The notes: generated by a model from the letters alone, not told the origin. A stretch of DNA of 64,000 bases from an uncultured candidate division Zixibacteria bacterium (GCA_963817915.1 CAWFQL010000016.1:128171-192170), one strand, 5' to 3'. Shown: positions 1 through 64,000, numbered from the stretch's first letter. Made by a program: numbers and translations.

Positions 1-396
1 ACGCGGACTGCGGCGAGCACGATAGATCGCATTATCGATGTTTTCCCTTCGGTGCAGCAGCAGCAGATACGAATAATGCTGGCCGATTCAATTATCGGAG
101 TCATTTCACAACAGCTCGTCAGAAAAGCCGATAATTCCGGGCGAACTGTAGCGTTTGAGCTTCTAACGAGAGCGGCTTCCCTCTCTAATCTCATAAGAGA
201 AGCCAAGACCCATCAAATACCAACGGCGATACAAACCGGGAAAAAATTGGGAATGCAGCTACTCGATAATCATCTACGAGAGCTTATTGACAATGGGACA
301 ATAACCCCCGACGAAGCCATGCGAGTCGCTATCGATCCGGCGACCTTCAATTCATACAAAACGAGCCGAACTTCTCAGGAGTTTGTGAAAGTCTAA
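1..396 (+). CDS. pilT: Twitching-motility ATPase PilT, C-terminal fragment; the gene starts upstream of the window
   Basis: Frame 1 is open from nt 1. The translation IDRIIDVFP..QQQQIRIMLADS..TGKKLGMQLLDNHL matches the conserved PilT/PilU C-terminal region. Stop at 394-396. Confidence 0.8.
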   Translation, partial: TRTAASTIDRIIDVFPSVQQQQIRIMLADSIIGVISQQLVRKADNSGRTVAFELLTRAASLSNLIREAKTHQIPTAIQTGKKLGMQLLDNHLRELIDNGTITPDEAMRVAIDPATFNSYKTSRTSQEFVKV

Positions 397-2546
397 TGGG
401 AGCGAACACCAGAAAAATACGACTCGACGAAATCCTCATGCGTGAGGGATTTATTGATAAAAATCAAGTCGCGGAGGCGCTGCTTCGTCAAAAAGCCCAT
501 GGCGGCAAATTCGGCTCCCAGCTTCTCTATCATCGCTATATCGACGAGCCAACCCTGGTCAAAGCGCTTTCAATTCAATTCGAATGCGAAGGTATCGTGC
601 TTTCCGAAATTGAAATTCCGGATTCGGTCATTAAACTGATTCATCCGCGATTGGTGACTTCGCGAAAGATCATTCCATTCGAATATGACGCCAAGGCCAA
701 TATCCTCAAAGTGGCCTGTATTGACCCATCGGATCCGAATGTAATCAACGAAGTGAGCTTCATGGCGCCCGGCAAAAAGGTTAAATTTTATGTGGCCGCC
801 GAACTTGCAATCGAGACAGCTATCGAAAAATACTACCTTGGACGAAAAACCAAACTCGATGACAATTTGCTTATAGATATACCCGAAGTTGTTGTCGAGA
901 CAAGCGGTAAGCCGGTTCCAAACAAACAAATACAGGCACCCGATAAAGCAGGATCATCAAAATCAATTTTGATTATTACCGACGAAGAATACAATGCCTC
1001 TTTACTGCAATCCATATTTGAACGGGATAGCTATAAAGTCCATATCTGCGAAAACATTGAGAAAGCCGGCGAATACGTAGATCGAGAAAGATTTTGCGCC
1101 GTATTGATAAGAGACACATTAGAGGGCGATTTCAACAATCTGGTCGATAGAATCCGCAGAAATTCGCCTCAGACTCTAATTCAGAAATATAAGACAACAT
1201 CGTCATTGATATTGGGCGATGATGATTACGCTGGAGCCGAGGATATCCTCAAGCGCAATCTCGATCTTTTTACATCGATGCTCTCCTCAAAAGACAGTCT
1301 TCCCGAAAATCATAGCGGAATGGTCGGTCGAAATGTTGACAAGCTATGCCGCAAGCTCGGTATTCCATTGAAGGATCGCCTGACCGTGACCAATGCCGGT
1401 TATATTCACGATCTGGCCAAATATTATTACAGAGAAATCGATCCCAAGGATTACCACGCCATAATTGGATTTTCTATCAAGCTCCTGGAATCATTGGATT
1501 ATACGCCTTCGGTAATCGGAATTCTAAAAGCGATGTACAAGGACCTCAAAGGGGAATATGCCCATAATCTTCCGCTGGAAATATTAGGCGGCAATATTCT
1601 TACGATAGTCGACCTCTTCTGCGAAAATATACCATTCGATCAAAGGCTGACACTCGACAAGTTTGACGCTGTCAAGAAGAGGCTCAGAGACCTTTCGGGG
1701 AAATTATTCCTAAGCGAGGTAGTTGAAGCGTTTATCTCGATGATTCAGGAAGAGATTTTGAATATTCAGACAATCGGCAATGTCGGCCAGATAATGCTTT
1801 ATACCAATGATCCCCAGGCATCATATCCGCTCGAATTGCGATTGAAGAATGAAGGCTTCCGCAATATCACTGAAAATTCGCTGGAGGCATTCGCCGAGCT
1901 ATATCATAGATCGCGGCCTGATATTATTATTCTAAGTCTCAGGGGTGAGCCTGAAAAAATAATCGATGCTATCGATGAGCTTGCTCGCTTGGGGCTCGAA
2001 TACAAAAAGACCCCTACATTCCTGCTCGTGGATATATCTAAATCATCCAAGCTGGCGCCGCTTTTTGAAAAAGGAATCGAGGATGTTATCTCCAACGATG
2101 CCAATTATGATCTGCTGATTGTCAAAATGCGAAAGATTCAGGCCCATCTCGAAGAAGAAGCCAGACAGAGCATAGATCCGAAATCAGCCAATAATGAAGT
2201 TGTCGGGGCAAGAGGACGGCTTTCGGATATGAACCTGATCGATCTAACCCAGGCGCTTGCCCCAGGAAGACGGACCGTGAAGATAACTGTAATTAACCAG
2301 GATTCCAGTGATGATAAGCTTATAATTTATCTAAATAAAGGTAGCATTGTATTCGCCCAGCTTAATGACAAGAAAGGTCCAATGGCTATCTACGAAGGTA
2401 TGGCGTGGTCTGATGGCGCCTGGGTAGTCGAACCTATTACGCCCGATAATATTCCCGAGCCCAATAATGATCTCTCCAACGACGCTATCCTCATGGAAGG
2501 CGCCTATCAACTCGACGAAAGAGTCAGAGCCGGAAAATTAGTCTAA
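396..2546 (+). CDS. Multidomain signalling protein: N-terminal T2SSE_N/MshEN-like c-di-GMP-binding domain, receiver-like domains, HD-type domain, C-terminal DUF4388-like domain
   Basis: The ATG overlaps the pilT stop (TAATGG). The N-terminus resembles the GspE N-terminal (MshEN) fold. A central H..HS..V..LA..LG...IHDLAK segment resembles an HD/HD-GYP core. Two CheY-like segments lack the phospho-accepting Asp. The C-terminus (DLTQALAPGRRTVKITV...GSIVFAQL) resembles DUF4388. Confidence 0.55.
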   Translation: MGANTRKIRLDEILMREGFIDKNQVAEALLRQKAHGGKFGSQLLYHRYIDEPTLVKALSIQFECEGIVLSEIEIPDSVIKLIHPRLVTSRKIIPFEYDAKANILKVACIDPSDPNVINEVSFMAPGKKVKFYVAAELAIETAIEKYYLGRKTKLDDNLLIDIPEVVVETSGKPVPNKQIQAPDKAGSSKSILIITDEEYNASLLQSIFERDSYKVHICENIEKAGEYVDRERFCAVLIRDTLEGDFNNLVDRIRRNSPQTLIQKYKTTSSLILGDDDYAGAEDILKRNLDLFTSMLSSKDSLPENHSGMVGRNVDKLCRKLGIPLKDRLTVTNAGYIHDLAKYYYREIDPKDYHAIIGFSIKLLESLDYTPSVIGILKAMYKDLKGEYAHNLPLEILGGNILTIVDLFCENIPFDQRLTLDKFDAVKKRLRDLSGKLFLSEVVEAFISMIQEEILNIQTIGNVGQIMLYTNDPQASYPLELRLKNEGFRNITENSLEAFAELYHRSRPDIIILSLRGEPEKIIDAIDELARLGLEYKKTPTFLLVDISKSSKLAPLFEKGIEDVISNDANYDLLIVKMRKIQAHLEEEARQSIDPKSANNEVVGARGRLSDMNLIDLTQALAPGRRTVKITVINQDSSDDKLIIYLNKGSIVFAQLNDKKGPMAIYEGMAWSDGAWVVEPITPDNIPEPNNDLSNDAILMEGAYQLDERVRAGKLV

Positions 2547-2643
2547 ATCCGCATTTAGTTAGATTATCTCTAAATTATTTATTAATATAATACGAATCCT
2601 GGGCCTTCCGGGATGCTGAACTTGGGGAAATGGAGATTTAGCG

Positions 2644-3102
2644 GTGAGAAGAAATGATAAGGCGATAAAAGATTTTATTGAAATAGAAGATATAATCAAG
2701 CGCGCCATCGTTTGCCGCGTGGCACTGAGCGATAACAAGATTCCATATATAGTACCGGTAAATTTCGGTTATAAAAATCAAATTCTATTTTTTCACTGTG
2801 CCCGCGAAGGGAGAAAAATCGATATCATCAGGCAAAATAGCAATGTCTGTGTAGAATTCGATATCGACCACGATTTAAGTGTCACTGACACCGCTTGCGA
2901 ATGGAGTTTCAAATATCGCAGCGTTATTGGTTTTGGTAAGGCGGAAATTATTGATAACCTCGAAGAAAAAAGAGCAGCGCTTGATATTATTATGAACCAC
3001 TATTCAAATCAAAATTATCAGTATAAAGACGAAAAAATCAAAAACATCCTGATAGTAAAAATCACCTTAGATACATTAACCGGCAAGAAATCCGGGTATT
3101 GA
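2644..3102 (+). CDS. Pyridoxamine 5'-phosphate oxidase-like FMN-binding family protein
   Basis: 152 aa. Pattern R.AIVCRVAL..N..PYIVPVNF....ILFFHCA.EG.K is typical of the PNPOx split-barrel family. Confidence 0.55.
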   Translation: MRRNDKAIKDFIEIEDIIKRAIVCRVALSDNKIPYIVPVNFGYKNQILFFHCAREGRKIDIIRQNSNVCVEFDIDHDLSVTDTACEWSFKYRSVIGFGKAEIIDNLEEKRAALDIIMNHYSNQNYQYKDEKIKNILIVKITLDTLTGKKSGY

Positions 3103-3148
3103 TGACGGATTGAGAATAATTAATTTCCGCTCTCGCCCAAAAGCGCTA

Positions 3149-4102
3149 TTATTTTTTGTTCAGCAGCAGCGGATGGGCATCCGAATTTATTCCGATTATT
3201 TTGGCATCTCTGATGTCGTGGGCTAATATCACCGAAGGTCTGGCGTCGTCGAGCCCGAAGCCCCTACCGGCCAAGGTCTCTCTATAGACGATAGTATGCA
3301 GGTCGGTGAATCCCTCTGAAAACTCTATTTCTTCGCCGTCGATTGTGATAGATCGGTAGGTTCTTTTATTGTTTTCTTTTGTTTCTGCAGGCAAATCTGA
3401 TTTGTCTATCGAAAGATACCATTTCACGTTGGCATTCTCCAATTCAAGCAAACCCCCGATATGAGTAGAATCGGAAAAATGTACATCGCATTTTTGCGGT
3501 TTGCCAAAAAACCAGATTAAAAGATCGAAAAAATGAATCCCGATATTTGTCGCCAGTCCTCCCGAGCTTTCGATTTTACCTTTCCACGAAACCAAATACC
3601 AGGCGCCACGGGAAGTGATATAAGTCAGCACGACCTCTTTTTTATGGCTGCTTTTTTCCTTCCTTAGCTTTTCACGAAGAGCCACCAACGATGGATGGAC
3701 TCGCAACTGAAGGATTGTGAATATTCTATGGCCGCTTTCGCGCTCCAGTTCCTGAAGGGCATCGATATTCCAGGGATTCAACACAACCGGCTTCTCGCAA
3801 ATGGCATCGGCCTCTACCCTCAATGCGAACCTGGCGTGAGCATCGTGAAGATAATTGGGCGAGCAGATGGTCACATAATCAATCTTTTGATCTTTGTTTT
3901 GCCGTCTTAGCTTTTCGATATGTCTGTCGAATCGTTCGAACTCAGTGAAGAAACGCACATCATCAAAATAGCTATCCAGGACTCCAACGGAATCATTGGG
4001 ATCGACAGCCGCCACTAATCTATTGCCTGTTTCTTTGATTGCTTTTAAGTGTCTGGGGGCTATATAGCCGCCGACTCCAGTTAACGCGAAAATCTTTGCC
4101 AT
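3149..4102 (-). CDS. Gfo/Idh/MocA family NAD(P)-dependent oxidoreductase
   Basis: N-terminal Rossmann motif ALTGVGGYIAPRHLKAIK, then the conserved EKP motif and a C-terminal alpha/beta domain. Confidence 0.7.
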   Translation of the reverse strand: MAKIFALTGVGGYIAPRHLKAIKETGNRLVAAVDPNDSVGVLDSYFDDVRFFTEFERFDRHIEKLRRQNKDQKIDYVTICSPNYLHDAHARFALRVEADAICEKPVVLNPWNIDALQELERESGHRIFTILQLRVHPSLVALREKLRKEKSSHKKEVVLTYITSRGAWYLVSWKGKIESSGGLATNIGIHFFDLLIWFFGKPQKCDVHFSDSTHIGGLLELENANVKWYLSIDKSDLPAETKENNKRTYRSITIDGEEIEFSEGFTDLHTIVYRETLAGRGFGLDDARPSVILAHDIRDAKIIGINSDAHPLLLNKK

Positions 4103-4294
4103 TTATTTTATCCCTGCTTGTTTATCGCTCCATATTAATTTCATACGAGCTAATTATATCATCACCGGCTCGAATTCGCAAAAACTATCTCAGCATATGA
4201 ATTCCCTGATTATGCGTCTGATGGCGAGATTAGTACGCCGATAAATGCCAGAATTGCCTTGCCCGTATCTTTTCTGCGGATTATCATAAATTTG

Positions 4295-4669
4295 ATGCAT
4301 GAATTGGCGATCGCGGAATCAATTGTGAAATTCGTCCTCGAAGAGGCGGAGAAAAGGCATTTCCCCAAAATCATATCGATTAATGTCCGAATCGGCATAC
4401 TTACTGAAATCGTGCCAGATTCTTTGCAGTTTGGTTTTGAAACCATTACGAAAGAATCCCCCCTGCAGGGAGCTAATCTCAATATAGTATCGGTCCCGAT
4501 CAAGGCTGTCTGCCTGGAATGCAAGAATGAATTTGAAGTTGTCGATTTTCTATTTGTCTGTCCAAAATGCTCTTCCGGCAATATTAAGGTTCTACAGGGA
4601 AATGAAATTGAGATAACCGGTATCGAAATTGAAGATGAAGTCTACTCCAATGGAAAATCCAAAGATTGA
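4295..4669 (+). CDS. hypA: Hydrogenase nickel incorporation protein HypA
   Basis: Begins MHELAIAESIV and ends with CxxC...CPxC zinc ribbons (CLECKNEF...CPKCSS). The track ORF starts 36 nt upstream at an alternative ATG. Confidence 0.85.
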   Translation: MHELAIAESIVKFVLEEAEKRHFPKIISINVRIGILTEIVPDSLQFGFETITKESPLQGANLNIVSVPIKAVCLECKNEFEVVDFLFVCPKCSSGNIKVLQGNEIEITGIEIEDEVYSNGKSKD

Positions 4670-4695
4670 GAACTTGATGTTCTTGAGGCAATTGA

Positions 4696-5367
4696 ATGTC
4701 TGAATTAATTCCTCTCGATAAAAAAATACTTTCCGAAAACGACAGATTGGCCGCCCAAATTCGGGCAAGGCTCAATGAAAATAAAATATTAGCCTTAAAT
4801 CTGGTCAGCTCCCCCGGATCAGGGAAAACAAGCTTATTGGAAAAAACCTTAAAGGCATTGAATAAGGATTTAAGAATTGCCATTATCGCGGGAGATGTCC
4901 AAACCGAAAATGACGCCAATCGTCTGAAAAAGGCAGGCGGCAAGATTGTCAGGGCGATTGTCACGGGAAGCGCTTGTCATCTCGATGCCCGGATGATCTC
5001 AAAAGCATTAGAAGATATGGAATTAGATAAGATTGACTTGCTATTTATTGAAAATGTCGGCAATCTCGTATGCCCCTCGAATTATGATCTGGGAGAAGAT
5101 CAAAAAGTGGTGCTTATCAGTGTTACCGAGGGCGATGACAAGCCACTGAAATACCCATCAATGTTTCGCCGTTCTTCGACAATGATTATTAACAAAACGG
5201 ACCTGATAGATTATTGCGATTTCAGCATGGAAAATGTCTCTAAAAATGCGCTTCAGATCAACGCCAACCTTAATATAATATCGTTATCCTGCCGCACTGG
5301 AGATGGTCTCGACAATTGGTACTCCTGGCTGAAAACTGCTGTAGTACTTAAAAGACAATCCGACTGA
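4696..5367 (+). CDS. hypB: Hydrogenase nickel incorporation GTPase HypB
   Basis: P-loop SPGSGKTSLL and the ENVGNLVCP motif. Immediately follows hypA. Confidence 0.85.
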   Translation: MSELIPLDKKILSENDRLAAQIRARLNENKILALNLVSSPGSGKTSLLEKTLKALNKDLRIAIIAGDVQTENDANRLKKAGGKIVRAIVTGSACHLDARMISKALEDMELDKIDLLFIENVGNLVCPSNYDLGEDQKVVLISVTEGDDKPLKYPSMFRRSSTMIINKTDLIDYCDFSMENVSKNALQINANLNIISLSCRTGDGLDNWYSWLKTAVVLKRQSD

Positions 5368-5489
5368 GCTGATCACTCGATAAAATAATGGACGATTAAA
5401 GTCCATCTTGTTAGTTTGTAAAGCTATTAAACTACCCCCTAAATGGAAAAACCCCATAAAGTTTATAAAAAAGTTGTCGAAATCTATTA

Positions 5490-5525
5490 TTGTTATTGAC
5501 AATTTATGACTTTGGTCATAAAAAC
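5490..5525 (+). promoter_or_regulatory. Candidate sigma70-type promoter (TTGACA-17-TAAAAA) with an embedded palindrome ATGAC-N5-GTCAT upstream of the cytochrome operon
   Basis: ttgacaatttatgactttggtcataaaaa lies about 180 nt upstream of the decahaem cytochrome start. The palindrome overlaps the spacer in an operator-like arrangement. Confidence 0.3.
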
Positions 5526-5705
5526 GGGAATTGCATGCGATTAATGGATTAGTCGCTGCGATGCTAAAGAGGGATGAGGGGTTCTAAACAAAGGTAAAAT
5601 CTCAAAGATAAACTAATAATCTCTATAAATATGGGGAAAGCGACAGTTGAAGTGCCTAAGGTTTGTGAAAATAATAACAAATACCAGTTTAAGGACTAAA
5701 TCGTA

Positions 5706-6659
5706 ATGGACAAAACGTTAAAACTTGTCATCGGTGCGGTCACAATCCTATGCCTGTCTATTTTCTTTGCGGCATCTGCGTCTTCCAAGCAATACAGCAG
5801 ACAGGAAATGATTGAGAAATCCGCGGCTTGTTTCGATTGTCATTCGGAGCAAGTCACATCTCTGGCCGGAACGCCTCACCAAATCGGCGCCGCCACAGAT
5901 CTAAAGTCACCAGTAACGGTAGGATGTATCGGATGCCATGACGGATGGGAAAAGCATCTCGAAGGGCCGTCAACCGAGAACATCAAGAAACCATCCAACG
6001 CCAGCCAGGCTGATCAGGCCGAAATCTGCGGCCGTTGTCACGTGACAACCCATCAGCAGGCGATGGTTTCGACAGACCCTCATGTCCGAGGCAATGTCAC
6101 ATGCCTTACCTGCCATTCGATTCACGGCAACAAGACGGCCAAGCTGACAAAAGATGGCGATGATAATTATTGCGCGTCGTGTCATACTAATGTCATGCTT
6201 GAATTCAAACGCCGTTCGGCTCATCCTCTAAATTCGGGCAATATTCGCTGCACAAGCTGTCACGCTCTCTCGTCCATAAAGGACAAGACATTGGCAGTGG
6301 GCATCGACTGGACTTGCCAGAATTGCCATTCCGACAAATCGGGACCGTTCCCGTATGAGCATCCGGTGGTCAATAATCATCTGGTCAATGGCGGCGGCTG
6401 CACGGAATGTCATCAACCTCACGGCTCTAATAACGATCGTTTGTTGAACGAGCCGGATAGAAGACTTTGTCAGCAATGCCATTCGACTCCGCCCGGCCAT
6501 TTCACGAATCATGACGGTCTGGGCAGCAAGCTCGAATGTCAAAATTGTCATTCGGATATTCACGGTTCATTTGATAATAGAAAACTCCTTGATCCCAATT
6601 TGGGAACAAGGTATTTCCCGGATTGTTTCCAGTCCGGCTGTCACATATTCGGCAATTAA
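5706..6659 (+). CDS. Periplasmic decahaem c-type cytochrome (MtrA/OmaB-like)
   Basis: N-terminal signal peptide. Ten canonical CxxCH motifs plus one possible CX4CH (CFQSGCH) in 317 aa. Confidence 0.8.
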   Translation: MDKTLKLVIGAVTILCLSIFFAASASSKQYSRQEMIEKSAACFDCHSEQVTSLAGTPHQIGAATDLKSPVTVGCIGCHDGWEKHLEGPSTENIKKPSNASQADQAEICGRCHVTTHQQAMVSTDPHVRGNVTCLTCHSIHGNKTAKLTKDGDDNYCASCHTNVMLEFKRRSAHPLNSGNIRCTSCHALSSIKDKTLAVGIDWTCQNCHSDKSGPFPYEHPVVNNHLVNGGGCTECHQPHGSNNDRLLNEPDRRLCQQCHSTPPGHFTNHDGLGSKLECQNCHSDIHGSFDNRKLLDPNLGTRYFPDCFQSGCHIFGN

Positions 6660-6668
6660 GGAGGGGCG

Positions 6669-8216
6669 ATGAAAACGGTTAACAAAATCTTGATCGCCGC
6701 GATTCTGACTATTTTTACCACAAGTCTGGTATTTGCTGGTGGCAGCGGCGACCTAAAACTCGGTTATACTTATCTTTCCGATAAGGGAAATCTGGCAATG
6801 AGCCAGCCGACATTCAATGATTATAAAGGTATCGGGCTCTCTCTTGAAAATTTCAGATATCAGTGCAGCAAGGGAACGATTTTCCGCGCGGACCTGAAAA
6901 ATATCACTCTCGACAATCGCAATCTCAATCTCGGTATCGAAAAAGCGGGCCTATGGGGCCTCAACGCCAACTTGAACAAGTATCGCAGGATTTACGATTT
7001 CGAAGGTAAGGATGCGACCAAGCGCGACCAATTTGGAAGCGATCTTTGGGTAAATCTGAATAAGAGACTGAGAATATTCGGCGGATTTTCATCGATTGGA
7101 TTGAAGGGGAAAATCGACGATTCATTCAATCTCGGCGCGGATGCTCCCCGTCAGATGGAATACAGTCAAAAGAATTACAATGTCGGCGCCAGAATTAATT
7201 GCAATGGCGGCATGTTCCAGGCCGAGTATTTGAAAATAAATTACAAAGATAAAAAGATTTCCGATAGAGACCAGGACCGTCAGAATGTAAGGCTTAACGC
7301 TCTGATGCCGGTTTTGAAGAATAATCGATTGATCGCGTCCGGCGGATTCCAATCATTCGAGACAAAATACACCGCCAGCGGCTTTAAGATCAAATCGAAT
7401 ACAGTTTGGGGCGGTGGCCTTTTGAATTTGCCGCATCATTTTTCGGTTAATTATAATTTCATCTTCAATCGCGCCGGTTCCGATAGCGATATGGTCAAGA
7501 CCGACAATATCGCCAATACGGTTTATTTGAATCATGTCTGGCCAAATCTCGCCGGTTTGACAGTCGGTTATCAGAACGATATCCGCGACGATTTCGACAA
7601 GCAATTAAAATCCAATTCATATTATTTCTCCGGATGGGTTACCAAAAACCGTTGCGAATTGAGGGCAGACTACGGCTCGCGCGCCGAAGATGTAAAGAAG
7701 GGCACGAGACTGGTCGGCAACGAAGACCGCACCCGATTCAAAGTTCAGACCAAATACCGTTATACCGATGCCACCTGGCTGGGATTGTCGTACGAGGGCA
7801 AGCAACGCAAGAATGATGATATCGGAAGCAAAGCCGACTTCAATCGCTTTGGTGCTCAATGCGCCGTAAAATTTGGCGATCTGTTTAATCTCAATGGCGG
7901 CTATTTCTACGCCACCGGAAAATATAAAAATATCGAATCCGAATTCAAATTCACAGATCATGAATTATTCGGCGATATTACATTAAAAGAATTTTGCAGA
8001 TTAACACCCGGATTCGGCGCGCTTTATTATAGAAGCAAACGCGATCTTGATATTGAGCATTTCAATCTCAGATTCAGCGGCACATACAGGCTGGTCTCTG
8101 ATTTTGAATTGGAAGCGATTTACAACGTTTACAATTTCGATGATTTTCTTGTTAGCGACAGATATTATACTTCAAACATAGTTGAAATAAACTTAATTAA
8201 GGGATTTTCATTCTAA
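6669..8216 (+). CDS. Outer-membrane beta-barrel protein, putative porin component of a porin-cytochrome conduit
   Basis: Signal peptide, alternating amphipathic beta-strand pattern, terminal ...KGFSF (C-terminal Phe). Flanked by multihaem cytochromes with short intergenic gaps (9 and 16 nt). Confidence 0.55.
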   Translation: MKTVNKILIAAILTIFTTSLVFAGGSGDLKLGYTYLSDKGNLAMSQPTFNDYKGIGLSLENFRYQCSKGTIFRADLKNITLDNRNLNLGIEKAGLWGLNANLNKYRRIYDFEGKDATKRDQFGSDLWVNLNKRLRIFGGFSSIGLKGKIDDSFNLGADAPRQMEYSQKNYNVGARINCNGGMFQAEYLKINYKDKKISDRDQDRQNVRLNALMPVLKNNRLIASGGFQSFETKYTASGFKIKSNTVWGGGLLNLPHHFSVNYNFIFNRAGSDSDMVKTDNIANTVYLNHVWPNLAGLTVGYQNDIRDDFDKQLKSNSYYFSGWVTKNRCELRADYGSRAEDVKKGTRLVGNEDRTRFKVQTKYRYTDATWLGLSYEGKQRKNDDIGSKADFNRFGAQCAVKFGDLFNLNGGYFYATGKYKNIESEFKFTDHELFGDITLKEFCRLTPGFGALYYRSKRDLDIEHFNLRFSGTYRLVSDFELEAIYNVYNFDDFLVSDRYYTSNIVEINLIKGFSF

Positions 8217-8232
8217 GAAGGAGAGGGAATCT

Positions 8233-9288
8233 ATGAAGAAGATTCTACTAATCACTGCGGCCCTGGCTATCTTGCTGTTCTTGGTTTCTGGATGCGAACG
8301 GAAGGTAGTCAATCAGGCTAGCAATGACGCAAACACAACGTGTTTCATGTGCCATAACGGCGACGGCCGTATCGAGACCGCCGACGCTCAATGGCGGAAC
8401 TCACTGCACGGTTCAGGCAGATTGACATTCGACACCAACCGTTCTGGCTGCTCGGCATGCCATACTCAGCCCGGTTTTATTGAACAGGTAAATACCGGCG
8501 GAACCGCTAGCGCTCCATATGCCAATATCACGGCTATCGGATGCCATACCTGCCATATGCCGCATGAGTCTGGCAATCTTGACCTCAGGACCACAGCCGC
8601 GGTCGCGTTGCTCGATGGTTCTACATTTGACCACGGCGAGGCGAATCTTTGCGCCAGCTGCCATCATTCTCGTTTGGCAGTATCAGTTATAGCTGATGCC
8701 GGCGACAGCATTTCGCTCACAAGCAGCCGTTGGGGCCCGCATCACGGCCCGCAGGGCGACCTTATCAATGGTACTAATGCTTATGAATATGCCGGAGTCA
8801 CTTACCCGACATCGAGCCCTCACGCCGCTGCGATCACCAATGCATGCATTGGATGCCACATGGGCAGCGCAGTGATTGAAGAAGGTTACAAGGTCGGCGG
8901 TCATAGCTGGAACATGGTTGACGCGGCAGACGAATCTATTAATCTTGCTGACAATTGCGTAGCATGCCATGAAAGCATGCCTGAAGGCGCTGCAAGTTAT
9001 GACGAAATGACCGTTTCGGTTAATTGGAATGGCGCGGATACGACGGTAAATTGCCAGAGCTTCATCGTATTCCTGTCCGATTCGTTACAGACACTACTTG
9101 TCGCTGACTCTCTCTTAACCAGCAGTGGCAGCGTAATTACTCAGACGGTTGAAGCCGGCAAAGCCGGAGCAATCTATAATCTGAAATTTATCCAGGAAGA
9201 TCGTTCCGAGGGCATTCACAACTACCCATATTCATTGGCTCTCTTGACTTCAGCTATTGACTATTTGAATGATCATCCAGCACCGTAG
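8233..9288 (+). CDS. Hexahaem c-type cytochrome lipoprotein, probably cell-surface
   Basis: Lipobox LVSGC. Six CxxCH motifs. Confidence 0.75.
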   Translation: MKKILLITAALAILLFLVSGCERKVVNQASNDANTTCFMCHNGDGRIETADAQWRNSLHGSGRLTFDTNRSGCSACHTQPGFIEQVNTGGTASAPYANITAIGCHTCHMPHESGNLDLRTTAAVALLDGSTFDHGEANLCASCHHSRLAVSVIADAGDSISLTSSRWGPHHGPQGDLINGTNAYEYAGVTYPTSSPHAAAITNACIGCHMGSAVIEEGYKVGGHSWNMVDAADESINLADNCVACHESMPEGAASYDEMTVSVNWNGADTTVNCQSFIVFLSDSLQTLLVADSLLTSSGSVITQTVEAGKAGAIYNLKFIQEDRSEGIHNYPYSLALLTSAIDYLNDHPAP

Positions 9289-9304
9289 GATCATTCTCTA
9301 AGAT

Positions 9305-9340
9305 AAAAGCCCTCGTCACAATGACGGGGGCTTTTTTTAT
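9305..9340 (+). terminator. Rho-independent terminator
   Basis: aaaagccctcgtcacaatgacgggggctttttttat: a GC-rich stem followed by a T7 tract, directly after the cytochrome stop. Confidence 0.6.
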
Positions 9341-9351
9341 TGGCTGTTTTT

Positions 9352-10749
9352 CTATAATGAGTAAATTTCGTTGGGTGCCGGGAATTCAACCGATGCATAT
9401 CCGCGGGATTTAAGATTGTCTTTTAAGGGCAACGCCTGATCCTGTTCGCCATGGACTAAGAAAATATTCTTTAACCTATCCGGCGATACGTTCTTTACAT
9501 AATTAATCAATTCGTCTTTATCGGCATGAGCGCTAAAAACATCCATAGTCTTTACTTTGGATCGAACCTGATATTCCTCGCCGAATATCTTCACTATTTT
9601 TTCGCCGTCCATAATTTTGCGCGCCAAGGTATCGGGGGCGGCATATCCCACAAGCAGAATCAGGTTGCGGTGGTTTTCAATGTTATTTTTTAGGTGATGC
9701 AGGATTCGGCCGCCTTCCGCCATCCCCGAGCCGGCGATAATGATGTGCGGATATGTAAGCCCATTGAGATTTTTCGATTCCTCAACGTCCCGGATATACT
9801 TCAAACGTCCAAATCCAAAGGGATCATCGTGATTTTGCAGGAATATTCTGAAGGCTTCCCGATCGAAACATTCGGGGTGCATTCTGAAGACATCCGTAGC
9901 GTTGCAGGCCAGCGGGCTATCGACAAAAATCGGCATATCGGGAATGCGGTTTTGATCAAACAACTTATGCAGTATATAAACCAGCAATTGGGTTCTACCG
10001 ATCGCGAACGCCGGAATTATTACTTTGCCTCCGGCGCTTGCCACTTCCCTTATAGTTTCCGCAAGCTCTTCCTCGACATCGGTGAGATGGCTGTGATTGC
10101 GATTACCGTAGGTGCTTTCCATGATTAAAATATCGATATCCCAGAAATAGTTGGGATCGCGCAGTATCGGCATATTGAATCGGCCTATATCTCCTGAAAA
10201 ACCGAGACGATATTTCTTGCCCTTTTCATTAATATCGAGAAGAATCCCCGATGAGCCCAAAATATGTCCAGCATCCAGGAATGTCACCGATATGCCCGGT
10301 GTTATCGTAAAACTTTTATCGTACTGAATACCTACAAATGACGACAAGGCGGCTTCCGCGTCTTCAATGGTATATAGGGGTTCGATTAACGGTTCATGCT
10401 GTTTTCGTCGGATTTTATTGACCCATTCGGCATCCTTTTCCTGCAAATATGCAGTGTCTCTGAAGAGATATTGGCAGAGATCAACCGTTGCTGAAGTTGC
10501 GTAAATCGGCCCGGAGAATCCCGCCTTTACGAGATTTGGGATATTGCCGCTGTGGTCAATATGGGCATGCGAGAGTAGCATGGCGTCAATTTTGGTAACA
10601 TCGAATGGGAAATTTCGGTTTTTCTCGAATGTATCTTTGCGATGACCCTGGAACAACCCGCATTCCAGGAGAATTGTCTTACCATTAATTGCGATAAGGT
10701 GCTGTGACCCGGTGACGGTTTGAGCGCCACCGATAAATTGTATTTTCAT
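9352..10749 (-). CDS. MBL-fold beta-CASP family RNA-metabolising hydrolase
   Basis: Metal-binding motif HAHIDHSG, beta-CASP domain and C-terminal RNA-specificity domain. 465 aa. Confidence 0.7.
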   Translation of the reverse strand: MKIQFIGGAQTVTGSQHLIAINGKTILLECGLFQGHRKDTFEKNRNFPFDVTKIDAMLLSHAHIDHSGNIPNLVKAGFSGPIYATSATVDLCQYLFRDTAYLQEKDAEWVNKIRRKQHEPLIEPLYTIEDAEAALSSFVGIQYDKSFTITPGISVTFLDAGHILGSSGILLDINEKGKKYRLGFSGDIGRFNMPILRDPNYFWDIDILIMESTYGNRNHSHLTDVEEELAETIREVASAGGKVIIPAFAIGRTQLLVYILHKLFDQNRIPDMPIFVDSPLACNATDVFRMHPECFDREAFRIFLQNHDDPFGFGRLKYIRDVEESKNLNGLTYPHIIIAGSGMAEGGRILHHLKNNIENHRNLILLVGYAAPDTLARKIMDGEKIVKIFGEEYQVRSKVKTMDVFSAHADKDELINYVKNVSPDRLKNIFLVHGEQDQALPLKDNLKSRGYASVEFPAPNEIYSL

Positions 10750-10750
10750 C

Positions 10751-11272
10751 TTAATTTGCCTTTTGTTTGGTCTGAATCAATTGATCTATAGCATTTGCTA
10801 TAATTTCGATTGCTTTCGCGGTTTGCGGCGATTCATCGAATCCCACGAGCTTGATGTAGTATCGGTTTCGGATAAATTCACAATCTGCGGGCAAAACAAA
10901 TCCATCATCCCCTGCAGGTCTGGTATCGATATTCTCAGGTTTCACAGTAGCGAATAACGATTTAGCGTCTGCGGCGGATTTAAAATAGTAGATATCGGCG
11001 ACAATTTCGACCTTGTCGGCTTTGTAGTCAGCGGTGGAGACTTCGATAAAATTATACTTAAGAAACTCCTCCGCGCCGCCATCGATATATACCCATAACG
11101 AATCCGCGCTAAAGGTTCTGATATCCGATGATCTTTTCAATTCGCTGCCTTCAATTTCCGAAGGAAGGTAGTTCGATGGTTTTTCACCTTGCGGCTGCTT
11201 TGTCTGGGTGCATGTTAAGACAATAAGCGCAAGGCATACGGGGATAATGCTTGTAAATCTCGAATTGATCAT
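10751..11272 (-). CDS. Hypothetical lipoprotein
   Basis: Signal peptide with a Cys near the cleavage site (LTCTQ). No recognisable catalytic motifs. Confidence 0.4.
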   Translation of the reverse strand: MINSRFTSIIPVCLALIVLTCTQTKQPQGEKPSNYLPSEIEGSELKRSSDIRTFSADSLWVYIDGGAEEFLKYNFIEVSTADYKADKVEIVADIYYFKSAADAKSLFATVKPENIDTRPAGDDGFVLPADCEFIRNRYYIKLVGFDESPQTAKAIEIIANAIDQLIQTKQKAN

Positions 11273-11500
11273 GACAAATACAAATTTACGATAAAAAAAT
11301 TCGGCGGCGCAACAAGGTAACGGTTGAATTATTCAATGTGCCAGTAACCCCGCGAAACGCAAAGACACCAGGTTATGGCAGTGCTCAGGAAGTAGATTTT
11401 AATTAATACCTTGCCTAAATAGTAGGGCTTGGCTATTATATTTGCGGGTATCAAAAAATTCCTTGTTGATAAAGGATTCTTTAAATGGGAGAAATAGACC

Positions 11501-13651
11501 ATGAGAATCGTAAATAAATCTATTGTCAGGGCAATAAGAATTGTGTTTTTCGGCTTATTGCTTCTGGTTATTTTTGTTGTAAACACATTCGGACAATTCC
11601 TTGAATATTCTAATTCATCGCTATGGTCGAATGTTACTGCAATAAAAGCTTCAGGAAACTACGCATATTGTCAATTTACCGAAGGACTTGGCATACTCGA
11701 TATCTCAGATCCGGCCAATCCATCCCTCATTGGAAAATTCGCAATCCCCGGATATTCACTCGCGATCGATGTTTCGGGAAGCTATGCGTTCGTGGCGGCA
11801 TCGGACGGCTTGAGAATTTACAATGTCTATTCACCTCAGAATACTGTACTTCTATCGATATATAATGGGCATGTTTCGGTAAGGGATGTTTGTGCCAGCG
11901 GCGCTTATGCGTATTTGGCGGCGCAGGATCAATTTGAAATAGTTGATATCAGCAATCCATATTCTCCATACCGTACCGGATATATCGATCAAATTTCCGC
12001 ATCCATTGTTGCAGCTGCAGATGGCTATGCTTATATCTCAGATAATAGCCAGCCAAATTATCGCGTCAATATAATTAATGTGCAAAATGCAGCTAATCCA
12101 GATTTAATAACCCAATTTCAGGCATCGAATTTTGTTTCTGATCTGGCAGTTCAGGGTGATCGATTATATGTTTTGTTAGGCGATGCGGGCACCATGAATG
12201 GAGGCATCCAGATATTCGATATTAGCAACCCCAATAATCCAAATTCATTAGGCGAACTTGACATATTTGGATCACCACGCAATATCGAGATTGCCGGGTC
12301 TTATGCCTATATTGCAAATCTCTGGAGAGGACTCGATGTCATCGATATTTCAAATCCCGAAAGTCCAACATTGGTGGCCGAGAGAATTACTACGGCCGCA
12401 TTTGGAGTTTCGGTTTCAGGTGATTATGCATTCGTGGCCGATGAACCATTTGGAGTGATTGCATTTGATAAGAGCGATCCGCAGAACCCCGAGCAAATTG
12501 GAGGGTATCAGCCGCCGGGAGAAATTTGGAACCTGACAGTTGTAGATACACTTCTTTATGTAGCAGAACTAAATAAAGCCATGTCCATAGTGAATATCGC
12601 CGATCCGGCGCATCCGAATGTAATAGGACAACTCAGCGTTTATAATATTTGGGGCGATATCCTTGTGAATGGAGGTTATGCTTATATAAAAAACTATTCA
12701 CATCTTTTGGTAATAAATATAACTGACCCAACCAATCCATCTCTTGTCACGTCATTTTATCCTCTCGGCTGTGCCATGTGCCAGGCAATAAGAGGCAATT
12801 ATGCGTTCCTTTCAGAAGGTGATTGCTATAGTCCGAGCTTCACCGGAATGGAAATCATTGACATCACAGACCCCTCGTCCCCGATTTCAATAGGCTCGTA
12901 TGCGACCCCCGGTACGGCGATGGATTTGAAGTTAGTCGGAAATTATGCTTTTATAATATACAGATATGCCAATGAAAATCCATCAGCCGGTATGCAAGTC
13001 GTTGATATTTCTGATCTCGAAAACCCACAATTTGTTGCGGGCTATGATTTGCATTCTCCAGCATCGATGGAAATTGTCGGAAATTATGTGTTTATTGCGG
13101 ATGAAGCAAATGGGCTTAAGATTGTTGACATTTCCGATCCAGCAAATCCGACCTTTGAAGGACGCTATACGCCATATTCAGGAAATCCACAGCATGTCTC
13201 GATCAGTGGAAACTATGCGTTTCTTAGCAATAGAATTTGCCTAACAGCTGTTGACGTCTCAGATCCATCGAATCCAAGTTTCGTTGATCAATTTTGCACC
13301 CCCGGACAGCCGATGATGACAGATGTGGCAGGCCATGATATTTATCTTGCCGATAGATATGCGCTGACGGTCCTGAGATTCACCGGCAATTGCACGGGTG
13401 TATCTGGTGATGCCAATGACGACGGAGCATTCAACAGTCTTGATATCGAGTATTCCATAAATTATTTTAAGGGGTCTCAGGCGCCTCCCCCCTGTCAGTT
13501 GGATTGCTCTCCTAACGAATTGCTGTATAGCGAAGCCGATGCCAATGGCGATTGTCGTTTCAATGGATTCGATATTACTTACGGGGTAAATTATTTAAAA
13601 GGAAACGGGCCAGCACCGGAATCGTGTCCTGACTGCCATTTCTATCGATAA
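11501..13651 (+). CDS. Secreted LVIVD-repeat beta-propeller protein with C-terminal dockerin-type repeats
   Basis: Many repeats of GNYAY/GSYAF..A....GL.I.DISNP.NP. The C-terminus has two DANxDG...D calcium-binding dockerin-like repeats. Confidence 0.55.
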   Translation: MRIVNKSIVRAIRIVFFGLLLLVIFVVNTFGQFLEYSNSSLWSNVTAIKASGNYAYCQFTEGLGILDISDPANPSLIGKFAIPGYSLAIDVSGSYAFVAASDGLRIYNVYSPQNTVLLSIYNGHVSVRDVCASGAYAYLAAQDQFEIVDISNPYSPYRTGYIDQISASIVAAADGYAYISDNSQPNYRVNIINVQNAANPDLITQFQASNFVSDLAVQGDRLYVLLGDAGTMNGGIQIFDISNPNNPNSLGELDIFGSPRNIEIAGSYAYIANLWRGLDVIDISNPESPTLVAERITTAAFGVSVSGDYAFVADEPFGVIAFDKSDPQNPEQIGGYQPPGEIWNLTVVDTLLYVAELNKAMSIVNIADPAHPNVIGQLSVYNIWGDILVNGGYAYIKNYSHLLVINITDPTNPSLVTSFYPLGCAMCQAIRGNYAFLSEGDCYSPSFTGMEIIDITDPSSPISIGSYATPGTAMDLKLVGNYAFIIYRYANENPSAGMQVVDISDLENPQFVAGYDLHSPASMEIVGNYVFIADEANGLKIVDISDPANPTFEGRYTPYSGNPQHVSISGNYAFLSNRICLTAVDVSDPSNPSFVDQFCTPGQPMMTDVAGHDIYLADRYALTVLRFTGNCTGVSGDANDDGAFNSLDIEYSINYFKGSQAPPPCQLDCSPNELLYSEADANGDCRFNGFDITYGVNYLKGNGPAPESCPDCHFYR

Positions 13652-14052
13652 GCAAGGCATCCATATACATTCCATTCATGCCTATGGCCTGTATAGACTT
13701 GTAATCCAGTACTTTTAAAATCGTTGTCTACAAACGCTCATTAATATCACCTTCGATATTAAATTTTCCAGATGGACTAAATGATTATAGGTCTAATTTG
13801 TAGGAATTTGACATTGTAATTATTAAAATTGTAAAAATACTTTTGCCTTTCTAGTATTTTTATCGTATAACTATTCACGTATGAAGCTGAAGTCCTCTGA
13901 AAGCGAACTCGATTCAGAACCCGAACCCGGCAGTTCGGCTTATCGGTTAATTTACAACCCAACCATAGATAGTATTGCGATAAGATGCTTGATTGTGTTA
14001 TAGATTTGTCAATTCAGATATTATTATCTATATAATGCAGTAAGGACTAGAG

Positions 14053-14712
14053 TTGAAAAACATTGAACCGATACCATTGATCGATACAGCAATCGATCAA
14101 AAGAAAAAGCCCAACTTGATTGCCCATCTCGAAAGCGAGGACTGTCTTGTTAATCTTGCGGGCGATTATGATTATCTGACCTCCGGTTACTATCTATCGC
14201 AGGAGATGGAAAACCAGGACAAGAATATTCATCCTACCTGCAAGGAAATACTCGACGCCTATGTCACCCCGCTATCCCTGGAGAAGGCTCGATTGAATAA
14301 TATAGCGGTGCCCGAGTTCTATGTCACCAATGGTCACTTCGAGCCGCCGGTTATTATCGACACCATGAATCCATTCATGTCGCGTCATAGTGTTGTGCTG
14401 AAGACCAGCTACCAGGAACGGGCGGCGAAATCATTGACACGAAACTTCACTTATGCCATTTGTTGTCAGGAACTTCCGCCGGATTCGCGTGTTGTATATT
14501 TCCATTCGATTCTCGGCTGGTGCGCGGCATCCAAATATAGAACTATTTCTCAGCAGATCTGGGACGTTTTCAAAATTCCGATTGTCAAGGTTCGTCTGAT
14601 AGCCTTAGAAAACGGCCAGTTTCTTTTGAGTTCATTGGACCCATTACCGGTCAAGAAGCTGACACCGCGTGAAGCAATTTTTATCAATGAGAATGTAAAA
14701 TGGCAAATATAG
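14053..14712 (+). CDS. Hypothetical protein overlapping the ATP-grasp gene; possibly a RimK-like ATP-grasp N-terminal (RLAN-type) partner
   Basis: TTG start. The 3' end overlaps the ATP-grasp ORF by 13 nt. The RLAN assignment is inference from context only. Confidence 0.35.
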   Translation: MKNIEPIPLIDTAIDQKKKPNLIAHLESEDCLVNLAGDYDYLTSGYYLSQEMENQDKNIHPTCKEILDAYVTPLSLEKARLNNIAVPEFYVTNGHFEPPVIIDTMNPFMSRHSVVLKTSYQERAAKSLTRNFTYAICCQELPPDSRVVYFHSILGWCAASKYRTISQQIWDVFKIPIVKVRLIALENGQFLLSSLDPLPVKKLTPREAIFINENVKWQI

Positions 14713-15585
14713 GTGTTTTCATAGAACGATATACCATCTCCAATTCCGAGGAGATGGGCGCATTGATGAAACTAGGACAGGTCGCCCACCGTCACGGGCA
14801 CAGGCTCGATGTTTTATTCAGGCCCGATATGTACAAAATTCCTCACTATGATGCAATCTTCATAAGGGCACTAACCGACCCATTGAATACATCTTATATT
14901 GCATCAAGGTTAGCGCAGCTTCAGGGTGTCCGCGTAATCGATGATCCTGATTCGATTTTCATCTGCTGTGACAAGGTTAACATGTATCGTCATCTTATTA
15001 AGGCCAATGTCCCAATGCCGGAGACGGTTTTTCTCGAGGAATCGGACTTAACATATGAAAAAGGTTCGGAGCTACTTGATAAATTGGGAATTCCATTGGT
15101 ACTGAAGGCGCCCAACAGCAGTTTTTCTATGTATGTCGAAAGAGTAAGCACCCCCGATGAATATGTCAATGTCGGCAAACGATTTCTCCGAAGAGCGGAT
15201 ATGATCGTTGCCCAAAAATTCATTCGTTCGCAATTTGATTGGCGTGTCGGTGTACTGGCCGGTGAGCCGCTTTATATCTGCCAGTATGTAATTCCAAAAC
15301 GTCGATGGAAGATAATGACCTACACTCACAATGGCACCGCTATCCATGGTGATGTCAGGGGCTTTAGCATTGATAAGGCCAACCCGCGATCTTCTTGAAA
15401 TCGCTGTTAAGGCCGCCGCCGCTATCGGCACAGGTCTTTATGGAGTGGACCTAAAACAGGTAGATGATGATTTCACGGTTATCGAGGTCAATGATAACCC
15501 TACGATCGGCGAAGGCGAAGAAGATCAGAAGGCGCCGGATATCTATGACAGGCTGATTCATTACCTGGTCGGTGATAAGGGCTAG
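14700..15585 (+). CDS. RimK-family ATP-grasp ligase, apparently interrupted by a 1-nt frameshift near 15385-15395
   Basis: The ATP-grasp core (LVLKAPNSSFS...WRVGVLAGEPLYICQY) is in frame 3 up to 15398. The conserved C-terminus (AVKAAAAIGTGLYGVDL...VIEVNDNPTIG) continues in frame 1 from 15331. Removing one C from the CCC run at about 15388 restores a single ORF. Confidence 0.6.
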
Positions 15586-15589
15586 GCAG

Positions 15590-16042
15590 ATGGCCGAATC
15601 TGTCATTATCCGGCAAGCGACAATTGAAGACATCGACGAATTATACCGAATAGAAGAAGCCGGATTCGAACACGACCGTTTCGATAAAAAACAATTCCGT
15701 CATTTAATCACCAAAGCCAATTCCACTGTTTTAATCCTAATTCACAATAACAATATCTGCGGATATAGCATCATGCTCTGGCGCAAGAATTCCAGGCGCG
15801 CCAGGCTCTATTCCATAGCAATCGATCCCCAGGCACACGGCAGGGGGCTCGGCGGCCAGCTTCTGAGAGCCAGCGAAGAGCTGTCGTTGTCATTGGGGTG
15901 CAATGAAATCAGCCTCGAAGTACGAGTCGACAATAAACCAGCGATTCATGTTTACGAACGGCATGGCTATCATGAAATCAAGCCATTGATCGGCTATTAT
16001 TCCGATGGCGCCAACGGTATGCGGATGCTCAAGCGGCTTTAG
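15590..16042 (+). CDS. GNAT family N-acetyltransferase
   Basis: Motif A Q/RxxGxG/A (HGRGLGGQLL) and the C-terminal YERHGY motif. Alternative upstream start at 15572. Confidence 0.7.
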   Translation: MAESVIIRQATIEDIDELYRIEEAGFEHDRFDKKQFRHLITKANSTVLILIHNNNICGYSIMLWRKNSRRARLYSIAIDPQAHGRGLGGQLLRASEELSLSLGCNEISLEVRVDNKPAIHVYERHGYHEIKPLIGYYSDGANGMRMLKRL

Positions 16043-16222
16043 CTCGCGCGGCATGCGTTCCGCCTACGGCGGAATAGCATGTAAAAGGGCGTGCGGATTT
16101 TCGAATAATTTCGATTCAATTAATTTCTAACAATTCAACTATAAAATCACTAAAGTGTATATCGCTCCGTTCCCTTTTACATGCTTTCTCCCGACAAAGT
16201 CGGGAGACGCATGCCGCGCGGG
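16043..16222. mobile_element. MITE-like element with roughly 50-bp imperfect terminal inverted repeats, each containing an internal hairpin
   Basis: Left end cgcgcggcatgcgt-[hairpin ttccgcctacggcggaa]-agcatgtaaaaggg. The right end is the reverse complement cccttttacatgct-[hairpin tctcccgacaaagtcgggaga]-acgcatgccgcgcg. The core is AT-rich. Confidence 0.4.
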
Positions 16223-16287
16223 GGTGGGCGAAATAAAAAGGGGATGAGCGAGCCCATCCCCTCAAAACAATTACATAGAAATCGGAT

Positions 16288-17592
16288 TTAAAAATCGAAA
16301 TCTACCAGCGTAGTTAGAATATCTTCTTTGATCGGATTGTCTTTACCGGTTTGACGGTGAGTATATTCAGCATGCAATGCTACATTGACTGCGGTCCAGT
16401 CACCGAGATAATATCGCGCGAGCAATGAGATCGCGGATATTTTTTTGTCATTATCGTATGATGGTGGCGTGACAAAATTATAGAGCCCGGAAAGGACAAG
16501 CCTATTGTCCATCAATCCGTTATAATCAAGCTGGACAAATCCACCGGTAAATGTGTACGCCTTGGTAGTGTCTAAATCATTGAATTTCTTATTGTCGTTG
16601 CCGTTCATGATGAGGGTTGTCAGATTGAATGATTCATAATTCAGGCTTACATGTCCGCCGATTCTCATGAAGCTCTGGTTATCGGTGCCATGATCATCTC
16701 CCATATTTGGAAGATTGAGATATGCCGAATGAATTGGTTGCCAGCCGGTATAGGCAAATATCCCTATTCGTTGTCCGGCGCTTTGTCCGTCGCCTTTGCC
16801 AATTGTTTGCGAGAGGCTCAGGTAGATATCCTTGTAAGTATTATTATCCGGATTCCCCCCAGTGCCATTAACAATTCCCAGGCCATATTTGAATCCCGTC
16901 TTAAAATGGCTGGAGGCTTCCACACCAAACTGATTTTCGGAAAAACTGAATCGATTTCCTGAATAACCGAACGGATTTAGACTGCTGGGCGAATTGAAAT
17001 TGTAAATCTCATAGGGCTGGATTAGATAGAGCGAACGTTTGGCACTGATTTGCTGGTAGGCTGGCTCGAATCGTCCGATTCTCAAATTTAGCTTATCTTC
17101 GAAGATGTTGCTGAATACGATATTGGCCGATTCCAAAGCTCCAATCTGGGACGGATTATATCCCGCTTGCGATGCTGAATAATCCATTGTTGGCACATCG
17201 ACTCTTGGAGTATAGACAATAAGAAACGACACATTCTTATGCAGAACACCCGCCGCCAATAAATCAAATCCATAGTAATGAAATCCAGAAGTTGTCTCTT
17301 TGGTGGTTTCTTGTGTCGCATTATTTAATGTATGTCCTACCGATGTTCTTATTGAAATTGGCGGCATGGTTTCGAATACATTCTTTTCATTGCCTTCTTG
17401 TCCGGGAATCTGATAACCATTATCGCGGTATCTCTGCCCGAAATCATTGAGCTTGGTGAAGGCCACATGGCACATATTGCAATTAAACCCGTTCTTACGA
17501 GCGAAGGCGGGTATCGATTGTGCGGTTTTGGGAATAAACAACGTTATTCCAACGAAAACCGTCACTAATAATAGAATGATTGTTTTTCTCAT
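16288..17592 (-). CDS. Outer-membrane beta-barrel protein with an N-terminal single CxxCH haem-binding motif
   Basis: Signal peptide (MRKTIILLLVTVFVGITLF), CNMCH motif about 25 aa after the cleavage site, beta-barrel-like body ending ...LVDFDF. The start overlaps the upstream ccp stop. Confidence 0.5.
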   Translation of the reverse strand: MRKTIILLLVTVFVGITLFIPKTAQSIPAFARKNGFNCNMCHVAFTKLNDFGQRYRDNGYQIPGQEGNEKNVFETMPPISIRTSVGHTLNNATQETTKETTSGFHYYGFDLLAAGVLHKNVSFLIVYTPRVDVPTMDYSASQAGYNPSQIGALESANIVFSNIFEDKLNLRIGRFEPAYQQISAKRSLYLIQPYEIYNFNSPSSLNPFGYSGNRFSFSENQFGVEASSHFKTGFKYGLGIVNGTGGNPDNNTYKDIYLSLSQTIGKGDGQSAGQRIGIFAYTGWQPIHSAYLNLPNMGDDHGTDNQSFMRIGGHVSLNYESFNLTTLIMNGNDNKKFNDLDTTKAYTFTGGFVQLDYNGLMDNRLVLSGLYNFVTPPSYDNDKKISAISLLARYYLGDWTAVNVALHAEYTHRQTGKDNPIKEDILTTLVDFDF

Positions 17593-17602
17593 ATCCCCTC
17601 CC

Positions 17603-18673
17603 TCACTTCGGCATTTCGGATTGCGGAATAGGTTTGGCATCTCGAATTTCGGGATTCAAACTGGTTATTGAAACTTTCAGAAATGCTACCAACGCCGCAG
17701 CTTCTGATTTGGATAGCCCCAACGGCACCATCAAGGGATCGAGAGTCTCTTTATTATCCCCACCGCCCCTGTTATAGAAATTGACTACATCCTCGAGGGT
17801 TTTCTCACCGCCGGTATGCATATAAGGCGCCCGTAGCGCGGCATCTCTTACTGTCGGGGTCTTGAATGCTCCCTTATCGGCCGGATTTTTGGTTACATCG
17901 TAACGGCCATTATCGGTTTTATTCGGACCGGTTTGAGTCACTCCCAAATTATGGAATCTGCCATCGCTGAAATACGATCCCCAATGGCATGCAGTGCAAT
18001 GTCCCTTGCCGTTGAAAATTTCGAGACCCATCTTTTCCTGTTTGGTTAAGGCATTCTGGTCGCCGCGGACATATCTATCGAATGGCGAATCAGTGGTCAC
18101 TACAGTTCTCTCGTAGGCGGCAATAGCTTGAGCCACCTGATCAACTGTGATCGGGGTTGTCCCGAAAACATCCTTGAATTCCTGAACATATCCCGGAACA
18201 TCATTGAGTGTCTTTACCATTACGTCGTGGGTATTCCCCATTTCTATTGGATTCTGAACCGGGCCCTTGGCTTGTTCTTCAAGGCTTGGCGCTCTGCCAT
18301 CCCAGAATTGCAGAGGGCTGTGAGCGGCATTCGATACTGGTGGAGCTCTTCTTCCCCCAATTTGCCCACGGATACCTGTACTTGTGGGCCCCGCATCTGA
18401 CCAGCCCTTAGCTGGATCATGACATGTGGCACAGGCGACTGTGCCATCCTGTGAAAGCCTGTTGTCAAAATATAATTGTTTACCTAATTGAATTTTCGCT
18501 GTTGTCTGCGGATTGTCCGGCGGTGCGATTACCGCTGGAAGATTGCCCGGCCGTTCCGGCCCCTTCATATGCACGCCGACAGATGTTATTGGAGTCTGCG
18601 AATTTTCACCCGCCCATGCCATTAACGGCACAAGCATTACCGCAACCAACAACATCCCCAAAATCTTGTTCAT
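17603..18673 (-). CDS. Dihaem cytochrome c peroxidase (CcpA/MauG family)
   Basis: Signal peptide. Two CxxCH motifs (CATCH, CTACH) with the family-typical spacing and the conserved GRFHNLG region. Confidence 0.85.
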   Translation of the reverse strand: MNKILGMLLVAVMLVPLMAWAGENSQTPITSVGVHMKGPERPGNLPAVIAPPDNPQTTAKIQLGKQLYFDNRLSQDGTVACATCHDPAKGWSDAGPTSTGIRGQIGGRRAPPVSNAAHSPLQFWDGRAPSLEEQAKGPVQNPIEMGNTHDVMVKTLNDVPGYVQEFKDVFGTTPITVDQVAQAIAAYERTVVTTDSPFDRYVRGDQNALTKQEKMGLEIFNGKGHCTACHWGSYFSDGRFHNLGVTQTGPNKTDNGRYDVTKNPADKGAFKTPTVRDAALRAPYMHTGGEKTLEDVVNFYNRGGGDNKETLDPLMVPLGLSKSEAAALVAFLKVSITSLNPEIRDAKPIPQSEMPK

Positions 18674-18773
18674 TCAGCCTCCTTTTATGTTTTTAAGTCC
18701 AAATTGCAGGCATATAACCCTTCATGGATAATTCTATTCAGATTTGTATTCTACGTCAAGGCATTTTTGATTA

Positions 18774-19727
18774 ATGAGAATCTATTTAGATATTGAAATT
18801 GATGAGGCAATCGATTACTTTCAGCAAACTATGAATCCGCCAATACCGTATATGGGAGAAATCTTCGCGCTCATGGCGGCGATTGTCTGGGGTTTTGCTG
18901 TTATATTTTTTAAAAAGAGCGGCGAGACTGTTCATCCGATCGCTTTGAATATTTTCAAAAATATCCTGGCAGTTATTCTGCTTATTCCGACTATCTGGAT
19001 CTTCGCCCGGGATATTTCGTTTTCGGCCCCCATCAAGGATTATCTATTATTATTGCTAAGCGGTACATTGGGAATCGGAGTCTCGGATACATTATTTTTT
19101 ATTTCATTGAATATGCTTGGCGCGGAACTAATATCAATTGTTAGCTGTACTTATAGCCCGTTTATAGTGGCAATGTCGGTTTTCTGGCTTAATGATACGC
19201 TGACATTTTTGCAGATCATGGGAATTGTTCTGATTGTCATGGCTGTCCTGGGAACGACATATCAAAAAAAATCCGGCCATCTTGAAAGACGAAAAGCATT
19301 CTGGGGATTAATTTGGGGAATCCTGGCGATGGCTGTAAATGCTGTCGGCATTGTAATAATAAAACCTTTGCTTGATCGCTCTCCGTTACTCTGGGTGACA
19401 GAAACTCGTCTTATTGGAGGAGCTATCTTTCTCATAATCGTATTGCTCTTTCACCCTCAACGGAAGACAATCGTTTCTTCTATATCGGGTGCGCGATCAT
19501 GGGCTTACACGATAGCCGGATCATTTACCGGCGCATATTTATCAATGATATTTTGGCTGGCCGGTATGAAATTTACTCAGACTTCGATCGCGGCGGCGCT
19601 GAACCAAACTAACAGTATATTTGTGTTTATCCTCGCAGTAGTTTTTCTCAAAGAAAAATTAAATATACGCCGAGCAATCGGCGTAACTCTCGCGGTCGCA
19701 GGAGCGCTAATGGCGACATTTGGCTAA
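18774..19727 (+). CDS. DMT-superfamily (EamA-like) transporter
   Basis: Ten predicted TM helices in two EamA-like halves. The true start may be the internal Met at about 18846. Confidence 0.65.
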   Translation: MRIYLDIEIDEAIDYFQQTMNPPIPYMGEIFALMAAIVWGFAVIFFKKSGETVHPIALNIFKNILAVILLIPTIWIFARDISFSAPIKDYLLLLLSGTLGIGVSDTLFFISLNMLGAELISIVSCTYSPFIVAMSVFWLNDTLTFLQIMGIVLIVMAVLGTTYQKKSGHLERRKAFWGLIWGILAMAVNAVGIVIIKPLLDRSPLLWVTETRLIGGAIFLIIVLLFHPQRKTIVSSISGARSWAYTIAGSFTGAYLSMIFWLAGMKFTQTSIAAALNQTNSIFVFILAVVFLKEKLNIRRAIGVTLAVAGALMATFG

Positions 19728-19765
19728 TCGCATTATACAATCTATAGAATTAATTATAGAAACAT

Positions 19766-19800
19766 CTTGACATAAAAGTAATACAAAGTAATATTTAGCC
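19766..19800 (+). promoter_or_regulatory. Candidate promoter (TTGACA-17-AATATT) containing direct repeat aagtaata x2, upstream of the RHH regulator/znu operon
   Basis: ttgacataaaagtaatacaaagtaatattt. An additional tataga repeat lies around aattaatt just upstream. Confidence 0.3.
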
Positions 19801-19812
19801 GATACTGGTATT

Positions 19813-20109
19813 GTGGTTATGAAAAAGAAAAACACCGAAATTATAACTTTCAAGGTCGATGAGGCCACGCTGGGCGCCATGAAAGGAATAACCAACCGTT
19901 CAAAATTTATTCGCGCGGCGGTATTTTCGGCTCTCAACGGCGTCTGCCCATTATGCAGAGGGGCTGGAGTTCTAACTCCCAAGCAGATCGATCATTGGAA
20001 CACATTCGCCGAGGACCATACGCTTCGTCAATGCCCCGATTGCCATGAAACCCATCTGGCCTGCTCCAAGCCGCCGTCCCGCAAAAAAACGAATGGAAAA
20101 CGGAAATGA
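19813..20109 (+). CDS. Ribbon-helix-helix DNA-binding protein fused to a Cys4/His zinc-ribbon; putative metal-responsive regulator of the downstream ABC operon
   Basis: N-terminal RHH signature (ITFKVDEATL...NRSKFIRAAV). C-terminal CPLCRG...CPDCHETH. The stop overlaps the start of the substrate-binding protein gene. Confidence 0.45.
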   Translation: MVMKKKNTEIITFKVDEATLGAMKGITNRSKFIRAAVFSALNGVCPLCRGAGVLTPKQIDHWNTFAEDHTLRQCPDCHETHLACSKPPSRKKTNGKRK

Positions 20110-21014
20110 AAACGTACCGTACGAGAGACTTCACTATATCGATATTATTGGCGGCAATCTTTTCAGTATTCTCAATTTCGAATTCTCTAGCGACTCAACC
20201 TAAAGTTAAAGTCGTTGTCAGTATTTTGCCGCAAGCATACTTTGTCGAGCGAGTCGGCGGAGCCTTGGTCGATGTCTCCGTATTAGTCGGCCCGGGCCAG
20301 TCTCCGCATACCTACGAACCAACTCCACAACAAATCGCCCGAATCGCCGAAGCCGATATATATTTCACTATCGGGGTACCTATGGAAATCCAACTTGTTG
20401 AACGAATCAAGGCCATGCGCGAAATCCCCATCGTGGATATTCACGAAGGGGCAAAGATTCGCTATACATCTTCTGATGAAACCGATTCGGATGAAAAGGC
20501 CGGCGAGCCCGATCCTCATACCTGGCTTTCGCCATCCAACGCCATAATTGAAGCTCAAAATATCTGCAATGCTCTAAAGAAAATATATCCGGATTCGGCC
20601 GGCTTTTTCGATAGCAATATGAAATCATTTCAAACCGATCTCGTTAAAATCAGCGAACGCATTGCCAGGATTCTGGCGCCATTTAAGGGAAATCAGTTTT
20701 TTGTCTATCATCCAGCATTCGGATATTTTGGCGACTCCTACGGATTGAAGCAAGTGCCGGTAGAAATCGATGGTAAAGAACCTAGCGCGAAGCAAGTGGC
20801 GGAATTGATAACTAAGGCCAAAGCCGCGGGCGTGAAAGTTATATTCGTCCAGGCGCAGTTTTCATCGAAAGGTGCCGAGGCTATTGCCAATGATATCGGT
20901 GGAACCGTAATACCTATCAATGATCTCGCGAAAGATTATTTGAAAAATTTGGAAGATATCGCCGATAAACTCGAAAAAGGCCTATCACAAGAGAAGCATT
21001 CTAATGGAAAATAA
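20106..21014 (+). CDS. Metal (Zn/Mn) ABC transporter substrate-binding protein, ZnuA/TroA family
   Basis: Signal peptide. Cluster 9 fold with an acidic/His-containing loop (SSDETDSDEKAGEPDPHTW). Confidence 0.75.
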   Translation: MKTYRTRDFTISILLAAIFSVFSISNSLATQPKVKVVVSILPQAYFVERVGGALVDVSVLVGPGQSPHTYEPTPQQIARIAEADIYFTIGVPMEIQLVERIKAMREIPIVDIHEGAKIRYTSSDETDSDEKAGEPDPHTWLSPSNAIIEAQNICNALKKIYPDSAGFFDSNMKSFQTDLVKISERIARILAPFKGNQFFVYHPAFGYFGDSYGLKQVPVEIDGKEPSAKQVAELITKAKAAGVKVIFVQAQFSSKGAEAIANDIGGTVIPINDLAKDYLKNLEDIADKLEKGLSQEKHSNGK

Positions 21015-21765
21015 CGAAGTAATCAAAATAGAAAATCTATCATTCGCCTACAATGGCAGTTTGATTTTAGAGAATGTCAATCTCGCCATTGACAGAAATG
21101 ATTTTGCAAGTATTCTCGGTCCCAATGGCGGCGGTAAGACTACTCTTCTAAAAATCATGCTTGGCTTGCTTAGACCCAATAAGGGTACGATAAAAATTCT
21201 CGGATTATCTCCGGAACAGGCACATTCAAAAATCGGTTATGTGCCGCAAAGTTTTCAATTCGACAGGCAATTCCCCGTAAGAGTAAATGATGTTGTCCTA
21301 ATGGGACGGCTTGGAAGACCGGGCGGATTGGGGCCATTTAAGAAATCAGATAAGTCCGCCGCTATCGACGCTCTACATGAAGTTGGCCTTTCCGAATTAG
21401 TGACGCGGCCATTCTCGGAGCTCTCCGGGGGCCAAAGGCAACGAGTTTTGGTCGCCCGCGCGCTCGTGACCGATCCTGAAATCCTGCTGCTTGATGAGCC
21501 TGCCGCTGGAATGGATGTCGCAATTCAGGAAGAATTCTACGCGCTTTTGAAAATGCTCACACAACGTTTGACGGTAGTTTTGGTAACTCATGATATTGGC
21601 TTTGTTTCGACATTTGTGAATAGAGTAGTCTGTGTTAATCGTGAGGTGGTTGTTCATCCCACCAGCGAGATTACCGGCGAGATGATCTATCAGCTATACG
21701 GCAGCGATGTCCGTCTGGTGCGTCACGACCATCGCTGTGCCGAGGGAGGGCATGAGAGTGGCTGA
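21004..21765 (+). CDS. Metal ABC transporter ATP-binding protein (ZnuC-like)
   Basis: Walker A GPNGGGKTT, signature LSGGQRQR, Walker B LLLDEP. Confidence 0.8.
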   Translation: MENNEVIKIENLSFAYNGSLILENVNLAIDRNDFASILGPNGGGKTTLLKIMLGLLRPNKGTIKILGLSPEQAHSKIGYVPQSFQFDRQFPVRVNDVVLMGRLGRPGGLGPFKKSDKSAAIDALHEVGLSELVTRPFSELSGGQRQRVLVARALVTDPEILLLDEPAAGMDVAIQEEFYALLKMLTQRLTVVLVTHDIGFVSTFVNRVVCVNREVVVHPTSEITGEMIYQLYGSDVRLVRHDHRCAEGGHESG

Positions 21766-22603
21766 GTTTTTCAGTGCCCTACATAATTATTCATTTATCC
21801 AGTATGCGCTGTTAACCGGGCTTCTGGCCAGTATCGCCTGCGGCGTGGTGGGAAGCTATGTTGTCACCCGCAGAATAACCTATGTCGCTGGCGGCATATC
21901 TCATTTTATTCTCGGCGGCATGGGCGCGGCGCGCTACCTGAATGTTGTCTATGGCTGGGAAAAGCTGACTCCCCTGCATGGCGCGATTGTGTCGGCTCTT
22001 TTGGCGGCAATAATTATCGGTATGGTCAGCATGCGCGCCAGACAGCGGGAAGATACGGTTATCGGGGCTCTCTGGGCGATCGGTATGGCGGTTGGAATTC
22101 TCTTTATATCTAAGACACCCGGATATAATCAAGACCTCATGAGTTATCTCTTTGGCAATATTCTCATGGTGACATCAAGCGATCTCTGGCTGATTATCGG
22201 CCTCGACGCTTTAGTAGTGCTTGTTGGAATATTCTTTTACAACCAGTTATTGGCGGTTTGCTTCGATGAAGAGTTCGCCCGTCTGCGCGGCGTCAATGTA
22301 GAATTTTTCTATCTTCTGCTCTTATGCCTGACAGCGTTAACAGTGGTATTACTCGTGACTGTCGTGGGAATAGTCATGGTTATAGCGTTGTTGACATTGC
22401 CGGCGGCGATTGCCGGTCATTTCTCCAAGACGCTCCGTCAGATGATGGTCGTGTCGACTATTCTCAGCGCCTTTTTTACGACATTAGGCCTGGGGCTCAG
22501 CTACAGCCCAAATTTACCTGCCGGAGCCACAATCATTGTCCTGGCTGGCGCGGCCTATCTGATAGTAGCCGTAGCTTCCAGATTAATTAAGACCCATCGT
22601 TGA
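21752..22603 (+). CDS. Metal ABC transporter permease (ZnuB-like)
   Basis: Polytopic membrane protein of the ABC-3 family. Overlaps the ATPase gene by 14 nt. Confidence 0.75.
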   Translation: MRVAEFFSALHNYSFIQYALLTGLLASIACGVVGSYVVTRRITYVAGGISHFILGGMGAARYLNVVYGWEKLTPLHGAIVSALLAAIIIGMVSMRARQREDTVIGALWAIGMAVGILFISKTPGYNQDLMSYLFGNILMVTSSDLWLIIGLDALVVLVGIFFYNQLLAVCFDEEFARLRGVNVEFFYLLLLCLTALTVVLLVTVVGIVMVIALLTLPAAIAGHFSKTLRQMMVVSTILSAFFTTLGLGLSYSPNLPAGATIIVLAGAAYLIVAVASRLIKTHR

Positions 22604-22635
22604 ATAATTAATTTCAAAATTTGAATATAAAAAAA

Positions 22636-22668
22636 TCAAAGCCGAAGCGGGGAGCTCCGGCTTGATTT
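22636..22668. terminator. Bidirectional stem-loop between convergent genes
   Basis: tcaaagccgaagcggggagctccggcttgattt: an imperfect GC-rich hairpin flanked by A/T runs. Confidence 0.4.
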
Positions 22669-22699
22669 GGGCGGGCCGATATTTTCTTCGGTGTAAATC

Positions 22700-23254
22700 C
22701 TAAGAGAATGCTGATTTCAAACTGTCTAAGATAATCTTGCCTGTGGAATTTTTCTTTTCATGTCGGCCATATACTGTGGAGTTTTTCTTCTGAGATTTGA
22801 CCGACGGCAGGTTAGCAATGTATGTCATCTGGCCTATATGATGAGTTTCATGCATGTAGCTATAAGCTAAATTCTGTCCTATTGTTTTAAACTGACCCCA
22901 GCTTGGTCTATCCAAAATTTCTCCCGCATTTCGAAGCAAGAAGCTATCAGTGATTCCAGACATTTTGGCTAAGCGAGCAATGAGCTGCGAAGGATCGGGA
23001 TAATGCGACGGGTTATTCTCGGGACGAGTGCCCCTCGCGAATAAATCTCCCAAATCCCCGGTTCGTGGATCACCTCCTAAGATTTCGATAATCTCCCCGC
23101 GGTTTAACACTATATGCCCCAATATCCATATCAATGGATTTCCGCGGTTTTCAGGCCGTGTAAAATACGCCTCAGGGGCCAGCCCTTCCACCAACTTCCC
23201 GACATAACCAACATTAAATCTTAATAATTCAGCGAACATTTCTACTGCTTTCAT
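22700..23254 (-). CDS. DinB/YfiT-like (DinB_2) putative metal-dependent hydrolase
   Basis: His triad context (ILGHIV...MHETHHIGQM) typical of the DinB_2 four-helix bundle. Start assigned to MKAVEMF. Confidence 0.55.
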   Translation of the reverse strand: MKAVEMFAELLRFNVGYVGKLVEGLAPEAYFTRPENRGNPLIWILGHIVLNRGEIIEILGGDPRTGDLGDLFARGTRPENNPSHYPDPSQLIARLAKMSGITDSFLLRNAGEILDRPSWGQFKTIGQNLAYSYMHETHHIGQMTYIANLPSVKSQKKNSTVYGRHEKKNSTGKIILDSLKSAFS

Positions 23255-23616
23255 TTTATGCCTCACATTTCGACGATTCAACCAGGATACATGAAATAAT
23301 CGTGCCAAATCGTTGCAAAATGAAAAACGTTGCATAACGCCTTATCTACCAACGCGTTGCCGCGGTCGACGATTGGCCGCAAATATCCCATTTTGCAAAA
23401 ATTAAGTTCAGTTTTCGATCAATGAGAATATTATAGAACAGTATCCGGAATCAGGAAAGACAGCAAATTCCATTATCGATAACCAATTTTTAAAAAAACT
23501 TGCTACTCACCATCCACGATGGTATTTTGCTTATAGGGCCGTCGATGGCATTACTTGGATTAAGAGAATGATGATTTGGTTGATGATAAGAGAATCAATA
23601 ATCGCGGGGTAATATT

Positions 23617-24741
23617 ATGAATATAAGTATTGCCAGAGAAGAACACCATCTTGAAAATCGCGCGGCGCTGACACCGGCGGCAGTTAATCTGCTCGCGCGC
23701 GCCGGCCATCATGTTTACATTCAGAGCGGCGCCGGTAAGGGCGCGGGCTTTTCGGATTCCAGATATAGCGATGCCGGCGGCAAAATAGTCTTTTCCAAGG
23801 ATGAAGCGTTCAAACGATGCGACATTCTTCTGAAAGTTTTCCCTCCGACACTCGATGAATATAATCTGCTCAATGACGATCAAATCATAATGTCGGCCCT
23901 GCATCTTGTCTCGACACACGCGGATGTCATAAATGTACTAATCGAAAAAAGAATTACCGCGATCGGATTCGAAGTTATCGAAGATCAATATGGCAGCTTG
24001 CCTGTTCTGACACCGATGTCCGAACTAGCGGGACAGATGGCATTGCCGATTGCCAGCTATTATTTATCGAATATCGGCGGCGGACGGGGTATTCTCCTTG
24101 GTGGAGGAGCCGGAATACCACCTGCTATTGTCGTTGTCTTAGGCGCGGGAACAGTCGGTATTAATGCAGTCAGGATTGCCAAGGGACTTGGCTGTAATGT
24201 TATCCTTATGGATAACAGCCTCGAACGGCTTCGCAGCGCCAACGACCTTTTCTCAAAACAGCTCATCACATATTTGCCATATCAGTATAACCTCGAACGA
24301 GTAATTCCGATAGCCGATGTTGTAATCGGGGCGATCCTGATTCATGGCGAAGAAACGCCGAAGCTGATAACCGAACAACTTGTCGGCAAGATGAAGCCCG
24401 GCTCGGTCATATTGGATATTTCGATTGACCAGGGCGGATGCTTCGAGACTTCGCGGCCGACAAGCTGGGCGGGCCCGACTTATGTGGTGCATGGCGTGAC
24501 TCATTTCTGTGTCCCGAATATGCCATCGAATGTAGGCCGAACCGCTACTTATGCCTTAGCTAATGCTGTATTACCATATATAAAACAAATCGCGGATATT
24601 GGTTTGGATAACGCTTTAACTAAAGATAAAGGACTTGCCAAAGGGGTTTATACTTACAAGGGCGAATTAACTCACGCCTCGGTTGCCAAACGGTTTGGCA
24701 TGAAATTCAGGCCCCTTTCAGAAATATTGACGGGGAGGTAG
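23617..24741 (+). CDS. ald: Alanine dehydrogenase
   Basis: N-terminal IAREEHH.ENR..LTP and NAD-binding VVVLGAGTVG. Length 374 aa. Confidence 0.85.
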   Translation: MNISIAREEHHLENRAALTPAAVNLLARAGHHVYIQSGAGKGAGFSDSRYSDAGGKIVFSKDEAFKRCDILLKVFPPTLDEYNLLNDDQIIMSALHLVSTHADVINVLIEKRITAIGFEVIEDQYGSLPVLTPMSELAGQMALPIASYYLSNIGGGRGILLGGGAGIPPAIVVVLGAGTVGINAVRIAKGLGCNVILMDNSLERLRSANDLFSKQLITYLPYQYNLERVIPIADVVIGAILIHGEETPKLITEQLVGKMKPGSVILDISIDQGGCFETSRPTSWAGPTYVVHGVTHFCVPNMPSNVGRTATYALANAVLPYIKQIADIGLDNALTKDKGLAKGVYTYKGELTHASVAKRFGMKFRPLSEILTGR

Positions 24742-24746
24742 GGGTA

Positions 24747-26042
24747 GTGAATTGGATAGATTCTTACGAGCGAAAACGGACAACCGCTGAAGTAGCTGTC
24801 AAAAAAATAAAATCAGGCGACAGGGTTTATATCCATCCCGGATGCTGTACTCCGCAGTATCTGGTTGAGGCTATGGTCGCCCGCAAAAATGAGCTCGAGA
24901 ATGTCGAGGTCTGCCATGTCCTGACTCAGGGCAAGGCGGGATATACCGATCCCGGCTGCGAGGGCCACTTCAGACATCGTTCGTTTTTTACGGGCGCGAA
25001 TGTCCGTCAGGCAATCAACGAAGGCCGGGCCGATCAGATGCATATTTTCCTGCATGAGATCGAGGATCTATTTCTCTCCGGTCAGTTGCCGATCGATGTC
25101 GCCTTGATTCAGGTTAGTCCGCCTGACGAGCATGGCTTTTGCTCATTCGGGGTTGGTATTGATATCACAATGGCGGCCGCGCAGGTCGCGAAAACAGTCA
25201 TCGCTCAGGTCAATACTGAGATGCCGCGAGTGCATGGCGATTGTTTTATTCATGTCAGTAAATTGACACATGTTGTCGAGCATAGCTCTCCCCTGCTTGA
25301 AATGCCCCAGGGGACTCCCGATGAAATCTCGATGAAAATCGGCCAATCGATCGCTGATATTATCGAGGATGGCTCTACGCTTCAGCTGGGAATCGGCGCG
25401 ATACCTGACGCTTTCCTGGTGGCCTTGCAGGATCGGCGCGATATGGGGATTCATAGCGAGATGTTTTCCGATGGCATCATACCATTGGTTGAGAGCGGCG
25501 TAATCAATAACTCGAAGAAGACGCTTCATCCGGGCAAGATCGTGGCGGCATTCACGCTCGGTACACGAAAGATTTTCGATTTCTGTCACGAGAATCCGTT
25601 TATAGAATTACACCCTTGCAAATACACCAATAATCCGTTCGTGATCGCCCAGAATGACCGCATGGTGGCGGTGAATTCGGCGTTGGGAATTGACCTCACC
25701 GGCCAGATATTCGCCGATTCATTGGGATACTCATTTTATTCTGGCTTTGGCGGGCAGGTAGATTTTATTCGCGGGGCCGCAAAATCCAAAGGCGGCAAAC
25801 CGATATTCGCATTCCCGGCCACCGCCAAGAACGGCACGATTTCGCGTATTACACCATTCTTACTGCAGGGCACGGGTGTAACAACCACGCGTGCCGATGT
25901 TCATTGGGTGGTCACCGAATTCGGCGCAGTGAATCTACATGGCCGGGCTGTCGGCGAACGAGCCAAATTGCTTATCAGTATCGCCGCGCCTCAATTCCGC
26001 GAGGAGCTCGAACGATTTGCCAAAGAACATAAGTATTTTTAG
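24747..26042 (+). CDS. Acetyl-CoA hydrolase/transferase family protein (4-hydroxybutyrate CoA-transferase-like)
   Basis: GTG start. Conserved N- and C-terminal CoA-transferase family III halves. 431 aa. Confidence 0.8.
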   Translation: MNWIDSYERKRTTAEVAVKKIKSGDRVYIHPGCCTPQYLVEAMVARKNELENVEVCHVLTQGKAGYTDPGCEGHFRHRSFFTGANVRQAINEGRADQMHIFLHEIEDLFLSGQLPIDVALIQVSPPDEHGFCSFGVGIDITMAAAQVAKTVIAQVNTEMPRVHGDCFIHVSKLTHVVEHSSPLLEMPQGTPDEISMKIGQSIADIIEDGSTLQLGIGAIPDAFLVALQDRRDMGIHSEMFSDGIIPLVESGVINNSKKTLHPGKIVAAFTLGTRKIFDFCHENPFIELHPCKYTNNPFVIAQNDRMVAVNSALGIDLTGQIFADSLGYSFYSGFGGQVDFIRGAAKSKGGKPIFAFPATAKNGTISRITPFLLQGTGVTTTRADVHWVVTEFGAVNLHGRAVGERAKLLISIAAPQFREELERFAKEHKYF

Positions 26043-26065
26043 ATAATTATTATAATCCGAAAATA

Positions 26066-26275
26066 TAACCGGTGCTGCCGGGTCCCCCGACCCCTACAGA
26101 AAACACCCGAAGTAGGTCGGGTTTCTCATCCGGCAGCTGCCGGATGAGAAACCCGACAACATATTTTGTAGGTCATTTCCCCTGGGAAATGACATCTTGC
26201 ATGTCAGGTCGCAGGCGACCGGACCTACGGCTATTTGTGTCGTATGAGGGCATCCGACACCACTCATTGTTATGA
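26066..26275. repeat. Composite palindromic intergenic repeat (REP/MITE-like), copy 1
   Basis: Perfect 20+20 hairpin gtcgggtttctcatccggcagc/tgccggatgagaaacccgac. Shared modules gtaggtcatttcccctgggaaatgacatc, caggtcgcaggcgacc, gagggcatccgac. Confidence 0.65.
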
Positions 26276-26277
26276 AG

Positions 26278-26961
26278 TTAATCCTTATTGCCTTTAGGCC
26301 CATTTCTTCTGAATCGAATTACAAATGCCGAAAGCCCTGCTCCAAACAAGAGCAACGTGGACGGTTCAGGGACTGGACCCGGAATAGGATCGATAGGGAG
26401 ACCATTGTCATCGACAGCCTGCACGCCATCAACTCTAACCACCATGTCTTCATAATCCCAATCACCATATGCCCAATCTTCCCAAGCCAGAATATACGAA
26501 TTGGGAACATACTGCCCATTTACTTCCGTGCGATATACATAAAGGTGATCAGCTCCATCGCGATTTAGCGCTCGTTCTGAATACCAATGCTCATCCATCT
26601 CTGGTCTTTCCTGCCCGTTGTAGTTTGTCCATATATTAAATCCGAAAACTCCGTCAAGGTCAGGTAGGTAAGCTGATGGTTGAAGTCCAGTAAGGATTCC
26701 TCCAATTAACCAATTTTCCATGCTTGTGCCGTCATACCACCCAAAGGCTGTGCCTCTGCTAAGTGAACTATATTGGTTTATGATAGTTGCATTACTCTGA
26801 TTAATTTGAAAAAACAATTCACCACTCATAATATCGTTGTTGGCATTAATTGAATATCCGAGTGCATTCATAACAATCTGCAATGATCCCAAGTTCTGAC
26901 AGAGAGATATTTCACTTATTGGACCTAAAACAATCAAAAACGTTATGAACATTTTCTTCAT
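26278..26961 (-). CDS. PEP-CTERM sorting-domain secreted protein with a DUF4114-like motif
   Basis: Signal peptide. C-terminal VPEPSTLLLFGAGLSAFVIRFRR (PEP motif, TM helix, basic tail). DWDYEDMVVRV just upstream. Confidence 0.7.
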   Translation of the reverse strand: MKKMFITFLIVLGPISEISLCQNLGSLQIVMNALGYSINANNDIMSGELFFQINQSNATIINQYSSLSRGTAFGWYDGTSMENWLIGGILTGLQPSAYLPDLDGVFGFNIWTNYNGQERPEMDEHWYSERALNRDGADHLYVYRTEVNGQYVPNSYILAWEDWAYGDWDYEDMVVRVDGVQAVDDNGLPIDPIPGPVPEPSTLLLFGAGLSAFVIRFRRNGPKGNKD

Positions 26962-27269
26962 AATTCATCCTTTGTGAATTTTAATTATTTCTTATCAAGA
27001 ATAATATTAATCACTCATTTATATCTTTATAAAAGCCTTCGCCATCGAATCCAAGCATTGATTTAAGCTATTTTCCAGGATTTTGCACACTAATTATTGC
27101 CTTACCCAATACGTTTAGGATTTAAGTTATCCCCAAAAGAATATCCCGACTAGACAAGATTGAAAACAATAGCTTGCAAATTTATATAACTTTTTATATT
27201 ATAAAAGTCAAGGGCAAAACTAACTTTTTCAGCGCGCCACGGGCAACACTTTCCTTACTGCATCACCGT

Positions 27270-27460
27270 AGAATTTGCGCGTGCTGCCGGATCCCCCGAC
27301 CCGACAGAAAACTCCAGACGTAGGGCAGGAGTCGAAGACTCCTGCCAAACTTGCATAGATTTGTAGGTCATTTCCCGTGGGAAATGACGTCTTGATTCCT
27401 CGTCAGGTCGCAGGCGACCTGACCTACTGCTGCTTGTGTCGGAATGAGGGCATTTGACTG
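27270..27460. repeat. Composite palindromic intergenic repeat, copy 2
   Basis: Same 5' end as copy 1 (gtgctgccgg.tcccccgaccc). Modules gtaggtcatttcccgtgggaaatgacgtc and gtcaggtcgcaggcgacctgacctac. Ends ...aatgagggcatttgac. Confidence 0.65.
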
Positions 27461-27741
27461 GGCGGCAGGCATCCTTGACTGCCCCAATAGAATCCGAATC
27501 GAAGGGGCAGCTGTGGACAGCTGCCACCCAATGTGTAAAGGATGTCATGATACACCGTGTTACCCATGTCCCGGTACACTCGCGCGCCGACCCGAACCGC
27601 AAAATATTTATTGACGTCCATGATAAAATGATTATCTTGAGATTAATTGTTGGATGTGAAGTGATTTTTCCATGATAGGTCGAATTGTCGTCAGTAAAAA
27701 ATTACCGGCTACGCTCAAATAACGAATCAAGGAGCTCGATA

Positions 27742-29043
27742 ATGCGCAACAAATCAAACAAAATCATCTTATCAGCTTTGGCGATATGTATTTTGCTTTT
27801 GGTCTTCTCATGCTCAAAGGACGAGCCAACCGATCCCAATATGCCGGGGCCACCAAGCTTGACAACCGCTGCCGTCAGTGCAATTACACAATCTACGGCA
27901 GAATGCGGCGGCACTATTACTTCCGATGGCCGTAGAACTGTAACCTCACGGGGAGTCTGCTGGAGTACAAACCCGACACCGACAATAGCTGATAGCCTTA
28001 CAATTGACGGCGCGGGCGTAGGAAGTTTTGTTAGTTCCATCGCCGGTTTGTCTGCCAATACTCTTTATTACGTCAGGGCCTATGCTACCAATGAAATTGG
28101 CACCAGCTATGGCGACTCTATATCGTTTTCGACTTTGTCTTCTGCGCCGGTGCCTGTATTAAGTACGGCCGAAGTCACGGGAGTAACGCACGCGGCAGCC
28201 CAGTGCGGCGGGAATATTACATCGGATGGCGGGGCAACCGTAACCGCTCGCGGCGTATGCTGGAGTACAAATCTGACACCTACTGTGGCCGATAGCAAAA
28301 CTACTGATGGTACCGGAGCAGGCAGTTTTACCAGTTCCATAACAGGATTGACAGACAGCACTGCTTATTATGTCAGGGCTTATGCCACTAATAGCAACGG
28401 CACTGGTTATGGCAATACTTCATCATTCACAACGACTGATTCAATGGGAACAGTAACGGATATAGACGGCAATATTTATCAAACGGTAAAGATAGGTAAT
28501 CAATGGTGGATGGCAGAGAATCTGAAAGTAACTCATTACCGCAATGGCGATGCCATACCCAATGTAACCGACAATACCGCATGGGAAGGTCTTACTACAG
28601 GAGCATATTGCAACTATAATAACGATACTGCCCAATGTTGCTATTTATGGCAGACTGTATAACTGGTATGCCGTAAATGACAGCCGCAATATAGCGCCAG
28701 CAGGCTGGCATGTGCCGAGTGATGCTGAGTGGCAGACATTAGTTGATTATCTTGGCGGCAATGCAGTTGCAGGCGGGAAGATGAAAGAAACGGAACCACA
28801 CATTGGAGCAGCCCCAATACTGGAGCCACCAACGAAAGCGGTTTTTCCGCGTTGCCCGGCGGCTACCGTAGCAGCAATGGGACTTATGTACGATATGGGT
28901 AACTACGCCTACTTTTGGTCTTCTACGGAGAACGATAGTAACGACGCATGGTACCGTAGTCTGAGTTACATAATTCAGAAGTCTTCCGGCATAACACTAC
29001 AACTATGCAAGACGGTTTCTCGGTTCGTTGTGTTAAGGATTAA
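27742..29043 (+). pseudogene. Decayed lipoprotein gene: two fibronectin-III-like repeats plus a Fibrobacter succinogenes major paralogous (FISUMP) domain, at least 4 frameshifts
   Basis: Lipobox LLVFSC. Tandem ~90-aa repeats (CGG.ITSDGG.TVT.RGVCWST...YYVRAYATN). The FISUMP motifs are scattered over frames 1 and 2: IGNQWWMAENL (f1), LYNWYAV..PSDAEWQTLVDYLGG..AGGKMKE (f2), GTTHWSSPNTGATNESGFSALPGGYR (f1), AYFWSSTE..AWYR (f2), GFSVRCVKD-stop (f1). Confidence 0.6.
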
Positions 29044-29312
29044 TTTGGTACCGTTCTACCACCTGACTTGAAAAAAGCGGGAGTAAATTTTGTCGGATAA
29101 GAGCAACCGACACCGCAAGAAACACTATTTCGTTTTGCTATGATTGCATTATGCAGCTATTTTAAAGTATTATCAACGGTTTTATTTTAATGTCTAATAA
29201 TGTATTACAACATTTCTTGACAGTTCTGGAAATGTTTCCTATAATCATGGAGTATCGGCATGCATTTGAGTGAAGCAATCATTAATTTAATTAATTTGAG
29301 GAGGTGATAAAA

Positions 29313-29501
29313 TTGACAAAGCCAAAGCCCAATCGGACAATATACCGTCGATCAGATAATGGGGAGATTACAACAAAAAAATATGCAGAAGAACATCTTC
29401 ACAACAACCGAGAAGGAAAAAATATATGTTCCACCACCCAAGAAACGGGGACGTTAATACGAGCTTTTCAGGATTATCATAGTATTGCCTTACCATACTA
29501 A
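29313..29501 (+). CDS. Small basic hypothetical protein (62 aa) with a strong Shine-Dalgarno sequence
   Basis: gaggaggtg lies 7 nt upstream of a TTG start. Lys/Arg-rich N-terminus. No homologue recognised. Confidence 0.3.
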   Translation: MTKPKPNRTIYRRSDNGEITTKKYAEEHLHNNREGKNICSTTQETGTLIRAFQDYHSIALPY

Positions 29502-29734
29502 GTTTGGCAATTTAAAATATTATCTAATGCCCGAATTTAGTAGACAACGCTCCTAAAATCTACGATTCACCTATTCCTCATAAAATAACGGACTTAACCT
29601 GATTGGTGATTATCGTAATATTTATTAGGTCGGGCTCTTTTTTTGCGTGCTGTTTGTTCCCCGGCCTGTCAAAAAATGCGGGCTAAATTTTATCGGATGA
29701 GGGCATCCGACTTCACGAGTAATTAATTACTTAA

Positions 29735-30031
29735 TTAAGGTAGCACTGTTGGAAGCCATCCCGTTTCAAGTTCTCCGCTTTTGTTAAGATTGGAATGAAA
29801 CTTCCAGACCGTGCCGGTTTGGGTATCAATCTTAAAAACCTCATCATTGCTAACCTTTACTCGAAGGTTTTCATCAAAGTGACTGTAATGGCCCTGAAAA
29901 AGCTGATATCTTTCTATTTCTCCTCTTGCGCCTGATTGTGCACTTGAGGGCTTATCCAATAACAGTTGAACAAGAATTACAGCGATAGCCGATACCAGCA
30001 GAATCGTCTTGATTTTTTCAATCTTAAACAT
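29735..30031 (-). CDS. Small secreted hypothetical protein
   Basis: 98 aa with an N-terminal hydrophobic signal-like segment. Confidence 0.35.
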   Translation of the reverse strand: MFKIEKIKTILLVSAIAVILVQLLLDKPSSAQSGARGEIERYQLFQGHYSHFDENLRVKVSNDEVFKIDTQTGTVWKFHSNLNKSGELETGWLPTVLP

Positions 30032-30316
30032 AGTATTTTCGCCTTTCTTTTAAGCGTTTTCAGGATCATTCATATATCGCGTATAAGCGTGCCCCATGTT
30101 TTTCGCCTGTAAAATCTAATTTGCTTCCTGACTTACAGTTGCTTCTCCTACCTCCCCAGCACCTCCAGGCTCGCGTATTTGACCATCAGCTTTTTGGTGC
30201 CGGCTCGTTCGAAACGGACTGTTACCATCAGATTATCGCCGGAGCCCTCGCGCGCCATCACTATCCCATGACCGAATTTATCATGCATCACCGCCGTGCC
30301 GATTGCTAACATATCG

Positions 30317-32363
30317 TTAACGACAGATTCGAATGTTACTTCCGTCTGCTTGCGGCTTGGTTTTGGCGTGCGGTTTTACATACTGCCCGCGCGGCTGGGG
30401 TTTGTAGACATCATTCCAGTAGTTGAATCGTTCCACTTCGAGCATTTCTTCGGGTATATCCTGCAAAAATTCCGACGGCCCGCCGGTGAAATCGCCCCAG
30501 CGCCGCCTGAATCCCGCCATCGCCATGTAAAGCTTATTCTTGGCGCGCGTGATACCGACATAGCAGAGCCGCCGTTCCTCTTCCATATCGCCCGGCTCGC
30601 CGTAATTCCGTCTCAATGGAAACAGGCCATCCTCCATTCCGGCCATGAAGACCGAATCGAATTCCAGCCCCTTGGCCGAATGAAGCGTCATCAATGTCAC
30701 CGCCTGAGCCTCGCTATCCAATGTATCGATATCGCTGATCAGCGCCACCTCTTCGAGGAACCCCGCCAACGTCGGCGCTTCGGTCCGTTCGCAATACTCC
30801 TCGATACCCGACACCAATTCGCGCACGTTGTCGGCTCGAACATCGGCCTCGGGCGTGGCCTCTTCTTCGAGCATTCGCAAATATTTGATATCCTCGATTA
30901 TGCGCGCGGCGATATCATGCGGTTCCAGAGCTCTCCAATTTCTCCGAGAGATTATTCATAATGCCGATAAATTTCTGTATCTCCAATTTCGCCTTGCCGC
31001 CGATCTCAAGCTCATTCATCGATTTCAACAAAACCTGCATCAACGGCATTCCCTGCTTGGCCGCGTGGCTTTCGAGTTTTTCGATACTGGTCTTGCCGAT
31101 GCCCCGTTTGGGCATATTGATTATTCTCAATAGCGCGATATCATCGGCGGGATTGATCAGCAGGCGCAAATAGGCGAGAATATCCTTAACCTCGGCTCGT
31201 TCATAAAATCTGATACCGCCGACAATCTTGTAAGGGAGCCCCTTGTAACGAAGCGAATCCTCGATCACACGCGACTGGGCGTTGGTGCGATACAAAATCG
31301 CGAAATCCGACGGCGACTTATCGTATGTAATGCCAAGTCTGATTTTTTCGGCAATCGCCTCGCCCTCGTTGACCTCGTCCCCGCATAGGAGCAATGTTAT
31401 CTTATCGCCGCCCTTTTTCTCGGTGAAGAGTTTCTTGGCTTTTCGTCCGAGATTTTTCGAGACCACTTCGCCCGCGGCGTCCAATATGATCTGTGTCGAA
31501 CGGTAATTCTGTTCGAGCTTGATCTCCTTGCATTCGGGATAATCCTTCTCGAAATCGAGAATATTGCTGATATCCGCCCCGCGCCAGGCGTAGATCGATT
31601 GATCATCATCGCCGACAACACAGAGATTATGGCTGGCCGACGCCAGTAATTTCACCAAACGATACTGGCAATGATTGGTATCTTGATACTCATCTACCAT
31701 CAAATATTTAAAGCGATCATGAAATATCTTCAAAATATCCGGCCGTTTTTCGAAAAGTTCGACCGTCTTCATCAAGAGGTCATCGAAATCCATGGCCTGA
31801 TTTTTGGCCAAGCGTTTTTGATACTCATCATAAATTTTCGCCACATTTTCTTCGAGAAAATCCGACGCGGCCGAAGCATATTCCGATGGCGTCAATAATT
31901 TGTCTTTGGCCTTTGATATTTTGGATTTGGCCGCCCCGAACGTCGGCTGAGTATCCGATAGCCCCTTATCCTTGTAAATCCGCTTGAGCAACGCCAGCGA
32001 TTCGGATTCATCATATATGGAGAAGCTCTTGATATACCCCAGCGCCGCACCATGGTCCCGCAATGTCCTCGCGCAAAATGAGTGGAATGTCGAAACCCAG
32101 ACCTTGCCGCCATCCGGCCCCATGATATCGATCACCCGTTGCTTCATCTCGCCCGCGGCTTTGTTGGTGAATGTCACCGCCAATATCTGCCACGGCTTGG
32201 CCGTCCCGGTCGCGATTAGATGCGCGATACGATGAGTGATGACTCGTGTTTTGCCAGAACCGGCTCCAGCAAGTATCAGCAACGGGCCATCGAGTTGCTC
32301 TACGGCCTGCCTTTGACGATCATTCAGCCCATCGAGATGCTTGTACTTTTCCATCGCCGCCAA
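30317..32363 (-). CDS. UvrD/PcrA-type ATP-dependent DNA helicase, split by a frameshift around 30915-30935
   Basis: Walker A AGAGSGKTRV, motifs Ia through VI across the 482-aa ORF. The 187-aa downstream ORF carries the TLMTLHSAKGLEF and YVGITRA motifs. In a third frame IAARIIEDIKYLRML reads through the junction. Confidence 0.75.
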
Positions 32364-32403
32364 TATATAAATTTGATTTTGCTTAACAAGCGGTAAAAAG
32401 CTG

Positions 32404-32620
32404 TTTGCGTGTCAAAGCTTGCTTTGACCGCAAGATATTGCCGCGATTATCGTGTCGTGGGGTCCGCGCACCCACGATTAGGCAAATTTTGTAGGGGTTT
32501 GATTTATCAAACCCTAATACTTGTCATTCCGCACTCGATGCGGAATCTATCATGCTTTTCAGTTATGCGTCAGGATGGAATAAAATTTATTTGCGTGTCA
32601 AAGCTTGCTTTGACCGCAAT
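32404..32620. repeat. Repeat block: two 30-bp direct repeats (tttgcgtgtcaaagcttgctttgaccgcaa), each holding the 18-bp perfect palindrome gtcaaagcttgctttgac, flanking three hairpins
   Basis: Direct repeats at 32404-32433 and 32591-32620. Internal hairpins ttgtaggggtttgatttatcaaaccctaa and gtcattccgcactcgatgcggaatc. Confidence 0.55.
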
Positions 32621-32692
32621 ATGCTGTTGCGGTCGCAGTAAACTGCGACGCGCATGAGAACACAATTTAATATTTGACATATGAAATGTTAA

Positions 32693-32914
32693 ATGATTAA
32701 AATGGCGGCATCTATGATTATCAATCTTGAAAAATACAATGATGACTTGATGGCCATTCCTGGTGTTGTCGGGACAGGCAAAACCATGATAAACTGCAAA
32801 CCGGTAATTATGATTAAGGCTCGGCAAGATAACAATGAAATCAGGACTAAAGTCAACTCTGTATTGCGCGGCCTACCTTTCAAAATAGAAGTTGTCGGTG
32901 ATATCAAAGCATAG
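32693..32914 (+). CDS. Small hypothetical protein (about 70 aa)
   Basis: ORF directly downstream of a TTGACA-17-TTAAAAT promoter-like sequence. Possible alternative start at 32702. No confident homology. Confidence 0.3.
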   Translation: MIKMAASMIINLEKYNDDLMAIPGVVGTGKTMINCKPVIMIKARQDNNEIRTKVNSVLRGLPFKIEVVGDIKA

Positions 32915-33407
32915 TCCTGAGAAAGATTTCAAGCCGCAAATTCGCGCATATTTTGAATAATTTTAATTGACATAATGTCCAGTCCCTATTACAGTAATGC
33001 CCCAATAGATATGAATGACAACAGGAACGGGCAACTTGAAGAAAATATTATTTAAGACAGCTTTTGGGGTTATGATTCTCGCGGTAATCATTATTATTTC
33101 CATTTTCCTTTATGATAATGAAAGGGCAATTTCCAATACACGCAATAACTCGCCGGAAAAAGCTCTCAGTATCGATGATAAATAGGACTTAGCGTTTACA
33201 TTTGACCATTCAAAATTCAAATATCCAAATATCGCTTTAAAACTTCCATTGTTTGCTTGTATAATTCGTTCATGAAGGCATTTTCTATGAGTATTGATGA
33301 TCTTATCATTCGGCGCCAAACCGATTATTCATACTACCCTAATCATTCCCTAACGATCTTGGAGTTTGTTCCTAAGTAAAAACTAACCAAACCATGGATG
33401 ACGAAAG

Positions 33408-34097
33408 ATGCCTAAGGAAAAAATACTAATCGTAGAAGATGATAAGAATATTGTAGAATTGATCAGGTATAATCTGGCCCGGGAAGGCTATCGCCCCGAA
33501 ATCGCGCTGACCGGCGAGGATGCGATCAAATCAGCAAAAAGCAATATGCCCGATCTCATTCTACTTGATCTTATGCTCCCTGGTATGGATGGTCTCGAAA
33601 TCTGCAAAATTCTGAAAAATGATCATAAAACATCCAATATGCCGATCATAATGGTCACAGCCAAAGGCGAAGAATCGGATATAATTACCGGCCTCGAATT
33701 GGGGGCGGATGATTATATCACCAAACCATTCAGCCCCAAAATCCTGATCGCACGAATCAGGGCTGTCTTGCGCCGAAAAGCCGCCGAAAAATTGAAAGAG
33801 GACGCACCCGTAAATATCAGGGAGTTGACTATAGACCCATTGCGGCATGAAGTGAAAGTAGCTGGACAGACAATCGATTTTACCAATACCGAATTCAGAA
33901 TTATCCATTTTCTGGCGTCGAAACCGGGCAGGGTTTTCACTCGTTATCAAATCGTGAATAATATTAAGGGAGAAGATTACCCGGTCACGGACCGTTCAGT
34001 CGATGTCCAAATAGTCGGAATCCGAAAAAAATCGCCGCATCTGGCTGATTATATAGAGACAGTCCGGGGCGTGGGGTATAGATTTAAAGAAGAATAG
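33408..34097 (+). CDS. phoB: OmpR/PhoB-family response regulator
   Basis: Receiver with D-D-K residues (EDD...DLMLPGMDG...K) and a winged-helix C-terminus. Heads the phoR-porin-pstSCAB-phoU array. Confidence 0.75.
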   Translation: MPKEKILIVEDDKNIVELIRYNLAREGYRPEIALTGEDAIKSAKSNMPDLILLDLMLPGMDGLEICKILKNDHKTSNMPIIMVTAKGEESDIITGLELGADDYITKPFSPKILIARIRAVLRRKAAEKLKEDAPVNIRELTIDPLRHEVKVAGQTIDFTNTEFRIIHFLASKPGRVFTRYQIVNNIKGEDYPVTDRSVDVQIVGIRKKSPHLADYIETVRGVGYRFKEE

Positions 34098-35516
34098 ATG
34101 AGATCACAACGATTATTCTGGCATATTTATCCGGCATATTTGGTGCTGATAACCTTTCTGATATTCGCCTTCGCGCTTATTATTTCCGGATTAGTAACCG
34201 AGGGCCTGAAAGATCATGTTGTCAGTTCTCCGCTTGTCATCCAGATTTATCAAGTCGCCTTTATAATAGATTTGATATTCGCCATTATTGGCGCCTTTAT
34301 TTGCGATATTGCGGCCAAGAAGATCTCCGGCCCAATCAACGATATCTATCGAGCCATCTCGCATTATGCCAGAAATGATTTCGATGCCAGAATCCAGGAA
34401 TCATCCATACGAGAGATTAATAACCTAATCGCGACAGTGAAAGATATGTCATCCAAGTTGGAATTGAAATCCAACGAATCCAATGGGCTATCCAATGAGC
34501 AGATTGCGATGCTCGAATGTATGACTGAAGGTGTTTTAGCTGTCGATAATACCGAAAAAATAATCAAGCTCAATCAAGCCGCCTCAACTATGCTCAATAT
34601 AGATATCGCCGCGGCAAACGGCCGCCAAGTGCAGGAAATTGTTCGAAATAGCGATATACAAAAATTCATCAGCAAAACCTTATCCGGAGGTCGTCCGGTA
34701 GAGGGTCAATTCATCGTTAACCTGAAATCAGCGCGATATTTCCAGGCACATGGCACTGTCCTGCGCGATTCCTTCCAAAAGAAGCTCGGTGCCTTAATCG
34801 TGCTGAATGATATCACCGAGCTGAAAAGACTCGAAAATATACGTAAAGACTTCGTTGCCAATGTATCCCATGAATTGAAGACGCCGGTTACATCAATAAA
34901 GGGTTTTGTCGAAACCCTCCTCGACGGGGCGATCGATAATGTCAAAGAAGCCAGACAATTCCTCGATATTATATTAAAACAATCCGACAGGCTTAACGCC
35001 ATTATTGAGGATTTGCTGAATCTTTCGAGAATTGAACGAGATATCGAAGGGGATGCCATAGCACTGGAAAAGAAAATGCTATCTGAAATCGTAAAATCCG
35101 CAGTCGAAAATGCTGAATCCAAGGCCACCGATAAAAGGATCATAATTGAATCACGGATTACAAATGACATAGTATTGCGGGTTAATCCCATCTTGTTGGA
35201 GCAGGCGATCTTCAATCTGCTGGACAATGCCATTAAATACAGCGATCCAACTGGAAAAATAATGGTATCCTTGATTTGTACATCCCACGAAGCCATTATC
35301 TCTGTTGAGGATCATGGCCGCGGGATACCCGCCGAGCACCTTTCCCGAATTTTCGAGCGATTCTATAGAGTTGATAATTCCAGGAGCGATTCCGAGGGCG
35401 GAACCGGTTTAGGGCTGGCGATAGCCAAGCATATCGCCATCGCGCATAAGGGCGACATCGAAGTTGAGAGTGCCATCGGTAAGGGAAGTGTTTTTCGTAT
35501 ACTCCTGCCAATTTAA
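34098..35516 (+). CDS. phoR: PAS-domain sensor histidine kinase (PhoR-like)
   Basis: Two TM segments, PAS, H-box HELKTPVTSIKGF, and N/G1/G2 boxes in the HATPase domain. Confidence 0.7.
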   Translation: MRSQRLFWHIYPAYLVLITFLIFAFALIISGLVTEGLKDHVVSSPLVIQIYQVAFIIDLIFAIIGAFICDIAAKKISGPINDIYRAISHYARNDFDARIQESSIREINNLIATVKDMSSKLELKSNESNGLSNEQIAMLECMTEGVLAVDNTEKIIKLNQAASTMLNIDIAAANGRQVQEIVRNSDIQKFISKTLSGGRPVEGQFIVNLKSARYFQAHGTVLRDSFQKKLGALIVLNDITELKRLENIRKDFVANVSHELKTPVTSIKGFVETLLDGAIDNVKEARQFLDIILKQSDRLNAIIEDLLNLSRIERDIEGDAIALEKKMLSEIVKSAVENAESKATDKRIIIESRITNDIVLRVNPILLEQAIFNLLDNAIKYSDPTGKIMVSLICTSHEAIISVEDHGRGIPAEHLSRIFERFYRVDNSRSDSEGGTGLGLAIAKHIAIAHKGDIEVESAIGKGSVFRILLPI

Positions 35517-35938
35517 AGTACTTTTGTGTTTGCACCGCGTTTCGCAAAATAGTCCATGTCAGGATGTTTGCTTGGAATAGTTGTTCCATTTTGAAACGCC
35601 ACCACAGAGATGACTCAACTGCCACTATCCACAACCGATTGAAATTCATAGAGTTTGCAATTTTATAGGCTAATAATTTGACAATGGCCGCCGATATAGT
35701 GTAATGAATTGCAACATCGGGCAACCGTTTCGAAAGTTTATCGTATAGAGATATTCTCAGAAAGGGCAGCCTGAGCAGGAGGGGACTTCAAATTTGCTTT
35801 CGTTCGTTTTACATATATCTAACATTCGCCTAATTATTCTCTAACACTGTGAATGTTTATAGGAGGTGATTGAAGAACAAAAAACTGGTTTTGTTGAAGG
35901 GAGTAGGACTAACATTGAACTTTAGACAAGGAATTAAG

Positions 35939-37060
35939 ATGAAAAAAGTCATTTTCGCAATAGCAATGACATTGGTAGTAATAAGCTTCGCAACGGCTTT
36001 TGCGGCTGAGACCACAATTGAAGGTCGTATTTATGCCACATGGGCAATGCGCATGAGCGAAGGTTACACTACTATTGATGGTAATGTTGTCGACTTAAAG
36101 GGATTTAGCAAGTTTTCCGTTGACCGTTCATATGTCACCGTGAAATCCAAACTCAGCGATTATGTCAGTCTGGCAATTACTTCTGATATGAGAGATTTCA
36201 CGACAGAAAATACCAGCTTCAAGGGTTATGACATTATTCTCAAAAACGCTTACGTCGACTGGCGTCTGAATTTCGCTCCCGATCTTCTCACTCTCAGACT
36301 CGGTCTACAGGCCAATAAATATGCCGATTTTTCTGATAACACAATTTGGGGCCGCCGCTATATGGAAAAATCCGCCTACGATTTGAATGATATGCTCACT
36401 ACGGCCGACTTAGGCGCCAATCTGAATTTTAATATCGGAGATAAGGGCAAATGGGGCACGGCTGGCGTAGCCCTCTGGAATGGAACAAAATATACCGCCC
36501 TTGCCGAGAAAAATGCCAATAAAGACATCAGTATTTATGGCATTTTCAAACCGTTGGTCAATAATCCCGATTTTGACAAGACAATGGTAGGCGCCCAGAT
36601 TTATCTCGGTACCCAGAACGAATCATTTGATACCTCTGCTGTTGAAAAAGCCAGCGACAGGAAACATCAGGTAATTTCATTCGGCGGCAAGTTCAACTAC
36701 AAGAGCTACTTCGATATCGGCCTCGATTATTTCATGAATACTCTTGGACAGGGACCCTCCCCCGAAAAGGATAAGAAGCAAACTTCACTTTCAATTATAG
36801 CCGCGCTTTACGCCAAACCGTTCGTGACGGAAACATCACCGATAAGAACGCTCAATCTCGTTATTCGCTACGACATGTGGAATCCTAATACCGAACCTCC
36901 AGCTGGTGAAAAAGTAAAAGAAAACTACATGATTGTCGGTATCGAATGTGTTCCGATCAAGGGCGTGACCTCATCGCTCAATTATAAATCAAGAAGCTAC
37001 GAAGATTCAGCGATTAAATCGGTAAATTATCTCTATCTAAATACCGAGTTCAGATTCTAA
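35939..37060 (+). CDS. Outer-membrane porin, probably phosphate-selective (OprO/P-like)
   Basis: Signal peptide MKKVIFAIAMTLVVISFATAFA, beta-barrel body, C-terminal ...NTEFRF. Sits between phoR and pstS. Confidence 0.5.
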   Translation: MKKVIFAIAMTLVVISFATAFAAETTIEGRIYATWAMRMSEGYTTIDGNVVDLKGFSKFSVDRSYVTVKSKLSDYVSLAITSDMRDFTTENTSFKGYDIILKNAYVDWRLNFAPDLLTLRLGLQANKYADFSDNTIWGRRYMEKSAYDLNDMLTTADLGANLNFNIGDKGKWGTAGVALWNGTKYTALAEKNANKDISIYGIFKPLVNNPDFDKTMVGAQIYLGTQNESFDTSAVEKASDRKHQVISFGGKFNYKSYFDIGLDYFMNTLGQGPSPEKDKKQTSLSIIAALYAKPFVTETSPIRTLNLVIRYDMWNPNTEPPAGEKVKENYMIVGIECVPIKGVTSSLNYKSRSYEDSAIKSVNYLYLNTEFRF

Positions 37061-37087
37061 TAAAATTTTTAGCAACGGAGATTTGCC

Positions 37088-37933
37088 ATGAAAAAAATCC
37101 TAATCCCGCTGGTTCTTTTGACGAGCTTCGTAATCGCGCAAGCGGGAACGATCAACGTCAAGGGTTCCGACACAATGGTGATTCTCGGTCAGCGTTTGGC
37201 CGAGCAGTACATGAAACTCAACAAAGGGACAACTATTGCCGTATCGGGTGGCGGATCGGGCGTAGGTATATCAGCTCTGATTAATAAGACTACCGATATT
37301 TGCCAAGCGTCCCGGGACATGAAACCGAAAGAGACTCAGGATGCCACTGCCAATGGCGTAAAGCCATATAGGGCGGCAATCGCGCTTGACGGCATCGCGG
37401 TTTTCGTGAATACCGGCAATCCCGTGAAAACATTTACGCTCGCTCAATTGAAGGGCATCTATACGGGCAAAATCACAAACTGGAAAGAAGTGGGCGGACC
37501 CGATAAGCCAATTATTCTCTACGGCAGGGAAAATAGCTCCGGCACTTATGCATTCTTCAAAGAGCACGTGATGACAAACGAAGATTACGCGGCCACAATG
37601 CAGGCTATGGCTGGCACCGCGGCTTTAGTCAACGCTGTATCAAAAGATGCTAATGGAATCGGCTATAGCGGTGTTGCATGGGATAAGGGTGTTCATGTCG
37701 TCTCTATCAAGAAAGATGAGAAATCCGCGGCAATTGCGCCGATAATGGAGACTATCACTAATGGCACTTATCCTATAACCCGGGCCCTCTATTGGTTCAC
37801 CAATGGCACCCCGACCGGAGAAATGAAAAGCCTGCTAAACTGGGTGATTTCAGCCGACGGTCAGGAAATTGTCAAGGCAGCCGAATATATCCCGCTTCCG
37901 AAGGATATGGCCCTTGAAGAGTTAATTCCCTAA
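37088..37933 (+). CDS. pstS: Phosphate ABC transporter substrate-binding protein
   Basis: Signal peptide. GSDTM...SGGGSG and the PBP-like_2 fold. Confidence 0.8.
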   Translation: MKKILIPLVLLTSFVIAQAGTINVKGSDTMVILGQRLAEQYMKLNKGTTIAVSGGGSGVGISALINKTTDICQASRDMKPKETQDATANGVKPYRAAIALDGIAVFVNTGNPVKTFTLAQLKGIYTGKITNWKEVGGPDKPIILYGRENSSGTYAFFKEHVMTNEDYAATMQAMAGTAALVNAVSKDANGIGYSGVAWDKGVHVVSIKKDEKSAAIAPIMETITNGTYPITRALYWFTNGTPTGEMKSLLNWVISADGQEIVKAAEYIPLPKDMALEELIP

Positions 37934-37944
37934 ATTTAGTAGCT

Positions 37945-38952
37945 TTGTGGGCGGAGAAACCTTCTCCGCCCACAAATAGTTTTACTGCAATGTCACACAA
38001 TTACGGATTTAAACCCAAATCAAAAATCAAAGAATTTCTTGGCGAAAAATTAATCGCCATTACAGCATTTTCAGCGCTGATAGCCATCTCATTGATTTTC
38101 ATATTTATATTCAAGGAGGCTCTTCCTATTTTAACTGATAAGAAAGTTCAGGAAGAGGCCAGCCTCGATAAAATGGTATTTAAACAACAATATTATGAAA
38201 ACCAGGATGCCAAATGGTCCTGGCAGCCGAATTCAGACATACCCAAATATTCTCTATTCCCGTTATTCCTTGGCACTTTAAAGGCGGCGTTGGTGGCAAT
38301 GCTTTTTGCGGCCCCGTTAGGAGTTGGAGCGGCTATATATTCATCGGAATTTGCGGGCAAACGTCTCCGCGAAATAATTAAGCCAACAATCGAGCTTTTA
38401 GCCAGCATTCCATCGGTCGTACTTGGATTCTTTGCCCTGATAGTACTGGCAAGCGCCCTGCAAAGTATCTTTGGATTCACATACAGGCTTAACGCTATCA
38501 ATGCTGGCATAGCCCTGGGGATCGCCATCATTCCGATTATTTTTACGATTTCAGAGGATGCCATGACGGCGGTGCCGCAGTCATTGAGAGATGCCGCACT
38601 GGCCTTAGGAGCCAATAAATGGCAGGTATCGTTTACGATGGTCCTCCCAGCCGCGTTACCGGGAATCGCGGCAGGCATCGTGCTTGGGTTTGGACGCGCA
38701 ATTGGCGAGACAATGATTGTTTTGATGGCCTCTGGCAACGCGGCCATTATTTCAGCGAGTTTTGTACAGCCGATTCGCACTTTGTCCGCGACAATCGCCG
38801 CCGAACTCGCCGAAGTGGTATTCAATAGCGCTCATTATAATGTTTTATTCTTTATAGGCACCATCCTGTTCGTATTTACATTCTTAATTAATCTCGGCGG
38901 AGAAATGGTCCTTTCGAGACTTAAGATTAGGCTTCAGGGTAAGTTGAAATGA
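37945..38952 (+). CDS. pstC: Phosphate ABC transporter permease PstC
   Basis: BPD transport domain with the EAA-like motif. Likely true start at about 37990. Confidence 0.75.
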   Translation: MWAEKPSPPTNSFTAMSHNYGFKPKSKIKEFLGEKLIAITAFSALIAISLIFIFIFKEALPILTDKKVQEEASLDKMVFKQQYYENQDAKWSWQPNSDIPKYSLFPLFLGTLKAALVAMLFAAPLGVGAAIYSSEFAGKRLREIIKPTIELLASIPSVVLGFFALIVLASALQSIFGFTYRLNAINAGIALGIAIIPIIFTISEDAMTAVPQSLRDAALALGANKWQVSFTMVLPAALPGIAAGIVLGFGRAIGETMIVLMASGNAAIISASFVQPIRTLSATIAAELAEVVFNSAHYNVLFFIGTILFVFTFLINLGGEMVLSRLKIRLQGKLK

Positions 38953-39911
38953 TAGACGCAAAAAATGTCTCTATTGATACGATAGTCGAAACGACTATTC
39001 ATCATCATTTCAGACCCAAATCGTCGGGGCTGATTCCGAGAGGACTCACTTTATCGGCAGTGCTGATAATTGTCGCCATGCTGGCGGTGATACTCATAAA
39101 TGTCATTTATGGCGGTTTAAGCACCATAAGCTGGGAATTTTTAAGTCATCCACCAGAGAATGGCATGGAAGCAGGGGGCATCTTCCCACCGATTTTCGGC
39201 ACTGTATTTCTGGTGCTCTTGATGGTGATATGTGTAGTGCCGATTGGAGTTTTAACCGCGATCTACTTACATGAATATACCAGCCAGGATTCGAAGATTA
39301 CGAAACTGATTCGGGTCGCTATAAATAATCTCGCAGGCGTGCCATCGATTGTCTTCGGCCTATTTGGACTTGGATTTTTCGTAGGCTTTATTGGATCTGG
39401 AATGGACAAGATAATGGGGTACTCCGGTCATCCGATCTGGGGACAACCCGCAATTATCTGGGCAGCTTTGACATTATCGCTTCTGACGTTGCCGGTAGTC
39501 ATAATTTCCACCGAAGAAGCGATAAGAACTATTCCGCGCGAGCTCAAGGATGCCAGCTATGCCCTTGGCGCGACAAAATTGCAAACTATCGTCAGAATAA
39601 TAATTCCTCAGGCTCTCCCCGGCATATTTACCGGCGCTATACTGGCAATCAGCAGAGGGGCTGGTGAAGTGGCTCCTATAATGTTTACCGGGGTCGCGTA
39701 TTATCTCCCTTATCTGCCGACAAAATTGCATGACCAATTTATGGAGCTGGGTTATCATATCTATGTCATGGCGACACAGTCTCCCGATGTCGAAAAGACA
39801 AAACCGATTCTTTACGGGACAGTCCTGGTCCTGTTGTTTTTGACATTTCTTTTGAATTTAGTCGCAATTTTAATCCGTTCAAAAATTAGAATGAGAAGAG
39901 TAAATGCCTGA
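38949..39911 (+). CDS. pstA: Phosphate ABC transporter permease PstA
   Basis: Second permease with 6 TM helices. Overlaps the pstC stop. Confidence 0.75.
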
Positions 39912-40732
39912 TAAATTATTTAATACACAATTCGAAAATTCAGATTCTAAATTTGATTCTAATAATAATGGTAAGTCGTCATTGAAAATGACTATCCGGG
40001 ATTTGAATTTTTATTACGGCAAAGTCCAGGCTTTGAAAAATATATCAATGGATATCGAGATAAATAAAGTGACCGCCCTGATCGGACCATCGGGATGCGG
40101 CAAATCTACCTTCTTGCGAACCTTAAATAGGATGAACGATACCATACCCGGCACCAAAATGCGAAGGGACTATCAAATTGGATGATGTTGATATCTATCG
40201 AGATATCACCGATGTATCGACTGTCAGAACCAGAATCGGGATGGTCTTCCAAAAGTCGAATCCATTCCCTAAATCGATTTTTGAAAATGTCGCGTACGGC
40301 CTGAAAGTTAATGGTGTAAGCGATAAAAATATTATAAGCGCGGCGGTGGAAGAAACTCTGAAAAAAGCATTCTTGTGGGACGAGGTCAAAGATAAGCTCG
40401 ACAACAACGCCTATCTGCTATCCGGCGGCCAACAGCAAAGACTATGCATAGCCAGAGCATTGGCGGTAAGGCCCGAGGTTTTATTGATGGATGAGCCCGC
40501 GTCGGCGCTCGATCCGATTTCGACTTCGAAGATCGAGGATTTAATAGGTGAACTGAAAAAGAATTATACAATTGTCATAGTTACCCATAATATGCAGCAG
40601 GCGGCGCGAATTTCGGATTATACCGGATTCTTTTTCGAGGGTTATTTGATAGAGTTTGGCGACACCCGGAAAATATTTACTAAGCCGAACGAAAAGAAAA
40701 CCGAAGACTATATCACCGGCCGTTTCGGATGA
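39904..40732 (+). CDS. pstB: Phosphate ABC transporter ATP-binding protein PstB, with an apparent 1-nt frameshift at about 40150-40160
   Basis: Walker [10 protein letters not shown] lies in frame 1. From 40157 the sequence [12 protein letters not shown]...[14 protein letters not shown]...LLMDEP continues in the next frame. The shift maps to an AAAA run (accaaaatgcg). Confidence 0.75.
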
Positions 40733-40746
40733 TATCGGGAGTATAT

Positions 40747-41442
40747 ATGTCAAGACATCTGCAGAGAGAAATAGATAGATTGAAAAAGAAAATTCTTTCC
40801 TTGAGCACTTTGGTCGAGGAGAGCGTCCAGAATGCTATTTATTCTATAATGAAAAGGGACGCCAAAATGTCGCAACGGGTAATCGAAAAAGACAATGAAA
40901 TCGACCAGCTGGAAGTGGATCTGGAGGAGGACTGCCTCAAGATATTAGCGCTTCATCAGCCGGTCGCCATCGATTTGCGTTTTATAATTGCAGTATTGAA
41001 GATTAACAATGATCTCGAACGGATTGGCGATCTCGCCGTCAATATCGCCCAGCGCGCGGGATATCTGGCGTCTCATCCGAAGGTCGAAATCGCCTTGGAT
41101 TTTCCATTAATGGTAGAAAAAACACAGGTTATGTTGCGCAAAAGCCTCGATTCACTCGTAAATCTCGATGATGTTACAGCCAAGCAGGTTTGCGAAGCCG
41201 ATGATGAGATCGATCGTATGCATCAGGAAATGTATCAGGCCGTGCAAGATGGTATTCGCAAAAATCCCGAAAACATGGAAAGCTTGATTCAGCATCTTTC
41301 GGTCTCACGCCAATTGGAACGAATTGCCGATCATGCTACGAATATAGCTGAGGATGTTATTTATATGGTCGATGGAGTTATTACCCGCCACAGAATGAAT
41401 GACTACTTCCCGAAAAGCGGAGATTTCGCCAAAGGGGATTAA
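40747..41442 (+). CDS. phoU: Phosphate signalling complex protein PhoU
   Basis: Two PhoU repeats with conserved E/DxxxD motifs. Confidence 0.8.
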   Translation: MSRHLQREIDRLKKKILSLSTLVEESVQNAIYSIMKRDAKMSQRVIEKDNEIDQLEVDLEEDCLKILALHQPVAIDLRFIIAVLKINNDLERIGDLAVNIAQRAGYLASHPKVEIALDFPLMVEKTQVMLRKSLDSLVNLDDVTAKQVCEADDEIDRMHQEMYQAVQDGIRKNPENMESLIQHLSVSRQLERIADHATNIAEDVIYMVDGVITRHRMNDYFPKSGDFAKGD

Positions 41443-41516
41443 AACCTGTCTGCTTTCCTCAATTTCATAATTCTCATTCTGCCAAAAAATCTCGCCAGAT
41501 TATCATTAACAATAGA

Positions 41517-42329
41517 TTATTTCTTATTATAGTAAGTCATGGCTTCGGGGATTAATCCCCTGATTTTATCTATTCTGGTTTGATCAGATGGATGCGTGCT
41601 TAAAAATTCCGGCGGGGCATTACCGCCCGATTGGCTTGCCATTCTCTGCCAGAATTCGAGCGCCCCATTGGGATTATATCCGGCCAACGCCATAAATATG
41701 AGCCCGAGATGGTCCGCCTCGGATTCCTGGAGCCTGCTATACGGAAGCAGCACACCTACTTGCGAACCAAGCCCATATGCCCCTAAAAAGAGGGCTTTAG
41801 TTTCCTGCGGCTTATTCTGCAGGGCCGTCTCCAACGCCATTCCGCCAAGCTGTGTAAGCAACCCCTGGCTCATGCGCTCGTCCCCATGATTGGCAACTGC
41901 ATGGGCGATTTCATGGCCCAGAACAACCGCAAGGCCGTCTTCATTTTTTACAACGGGCATGATCCCGGAATAAACAACTACTTTCCCGCCGGGCATGCAC
42001 CACGCATTGACCTGGGAATCGACAACTAAGTTGAATTCCCAGACATATCCCTGCAAACTCGAGCTCATGTTTCGCTGGGCAAAATATTGCTCGACCGCCC
42101 TTTGAATTTTCGTTCCGACATTCTTGACCATTTCGGTCTGCGCCTTATTGTCACTCAATTTGTGCGATTTGATAAAGTCGCCATATTGTTGAAAACTCAT
42201 TGAAGTTATTGTCGCCGTAGGGATTATGTTAAGCTGCCTTCGCCCCGTGACAGGCACAGTCGCGCATGCTATTGCAATAATCAAAGCGATGATCAAACAT
42301 AGCCCATTGAATCTTTTGGTTTTGCTCAT
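41517..42329 (-). CDS. M48-family zinc metallopeptidase lipoprotein
   Basis: HEIAHAVANH (HExxH), a downstream ESEADHLG third ligand, and an N-terminal lipoprotein signal. Confidence 0.7.
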   Translation of the reverse strand: MSKTKRFNGLCLIIALIIAIACATVPVTGRRQLNIIPTATITSMSFQQYGDFIKSHKLSDNKAQTEMVKNVGTKIQRAVEQYFAQRNMSSSLQGYVWEFNLVVDSQVNAWCMPGGKVVVYSGIMPVVKNEDGLAVVLGHEIAHAVANHGDERMSQGLLTQLGGMALETALQNKPQETKALFLGAYGLGSQVGVLLPYSRLQESEADHLGLIFMALAGYNPNGALEFWQRMASQSGGNAPPEFLSTHPSDQTRIDKIRGLIPEAMTYYNKK

Positions 42330-42764
42330 TATGCCCTCCTTCAAACCGTCTCGATCCGGCATTTCAAGTACCATTCTCAAGTTGATTATATCCTAATATC
42401 GCTGTAATGAAAATGCAAGCATATCCAACTTTGAAGATCTCGATAATAAGCTATTTTAGTTAATTTTCAGAAATAGAAGTTTTACATGAAAGAAAATGTC
42501 TTCGTTTTGCCGCGACGTTTCACTTATCTGAAACAACCTGTTTCATTATGAAACTTGATATTATAGACCGCAATTCTTTTAACGATAATAATCACGGGGC
42601 TGATAATTAGATTTACGACAATGCAGGTAGAGGGGGGCGTTACTCGCCAATAAGCTATGTTCTGTATCGCATTGGATAATTAGTACTGACATCTTTTGGG
42701 CAAAAATATGCTTACATTTTATTCGTGGCGATACCGCTTGAGAAATTTTTGTGGCTAATTTGGG

Positions 42765-45700
42765 ATGGCCGTTAGGGTAATGCCAATGAATATTTTTTCC
42801 TTATTAAGAGCCAATAATGTTCAAACCAGAATTATTATCATATTATTATTTATTATTTCTGCTTCTATCATAGGTTCCATCCTTCTAAAAATTTCCCAGA
42901 ATAACGAAGTTAGCCGATTTTTTGCCGAAGAGGCCAAAGATCAACAACGGCATCTCGATGAATATATCAAGCTCGATGGGGCGGCCTTGCAGGCGTATGC
43001 ATATGATTATTCTTACTGGGATGAAATGGTGAATTTGGTAAGAAACAAAGATTACGAATGGGCCCGAATAAATATCGATGCGAGTTTTAGCACCTACAAA
43101 GCCAATGCCGCATGGGTATTTGATACGGCGCTTAATATTGTATATTTCTCGAGCAATCTTGAAGATAGTAATGCATATTCTGAAGTTCTGCAAAAAAAGG
43201 AAATTGAAACTCTCTTGCGACAGGGATATTTTAGCCATTTTTATAAATGGTATTCCGGGGGGCTTATGGAAATCAGCTGCGCCCCGATTCAGCCAAGCTC
43301 CGATGACGAACGCAAAACCCCTCCGAATGGATTTCTTTTTGTCGGAAGGCTTTGGAATAATAATCATATTAATGATTTTTCCAATAATACCGGCACGAAA
43401 ATAGAACTTTTTCACGTTGCGAATATAGCAGAGCGCCAGTTGACATTCGACAGCAAAAAAGGATTAATACAAATAGATAAATGCTTAAACGGGTGGGATG
43501 GAAAAACAATCGCCTGCCTGATATCGACCTCATCGCATCCGTTCGTCATGTACTTTAACAATTCATCCAATGCCGAGTTTGAGCTTTACATTATTTTTGC
43601 GCTTATAATAATAATTATCACATCATTTTCGCTGGTGTATATGGTGGGGACACCGCTCAAGACCATCTCACAAAGCTTGGATTCAAACGACAGCAGTGTT
43701 ATCGCCGATTTACGCAATTCGAGCTCCGAATTCGGAAGAATCGCGTCTCTAATCGAAAATTCATTTAAACAAAAGACGGTGCTTGAAAATGAGATCAAAG
43801 AAAGAGAAAAAGCGGAGAATGCGTTAACCGAACAACTGAATATGATGCAGTCGATAATCGATTCCATTCCGACGCCAATATACTATAAGGATATCGATGG
43901 TATTTTCAGAGGGTGCAATAAAGCGACCTTAACCTTTTGGGGAATTAGCAAATCGAATTTTATCGGTAAAACCCATTTTGATCTCACCTCCAAAGAAATC
44001 GCGGATAAAAACTGCGATGTCGATCAATTACTTCTTGCCAATCCCGGTACGCATTCTTTCGAAACCCAGCTTACTTCGGCGGATAAGTCGTTGAAAGATG
44101 TAATGGTAATCACCGCGACCTATAACAACGCGGATGGTACACCCACGGGGCTGGTAGGAGCTATTATTGATATTACCGAGCGCAAAAAGGCGGAGAAGTC
44201 CCTTAAGCAATCTTTATCGCTGCTTGAAGCCACCCTCAATTCAACCGCCGATGGCATACTCGTGGTTGATGGACAAGGCAAGGTCGTTAGCTATAATGAG
44301 CGATTTATCGAATTATGGAAAATCCCGAAACCGTTGGCTGCCGCCGGAAATGACAATGATTTGATAAGCTATGTGTTAGATCAATTGCTTGACTCTAATC
44401 AATTCGTCCATAAAGTCATGGAATTGTATTCGCACCCGGAAAATGAAAGCAATGACCAATTGGAATTCAAGGATGGCAGAGTGTTTGAGCGATATTCTTG
44501 CCCACAAATAATCTCCGGCGAGGTAGTTGGAAGGGTCTGGAGCTTTCGCGATATCACCGAACGAAAACGTACGGAAAAGGCGTTGATACTTTCAGAGAAA
44601 AAATATCGCCGTGTGATCGACGCCTCGCCTGTGGCTTTCTGGAGCCAATCGGCTATCACGAATGAGCTTTTCATGATAAGCGACGCGATTAAAAATATTA
44701 CCGGATACGCGGCAGACGATTTTATCAAAACACCGTCGCTGATCAAATCTATTACTCATCAAGAAGACCGGGAAATTTGGGATAAACATTTGGAAGCGCT
44801 ATTAACCGAAAAGGATTCGAAGAATTTTGAGATACGGCTAATCCATAAAAATGGCTCGGCCAGAATGGTATCGGTATGGTTGACTCCTATAATTGAGAAC
44901 GACGGTAAATTGGGCAGGATTGATGGAATCGGAATGGATATTACCGAGAAAAAAATGCTCGAACAAAAAATTGTCCAGACCGAGAAAATGGCCGCGATCG
45001 GTCTTTTGGCCGCCGGGGTCGCCCATGAATTCAATAACCTTCTTTGCGGCATCACCGGCAATCTATCATTTGTTCAATCCAATATTTCCGATTCGGAGAT
45101 ATCGCGAAAAGGAATTTCCGAGGCTATCAACGCTTCCGACAGAGCCGCCGAACTAATCAGATCATTGCTTTCATATTCCCGCGCCAATGTCAATGAGATG
45201 ACCGAAGTGCGAATTGATGAAATTATCAAAAATCTCCTAAAGCTTGTTGATAAAGAGATAGTCAAAGCCAATATCAATTTAACTACGGATTTCAGAGATG
45301 TGCCTGTAATAAGAGGAGTGCCCGGTCAATTGCAGCAGGTCTTTCTAAATATTTTAATAAATTCAATCCACGCCGTGAAGGAATCCGGAATTATCTCAAT
45401 CAGTGTCTGGAGCTGCGGCGAGAGAGTTTATGTCGAAATATCCGATAACGGTGTGGGAATAAAGAAGGAATTTATGGACAAGATATTCGATCCCTTCTTT
45501 TCGAAAAATCAAATTTCCAACGACAAAAAGGTCGAGGGCACCGGTCTCGGACTTTCGATTTGCTATAATATCGTAAAAAATCATAGCGGTGAAATACTTG
45601 TCAAGAGCGAACCCGGAATTGGCACCGAATTTACCGTTATCCTCCCCATAAGGTCATTGCCCAAATTGAATGAATATGATATCGCCTTCTTTAAAGATAC

Positions 45701-46073
45701 TACCACGCTGATCGTGGAATTCGATAATTCACATGGGAGGAAAGCCGAGGAAATGATCGCGACTCTTGGTGGCGAGAGTGTTCTATGCGACTGGAGCGAA
45801 ACCGCTATTTCACATCTGGCAAAGGAAGACTTTGATTTTGTCATTATGGATGCCAGCCATCCGGCTATGATTGATTTCGTAAGATTATTCGATTTTATCA
45901 GAGAAAACTATCCGTCATTGCCGATTATCCTGGCGAGTTCCGGCCCTCTCCGCTACCAGTATGATGAATATGCCAAGAAGGCAGATGGATTGATATTCAA
46001 ACCATACTCTCGCGATATCTTCGCCAAGACTGTTAGCAAATTGCATTTCTCTCGTATCGAATCATTATCCTAA
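42765..46073 (+). CDS. Hybrid sensor histidine kinase with periplasmic sensor, multiple PAS domains and a C-terminal receiver-like domain
   Basis: TM-flanked N-terminal sensor region, three PAS-like segments, H-box HEFNNLLCGITG, HATPase N/G boxes, C-terminal CheY-like fold. Confidence 0.7.
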   Translation: MAVRVMPMNIFSLLRANNVQTRIIIILLFIISASIIGSILLKISQNNEVSRFFAEEAKDQQRHLDEYIKLDGAALQAYAYDYSYWDEMVNLVRNKDYEWARINIDASFSTYKANAAWVFDTALNIVYFSSNLEDSNAYSEVLQKKEIETLLRQGYFSHFYKWYSGGLMEISCAPIQPSSDDERKTPPNGFLFVGRLWNNNHINDFSNNTGTKIELFHVANIAERQLTFDSKKGLIQIDKCLNGWDGKTIACLISTSSHPFVMYFNNSSNAEFELYIIFALIIIIITSFSLVYMVGTPLKTISQSLDSNDSSVIADLRNSSSEFGRIASLIENSFKQKTVLENEIKEREKAENALTEQLNMMQSIIDSIPTPIYYKDIDGIFRGCNKATLTFWGISKSNFIGKTHFDLTSKEIADKNCDVDQLLLANPGTHSFETQLTSADKSLKDVMVITATYNNADGTPTGLVGAIIDITERKKAEKSLKQSLSLLEATLNSTADGILVVDGQGKVVSYNERFIELWKIPKPLAAAGNDNDLISYVLDQLLDSNQFVHKVMELYSHPENESNDQLEFKDGRVFERYSCPQIISGEVVGRVWSFRDITERKRTEKALILSEKKYRRVIDASPVAFWSQSAITNELFMISDAIKNITGYAADDFIKTPSLIKSITHQEDREIWDKHLEALLTEKDSKNFEIRLIHKNGSARMVSVWLTPIIENDGKLGRIDGIGMDITEKKMLEQKIVQTEKMAAIGLLAAGVAHEFNNLLCGITGNLSFVQSNISDSEISRKGISEAINASDRAAELIRSLLSYSRANVNEMTEVRIDEIIKNLLKLVDKEIVKANINLTTDFRDVPVIRGVPGQLQQVFLNILINSIHAVKESGIISISVWSCGERVYVEISDNGVGIKKEFMDKIFDPFFSKNQISNDKKVEGTGLGLSICYNIVKNHSGEILVKSEPGIGTEFTVILPIRSLPKLNEYDIAFFKDTTTLIVEFDNSHGRKAEEMIATLGGESVLCDWSETAISHLAKEDFDFVIMDASHPAMIDFVRLFDFIRENYPSLPIILASSGPLRYQYDEYAKKADGLIFKPYSRDIFAKTVSKLHFSRIESLS

Positions 46074-46089
46074 AATCAATATATATTTA

Positions 46090-46122
46090 AAAAAGGGGCA
46101 TTGCCTGAGCCCTGCCCCTTTT
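46090..46122. terminator. Stem-loop between convergent genes
   Basis: aaaaggggcattgcctgagccctgccccttttgg. Confidence 0.4.
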
Positions 46123-46137
46123 GGTCGAATAATAATC

Positions 46138-48348
46138 TCAATTTGGGAATAAGGTCCTAATCTCGCTATCGGTTAATAGTGTCTTGCCGGAACCGGATAC
46201 TTGTACGACCTGCGAACCAATCTTTAATCTCACCGTTTCGCCAAGAGCTAAATATTTCCCCAGTTTCGGGTCTTTATCGAGAATCTGATAATAGGCCCTG
46301 GAATACCGTTCTATCTCAATATCGAATTTGTCTCCAACCAGATCGCCCTGAATCCAATTTTCGCCTGCCTGGAAAAACGCCTGTGAACCAATCTGTGCGA
46401 TCTTATTCGAATTCGATTTTCCTTCACCCTCCGATATTGTCGGCGATGGCATCGTAACAGCGAATTTCTGAGCTTCCAGCGCCTTCGATTGCATTACCGC
46501 CGATTTGCCGGACTGCTCCGATGATAGTCTGTCAGTGGCGTCGGCCAATGATCTCATGGCGGCGGGATTATCCATCAAAAATGGCGCTGGAGAATTTCGG
46601 CTGCCATTGGCCGCGATGTATTCATCCCCGGCAATCAGGAACGATGTGAATTCAGTAATTATTCCGTATCTTTTGGAAAGAAACACAACCTCGTTCAAAA
46701 GCTCATCCGACTTGCCGTGAAGTCTGATTTGCTGCAAAAGATATCCAATGCGTCTGTTGGCCCAAAGCATGGAGACCAATTCATCATCCGAATTACCTCT
46801 CTGAAATGATACAGGGAATTCATACGTAACTTCTTTCCCGTTTATTTTGCCACTTATTATGGCTTGTGAATTGCCTAATTGATGAAACCTGCCTGTAATA
46901 ATTATTTCCGATCCAAAGAAAAGATCGGGTAACGGGGCAGGATAAATCAAATCCGTTTTCATCGAGCCGAACGATAGCGACAAATCGGTAAGGGCGGGGC
47001 TGTTTATTTTGGCTGCCAGTCTTGAAACTTTGACTTCGATATTCTCGTTCGGCTGGACATACTCAGACGTACCTTTATTGTCCTGGGCTAATCTATCAAG
47101 TAGGTGTGCGTTGACATCATATCCTGCCCCAAAGACGAATAACCGCGCCCTGTTATGATTTAGAGAAGTAGTATTTTTGATGATGTCATCAATATTGGTA
47201 TTTCCGACAGTCGGCACGCCATCGGTAAGGAAAATAAGATATGTCGGATTGCTGTTATCGGGGATTAGATCGCACGCGAAGCGAAGGACGTCGTAAATAT
47301 CTGTCCCTCCCCCCGCGCTGATATTATCAATAAAATTTTTAGCGTCTTTGATATTGGTGTCGTTTGCCTCTACGACCCCTGACTTGAATTCTTTTATATT
47401 GTCATCGTAATCGATTATGTCGAAACGGTCGCCCGGATTAAGATTTTGAAGACCGAAATTCAACGCCTCTATTACCTGGCGAATTTTCTCACCGGCCATG
47501 CTTCCCGATGAATCGAGGATGAAGATCAAATTTTTGTTCGATTTCTGCAGACGGCTTTGTAATGGCGGCGAAAGTATTCCAAGGAAAAATCCATCTTCGG
47601 AGGTCGTTCGTTTATAGCTAATCAGATGAAATCCGAAATCCTTATTTTGCCGGGTAAAATATATAATCATGTCCTTATCCGGCCTGATATCTCGTTCGCT
47701 ATAATACGCGGTCATTGATTTGTCATTGATACGCTCGGTAGCAATATTATGCGTAGGACAATAAACCGAACCGATATTCTCGAATGAATTTATTTTTATA
47801 TTTACTCTGCAATCTTCGAGATTCGAACGAGAATATTTCTCGGTATTGAGCGGATAAAGATATTCGACCGTGCCGTTATCGGATTGCAGGGTTTGTTCGT
47901 ATTGTATCTTAATCCGTACCTCGCCATGCGGAGGAATAGGATAAATCCTCATTCGATACATGCCTCTGCCAGCGTACTCCAGTAAAGCCGGATCTTTTCT
48001 TCTGGCCACAATATCTTCGTATATTCGTCTTGCTTGTACAGCATCCAGAAGCTCCGCCTGCATCTGCTTTCCGCCAAGCCAGGCGGTGAAATTGCTGATA
48101 GCCGCGTTATCGGGTATAGGGAATATATAGTCGGCTTCGATTTCTCTATCAAATGGATTAGCGAAGACCTGGTCGACCTTCGTAATCGCGATAGGGTCGT
48201 TGATCTCCGTATCGACATGATGATATTTGATATCAATCCTGGGATGTGGCGGCATCCATGGCTGCGGTACCGGCAACGGAAAGCCATCGGCTAATGATAT
48301 CGCGGGCAATATCGCCAGAATCATTACGGTCAGCAAAAATCTTCTCAT
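46138..48348 (-). CDS. Secreted VIT-domain plus von Willebrand factor A domain protein
   Basis: Signal peptide. The N-terminal region resembles the vault inter-alpha-trypsin domain. MIDAS motif DSSGSM...T..G in the vWA domain. Confidence 0.65.
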   Translation of the reverse strand: MRRFLLTVMILAILPAISLADGFPLPVPQPWMPPHPRIDIKYHHVDTEINDPIAITKVDQVFANPFDREIEADYIFPIPDNAAISNFTAWLGGKQMQAELLDAVQARRIYEDIVARRKDPALLEYAGRGMYRMRIYPIPPHGEVRIKIQYEQTLQSDNGTVEYLYPLNTEKYSRSNLEDCRVNIKINSFENIGSVYCPTHNIATERINDKSMTAYYSERDIRPDKDMIIYFTRQNKDFGFHLISYKRTTSEDGFFLGILSPPLQSRLQKSNKNLIFILDSSGSMAGEKIRQVIEALNFGLQNLNPGDRFDIIDYDDNIKEFKSGVVEANDTNIKDAKNFIDNISAGGGTDIYDVLRFACDLIPDNSNPTYLIFLTDGVPTVGNTNIDDIIKNTTSLNHNRARLFVFGAGYDVNAHLLDRLAQDNKGTSEYVQPNENIEVKVSRLAAKINSPALTDLSLSFGSMKTDLIYPAPLPDLFFGSEIIITGRFHQLGNSQAIISGKINGKEVTYEFPVSFQRGNSDDELVSMLWANRRIGYLLQQIRLHGKSDELLNEVVFLSKRYGIITEFTSFLIAGDEYIAANGSRNSPAPFLMDNPAAMRSLADATDRLSSEQSGKSAVMQSKALEAQKFAVTMPSPTISEGEGKSNSNKIAQIGSQAFFQAGENWIQGDLVGDKFDIEIERYSRAYYQILDKDPKLGKYLALGETVRLKIGSQVVQVSGSGKTLLTDSEIRTLFPN

Positions 48349-48567
48349 CGTAGCCTCCAATTTAGTTTCGAATCCTCTATCCTCATTTCTGCATTGAATA
48401 CGTATGTGTTGTTATTTTATTCCACATCTTTTCGGATGGAATTGAAAGCCCTTGTAACAATAGGACTTGAGACACAATCGAAATAGGCTATGTGGACGTA
48501 TGCCGAACCAAAATGGGGTTAATCAGCATTTGTTTTGAAATCGGCTAATTAGTGGAAGGAGGTTTAT

Positions 48568-49155
48568 ATGAAAAAACAGATTGGGATTCAATTATCGCTA
48601 TTTGAATATAATGATATTTCGGCTGATGAGATGGCAGTTGCCACTAAATACAAAAGCATTGTAATGACCGCGTGTGATAAATTCGCATTATCCCCATCAA
48701 TAATTGCAGCTATCATTTCCCGCGAATCGCGATGGGGATTGGCCCTTACAGCGCCCGGCCCTGAAGGAACCGGTGATTTCATCGAAAGAGATTTTCCAAC
48801 AAAGTATCGTACGGGGCCGTTGCCTCCGGATGATCTGGGTTTTGGACGAGGACTGATGCAAATTGATTATGATTATCACGAATTCGCGCGCACAGGCAAC
48901 TGGAAAGACCCTGAGGAAAATATTTTATATGGCTGTTCGATACTGGCTGAAAATTTTAAGATACTCAGCAAACGAATTAAATTAAGCGATATAGATTTAA
49001 TGCGGGCCGCAATCGCATCATACAATTGCGGCGTGAATCGCGTTCTAAGGGCTATCAAGAATAAGAAGGATATGGATTACTATACGTCATCTAGAAATTA
49101 CTCTAAAGATGTCCTCGATAGAGCAAGCTTTTTCGCTGAGAATAATTGGATATGA
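48568..49155 (+). CDS. GH23-like lytic transglycosylase/goose-type lysozyme-like protein
   Basis: Catalytic-type SRESRWG and a GLMQID motif spaced as in the lysozyme-like fold. Confidence 0.5.
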   Translation: MKKQIGIQLSLFEYNDISADEMAVATKYKSIVMTACDKFALSPSIIAAIISRESRWGLALTAPGPEGTGDFIERDFPTKYRTGPLPPDDLGFGRGLMQIDYDYHEFARTGNWKDPEENILYGCSILAENFKILSKRIKLSDIDLMRAAIASYNCGVNRVLRAIKNKKDMDYYTSSRNYSKDVLDRASFFAENNWI

Positions 49156-49170
49156 ATTGGGCTATCAGGC

Positions 49171-51131
49171 TCAGCTTTCCTCGTACTCGTCCTTCAATGA
49201 TTTGACGACATTCGGATCGGCCAGTGTCGTGATATTTCCCAGAATTCTACCTTCGGCGATATCTCTTAACAATCTTCGCATGATTTTCCCCGAACGAGTC
49301 TTAGGTAAATCTCCCGCGAATATGATTCTCTCCGGCGTGGCAAATTTGCCGATTTTCTTAGCGACCCATTGGATAAGCTCTTTTTCCAAGAATGGATCCG
49401 CCTGATTGCCATCACGAAGACTCACGAAAGCCACCAACCCCTGCCCTTTTACCTCATGTTTGACACCGATTACAGCGGCTTCGGAAACGGCCTTATGTTC
49501 GACAAAAACACTTTCCAGCTCCGCCGTACCGATTCTATGACCGGATACATTAACGACATCATCGACCCGTCCCAAAATCCAGTAATAGCCGTCATCATCT
49601 TTTCGGGCGCCATCGCCGGGGAAATATATGCCGGGCCATTTAGACCAATAAGTTTGTTTGAATCGTTCGGGATCGCCATAGATACCGCGAGTAATTCCTG
49701 GCCATGGCTTTTTAATCGCCAGCAATCCGGCATTCGTTGGTTTCCCCTCTTCGGTAAGCACGTCGGCATCGATACCGAAAAATGGAAGAGTAGCGCTGCC
49801 GGGCTTAGTTGTAATGCATCCGGGCAATGGCGTAATTACAATCCCGCCAGTTTCGGTCTGCCAGTAAGTATCGACAATCGGGCAATTTTCATGGCCGATA
49901 TTTTCATGATACCACATCCAGGCTTCGGGATTGATCGGCTCACCGACCGTGCCTAAAAGTCTAAGCGATGATAAGTTGTATTTGTTCGGCCAGCTCTCTC
50001 CCCAACGCATGAAAGTTCTGATCGCGGTCGGGGCGGTGTAGAGTATTGTTATGCCATATCGTTCTATCATCTGCCAGAAACGGCCTCGATCCGGCCAATC
50101 AGCCGCGCCTTCATACATCACCACAGTAGAGCCATTGGCCAGGGGCCCATAGACTACATAACTGTGACCAGTGACCCATCCGATATCGGCAGTACACCAG
50201 AAGACATCCTCCGGCCTGAGATCGAAAACATATTTCGAGGTGGCATAAGTATAGACCATATAGCCGCCGGTCGTATGAATTATCCCCTTGGGCTTGCCGG
50301 TCGTGCCGCTGGTATAGAGCAGGAAAGAGCATATCTTCGCTGTCTATCTCTTCGGCGGGGCATTCCATCGACGCGTTATCCATGACTCTATGATACCAAT
50401 GATCTCTACCCTCGACAATCTTGCACGGGAAATTCGCCGCTTCCGAACGTTTTATCACAATGACATCTTTGACAGTCGGGCTGGTTTCGAGAGCCTCATC
50501 GACAATATTCTTCAATGGCATTATATTGCCGCGGCGCCAGGAGCCATCGGCGGTAATTACCAGTCTGGCCTGACAATCATTGACCCGGTCGCTGATTGAT
50601 TCCGATGAAAACCCGGCGAATATCACCGAATGAATCGCGCCAATTCGGGCACAAGCCAGCATGCTGATTGCCAATTCGGGAATCATGGGCAGATAAATTG
50701 CGATCCTATCGCCTTTTTTTACGCCGAGCGATTTTAAAACATTGGCGAATTTATTTACTTCGCGGGCCAGATCCCAATATGTGAGTACTCTACGATCACC
50801 CGGCTCGCCTTCCCAGATAATCGCGGCCTTATTGCGAATATGGCTATCGAGATGACGATCGAGGCAGTTATAGCAAAGATTGGTTTTGCCATTTTCAAAC
50901 CATTTGAAGAACGGAGCATCGTCGGAATTCAGGGTTTTATCCCATTTTTTATACCAGATAAAGCTCCTCGGCAATCTCGGCCCAAAATGATTCAGGATTA
51001 TCAATGCTTTTGTCGTAAAGCTTTTTATATTCCTCGATACTTGAAATATGGCTTTTCTTCTTGAATATTTCCGCCGGTTCGAATTCTCGACATTCCTGCG
51101 AAATAGTCTCGAGTTTCATTGAATCTGCCAT
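49171..51131 (-). pseudogene. acs: Acetyl-CoA synthetase (AMP-forming) gene carrying at least two 1-nt frameshifts
   Basis: Three collinear ORFs cover the N-terminus (FWAEIAEEL), middle (WDKTLNSDDAPFFKWF...EDMLF) and C-terminus ([11 protein letters not shown]...[11 protein letters not shown]). At about 50322 the reading [24 protein letters not shown] is restored by removing one C. Confidence 0.75.
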
Positions 51132-51376
51132 AATGCTAACCGTCCTTTATTTAATAGGCTATTATTTTCGAAATTTGCCACCCACCGGAATCCATGGACA
51201 AGCATGCTATTCAGCTTCTTGTATAACAATGGAGCTTATTGACCAGTTTCCAAATAACTAGAATTATTATTGTTTTTTAAAAATAAATAAAGGGGCTCAA
51301 ATCGACCAAAATCGCCGAAATCTCGTCCCTTAAACCATATTGGATAATAATAAAAATTTATGGATAAAGATAGTAG

Positions 51377-51694
51377 TTATTCTTTGAAATTCTCCACGAG
51401 GCTGAAAAGATAATCGGTATGGATTTGGGTGGCCTCGGTGATTCCATCGGGCGTCTTCAATGACAAACGGTCATTGTTTAATTCGTTAAACTGCCGGACA
51501 TGGTCTTCATCGAAGTCGCTTTGCAAAAACTTTTTTGTGTCTTCCATCCACTCGTTATAGAGCTTTACTGTTTTATCGGGTCCGTATTCATCGTATTTCG
51601 AAACGATCAAAGAAAGATTCACCAATTTATCGGTGACTTTCATGGTCAGATTTAATTTCTTTCTGCCTTCGCTCATATCCCCTCTTTTTTTCAA
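51377..51694 (-). CDS. Hypothetical protein
   Basis: 105-aa ORF in an otherwise non-coding stretch. No recognisable motifs. Confidence 0.3.
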   Translation of the reverse strand: MKKRGDMSEGRKKLNLTMKVTDKLVNLSLIVSKYDEYGPDKTVKLYNEWMEDTKKFLQSDFDEDHVRQFNELNNDRLSLKTPDGITEATQIHTDYLFSLVENFKE

Positions 51695-51972
51695 GAATTA
51701 TTTATGAAGCATTTTCTAAATTTCAATTCCATCAATAGAATTATCGGAATTATTGGGGCAGGGTATAGGTAAATGTCTATTATTTTCGAATAAATTTCTA
51801 CGCGACATAGATTGTTGCGCGTCAGGGCTTGCCCTGACTGCGAACTGAGTAGGATGCGGTCACGTCAAGATCCGCCACAGGCGGATAGACTGTGACTCGC
51901 TGGAAAATAGTTCGAGCCATAGGTTACTGTTTGCAATTTTCGATTAAATTTTTGTGTGATAAAAATTCGAAG

Positions 51973-52533
51973 TTATCGTTTAAGTCGCCATTTGGCGGCA
52001 AATGAATCCGGGGTTTCGCCGCCGACAAGATATTCGGCTATTTTCAGCGCAAATTGCAGAGCGGCACCCGGGCCCATGCCGGTGATAATATTGCCATCCT
52101 GTGTTACCAGCTCATCGGTAATGATCGCTCCGCCGCGGGCGAGCTTGTCATTGAATACAGGATCGCCGGTGGCACGTTTGCCTGTTAGAATATTAGCCGC
52201 TTCGGCCAGAACATGGCCGGGGGAAGCGCATATGGCCGCCACCAATTTGCCCTCAAAATAATTTTTCTTTGTTAATTCGATTACTTTTTCGCTGAAGGCC
52301 AGATTTTCGGCGTTTTTTCGTCCGCCGGGAAATATGATAGCGTCATATTGCCCCTTGACCGAATTCAAGTCGGTATCCGGGATTATCGTAGTCCCATAGG
52401 CGCCCTTGATTGTGCCGGGGATCAGGTTGGCTATAGTCAGGTCGACCTGGACGCGATTCAAAATGTCAATTATGGCGATGCCCTCGATGTCCTCAAATCC
52501 ATCGGACAATACCAGCAGGGCTTTCTTCTTCAT
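51973..52533 (-). CDS. DJ-1/PfpI family protein
   Basis: Nucleophile elbow AAICASPG and the flavodoxin-like class I glutamine amidotransferase-type fold. Confidence 0.75.
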   Translation of the reverse strand: MKKKALLVLSDGFEDIEGIAIIDILNRVQVDLTIANLIPGTIKGAYGTTIIPDTDLNSVKGQYDAIIFPGGRKNAENLAFSEKVIELTKKNYFEGKLVAAICASPGHVLAEAANILTGKRATGDPVFNDKLARGGAIITDELVTQDGNIITGMGPGAALQFALKIAEYLVGGETPDSFAAKWRLKR

Positions 52534-52639
52534 GCTATCTCAAACGATAAATTAAGGGAAGGGGTTCCACGGGCGATTATGATTAATTTGTCGGGTTTTC
52601 TCTTGGCGCGAGCAAGATTCCGCATCAAGCTCTCTTGAG

Positions 52640-52760
52640 TCCGGCGACCGACGGATGCGGAATGACAGGTCTAAAGTAGGTCAGGTCGCCTGCGACCTGA
52701 CTATAAATTTAGGACGTCATTTCCCAGGGGAAATGACCTACAAAGATATGTTTTTTGATC
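52640..52760. repeat. Composite palindromic intergenic repeat, copy 3 (inverted relative to copies 1 and 2)
   Basis: gatgcggaatgac, gtaggtcaggtcgcctgcgacctgac and gacgtcatttcccaggggaaatgacctac. The following ~70 bp are near-identical to 54330-54400. Confidence 0.65.
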
Positions 52761-52824
52761 GGCATTGACTACTTCGATATATTTATTGTCGATTTCTTGA
52801 TAAACACGAAGGGCTGTAACATTA

Positions 52825-54235
52825 TTATTTTAGATATATAAGCTTTATGGCCTTTTCGTTCTGGGGCGTCGATGCTTTGGCAAAGTATATCCCTGTAGAT
52901 AGCCTTTTGCCGGAAGCGTCAGTGGCGTCCCATATTATTTGTCCCTCCTCCTTTGAATCGGTCCCCAATTTAGTGATCAATTGGCCATTGATGTTGTATA
53001 TCTCGATCTCACCTCCTTCAAGATTTGTATAAGTTAGAATTGTCGAGGAATTAAATGGATTGGGATAAGCACTTCAGCAGAAATATCCTCAGGCAAAGTT
53101 GGTTCGTCTATCCTCAACTTCAGAACCGCCCGAAATCGTCCCCCGGCGATAGTACAAGCATTTGTGGTTGCCCCATAAGGTATCATCTCGGGCATCGCAG
53201 TAAGCTACATGGATGTGATCTGCCGTCAATTGCGACTGCCGGCTCTACAGTTTTCCAGGGGGAATAAGTCACGCGAACCGGCTCCCCCCAAGTGACTCCT
53301 CCGTCGGGTGAGAGATTGAAAAAGACCTCTTCTGAATTCGTCTCGCCATCAAGAACGATTTCATCATAGATCATGAATAAGGAATCGTTTCTCTGCGTGA
53401 TATTCTTGCCAAATGCGAGGTGATTGAAGGTCAGTTGCTGTTCAGGGAGCCAGAATTCCCCATTATCAGTCGAGCGTCGCATCAAAATGTCCCCAGTCCA
53501 ACCATAAGGAGAATACTTATAATCCAGCCAAATGACTGCGAGATTGGAATCCCCCCAGGCCGTCATCTCGGGATTAAAGGAGTTGTCTTCAAGATAATCA
53601 GAGATACGAACCGTATCGCTCCATCCGGGCTGAGAAAAGAGATACTTGCAATAATATATCTCTTCGTTACCCCTTTCCACGATCATATGCAGAGCCGAAG
53701 GAGTCGCCCCTAAGGCCGATTCACCCTCAAGATAACGCTTTGTGGAGTGATAATACCAGCGATAGCCATGATTAATGCTGTAATAGCATTCCATATTATG
53801 TGCATACGTGTAGAAAATGGCATAAAGCGTTGAATCCATAGAGGTTACGGAAAGTTCAAAGCCTTGAATATAGGTTCTCCTCCAATCGCTCCAAGTCTGG
53901 CCAAAATCGCTTGAATATATACTTCGAAAAATGCCATTACCAATGAAAGGAAAACTGATATAATTTGAATTAGAAAATAAATAGTTAAATATCGCAGAGA
54001 CTCCAGGAGTGTCTATTAGGCAGACCTGCTCACTCCATGCATCGCCATTATTTAAACTCCTTATATAATAAGGTTCGAATGCGGAAGCATTGCTTGCAGT
54101 TGCATGGACATAGCCATTATAAGCAGAGACAGTCGGGAAAAAGGTATTGAGGCCATGCGTCAGCCTTATTTCGGGGTCCCAGTCTATAGAGAGTATCTCA
54201 TCGCGGCTATCCGGCGCTCTTGCCTGGGCCGGCAT
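52825..54235 (-). pseudogene. BNR/Asp-box repeat surface protein with T9SS C-terminal sorting domain, paralogue A. The 5' end is replaced by a palindromic repeat element and the 3' half has multiple frameshifts
   Basis: Homology to paralogue B begins exactly at PGMPAQA, directly abutting repeat copy 4, so there is no signal peptide. After VAIDG the reading frame is lost, but an intact T9SS C-terminal domain (YPNPFNSSTILTYTNLEGGEIEIYNINGQLITKLG...KLIYLK-stop) is present in a third frame. Confidence 0.65.
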
Positions 54236-54330
54236 GCCCGGGGGCGGGAAAGTAGGTCAGGTCGCCTGCGACCTGACTATAAATTTAGGACGTCATTTCC
54301 CAGGGGAAATGACCTACAAAGATATGTTTT
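54236..54330. repeat. Composite palindromic intergenic repeat, copy 4
   Basis: Near-identical to 52676-52760. Abuts the truncated 5' end of paralogue A. Confidence 0.65.
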
Positions 54331-54399
54331 TTGATCGGCATTGACTACTTCGATATATTTATTGTCGATTTATTGATAAAATAAGGCGCTGTAACATTA

Positions 54400-55945
54400 T
54401 TATTTTAGATATAGAAGTTTGATAGCCTTTTCGTTTTGGGACGCTCTTGCTCTGGCGAAATAGATGCCTGAAGAGACTTTATTTCCCATAGCATCCCGGG
54501 CGTCCCATATTATTTGTCCCTCCTCATTTGAATCGGTCCCCAATTTAGTGATCAATTGACCATTGATGTTGTAAATCTCGATCTCACCTCCTTCCAGATT
54601 AGAATAAGTGATTATTGTTGACGAATTAAATGGGTTTGGATATGCCCTAATAGAAATACCGTCAGGCTTTGTTTGTCTATCCGGCTCGACATTAGAACTG
54701 CCTGAAATTGTCCCTCTACGGTAATACAAGCATTTATGGTTGCCCCATAAGGTATCATCCCGGGCATCGCAGTAAACGACATGGGTATAGCTGCCATCAA
54801 TCGCGACTGATGGATAGACCGATCTCCAGGGGGAATGAGTCACCCTTAATGGCTCACCCCAGGTGACCCCACCATCAGGAGAGAGATTGAAAAAGACCTC
54901 TTCTGAATTTGTTTCTCCATCGAGTACAATCTCATCATAAACCATGAATAAGGAGTCGTTTCTCTGAGTGATATTCTTGCCGAAGGCCAGATGATTGAAT
55001 GTCAATTGTTGCTCGGGCAGCCAGGAATCGCCGTTATTAGTGGAGCGGCGCATGAGAATGTCGCCAGTCCAGGCATAAGGGGAATATTTATAATCGACCC
55101 AAATTACGACAAGATTGGAATCCCCCCAGGCCGTCATCTCGGGGTCAAAGGATGCGTGCGTGGGATCGTCGGAGATTCTCAAAGTATCGCTCCATCCGGG
55201 CTGTGCAAAGAGATACCTGCAATAATATATCTCTTCATTACCCGCCTCAACGACCAAGTGAAGAGCCGATGGAGTCGCTCCTAAGGCCGATTCCCCCTCA
55301 AGATAGCGCTTCGTAGAATGATGATACCAGCGGTATCCGTGGTCAGGACTATAATAGCACTCCATATTATGAACGCTGACAGATAGAACAGTATAAAATA
55401 CTGTATCCAAGCGTACAGTGGAAAATTGGTTCCCCGAAATATAGGTTCTTCTCCAGCTACTCCAGGTTTCACCAAAATCGCTCGAATAAACCGAGCGAAA
55501 AACTCCATTCCCGCTAAATGGAGCAGTAATAAAATTGGAGTCTGCAAAAATTAAAGCCCCCCCCCCTTACTCCAGGATCTACTAAACATACCTGATCGCT
55601 CCAGTTTGCGCCATTATCCGAGCTTCTAACGTAGTATGGTTCAACAGTATAATTGCTGGTGATAGCGTGCACATAACCTTCATCTGCGGCAACTGCGCTA
55701 AAAAAGGTGTTAAGGCCATACGTCAGCCTGACTTCAGGCCCCCAGTCTATGGAGAGAATTTGATTGCGATTATCGGGCTCGCTGGCCTGGGCCGGCATGC
55801 CCGGAGATGGATCGGGCAAAGTGGCATGCATATTCCGCGGTTGCCAAGAGCCATCCGGGAAGTAGCGTCCGGACCTATCAGGCGTTTGGCCAATAGCCAT
55901 AGAAAAGAGAATCATTATATTTGCTATTATTGTGATTGAGCGCAT
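54400..55945 (-). CDS. BNR/Asp-box repeat surface protein with T9SS C-terminal sorting domain, paralogue B, frameshifted at a poly-G tract
   Basis: Signal peptide MRSITIIANIMILFSMAIG. Asp-box repeats S.D.G.TW. C-terminal YPNPFNSSTIITYSNLEGGEIEIYNINGQL...SGIYFARA...LLYLK. With G9 instead of G10 at 55556-55565 the two ORFs fuse into one (about 515 aa). Confidence 0.7.
55556..55565. repeat. Homopolymeric C10 (G10 on the coding strand) tract inside paralogue B
   Basis: ccccc ccccc at 55556-55565. It encodes VRGGG, and the frameshift maps here. Confidence 0.8.
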
Positions 55946-56232
55946 AGAGTAATTCCCCTTTAAATTCCCCTTTTTCACGCTATTAAAATAAGCTGTCTTA
56001 CCATTTAAATATGCAATTTTATCCATTTTGTCAAGAATTATTTTAAGTTTATTTTGTATTTTCAGGGCTCGCGCAATCAATGTTATGTCTTTTTTTTCTA
56101 TTTAACCCATTATGATAAATCAATGGATTGATAGAGTATGATAACGTCGAGGCTATAAAACATCTAAAATATTATATTGCAATATTAGAAAGCTATTGTA
56201 TATTAATCACAGATATTTAAATCTGAATTATT

Positions 56233-57723
56233 ATGAGGCACCTCATGCGCAAGACCTTAGCCTTAATAATATTAATAATAGCCTTGACCGCCACGGCCGC
56301 CTTTGCCGGCTGGTCGGAGCCGAGGCTTGTATCTCCCCCGGGCGGGTGCGATGCCCCCCAGATATTAGCTATTCGAGATACATTACACATTGTATATGAA
56401 ACTACACGATATTATGATAAGATAGTTTATCAAAGGAGCACGGATGGGGGGCTAACCTGGAGCGCTCAACATATACTTTCGGATCGCTTATATGAAACAC
56501 TCTTCCCAAAGATAATAGCTAGAGGTGACAGACTAATGGCGCTTTGGAAGAAAGGGCTTACTGGTTATTATAGAAATACTATCGCTTTTAGTGTTTCGAC
56601 GAATAATGGAATCACCTGGTCAACCCCCGGCGTGGTTATTAATCCGGGTTGCCCTGATAATCTTTATTTTGCCGCTTCCGTGGGAAACGGATTGAATATA
56701 AATGTAGTAAATCGGACTTTCGTCGATAGCGATCTTATATTTTACAGTATTCGAAGCACTAATTTCGGGCAAACATGGACTGATCCGCAAGAAATATTCG
56801 GTTGTACTGAGGCCGGATTGCCCGATCAGACAAGTTATGGTAATAGCATACATCTTACTTGGCAAGGTCGCTTTAACTTAAATGAGCCCTGGGATATTTA
56901 TTATTGCCGAAGTACTGATGGAGGACAAACATGGTCCCCAAACACAATGCTCAGCACCATGGACAATCATGGGGCTTTAAGCCCCGCAATTTGCGTGAGC
57001 GATTCTGATAAAGTCAATGTTAGTTGGATGGATGGCAAGTACTCGCCGTATTTGGTTACCGGTGACATACTCATGCGACATAGCGGAGATTCAGGGCAGG
57101 ATTGGGAATCTGAAAATCAAGTATCGTTTAACCATTTCGCGTTGGGGGCAAGCGACATTGTCTCTGAAGGGGATACTATTAATATCGTTTGGGAAGACGC
57201 GATCATGGGGTTGGCCAATAGAAGCATTTATTATGTCAAAAGCACCGATGATGGGGCTACATGGAGCGAACCTTATTGGATAGACGGGACATTCGACGAT
57301 TCATCAAATCCAGCTCTGGCTGTATCCAATGGTAAAGTATATTGTATTTGGACTGATGGTAGGCCCATACCGGATACCAATATAATAGGCGGGGTATATA
57401 TCAGCCGTTGGGATCCTGAACCGAGCGGTATCAAAAATGTAAATAACAATAATGTTCCAGATGAGATAAATTTATCGGCCTATCCCAATCCATTCAATTC
57501 AACAACCGTTATCAATTATACGAACATGAAAGGAGGTGATATTGAGATATTCAACAGCAACGGACAGTTGGTAACGATATTGGGGATCGAATTGAGTAAT
57601 GAAGGGCAAATAAAATGGGACGCCCGGGATGCAATGGGAAATAGAGTCTCTTCAGGCATTTATTTCGCCAGAGCAAGAGCGTCCCAGCATACTCTTTCAC
57701 TTAAACTAATGTATCTGAAATAA
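56233..57723 (+). CDS. BNR/Asp-box repeat surface protein with T9SS C-terminal sorting domain, paralogue C (intact)
   Basis: Signal peptide. At least 6 Asp-box repeats (STDGGLTWS, STNNGITWS, STNFGQTWTD, STDGGQTWS, SGDSGQDW, STDDGATWS). C-terminal YPNPFNSTTVINYTNMKGGDIEIFNSNGQLV...SGIYFARA...LMYLK. Confidence 0.75.
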   Translation: MRHLMRKTLALIILIIALTATAAFAGWSEPRLVSPPGGCDAPQILAIRDTLHIVYETTRYYDKIVYQRSTDGGLTWSAQHILSDRLYETLFPKIIARGDRLMALWKKGLTGYYRNTIAFSVSTNNGITWSTPGVVINPGCPDNLYFAASVGNGLNINVVNRTFVDSDLIFYSIRSTNFGQTWTDPQEIFGCTEAGLPDQTSYGNSIHLTWQGRFNLNEPWDIYYCRSTDGGQTWSPNTMLSTMDNHGALSPAICVSDSDKVNVSWMDGKYSPYLVTGDILMRHSGDSGQDWESENQVSFNHFALGASDIVSEGDTINIVWEDAIMGLANRSIYYVKSTDDGATWSEPYWIDGTFDDSSNPALAVSNGKVYCIWTDGRPIPDTNIIGGVYISRWDPEPSGIKNVNNNNVPDEINLSAYPNPFNSTTVINYTNMKGGDIEIFNSNGQLVTILGIELSNEGQIKWDARDAMGNRVSSGIYFARARASQHTLSLKLMYLK

Positions 57724-57732
57724 TATATATTC

Positions 57733-58130
57733 TTGGGTTATCGTCGGGTGCGGAGACCCGACGACACGGGGAGCGGGTTTAGATTGCTTCGTCCGCCTGC
57801 GACTGAACTTCGATATACGGCTGTCGGGTCAGGCGACCCGACAGCACATATTAATCGGTTACTGCGACCCGACAGCACCGAATGTAATTGTAGGGGCGGG
57901 TTTGAAACCCGCCCCTACCGCGGATTCGTTATAACAATTGAATTATCGTCGGGTGCGAAGACCTGGCGATGCAAGGAAGAGCCCGAACCGCAGGGGTTCG
58001 GGCCTACCCATAAATTAAATTTCTTCGTAGAGACGCAAAATCTTGCGTCTCTACATTGCTAACTTTGTTATCGGGTGGGGTCACCCGGCACCACTAAAAT
58101 TGCCCGAACCACGGGGGTTCGGGCCTACAA
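57733..58130. repeat. Dense array of at least 8 GC-rich hairpins/palindromes in a 400-bp convergent intergenic region
   Basis: tcgtcgggtgcggagacccgacga; gctgtcgggtcaggcgacccgacagc; tgtaggggcgggtttgaaacccgcccctac; gcccgaaccgcaggggttcgggc; tagagacgcaaaatcttgcgtctcta; cgggtggggtcacccg; gcccgaaccacgggggttcgggc. Confidence 0.6.
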
Positions 58131-58133
58131 AAA

Positions 58134-58799
58134 TTATTTTTTTTCGGCTGGCGCGGCAGGGGATTTGGCTGTAACCGCTTTTTCCATTTCGGCTGGTGTC
58201 GGCGGCATCAGGACTTTGTCGATTTCATGAATGACACCGTTGGAGCAGGCGATATCGGCCTTAACAACATTGGCGTCTTCAACCATCAAGGCATTATCGC
58301 CCATCGGCATGAATCTTAATTCCGTACTATGCATAGATCTGGCGCTCTTCATGTCCTTAATTGCCGCAGCCATATACTTTGTGTGAATGGTATGATTATG
58401 AACCAGATACATCAATTCGCTTTTGTTCTTCATCATGGCGTCGAGTTTATCTTTGGGCAATTTGCTGAACGCGTCATCGTTGGGCGCGAAAACCGTGAAC
58501 GGCCCCTGTCCCTTATACGAGTCGGATAGTCCAGCGTTTTTGATTGCGGCTACAAACATCTTGAAATTTGGCATTTCCTCGAGGGTTTGCATGATGTCCT
58601 TGCCCGCCATCACGCTTTTGAGAGCATTAACTGCCGGTTTTTGTGCTTTCATATCCATTTGTGGTGCTTGCTTGGCGGTCATAGTCGGCGGTGTCGATTG
58701 GCTCTTGGGGTCGGGTTTGGCTCCCTGAGTAGCCGTAGCCTGCTGGGCCGATACCGAAATAACCATGCCCGATACGAAAATGGCAATCAGGACTGCCAT
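58134..58799 (-). CDS. Fasciclin (FAS1) domain protein, membrane-anchored or secreted
   Basis: N-terminal hydrophobic segment, Q/P/A-rich linker, FAS1 H1/H2 motifs (TVFAPNDDAF...NGVIHEIDKVLMPP). Confidence 0.7.
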   Translation of the reverse strand: MAVLIAIFVSGMVISVSAQQATATQGAKPDPKSQSTPPTMTAKQAPQMDMKAQKPAVNALKSVMAGKDIMQTLEEMPNFKMFVAAIKNAGLSDSYKGQGPFTVFAPNDDAFSKLPKDKLDAMMKNKSELMYLVHNHTIHTKYMAAAIKDMKSARSMHSTELRFMPMGDNALMVEDANVVKADIACSNGVIHEIDKVLMPPTPAEMEKAVTAKSPAAPAEKK

Positions 58800-59348
58800 G
58801 CTGATTCTTTTAGTTTTCACGGTATCACTCCTTTTTTTAGGGTTCGAATTAAGAAATAAAAACAACTATCCTTATAAATTTTCTGTCTTCATCCAAAATC
58901 GCGATAGCAATTAGCATGGTATTTCCCAAACTGTAATTCATTATCGATATGTTGACTTTGCATATTATATTTTGACCCGAAATTATGCTTATAATTTACC
59001 GCGAATATTTCTCCTGATTTCGTGGGAAAGTATGCCCATAATGTACCCGTCAGGACAATAACTATCATTCGCTGGGAATAGTTTTATTCGAATGAATAAA
59101 AAATGTTCCTTTTGAGAGTTCCAAAATCGGGAAATTAAATTACCTAAGCTGTCCATTTAAAAGTCTCGGTTTGGCTCGATATCCGCAAAAACCCCTAACC
59201 GTCCCAAATACAGGCGATTATAGAAACTCAACCGGGATTTTAGGCCAAAAAATCGTTGAATGAAAGATATTGACATTATATTAACTATGAGTATATTGAC
59301 GGTCTGTATTTGTTAACGGGTCAGATAAGACTTTTTGGGAGTTAAAGG

Positions 59349-61010
59349 ATGAAAAGAGGACAAATTACCTGGATTATCGTAATCGGATTGGCTACGATTG
59401 CATCGATTTTTCTGCTTTACCCATCCGTGCAATTCTACAACCAGAATCCGGCGGAGCTTAAAAAGAATAATCCCTCAGAATATTATTCATTGAAAAGCAA
59501 GGCCTTGAGACTGGGACTTGACCTCCAGGGTGGCGTACACATGGTGTTACAAGTCAAGAATGCGCGCGGTGGTGCGATTACACCGGATGTTCAAGATCAG
59601 GTATTGGAAAAAATTAGAATCAGGGTCGATAAATACGGCATCGCCGAACCCGAAATAGTCAAATCGGGTCCGGATCAGATTGTTGTTGACCTTCCAGGCT
59701 ATACCGATATCGATACTGCCAAGGCATTAATAGGTAGTACAGCGCAATTACAATTCAAGCTCTTAAGGTCAACCGATGAATGCCAGGCATTATTGAAGTC
59801 AATAGACTCCGTGCTGGTGATTTCATTGAAGAAAGAGACACCGGGCGCCTTATCTGCCCCAACCGAAAAGACTGCGCAATCAGATACCGCTTCCAAGGCC
59901 ATAAAGAGCCTATTCGGAGCCGAGACCAAGGATACAACCCAGACGGCTCTGAATGAAGAAGATATCGCCGCGAAGCAGCCATTTTCATCATTGCTAGAGT
60001 CGAACGGCCGTTGGTGGTTCCTCACTATGCAGGATTTTTATAAAGCGCAGCAATATCTGGCTCTCCCGGAAGTACAGGCAATTATCCCGCCCAATTATCA
60101 GCTGGCATGGGGAACCCGTCCGGAAAAAAGAGGAGACAGAGATTTTCAGACACTATATATCCTCAATAAGAATATCGAGATGACCGGCGAATATCTGGTT
60201 AGTGTCAAAGAGGGTTATGATCAGATGAGAGTTCCGGAAGTCTCATTTGATCTCAATGCCGATGGCGCCAGGATATTTTCCAGAATAACCGGCAATCATA
60301 TAAATGAGCCGTTGGCAATATTGATAGATGATCGAGTCGAATCAGCGCCGAACATCCAATCGAGAATTTCCAAGAGCGGCAAAATCACCATGGGCCAGGA
60401 CGCTACGATCAGCGACGCTTATCTGCTGGCGGTGCTCTTGAAATCAGGAGCTCTTCCTGCCCAGGTTGATATTTTACAAAGTACAATTATCGGACCTTCT
60501 TTAGGACAGGATTCGATCAACAAGGGTAAGACAGCGTCACTAATAGGAATAATTCTGGTCGTGTTATTCATGGCATTTTACTATAAAATTTCAGGGCTGA
60601 TAGCCGACCTCGCTGTGATTTTAAATACATTCTTTATATTGGCATTCATGGTTTTGCCCGGAGTGAATTCCACTCTAACGATGCCGGGTATAGCGGGGAT
60701 AATTTTGACCGTAGGTATGTCGGTGGATTCTAACGTGCTGATATTTGAAAGAATCAGGGAGGAGCTGCGAACAGGCAAGACAGTTCGAGCGGCGATCGAT
60801 GCCGGATATGACAGAGCGTTATTGACGGTTATCGATTCACACGTTACGACTCTTATTACGGCGTTGTTCTTGTTTGTTTTCGGATCGGGACCGGTAAGAG
60901 GATTCGCGGTTACCCTGTCTGTAGGAATTCTGCTTTCGCTTTTTACAGCAATATTCGTAACCAAGACGGTTTTCGATTTGCGTAAGCAATATAAGACCCT
61001 TTCGATTTAA
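59349..61010 (+). CDS. secD: Protein translocase subunit SecD
   Basis: N-terminal TM, large periplasmic domain, C-terminal 6-TM SecD/SecF module. Confidence 0.85.
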   Translation: MKRGQITWIIVIGLATIASIFLLYPSVQFYNQNPAELKKNNPSEYYSLKSKALRLGLDLQGGVHMVLQVKNARGGAITPDVQDQVLEKIRIRVDKYGIAEPEIVKSGPDQIVVDLPGYTDIDTAKALIGSTAQLQFKLLRSTDECQALLKSIDSVLVISLKKETPGALSAPTEKTAQSDTASKAIKSLFGAETKDTTQTALNEEDIAAKQPFSSLLESNGRWWFLTMQDFYKAQQYLALPEVQAIIPPNYQLAWGTRPEKRGDRDFQTLYILNKNIEMTGEYLVSVKEGYDQMRVPEVSFDLNADGARIFSRITGNHINEPLAILIDDRVESAPNIQSRISKSGKITMGQDATISDAYLLAVLLKSGALPAQVDILQSTIIGPSLGQDSINKGKTASLIGIILVVLFMAFYYKISGLIADLAVILNTFFILAFMVLPGVNSTLTMPGIAGIILTVGMSVDSNVLIFERIREELRTGKTVRAAIDAGYDRALLTVIDSHVTTLITALFLFVFGSGPVRGFAVTLSVGILLSLFTAIFVTKTVFDLRKQYKTLSI

Positions 61011-61024
61011 TGGAGTAGGATACA

Positions 61025-62011
61025 ATGATACAGATATTAAAACAGACGAATATCCACTTTATTGAGAAACGGCATTATGCCTTCATTCTTTCGAGCATCA
61101 TGGTAGGGCTGGGAATATTAGCATTTATTCTCATTCTCACCGGCAAAGCCAATCTCGGAATGGATTTTACAGGTGGTGCCGAAATTACCGGCAATTTCGA
61201 TCAGCCGGTTACCGCTCAGGAATTGAGAAACGCTCTCAATGAAGTCGGATACGGACAGGCGGTTATTCAATCGGTAGCCGGAAAGGGTTTTCAGAATTCA
61301 TTCATTATTCGAGTACAAGGGAAGATCGAAAATGCTCTGCCTGAGACAACATTCGCTGAAGACGGCAAAATGGTAGTCAATATGGTGGCATTGGAAGGCG
61401 ACAAGCTGGCGACAGTGATGAAAAACGCCATCAATGAGCATTTTGGCAATAATAAATTCAAGCTCGATTCCACCAATAATATCAGCGGTAAAGTCGGGAA
61501 GCAATTGGCTCATGACGCTACCTGGGCAGTGATATTCGCATTCCTGGGCATACTTGTTTACATCTGGATTCGATTCGATTTCAGGTTCGGAGTGGCGGCG
61601 ACAGTCGCGACTTTCCATGATGTCCTGGCGATGTTGGGAATTTATTTCATCCTGAATCGAGAAATATCGCTTTTGTTGATAACAGCCTTGCTGACTGTTG
61701 CGGGTTACTCATTGACCGATACGGTCGTTGTGTTCGATAGAATCCGCGAAAACTTGAAGCAATTCAGAAAACGTTCTGATTTTTCCGGTACTGTAAATCT
61801 TTCAATAAACGAAGTATTATCGAGAACAATCATTACGTCATTGACCACCGAACTGGCCGTAATCGCGATCTTGACATTCGGCGGAAAGGTGCTGTTTGAT
61901 TTCGCGCTGGCCCTGACGATAGGGATTGTAATCGGAACATATAGTTCGGTTTTTGTGGCTAGCCCGATTATTGTCGAATGGGAAAACCGTTCTCCGAGAC
62001 GAGTAAAATAA
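61025..62011 (+). CDS. secF: Protein translocase subunit SecF
   Basis: Follows secD directly. Conserved SecF TM core. Confidence 0.85.
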   Translation: MIQILKQTNIHFIEKRHYAFILSSIMVGLGILAFILILTGKANLGMDFTGGAEITGNFDQPVTAQELRNALNEVGYGQAVIQSVAGKGFQNSFIIRVQGKIENALPETTFAEDGKMVVNMVALEGDKLATVMKNAINEHFGNNKFKLDSTNNISGKVGKQLAHDATWAVIFAFLGILVYIWIRFDFRFGVAATVATFHDVLAMLGIYFILNREISLLLITALLTVAGYSLTDTVVVFDRIRENLKQFRKRSDFSGTVNLSINEVLSRTIITSLTTELAVIAILTFGGKVLFDFALALTIGIVIGTYSSVFVASPIIVEWENRSPRRVK

Positions 62012-62020
62012 TCTGACCAT

Positions 62021-62048
62021 AAATAGTTTTTTGAGGCGGGCTTGTCCC
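62021..62048 (+). terminator. Rho-independent terminator after secF
   Basis: gaggcgggcttgtcccgcctttttttat. Confidence 0.6.
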
Positions 62049-62197
62049 GCCTTTTTTTATGTCTTTTTTCCCTGGCATATGAGCATTGAGAAATTTTTTC
62101 TTGACCCTGCAGTGTCATGGCCTATATTAGCCCCAGCCTATTTGTAGTTGGATAGACTTTTTTGGCAATAATTTTATAAACCAGCAAGGGGAAAATA

Positions 62198-62659
62198 GTG
62201 GAAAATAAAAAAATGCCTCGGCGAGATGTCATCAACTATCTTCTTGGTGCAGGGGTGGGCGCGTTGGGTGCGGCTACTATATATCCCATAATCAGGTATA
62301 TTCTTCCTCCACCGGCGTCCGAAAGCGGAACATCCTCGGTTTCGGCGGCGAAGGTCGGAGAGCTGCAGCCCAATCAAGGGAAGATTTTCAAATTCGGCAA
62401 TCTGCCCGCGATACTTGTTTTAAAGCAAGGGGGCGATCCTAAGAGCGCGTTAAGCTATGTGGCTTTCACAGCGGTCTGCACTCATCTCAATTGTACGGTT
62501 CAATATCGCGCCGAAGGCGGGGATATCTGGTGCGCCTGCCATAATGGCCATTACGATCTAAACGGAAATGTTATCTCAGGGCCTCCACCTGCACCATTGA
62601 CTCAATACGATGTCTCGATCAAGGGTGAAGACATATTCGTCTCGGCGAAGGGGGCATGA
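62198..62659 (+). CDS. Rieske [2Fe-2S] iron-sulphur subunit of a cytochrome bc-type complex
   Basis: Tat-like [17 protein letters not shown]. Rieske boxes CTHLNC and CACHNGHY. Confidence 0.8.
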
Positions 62660-63729
62660 TGGATAATCGCAATTGGTTATATCGCTGGTTTGACGAACGA
62701 GTTGATCTTCAGAGTCTCGAAGATCTTCTCCATCATAAGAAGGTTCCGTATCATCGACATTCACTCTGGTACTATATAGGTGGAATGTCGCTTTTTCTTT
62801 TTATAGTCCAGGTAGTGACAGGAATTCTGCTTCTGCTCTATTATAAACCGACTGCGGAAGCGGCCTATGAATCGGTTCAGTATATCATGACCGGCGTGCC
62901 GTTCGGATGGCTAGTGCGGTCAATTCATTCATATTCAGCAAATTTATTTATCGGCTTTGCGTTTCTGCATATGTTTTCGGTTTTCTTTATGAAGGCCTAT
63001 AGAAGGCCGCGAGAATTGACCTGGATTTCGGGAGCTTTGCTCTTATTTCTGGCGCTGGGTTTTGGATTTTCCGGCTACCTTCTCCCCTGGAATCAACTCG
63101 CTTATCTGGCCACCAATGTCGGAACCGAGTTCTCGGTCATGGTGCCATTCGTGGGCAAATGGATTCTGCAATTCCTACGCGGAGGCGATCAGGTTACAGG
63201 AGCGACATTAACAAGATTTTTTGGATTCCACGTGGCGGTGCTTCCCGGTATAACAACGACGATTCTGACAATACATTTGTTGTTCGTTCAACGGCAGGGA
63301 ATGAGCGTGCCGATTTCTATCGAAAAAGAAATAGCGGCCGGTAAAGCCAAAAAACGCGAGATTCCATTTTTGCCAAACTTCCTATATCGCGATGTTATGG
63401 GCTGGACATTGGCGCTGGGTCTGATCGTGCTTTTATCATCGCTGTTTCCATGGGAATTGGGAGACAAGGCGGATATGCTTAAGCCTGCCCCACCGCATAT
63501 CAAACCTGAATGGTATTTTGTCTTTATGTATCAGACTTTAAAGTATGTGCCGAAATTAGTGGGAGTCTTTGGATTTGCCATTTTAGGAGGAATCTGGGTG
63601 CTGCTGCCATTTTTCGATTCAAAATCCAATCGCGGACAACACAACAGGCTATATACCATAATTGGGATTGTAGTAGTCGCCTATATGGTGGTAATGACTG
63701 CAGTCGGTTATCTGGCGCCGGGGGAATAA
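62656..63729 (+). CDS. Cytochrome b subunit (fused N- and C-terminal b/b6 domains)
   Basis: Conserved haem-ligating His in helices B and D ([13 protein letters not shown]...R; FHVAVLPG). The ATG overlaps the Rieske stop. Confidence 0.8.
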
Positions 63730-63730
63730 G

Positions 63731-64000
63731 ATGAAAAAAATATTAATATTTACATTCGCGATAGTATCGGCATATTCAATTTCTCTAACGGCAAAAGAAT
63801 CAAGCTGCATCAAATGCCATCTTTCCAAAGAACAGGTATCCGAGACATCGATCGCGACAGCGTTCATGGCCGGCGATATTCATCGAAGCATGGGATTGGA
63901 TTGCTCGGACTGTCACGGCGGCGATCCCAAGATCGGGTTTGTCGAAAAAGATATGTCGATTTCCATGGATGAGGCAAAAGGATATAAGGCACCACCGGAT
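63731..64000 (+). CDS. c-type cytochrome of the bc complex, N-terminal fragment; runs off the window
   Basis: Signal peptide. CIKCH and CSDCH motifs. Open to the window end. Confidence 0.6.
   Translation, partial: MKKILIFTFAIVSAYSISLTAKESSCIKCHLSKEQVSETSIATAFMAGDIHRSMGLDCSDCHGGDPKIGFVEKDMSISMDEAKGYKAPPD

Follow-up and report, generated by a model that had tools for sequence, protein, structure and literature searches.

The window analysed here is a 64-kb stretch of DNA (64,000 nucleotides, given as one strand) from an uncultured candidate division Zixibacteria bacterium. It contains three related BNR-repeat propeller genes (A, B and C), each found in a different state: A is beheaded and frameshifted, B is broken at a poly-G run, and C is intact (Table 1). 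The coordinates and strands given to these genes by the initial annotation are correct (A extends to 54241), and C is indeed one uninterrupted open reading frame (ORF). Relatives of its SecD also assign the host to Zixibacteria. The assembled order is DJ-1 gene - D2 - A - D1 - B, where D1 and D2 are two copies of a non-coding block. The start codon of B (ATG) is at 55945. N-terminal Sec signal peptides, as read from the sequence, are present in B (MRSITIIANIMILFSMAIG; helix at residues 2-18 of the structural model) and C (MRKTLALIILIIALTATAAFA) and absent from A. Within the presumed promoter region between B and C, sigma-70-like matches are weak.

Table 1. Features of the propeller gene array and copies of the associated repeat module (positions counted from the first nucleotide of the window).
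Feature	Coordinates	Strand	Description
Gene C	56233..57723	+	Intact 496-aa single ORF: signal peptide, BNR/Asp-box propeller, T9SS type A C-terminal domain (CTD)
Gene B	54400..55945	-	Full-length BNR propeller and T9SS CTD, one frameshift at the G10 run
Pseudogene A	52825..54241	-	Tandem paralogue of B; lacks promoter, signal peptide and first ~47 codons
G10 homopolymer of B	55557..55566	-	C10 on the given strand; ~codon 127
Block D1, 3' of B	54249..54380	-	AT-rich 3' segment, then two-hairpin REP-like module
Block D2, 3' of A	52673..52804	-	Twin of D1
Gene-conversion patch in the CTD of B	54441..54503	-	Matches gene C 57620-57682
B/C divergent intergenic region	55946..56232	.	AT-rich; presumed site of both promoters
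REP-like two-hairpin module, extra copy	26171..26224	+	Repeat search of the window
REP-like two-hairpin module, extra copy	27366..27423	+	Repeat search of the window

Both B and C encode BNR/Asp-box repeats (PF13088, BNR_2; PF02012; S-x-D-x-G-x-x-W turns) followed by a T9SS type A CTD (TIGR04183/PF18962). This architecture, which had been proposed from the sequence, is borne out by scores above the curated cut-offs. BNR_2 (cut-off 31.4) scores 50.5 bits in C and 34.8 bits in B, Por_Secre_tail (PF18962; cut-off 27) 31.2 and 33.5 bits, and TIGR04183 (cut-off 23) 35.7 and 40.4 bits, respectively; C also matches BNR with 36 bits. In the family alignment the S, G and W of the Asp-box are invariant at residues 108-115, 154-161, 199-206, 301-308 and 355-362. 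The CTD forms a 7-strand sandwich (residues 431-512) in the AlphaFold2 model of B (mean pLDDT 88.3). The same arrangement of a Sec signal peptide, a beta-propeller and an ~80-aa C-terminal beta-sandwich sorting domain is found in PorZ of Porphyromonas gingivalis (PDB 5M11), a T9SS type A cargo protein and the best Foldseek match by E-value. However, the TM-scores between PorZ and B are low (0.18-0.24) and the PorZ model NF052228 reaches 37 bits where 260 are required, so that the match reflects a common architecture and not orthology. The propeller proteins may be displayed on the surface, and they could bind glycans.

In the model of B, residues 66-413 are arranged in seven strand groups, each closing with an Asp-box-like turn. 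The predicted fold looks like a seven-bladed propeller joined to the T9SS CTD, the number of blades being taken from secondary structure and not from coordinates. The best target-normalised structural matches are Ycf48/HCF136 (PDB 2XBG) and the Photorhabdus PLL/PHL lectins (e.g. 8Q82), with TMt of 0.64-0.74 and rmsd of 3.4-6, although their sequence identity to B is just 11-14% and these known proteins carry no T9SS CTD. GH33 exo-alpha-sialidases resemble B and C in their Asp-box repeats and in the BNR_2 (sialidase clan) Pfam match. Profile matches to sialidase chains (E 1e-15 to 1e-7) extend over Asp-box stretches of ~130 residues, not over the whole catalytic domain, and the structural overlay on B is poor (TMt 0.3-0.5, rmsd 11-22; six blades versus the seven inferred). 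The sialidase-like, six-bladed fold for which the initial annotation had proposed structure prediction was therefore set aside for what looks like a seven-bladed one, nearer to Ycf48 or the PLL lectins, given the seven strand groups, the seven-bladed structure of the best-covered matches and the poor overlay of sialidases. No FRIP motif, as known from GH33, is evident. The family conserves R73, D284, D295 and Y407, while most conserved Arg and Asp residues lie at blade-repeat positions, and no full-domain alignment with a sialidase was obtained. Automatic annotation labels one family member (P0057) as a GH33 exo-alpha-sialidase. An experimentally characterised close relative was not found in the structural (Foldseek) and profile searches.

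The three genes had been credited with 60-80% mutual identity. This is true of A and B (75% at the protein level, with A reconstructed) but not of C, which in the multiple alignment is 34% identical to B and 31% identical to A (35% with B in a 416-aa local alignment, E 2e-67). The NMECYY..HGYRWY.HSTKRY core, supposedly common to all three, is missing from C, and the T9SS tails, described as near-identical, are merely similar at the nucleotide level (A-B 83%, B-C 77%, A-C 69%), save for one short patch shared by B and C. C is thus a distant paralogue, apparently of ancient divergence, whose likeness to B is close in the T9SS tail only. Divergence between A and B is high at synonymous sites (pS 0.62) and low at nonsynonymous ones (pN 0.14; dN/dS 0.12), which marks an old tandem pair, long held under purifying selection. 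Their dating is rough, since synonymous divergence is partly saturated and heterogeneous along the gene: at third codon positions, the identity of A and B rises from 0.3-0.45 (codons 25-100) to 0.84-0.92 (codons 400-420). The two genes are equidistant from an outgroup ORF at a related locus, L001 (A 66%, B 68% identity), with no rate acceleration in A.

In the patch within the tail of B, 18 sites in a row side with C against A (identity B-C 47/49 versus B-A 29/49), and both A and the L001 outgroup retain the other state. A run of 18 such sites was produced by none of 100000 shuffles (p < 1e-5). To judge from these sites, a stretch of ~60 nt in the tail of B has been converted from C, and it is this patch, not overall similarity, that links the two genes. 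The paralogues trade sequence by gene conversion, as seen in the C-to-B patch in the CTD and in the drop of A-B synonymous divergence towards the 3' end.

Concerning A, alignment agrees with the earlier observation that its homology to B opens at PGMPAQA, at the boundary of a repeat element (3 nt past the REP-like module). Three frameshifting indels were mapped, at 53219 (+1), 53113 (+1) and 53075 (+2), in keeping with the several frameshifts reported before, and the CTD lies, still recognisable, in another frame. As other genes of the window are frameshifted, it is conceivable that these clustered indels are consensus faults in a region with paralogues. The presence of the same segment 3' of A and of B was likewise confirmed: D1 and D2 are identical at 131 of 132 nt (99%), include a 124-nt perfect repeat and are spaced 1571-1576 nt apart, whereas identity in the coding sequence is ~75-80%. 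Since the D blocks are so nearly identical, unlike the A and B genes, the beheading of A was probably recent. The view that a gene plus its downstream repeat formed a fresh duplication unit is not sustained, as the A-B pair is too diverged, and only the 132-nt block and the 5' loss of A appear recent. The distal end of D1 meets the truncation point of A at the heptamer CTACTTT (junction CCTACTTT/CCCGCC).

The module within D1 comprises two hairpins with perfect 10-bp stems (GTAGGTCATTTCCCCTGGGAAATGAC ... GTCAGGTCGCAGGCGACCTGACCTAC) and folds with -38.9 kcal/mol (z -2.2). Four copies of this doublet (~75 nt) are present in the 64 kb, where shuffling predicts 0, and the module has no match in Rfam. 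REP, BIME and REPIN sequences are palindromic intergenic elements, with which the module was compared in its general traits. It resembles them in its short, perfect, GC-rich hairpins, set as an imperfect inverted doublet between GTAGG...CCTAC, and in its placing: the near-identical palindromic copies are dispersed, intergenic and 3' of genes, and a rearrangement breakpoint falls at one end. Unlike in REP/REPIN elements, the near-identical D block runs ~55 nt past the dispersed module, which indicates that something other than a clean element transposition copied the block.

Three-frame translation of B reveals a single frame switch, at the G10 run. That B is interrupted only at this tract was confirmed: removal of one G restores an ORF of 514 aa, which can be aligned along its entire length with the intact homologues P0003, P0004 and the L001 ORF; both G9 and G12 give an in-frame product (514/515 aa). 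The tract, which falls between the first two Asp-boxes, where the family alignment varies in length, is the sole G/C run of >=7 nt in 64 kb (34 runs of 5, 11 of 6 and none of 7-9). A, L001, L062 and L063 have no poly-G tract at the corresponding site, and 434 kb of related loci show no enrichment of long G/C runs. The only other suggestive tract in these loci is a C8 run in a remote member of the family (L043; L042 is identical), which parts a signal-peptide ORF from a propeller ORF by one base. The protein cluster of B has one member on one contig, the tract was sampled once, and the protein database holds no in-frame (ON) variant.

Poly-G/C contingency loci occur in surface-protein genes of Neisseria, Haemophilus and Campylobacter (see PMC8355987, PMC5084427). 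B is similar to these phase-variable genes in having a long poly-G repeat, an apparent outlier in its genome, towards the 5' end of an ORF whose product is secreted or at the surface, where one base sets the frame. It differs from the loci of pathogens in that the tract is known at one length from one sequence, at a single locus of a free-living environmental phylum, with no other tract-bearing genes in view, and in that a sequencing error may lie behind its frame state. The G-run as an on/off switch is a plausible hypothesis.

The initial annotation saw in the array a contingency locus, and as applied to B this would mean that the G-run is kept as a slipped-strand switch, ON at G9/G12 and OFF at G10, the majority OFF state having been assembled. 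We consider this possible, but doubtful. It is favoured by a unique tract within an ORF, found despite the steep fall-off in run lengths, which is lineage-specific, is the sole lesion of an otherwise full-length gene for a putative secreted or surface protein, and sits in the 5' quarter in a length-tolerant loop; the C8 run of L043 points the same way. Every other run of 6-8 nt inside ORFs is in frame, which argues against a general homopolymer problem in the assembly. The single sampling without an ON form, the absence of the loop tract from orthologues and paralogues, and the lack of enrichment in related loci weaken the case, as does the chance expectation of such a run in 64 kb, which we estimate from run counts at ~0.04-0.1 (small but not negligible). 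Any inference from the frame state is further weakened by frameshifts in housekeeping genes of the window. These include conserved genes split by single-base indels (acs at ~50335, uvrD/pcrA at ~30900), and they speak for a consensus or assembly error, by which the tract would be real but off by one in length and B an ordinary intact gene, possibly still slippage-prone. Such an error is a serious possibility, if short of an even chance. No sequence context is more prone to error, on whatever platform, than a homopolymer of 10 nt, and the genes for SecD, acetate kinase and MgtC are split on L061, a related contig from Zixibacteria with a record name (contig_37751) that seems to us to follow the style of a long-read assembler. 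On the other hand, the in-frame state of the 6-8 nt runs tells against such an error, and the other frameshifts of the window are not at long homopolymers, so that they may be real mutations.

As the window also has frameshifts in acs, uvrD and a FISUMP gene, B may be out of frame through an assembly error or through recent decay. In the latter case B, newly inactivated at a mutational hot spot, would decay as A did, without adaptive switching. The adjoining paralogue is already dead, the FISUMP gene (27685-29090) has at least four frameshifts, decayed remnants exist in relatives (e.g. L001 700-985), and birth-and-death dynamics are seen across the family. We nevertheless find plain pseudogenisation unlikely, as B has one lesion and no further sign of relaxed constraint, although decay and a switch in its OFF phase would look the same in a single sequence. 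It is very improbable that the array itself is an artefact, with A and B as allelic or paralogous copies misplaced in tandem via the identical 132-nt block, even though the 124-nt perfect repeat flanks the unit and the source is a metagenome-assembled contig. The D1/A junction has only 5-7 nt of microhomology, too short for a k-mer or overlap mis-join, from which we infer that it must exist in the reads. Moreover, A shares too little with B (75% amino acid identity) to be its strain allele, and independent assemblies typically show the family in tandem arrays.

About 11 of the related loci that were fetched hold at least two family members. The contig bearing P0006 carries three family genes in tandem, and at L001 the remnant, an internally deleted signal peptide plus tail, lies upstream of a full gene. 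The three-state array of A, B and C is ordinary gene-family turnover, and the initial annotation was right in describing a small family of T9SS-tailed BNR/Asp-box proteins that turns over via duplication and repeat-associated rearrangement. Taken as a whole, the locus is probably a birth-and-death cluster of secreted BNR/Asp-box propeller genes with T9SS CTDs, in which the A-B pair is old and the beheading of A recent. According to this birth-and-death reading, C is the intact, anciently diverged member, transcribed divergently from B, while B and A are a tandem pair, both of which would have been functional for most of their history. A recent single rearrangement may then have copied the ~130-nt block (3' UTR segment plus REP-like double hairpin) between the sites 3' of A and B, in either direction. 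With one end of this event at the heptamer C(T/C)ACTTT, A would have lost its promoter, signal peptide and first ~47 codons, and the three frameshifting indels would have followed, leaving the gene dead. The G10 run, specific to B and placed in a variable loop, is intrinsically slippage-prone, so that the gene may switch back and forth between G9 (ON) and G10 (OFF).

It is rather unlikely, though conceivable, that B represents a genuine slipped-strand ON/OFF switch acting on a T9SS-secreted propeller in free-living, uncultivated Zixibacteria, at a locus continually remodelled by REP-like elements and inter-paralogue conversion. If true, a contingency locus of the type found in pathogens would be at work in an environmental candidate phylum, and it may be recurrent in this protein family, as the C8 run of L043 hints.

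Three-frame translation together with an ORF listing agreed with the extents first assigned to genes A, B and C, which encode BNR/Asp-box proteins with T9SS C-terminal sorting domains. Both C and B, the latter with one G removed, exceed the curated cut-offs of Pfam BNR_2, Por_Secre_tail and NCBIfam TIGR04183. A SecD gene lies 1.6 kb downstream; its named relatives are all from Zixibacteria, the top one at 76% identity, which places the host among the uncultivated members of that phylum. In a large protein database the proteins of the locus occur once, on one 454-kb contig, and a synteny check of the SecD neighbourhood in a closer relative (L061; ENA ERZ25039462 contig_37751) found no BNR locus there. 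A genome collection gave a single locus, an unrelated one from Latescibacterota. An Rfam scan of 52000-58500 gave no meaningful match and a promoter and terminator consensus scan nothing informative; a literature search on T9SS or BNR in Zixibacteria came back empty.

Positions of the features discussed, in the window
Feature	Position	Strand	Remarks
Gene A	52825-54241	minus	pseudogene
Gene B	54400-55945	minus	interrupted at G10
G10 run of B	55557-55566	minus	C10 on the forward strand
Gene C	56233-57723	plus	divergent from B
B-C intergenic spacer			287 bp, AT-rich
Block downstream of B (D1)	54249-54380
Block downstream of A (D2)	52673-52804
Conversion patch in B	54441-54503		counterpart in C, 57620-57682
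Two-hairpin module, further copies	26171-26224; 27366-27423
Intergenic regions dense in hairpins	26100-26230; 27320-27430; 57733-58130
50-nt repeat, two copies	32396-32445; 32582-32631		within 32363-33408
Acetyl-CoA synthetase gene (acs)	49171-51004	minus	break near 50335; two overlapping ORFs
UvrD/PcrA helicase gene	30317-32363	minus	break near 30880-30915; two ORFs, different frames
Lipoprotein-like gene, C-terminal Fib_succ_major (FISUMP) domain	27685-29090	plus

As the initial annotation had proposed, B is interrupted only at its G10 tract, the sole break of frame. The frame upstream of it covers the signal peptide and propeller blade 1, and downstream the +1 frame encodes the remaining protein to the stop codon. 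Deletion of one G yields a 514-aa protein that shows no other break when aligned to full-length homologues, i.e. the ORF of the related locus L001 (66-68% identity), P0003 (57-59%) and P0004 (54-55%). The tract falls in a length-variable part of the family alignment, between Asp-boxes 1 and 2, and no such run is present in A or in the closest relatives with readable DNA (L001, L062, L063). The window contains 34 G/C runs of 5 nt, 11 of 6 nt, none of 7-9 nt, and the single one of 10 nt in B. Five of the 11 6-mers (53284, 53551, 55122, 56354, 56446) lie inside A, B and C, three genes that together cover 7.6% of the window, and part of these 6-mers derive from conserved W-G-D codons (TGGGGGGAT); they could serve as a source for expanding tracts or reflect a simple composition effect.

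Gene A has been damaged in a different way. Nucleotide alignment of the two units confirmed that its homology to B begins at ...CCCGGGCATGCC (PGMPAQA), at the element boundary, with a copy of the block also found after A sitting directly before this point. Homology breaks off at the heptamer CTACTTT, 3 nt past the terminal CCTAC of the hairpin module; B has CCACTTT at the matching site. Promoter, signal peptide and some 47 codons are therefore missing from A. Compared with B, A also has in-frame insertions of 3 and 6 nt and three that shift the frame (+1 at 53219, +1 at 53113, +2 at 53075), which explain why its sorting domain is legible in another frame, as originally noticed. Protein P0002, which starts at MPAQA, suggested that such 5'-truncated copies might be conserved as silent cassettes. 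This was rejected, since its ORF in L001 continues upstream to a normal signal peptide and the short start is thus a gene-calling artefact.

The frame-corrected A protein is 75% identical to that of B, with pS of 0.62, pN of 0.14 and dN/dS of 0.12. Each of the two genes has the other as its closest relative, and both stand at the same distance from the outgroup L001 ORF (66% and 68%). From this constrained, symmetrical divergence it appears that A was functional for most of its history and that its decay is recent. The segments following A and B had been described as near-identical, and they indeed agree at 131 of 132 nt, whereas the roughly 24 nt between stop codon and block have diverged like the genes. 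A fresh tandem duplication of gene plus downstream repeat, the duplication unit originally proposed, is rejected by this contrast between 99% identical blocks and genes with a near-saturated synonymous divergence and a dN/dS of 0.12. Most parsimoniously, A and B would be an old tandem pair in which a single recent event copied the ~130-nt block and deleted the 5' end of A. Template switching at the microhomology, or hairpin-associated or REPIN-like mobilisation, may underlie this event.

At its distal end the block has ~75 nt made up of two perfect 10-bp hairpins within GTAGG...CCTAC flanks. Two further copies of this module occur in the window, where shuffling predicts none, and its recurrence marks it as REP-like and dispersed. 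Local sequence makes up the proximal ~55 nt, so that two independent insertions of the element alone cannot account for the identity of the blocks. Other intergenic regions, e.g. that downstream of C, bear different perfect hairpins. Three such regions are dense in distinct short ones, many starting with GTAGG (e.g. GTAGGGGCGGGTTT/AAACCCGCCCCTAC, and at 26116-26157 a perfect palindrome of 21 bp); such a REP/BIME-like mosaic is characteristic of the genome. A 50-nt repeat is also present twice, 84% identical and 186 nt apart, within a ~1-kb stretch without long ORFs.

Exchange of sequence between the genes is visible at their 3' ends. The sorting domain of B matches A on either side of a patch of about 60 nt, within which B is identical to C at 47 of 49 positions and to A at only 29 of 49; A and L001 retain the other state there, and a B-C run of equal length arose in 0 of 100000 shuffles. 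In addition, A-B identity at third codon positions is 0.3-0.45 over codons 25-100 and climbs to 0.84-0.92 in the sorting domain's first half. The patch and this rise indicate that the paralogues, inverted C included, exchange sequence and that their 3' ends evolve in concert. A recent A-B conversion within the coding sequence was rejected, the longest identical run (32 nt) being reached in 403 of 5000 shuffles. The description of C as a close paralogue with a shared core was mistaken: it is 31-34% identical to A and B overall and lacks the NMECYY..HGYRWY motif. The impression of a shared tail arose because of conversion in the sorting domain.

The family is large (409 matches at E < 1e-5). About 11 of the fetched loci contain at least two members, and the P0006 contig carries three on the same strand. 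Upstream of the intact closest homologue, L001 has at 700-985 a duplicated promoter and signal peptide joined to a T9SS tail fragment, the remnant of an internally deleted paralogue. Together with the common tandem arrays, this remnant makes birth-and-death turnover a family trait. The turnover by duplication and repeat-associated change initially suggested for the locus was substantiated, with duplication, conversion and repeat-associated truncation all found.

A six-bladed sialidase fold had also been envisaged. The AlphaFold2 model of repaired B (84 input sequences, mean pLDDT 88.3) instead has seven strand groups (residues 66-413), all of which close with an Asp-box-like turn, and after them a sandwich of seven strands (431-512). 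When the PDB was searched with Foldseek, the top target-normalised matches were seven-bladed, with TMt ~0.7 and rmsd ~3.5 for PLL/PHL lectins and TMt 0.65 for Ycf48, while sialidases overlaid poorly (TMt 0.3-0.5, rmsd 11-22) and profile matches to their chains were confined to Asp-box stretches. We therefore file the predicted products as BNR/Asp-box propeller T9SS cargo and not as sialidases. Conserved polar residues of the family include R73, D284, D295 and Y407.

Could the interrupted state of B be the OFF phase of a slipped-strand switch? The tract is unique within the window and the only lesion in B, it arose in this lineage, the loop that holds it is a tolerant one in a secreted product, and every other 6-8 nt homopolymer inside ORFs is in frame. 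Moreover, in L043 (2269-3913), a distant member with a dockerin-like C-terminus that matches L042 perfectly over 1387 nt, a C8 run (2554-2561) leaves the signal-peptide ORF one base out of frame with the propeller ORF; loss of one C gives a single ORF, and the ~85 codons in between resemble translated repeat sequence (FVENP...). However, the tract has been sampled only once, long G/C runs are not enriched in the family, and further genes of the window are frameshifted. We consider such a switch rather unlikely.

An additional base in CTCTTTCCTGCTC, immediately before a conserved protein motif, breaks the acs gene, which has either become a pseudogene very recently or contains an assembly indel. 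The helicase gene is divided into ORFs of 482 aa (N-terminal) and 187 aa (C-terminal), which separately hold UvrD_C profile positions 1-169 and 232-347. The FISUMP gene, with at least four frame switches inside ~450 nt and a domain score of 137 bits after frame correction versus 35 bits before, is a second clustered-indel pseudogene from a multicopy family. SecD, acetate kinase and MgtC are each called as two genes on the related Zixibacteria contig L061, which suggests an indel-rich assembly; its record name, contig_37751, presumably follows long-read assembler naming. The same contig encodes several Por_Secre_tail proteins. With such genes nearby and a single sampling, the state of B may be a consensus error, which we tentatively regard as possible, a switch phase, or a fresh pseudogenising mutation, which seems improbable.

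T9SS cargo families, poly-G tracts and REP-associated rearrangements are all of known kinds, and the locus would be of moderate interest only with tract-length heterogeneity in reads. Frame states in metagenome-assembled contigs should not be taken as biology where nearby housekeeping genes are frameshifted too. Stochastic surface-protein variation is known mainly from host-associated pathogens; if the G10 tract truly switches, it would extend to an uncultivated sediment or groundwater phylum, where pressure from phages or grazers, or a change of substrate, would be the likely driver. Should no switching occur, the locus still illustrates in compact form the evolution of a T9SS cargo family: the tandem duplicate is old, the sorting domains evolve in concert through conversion, and one gene was inactivated where a REP-like hairpin lies.
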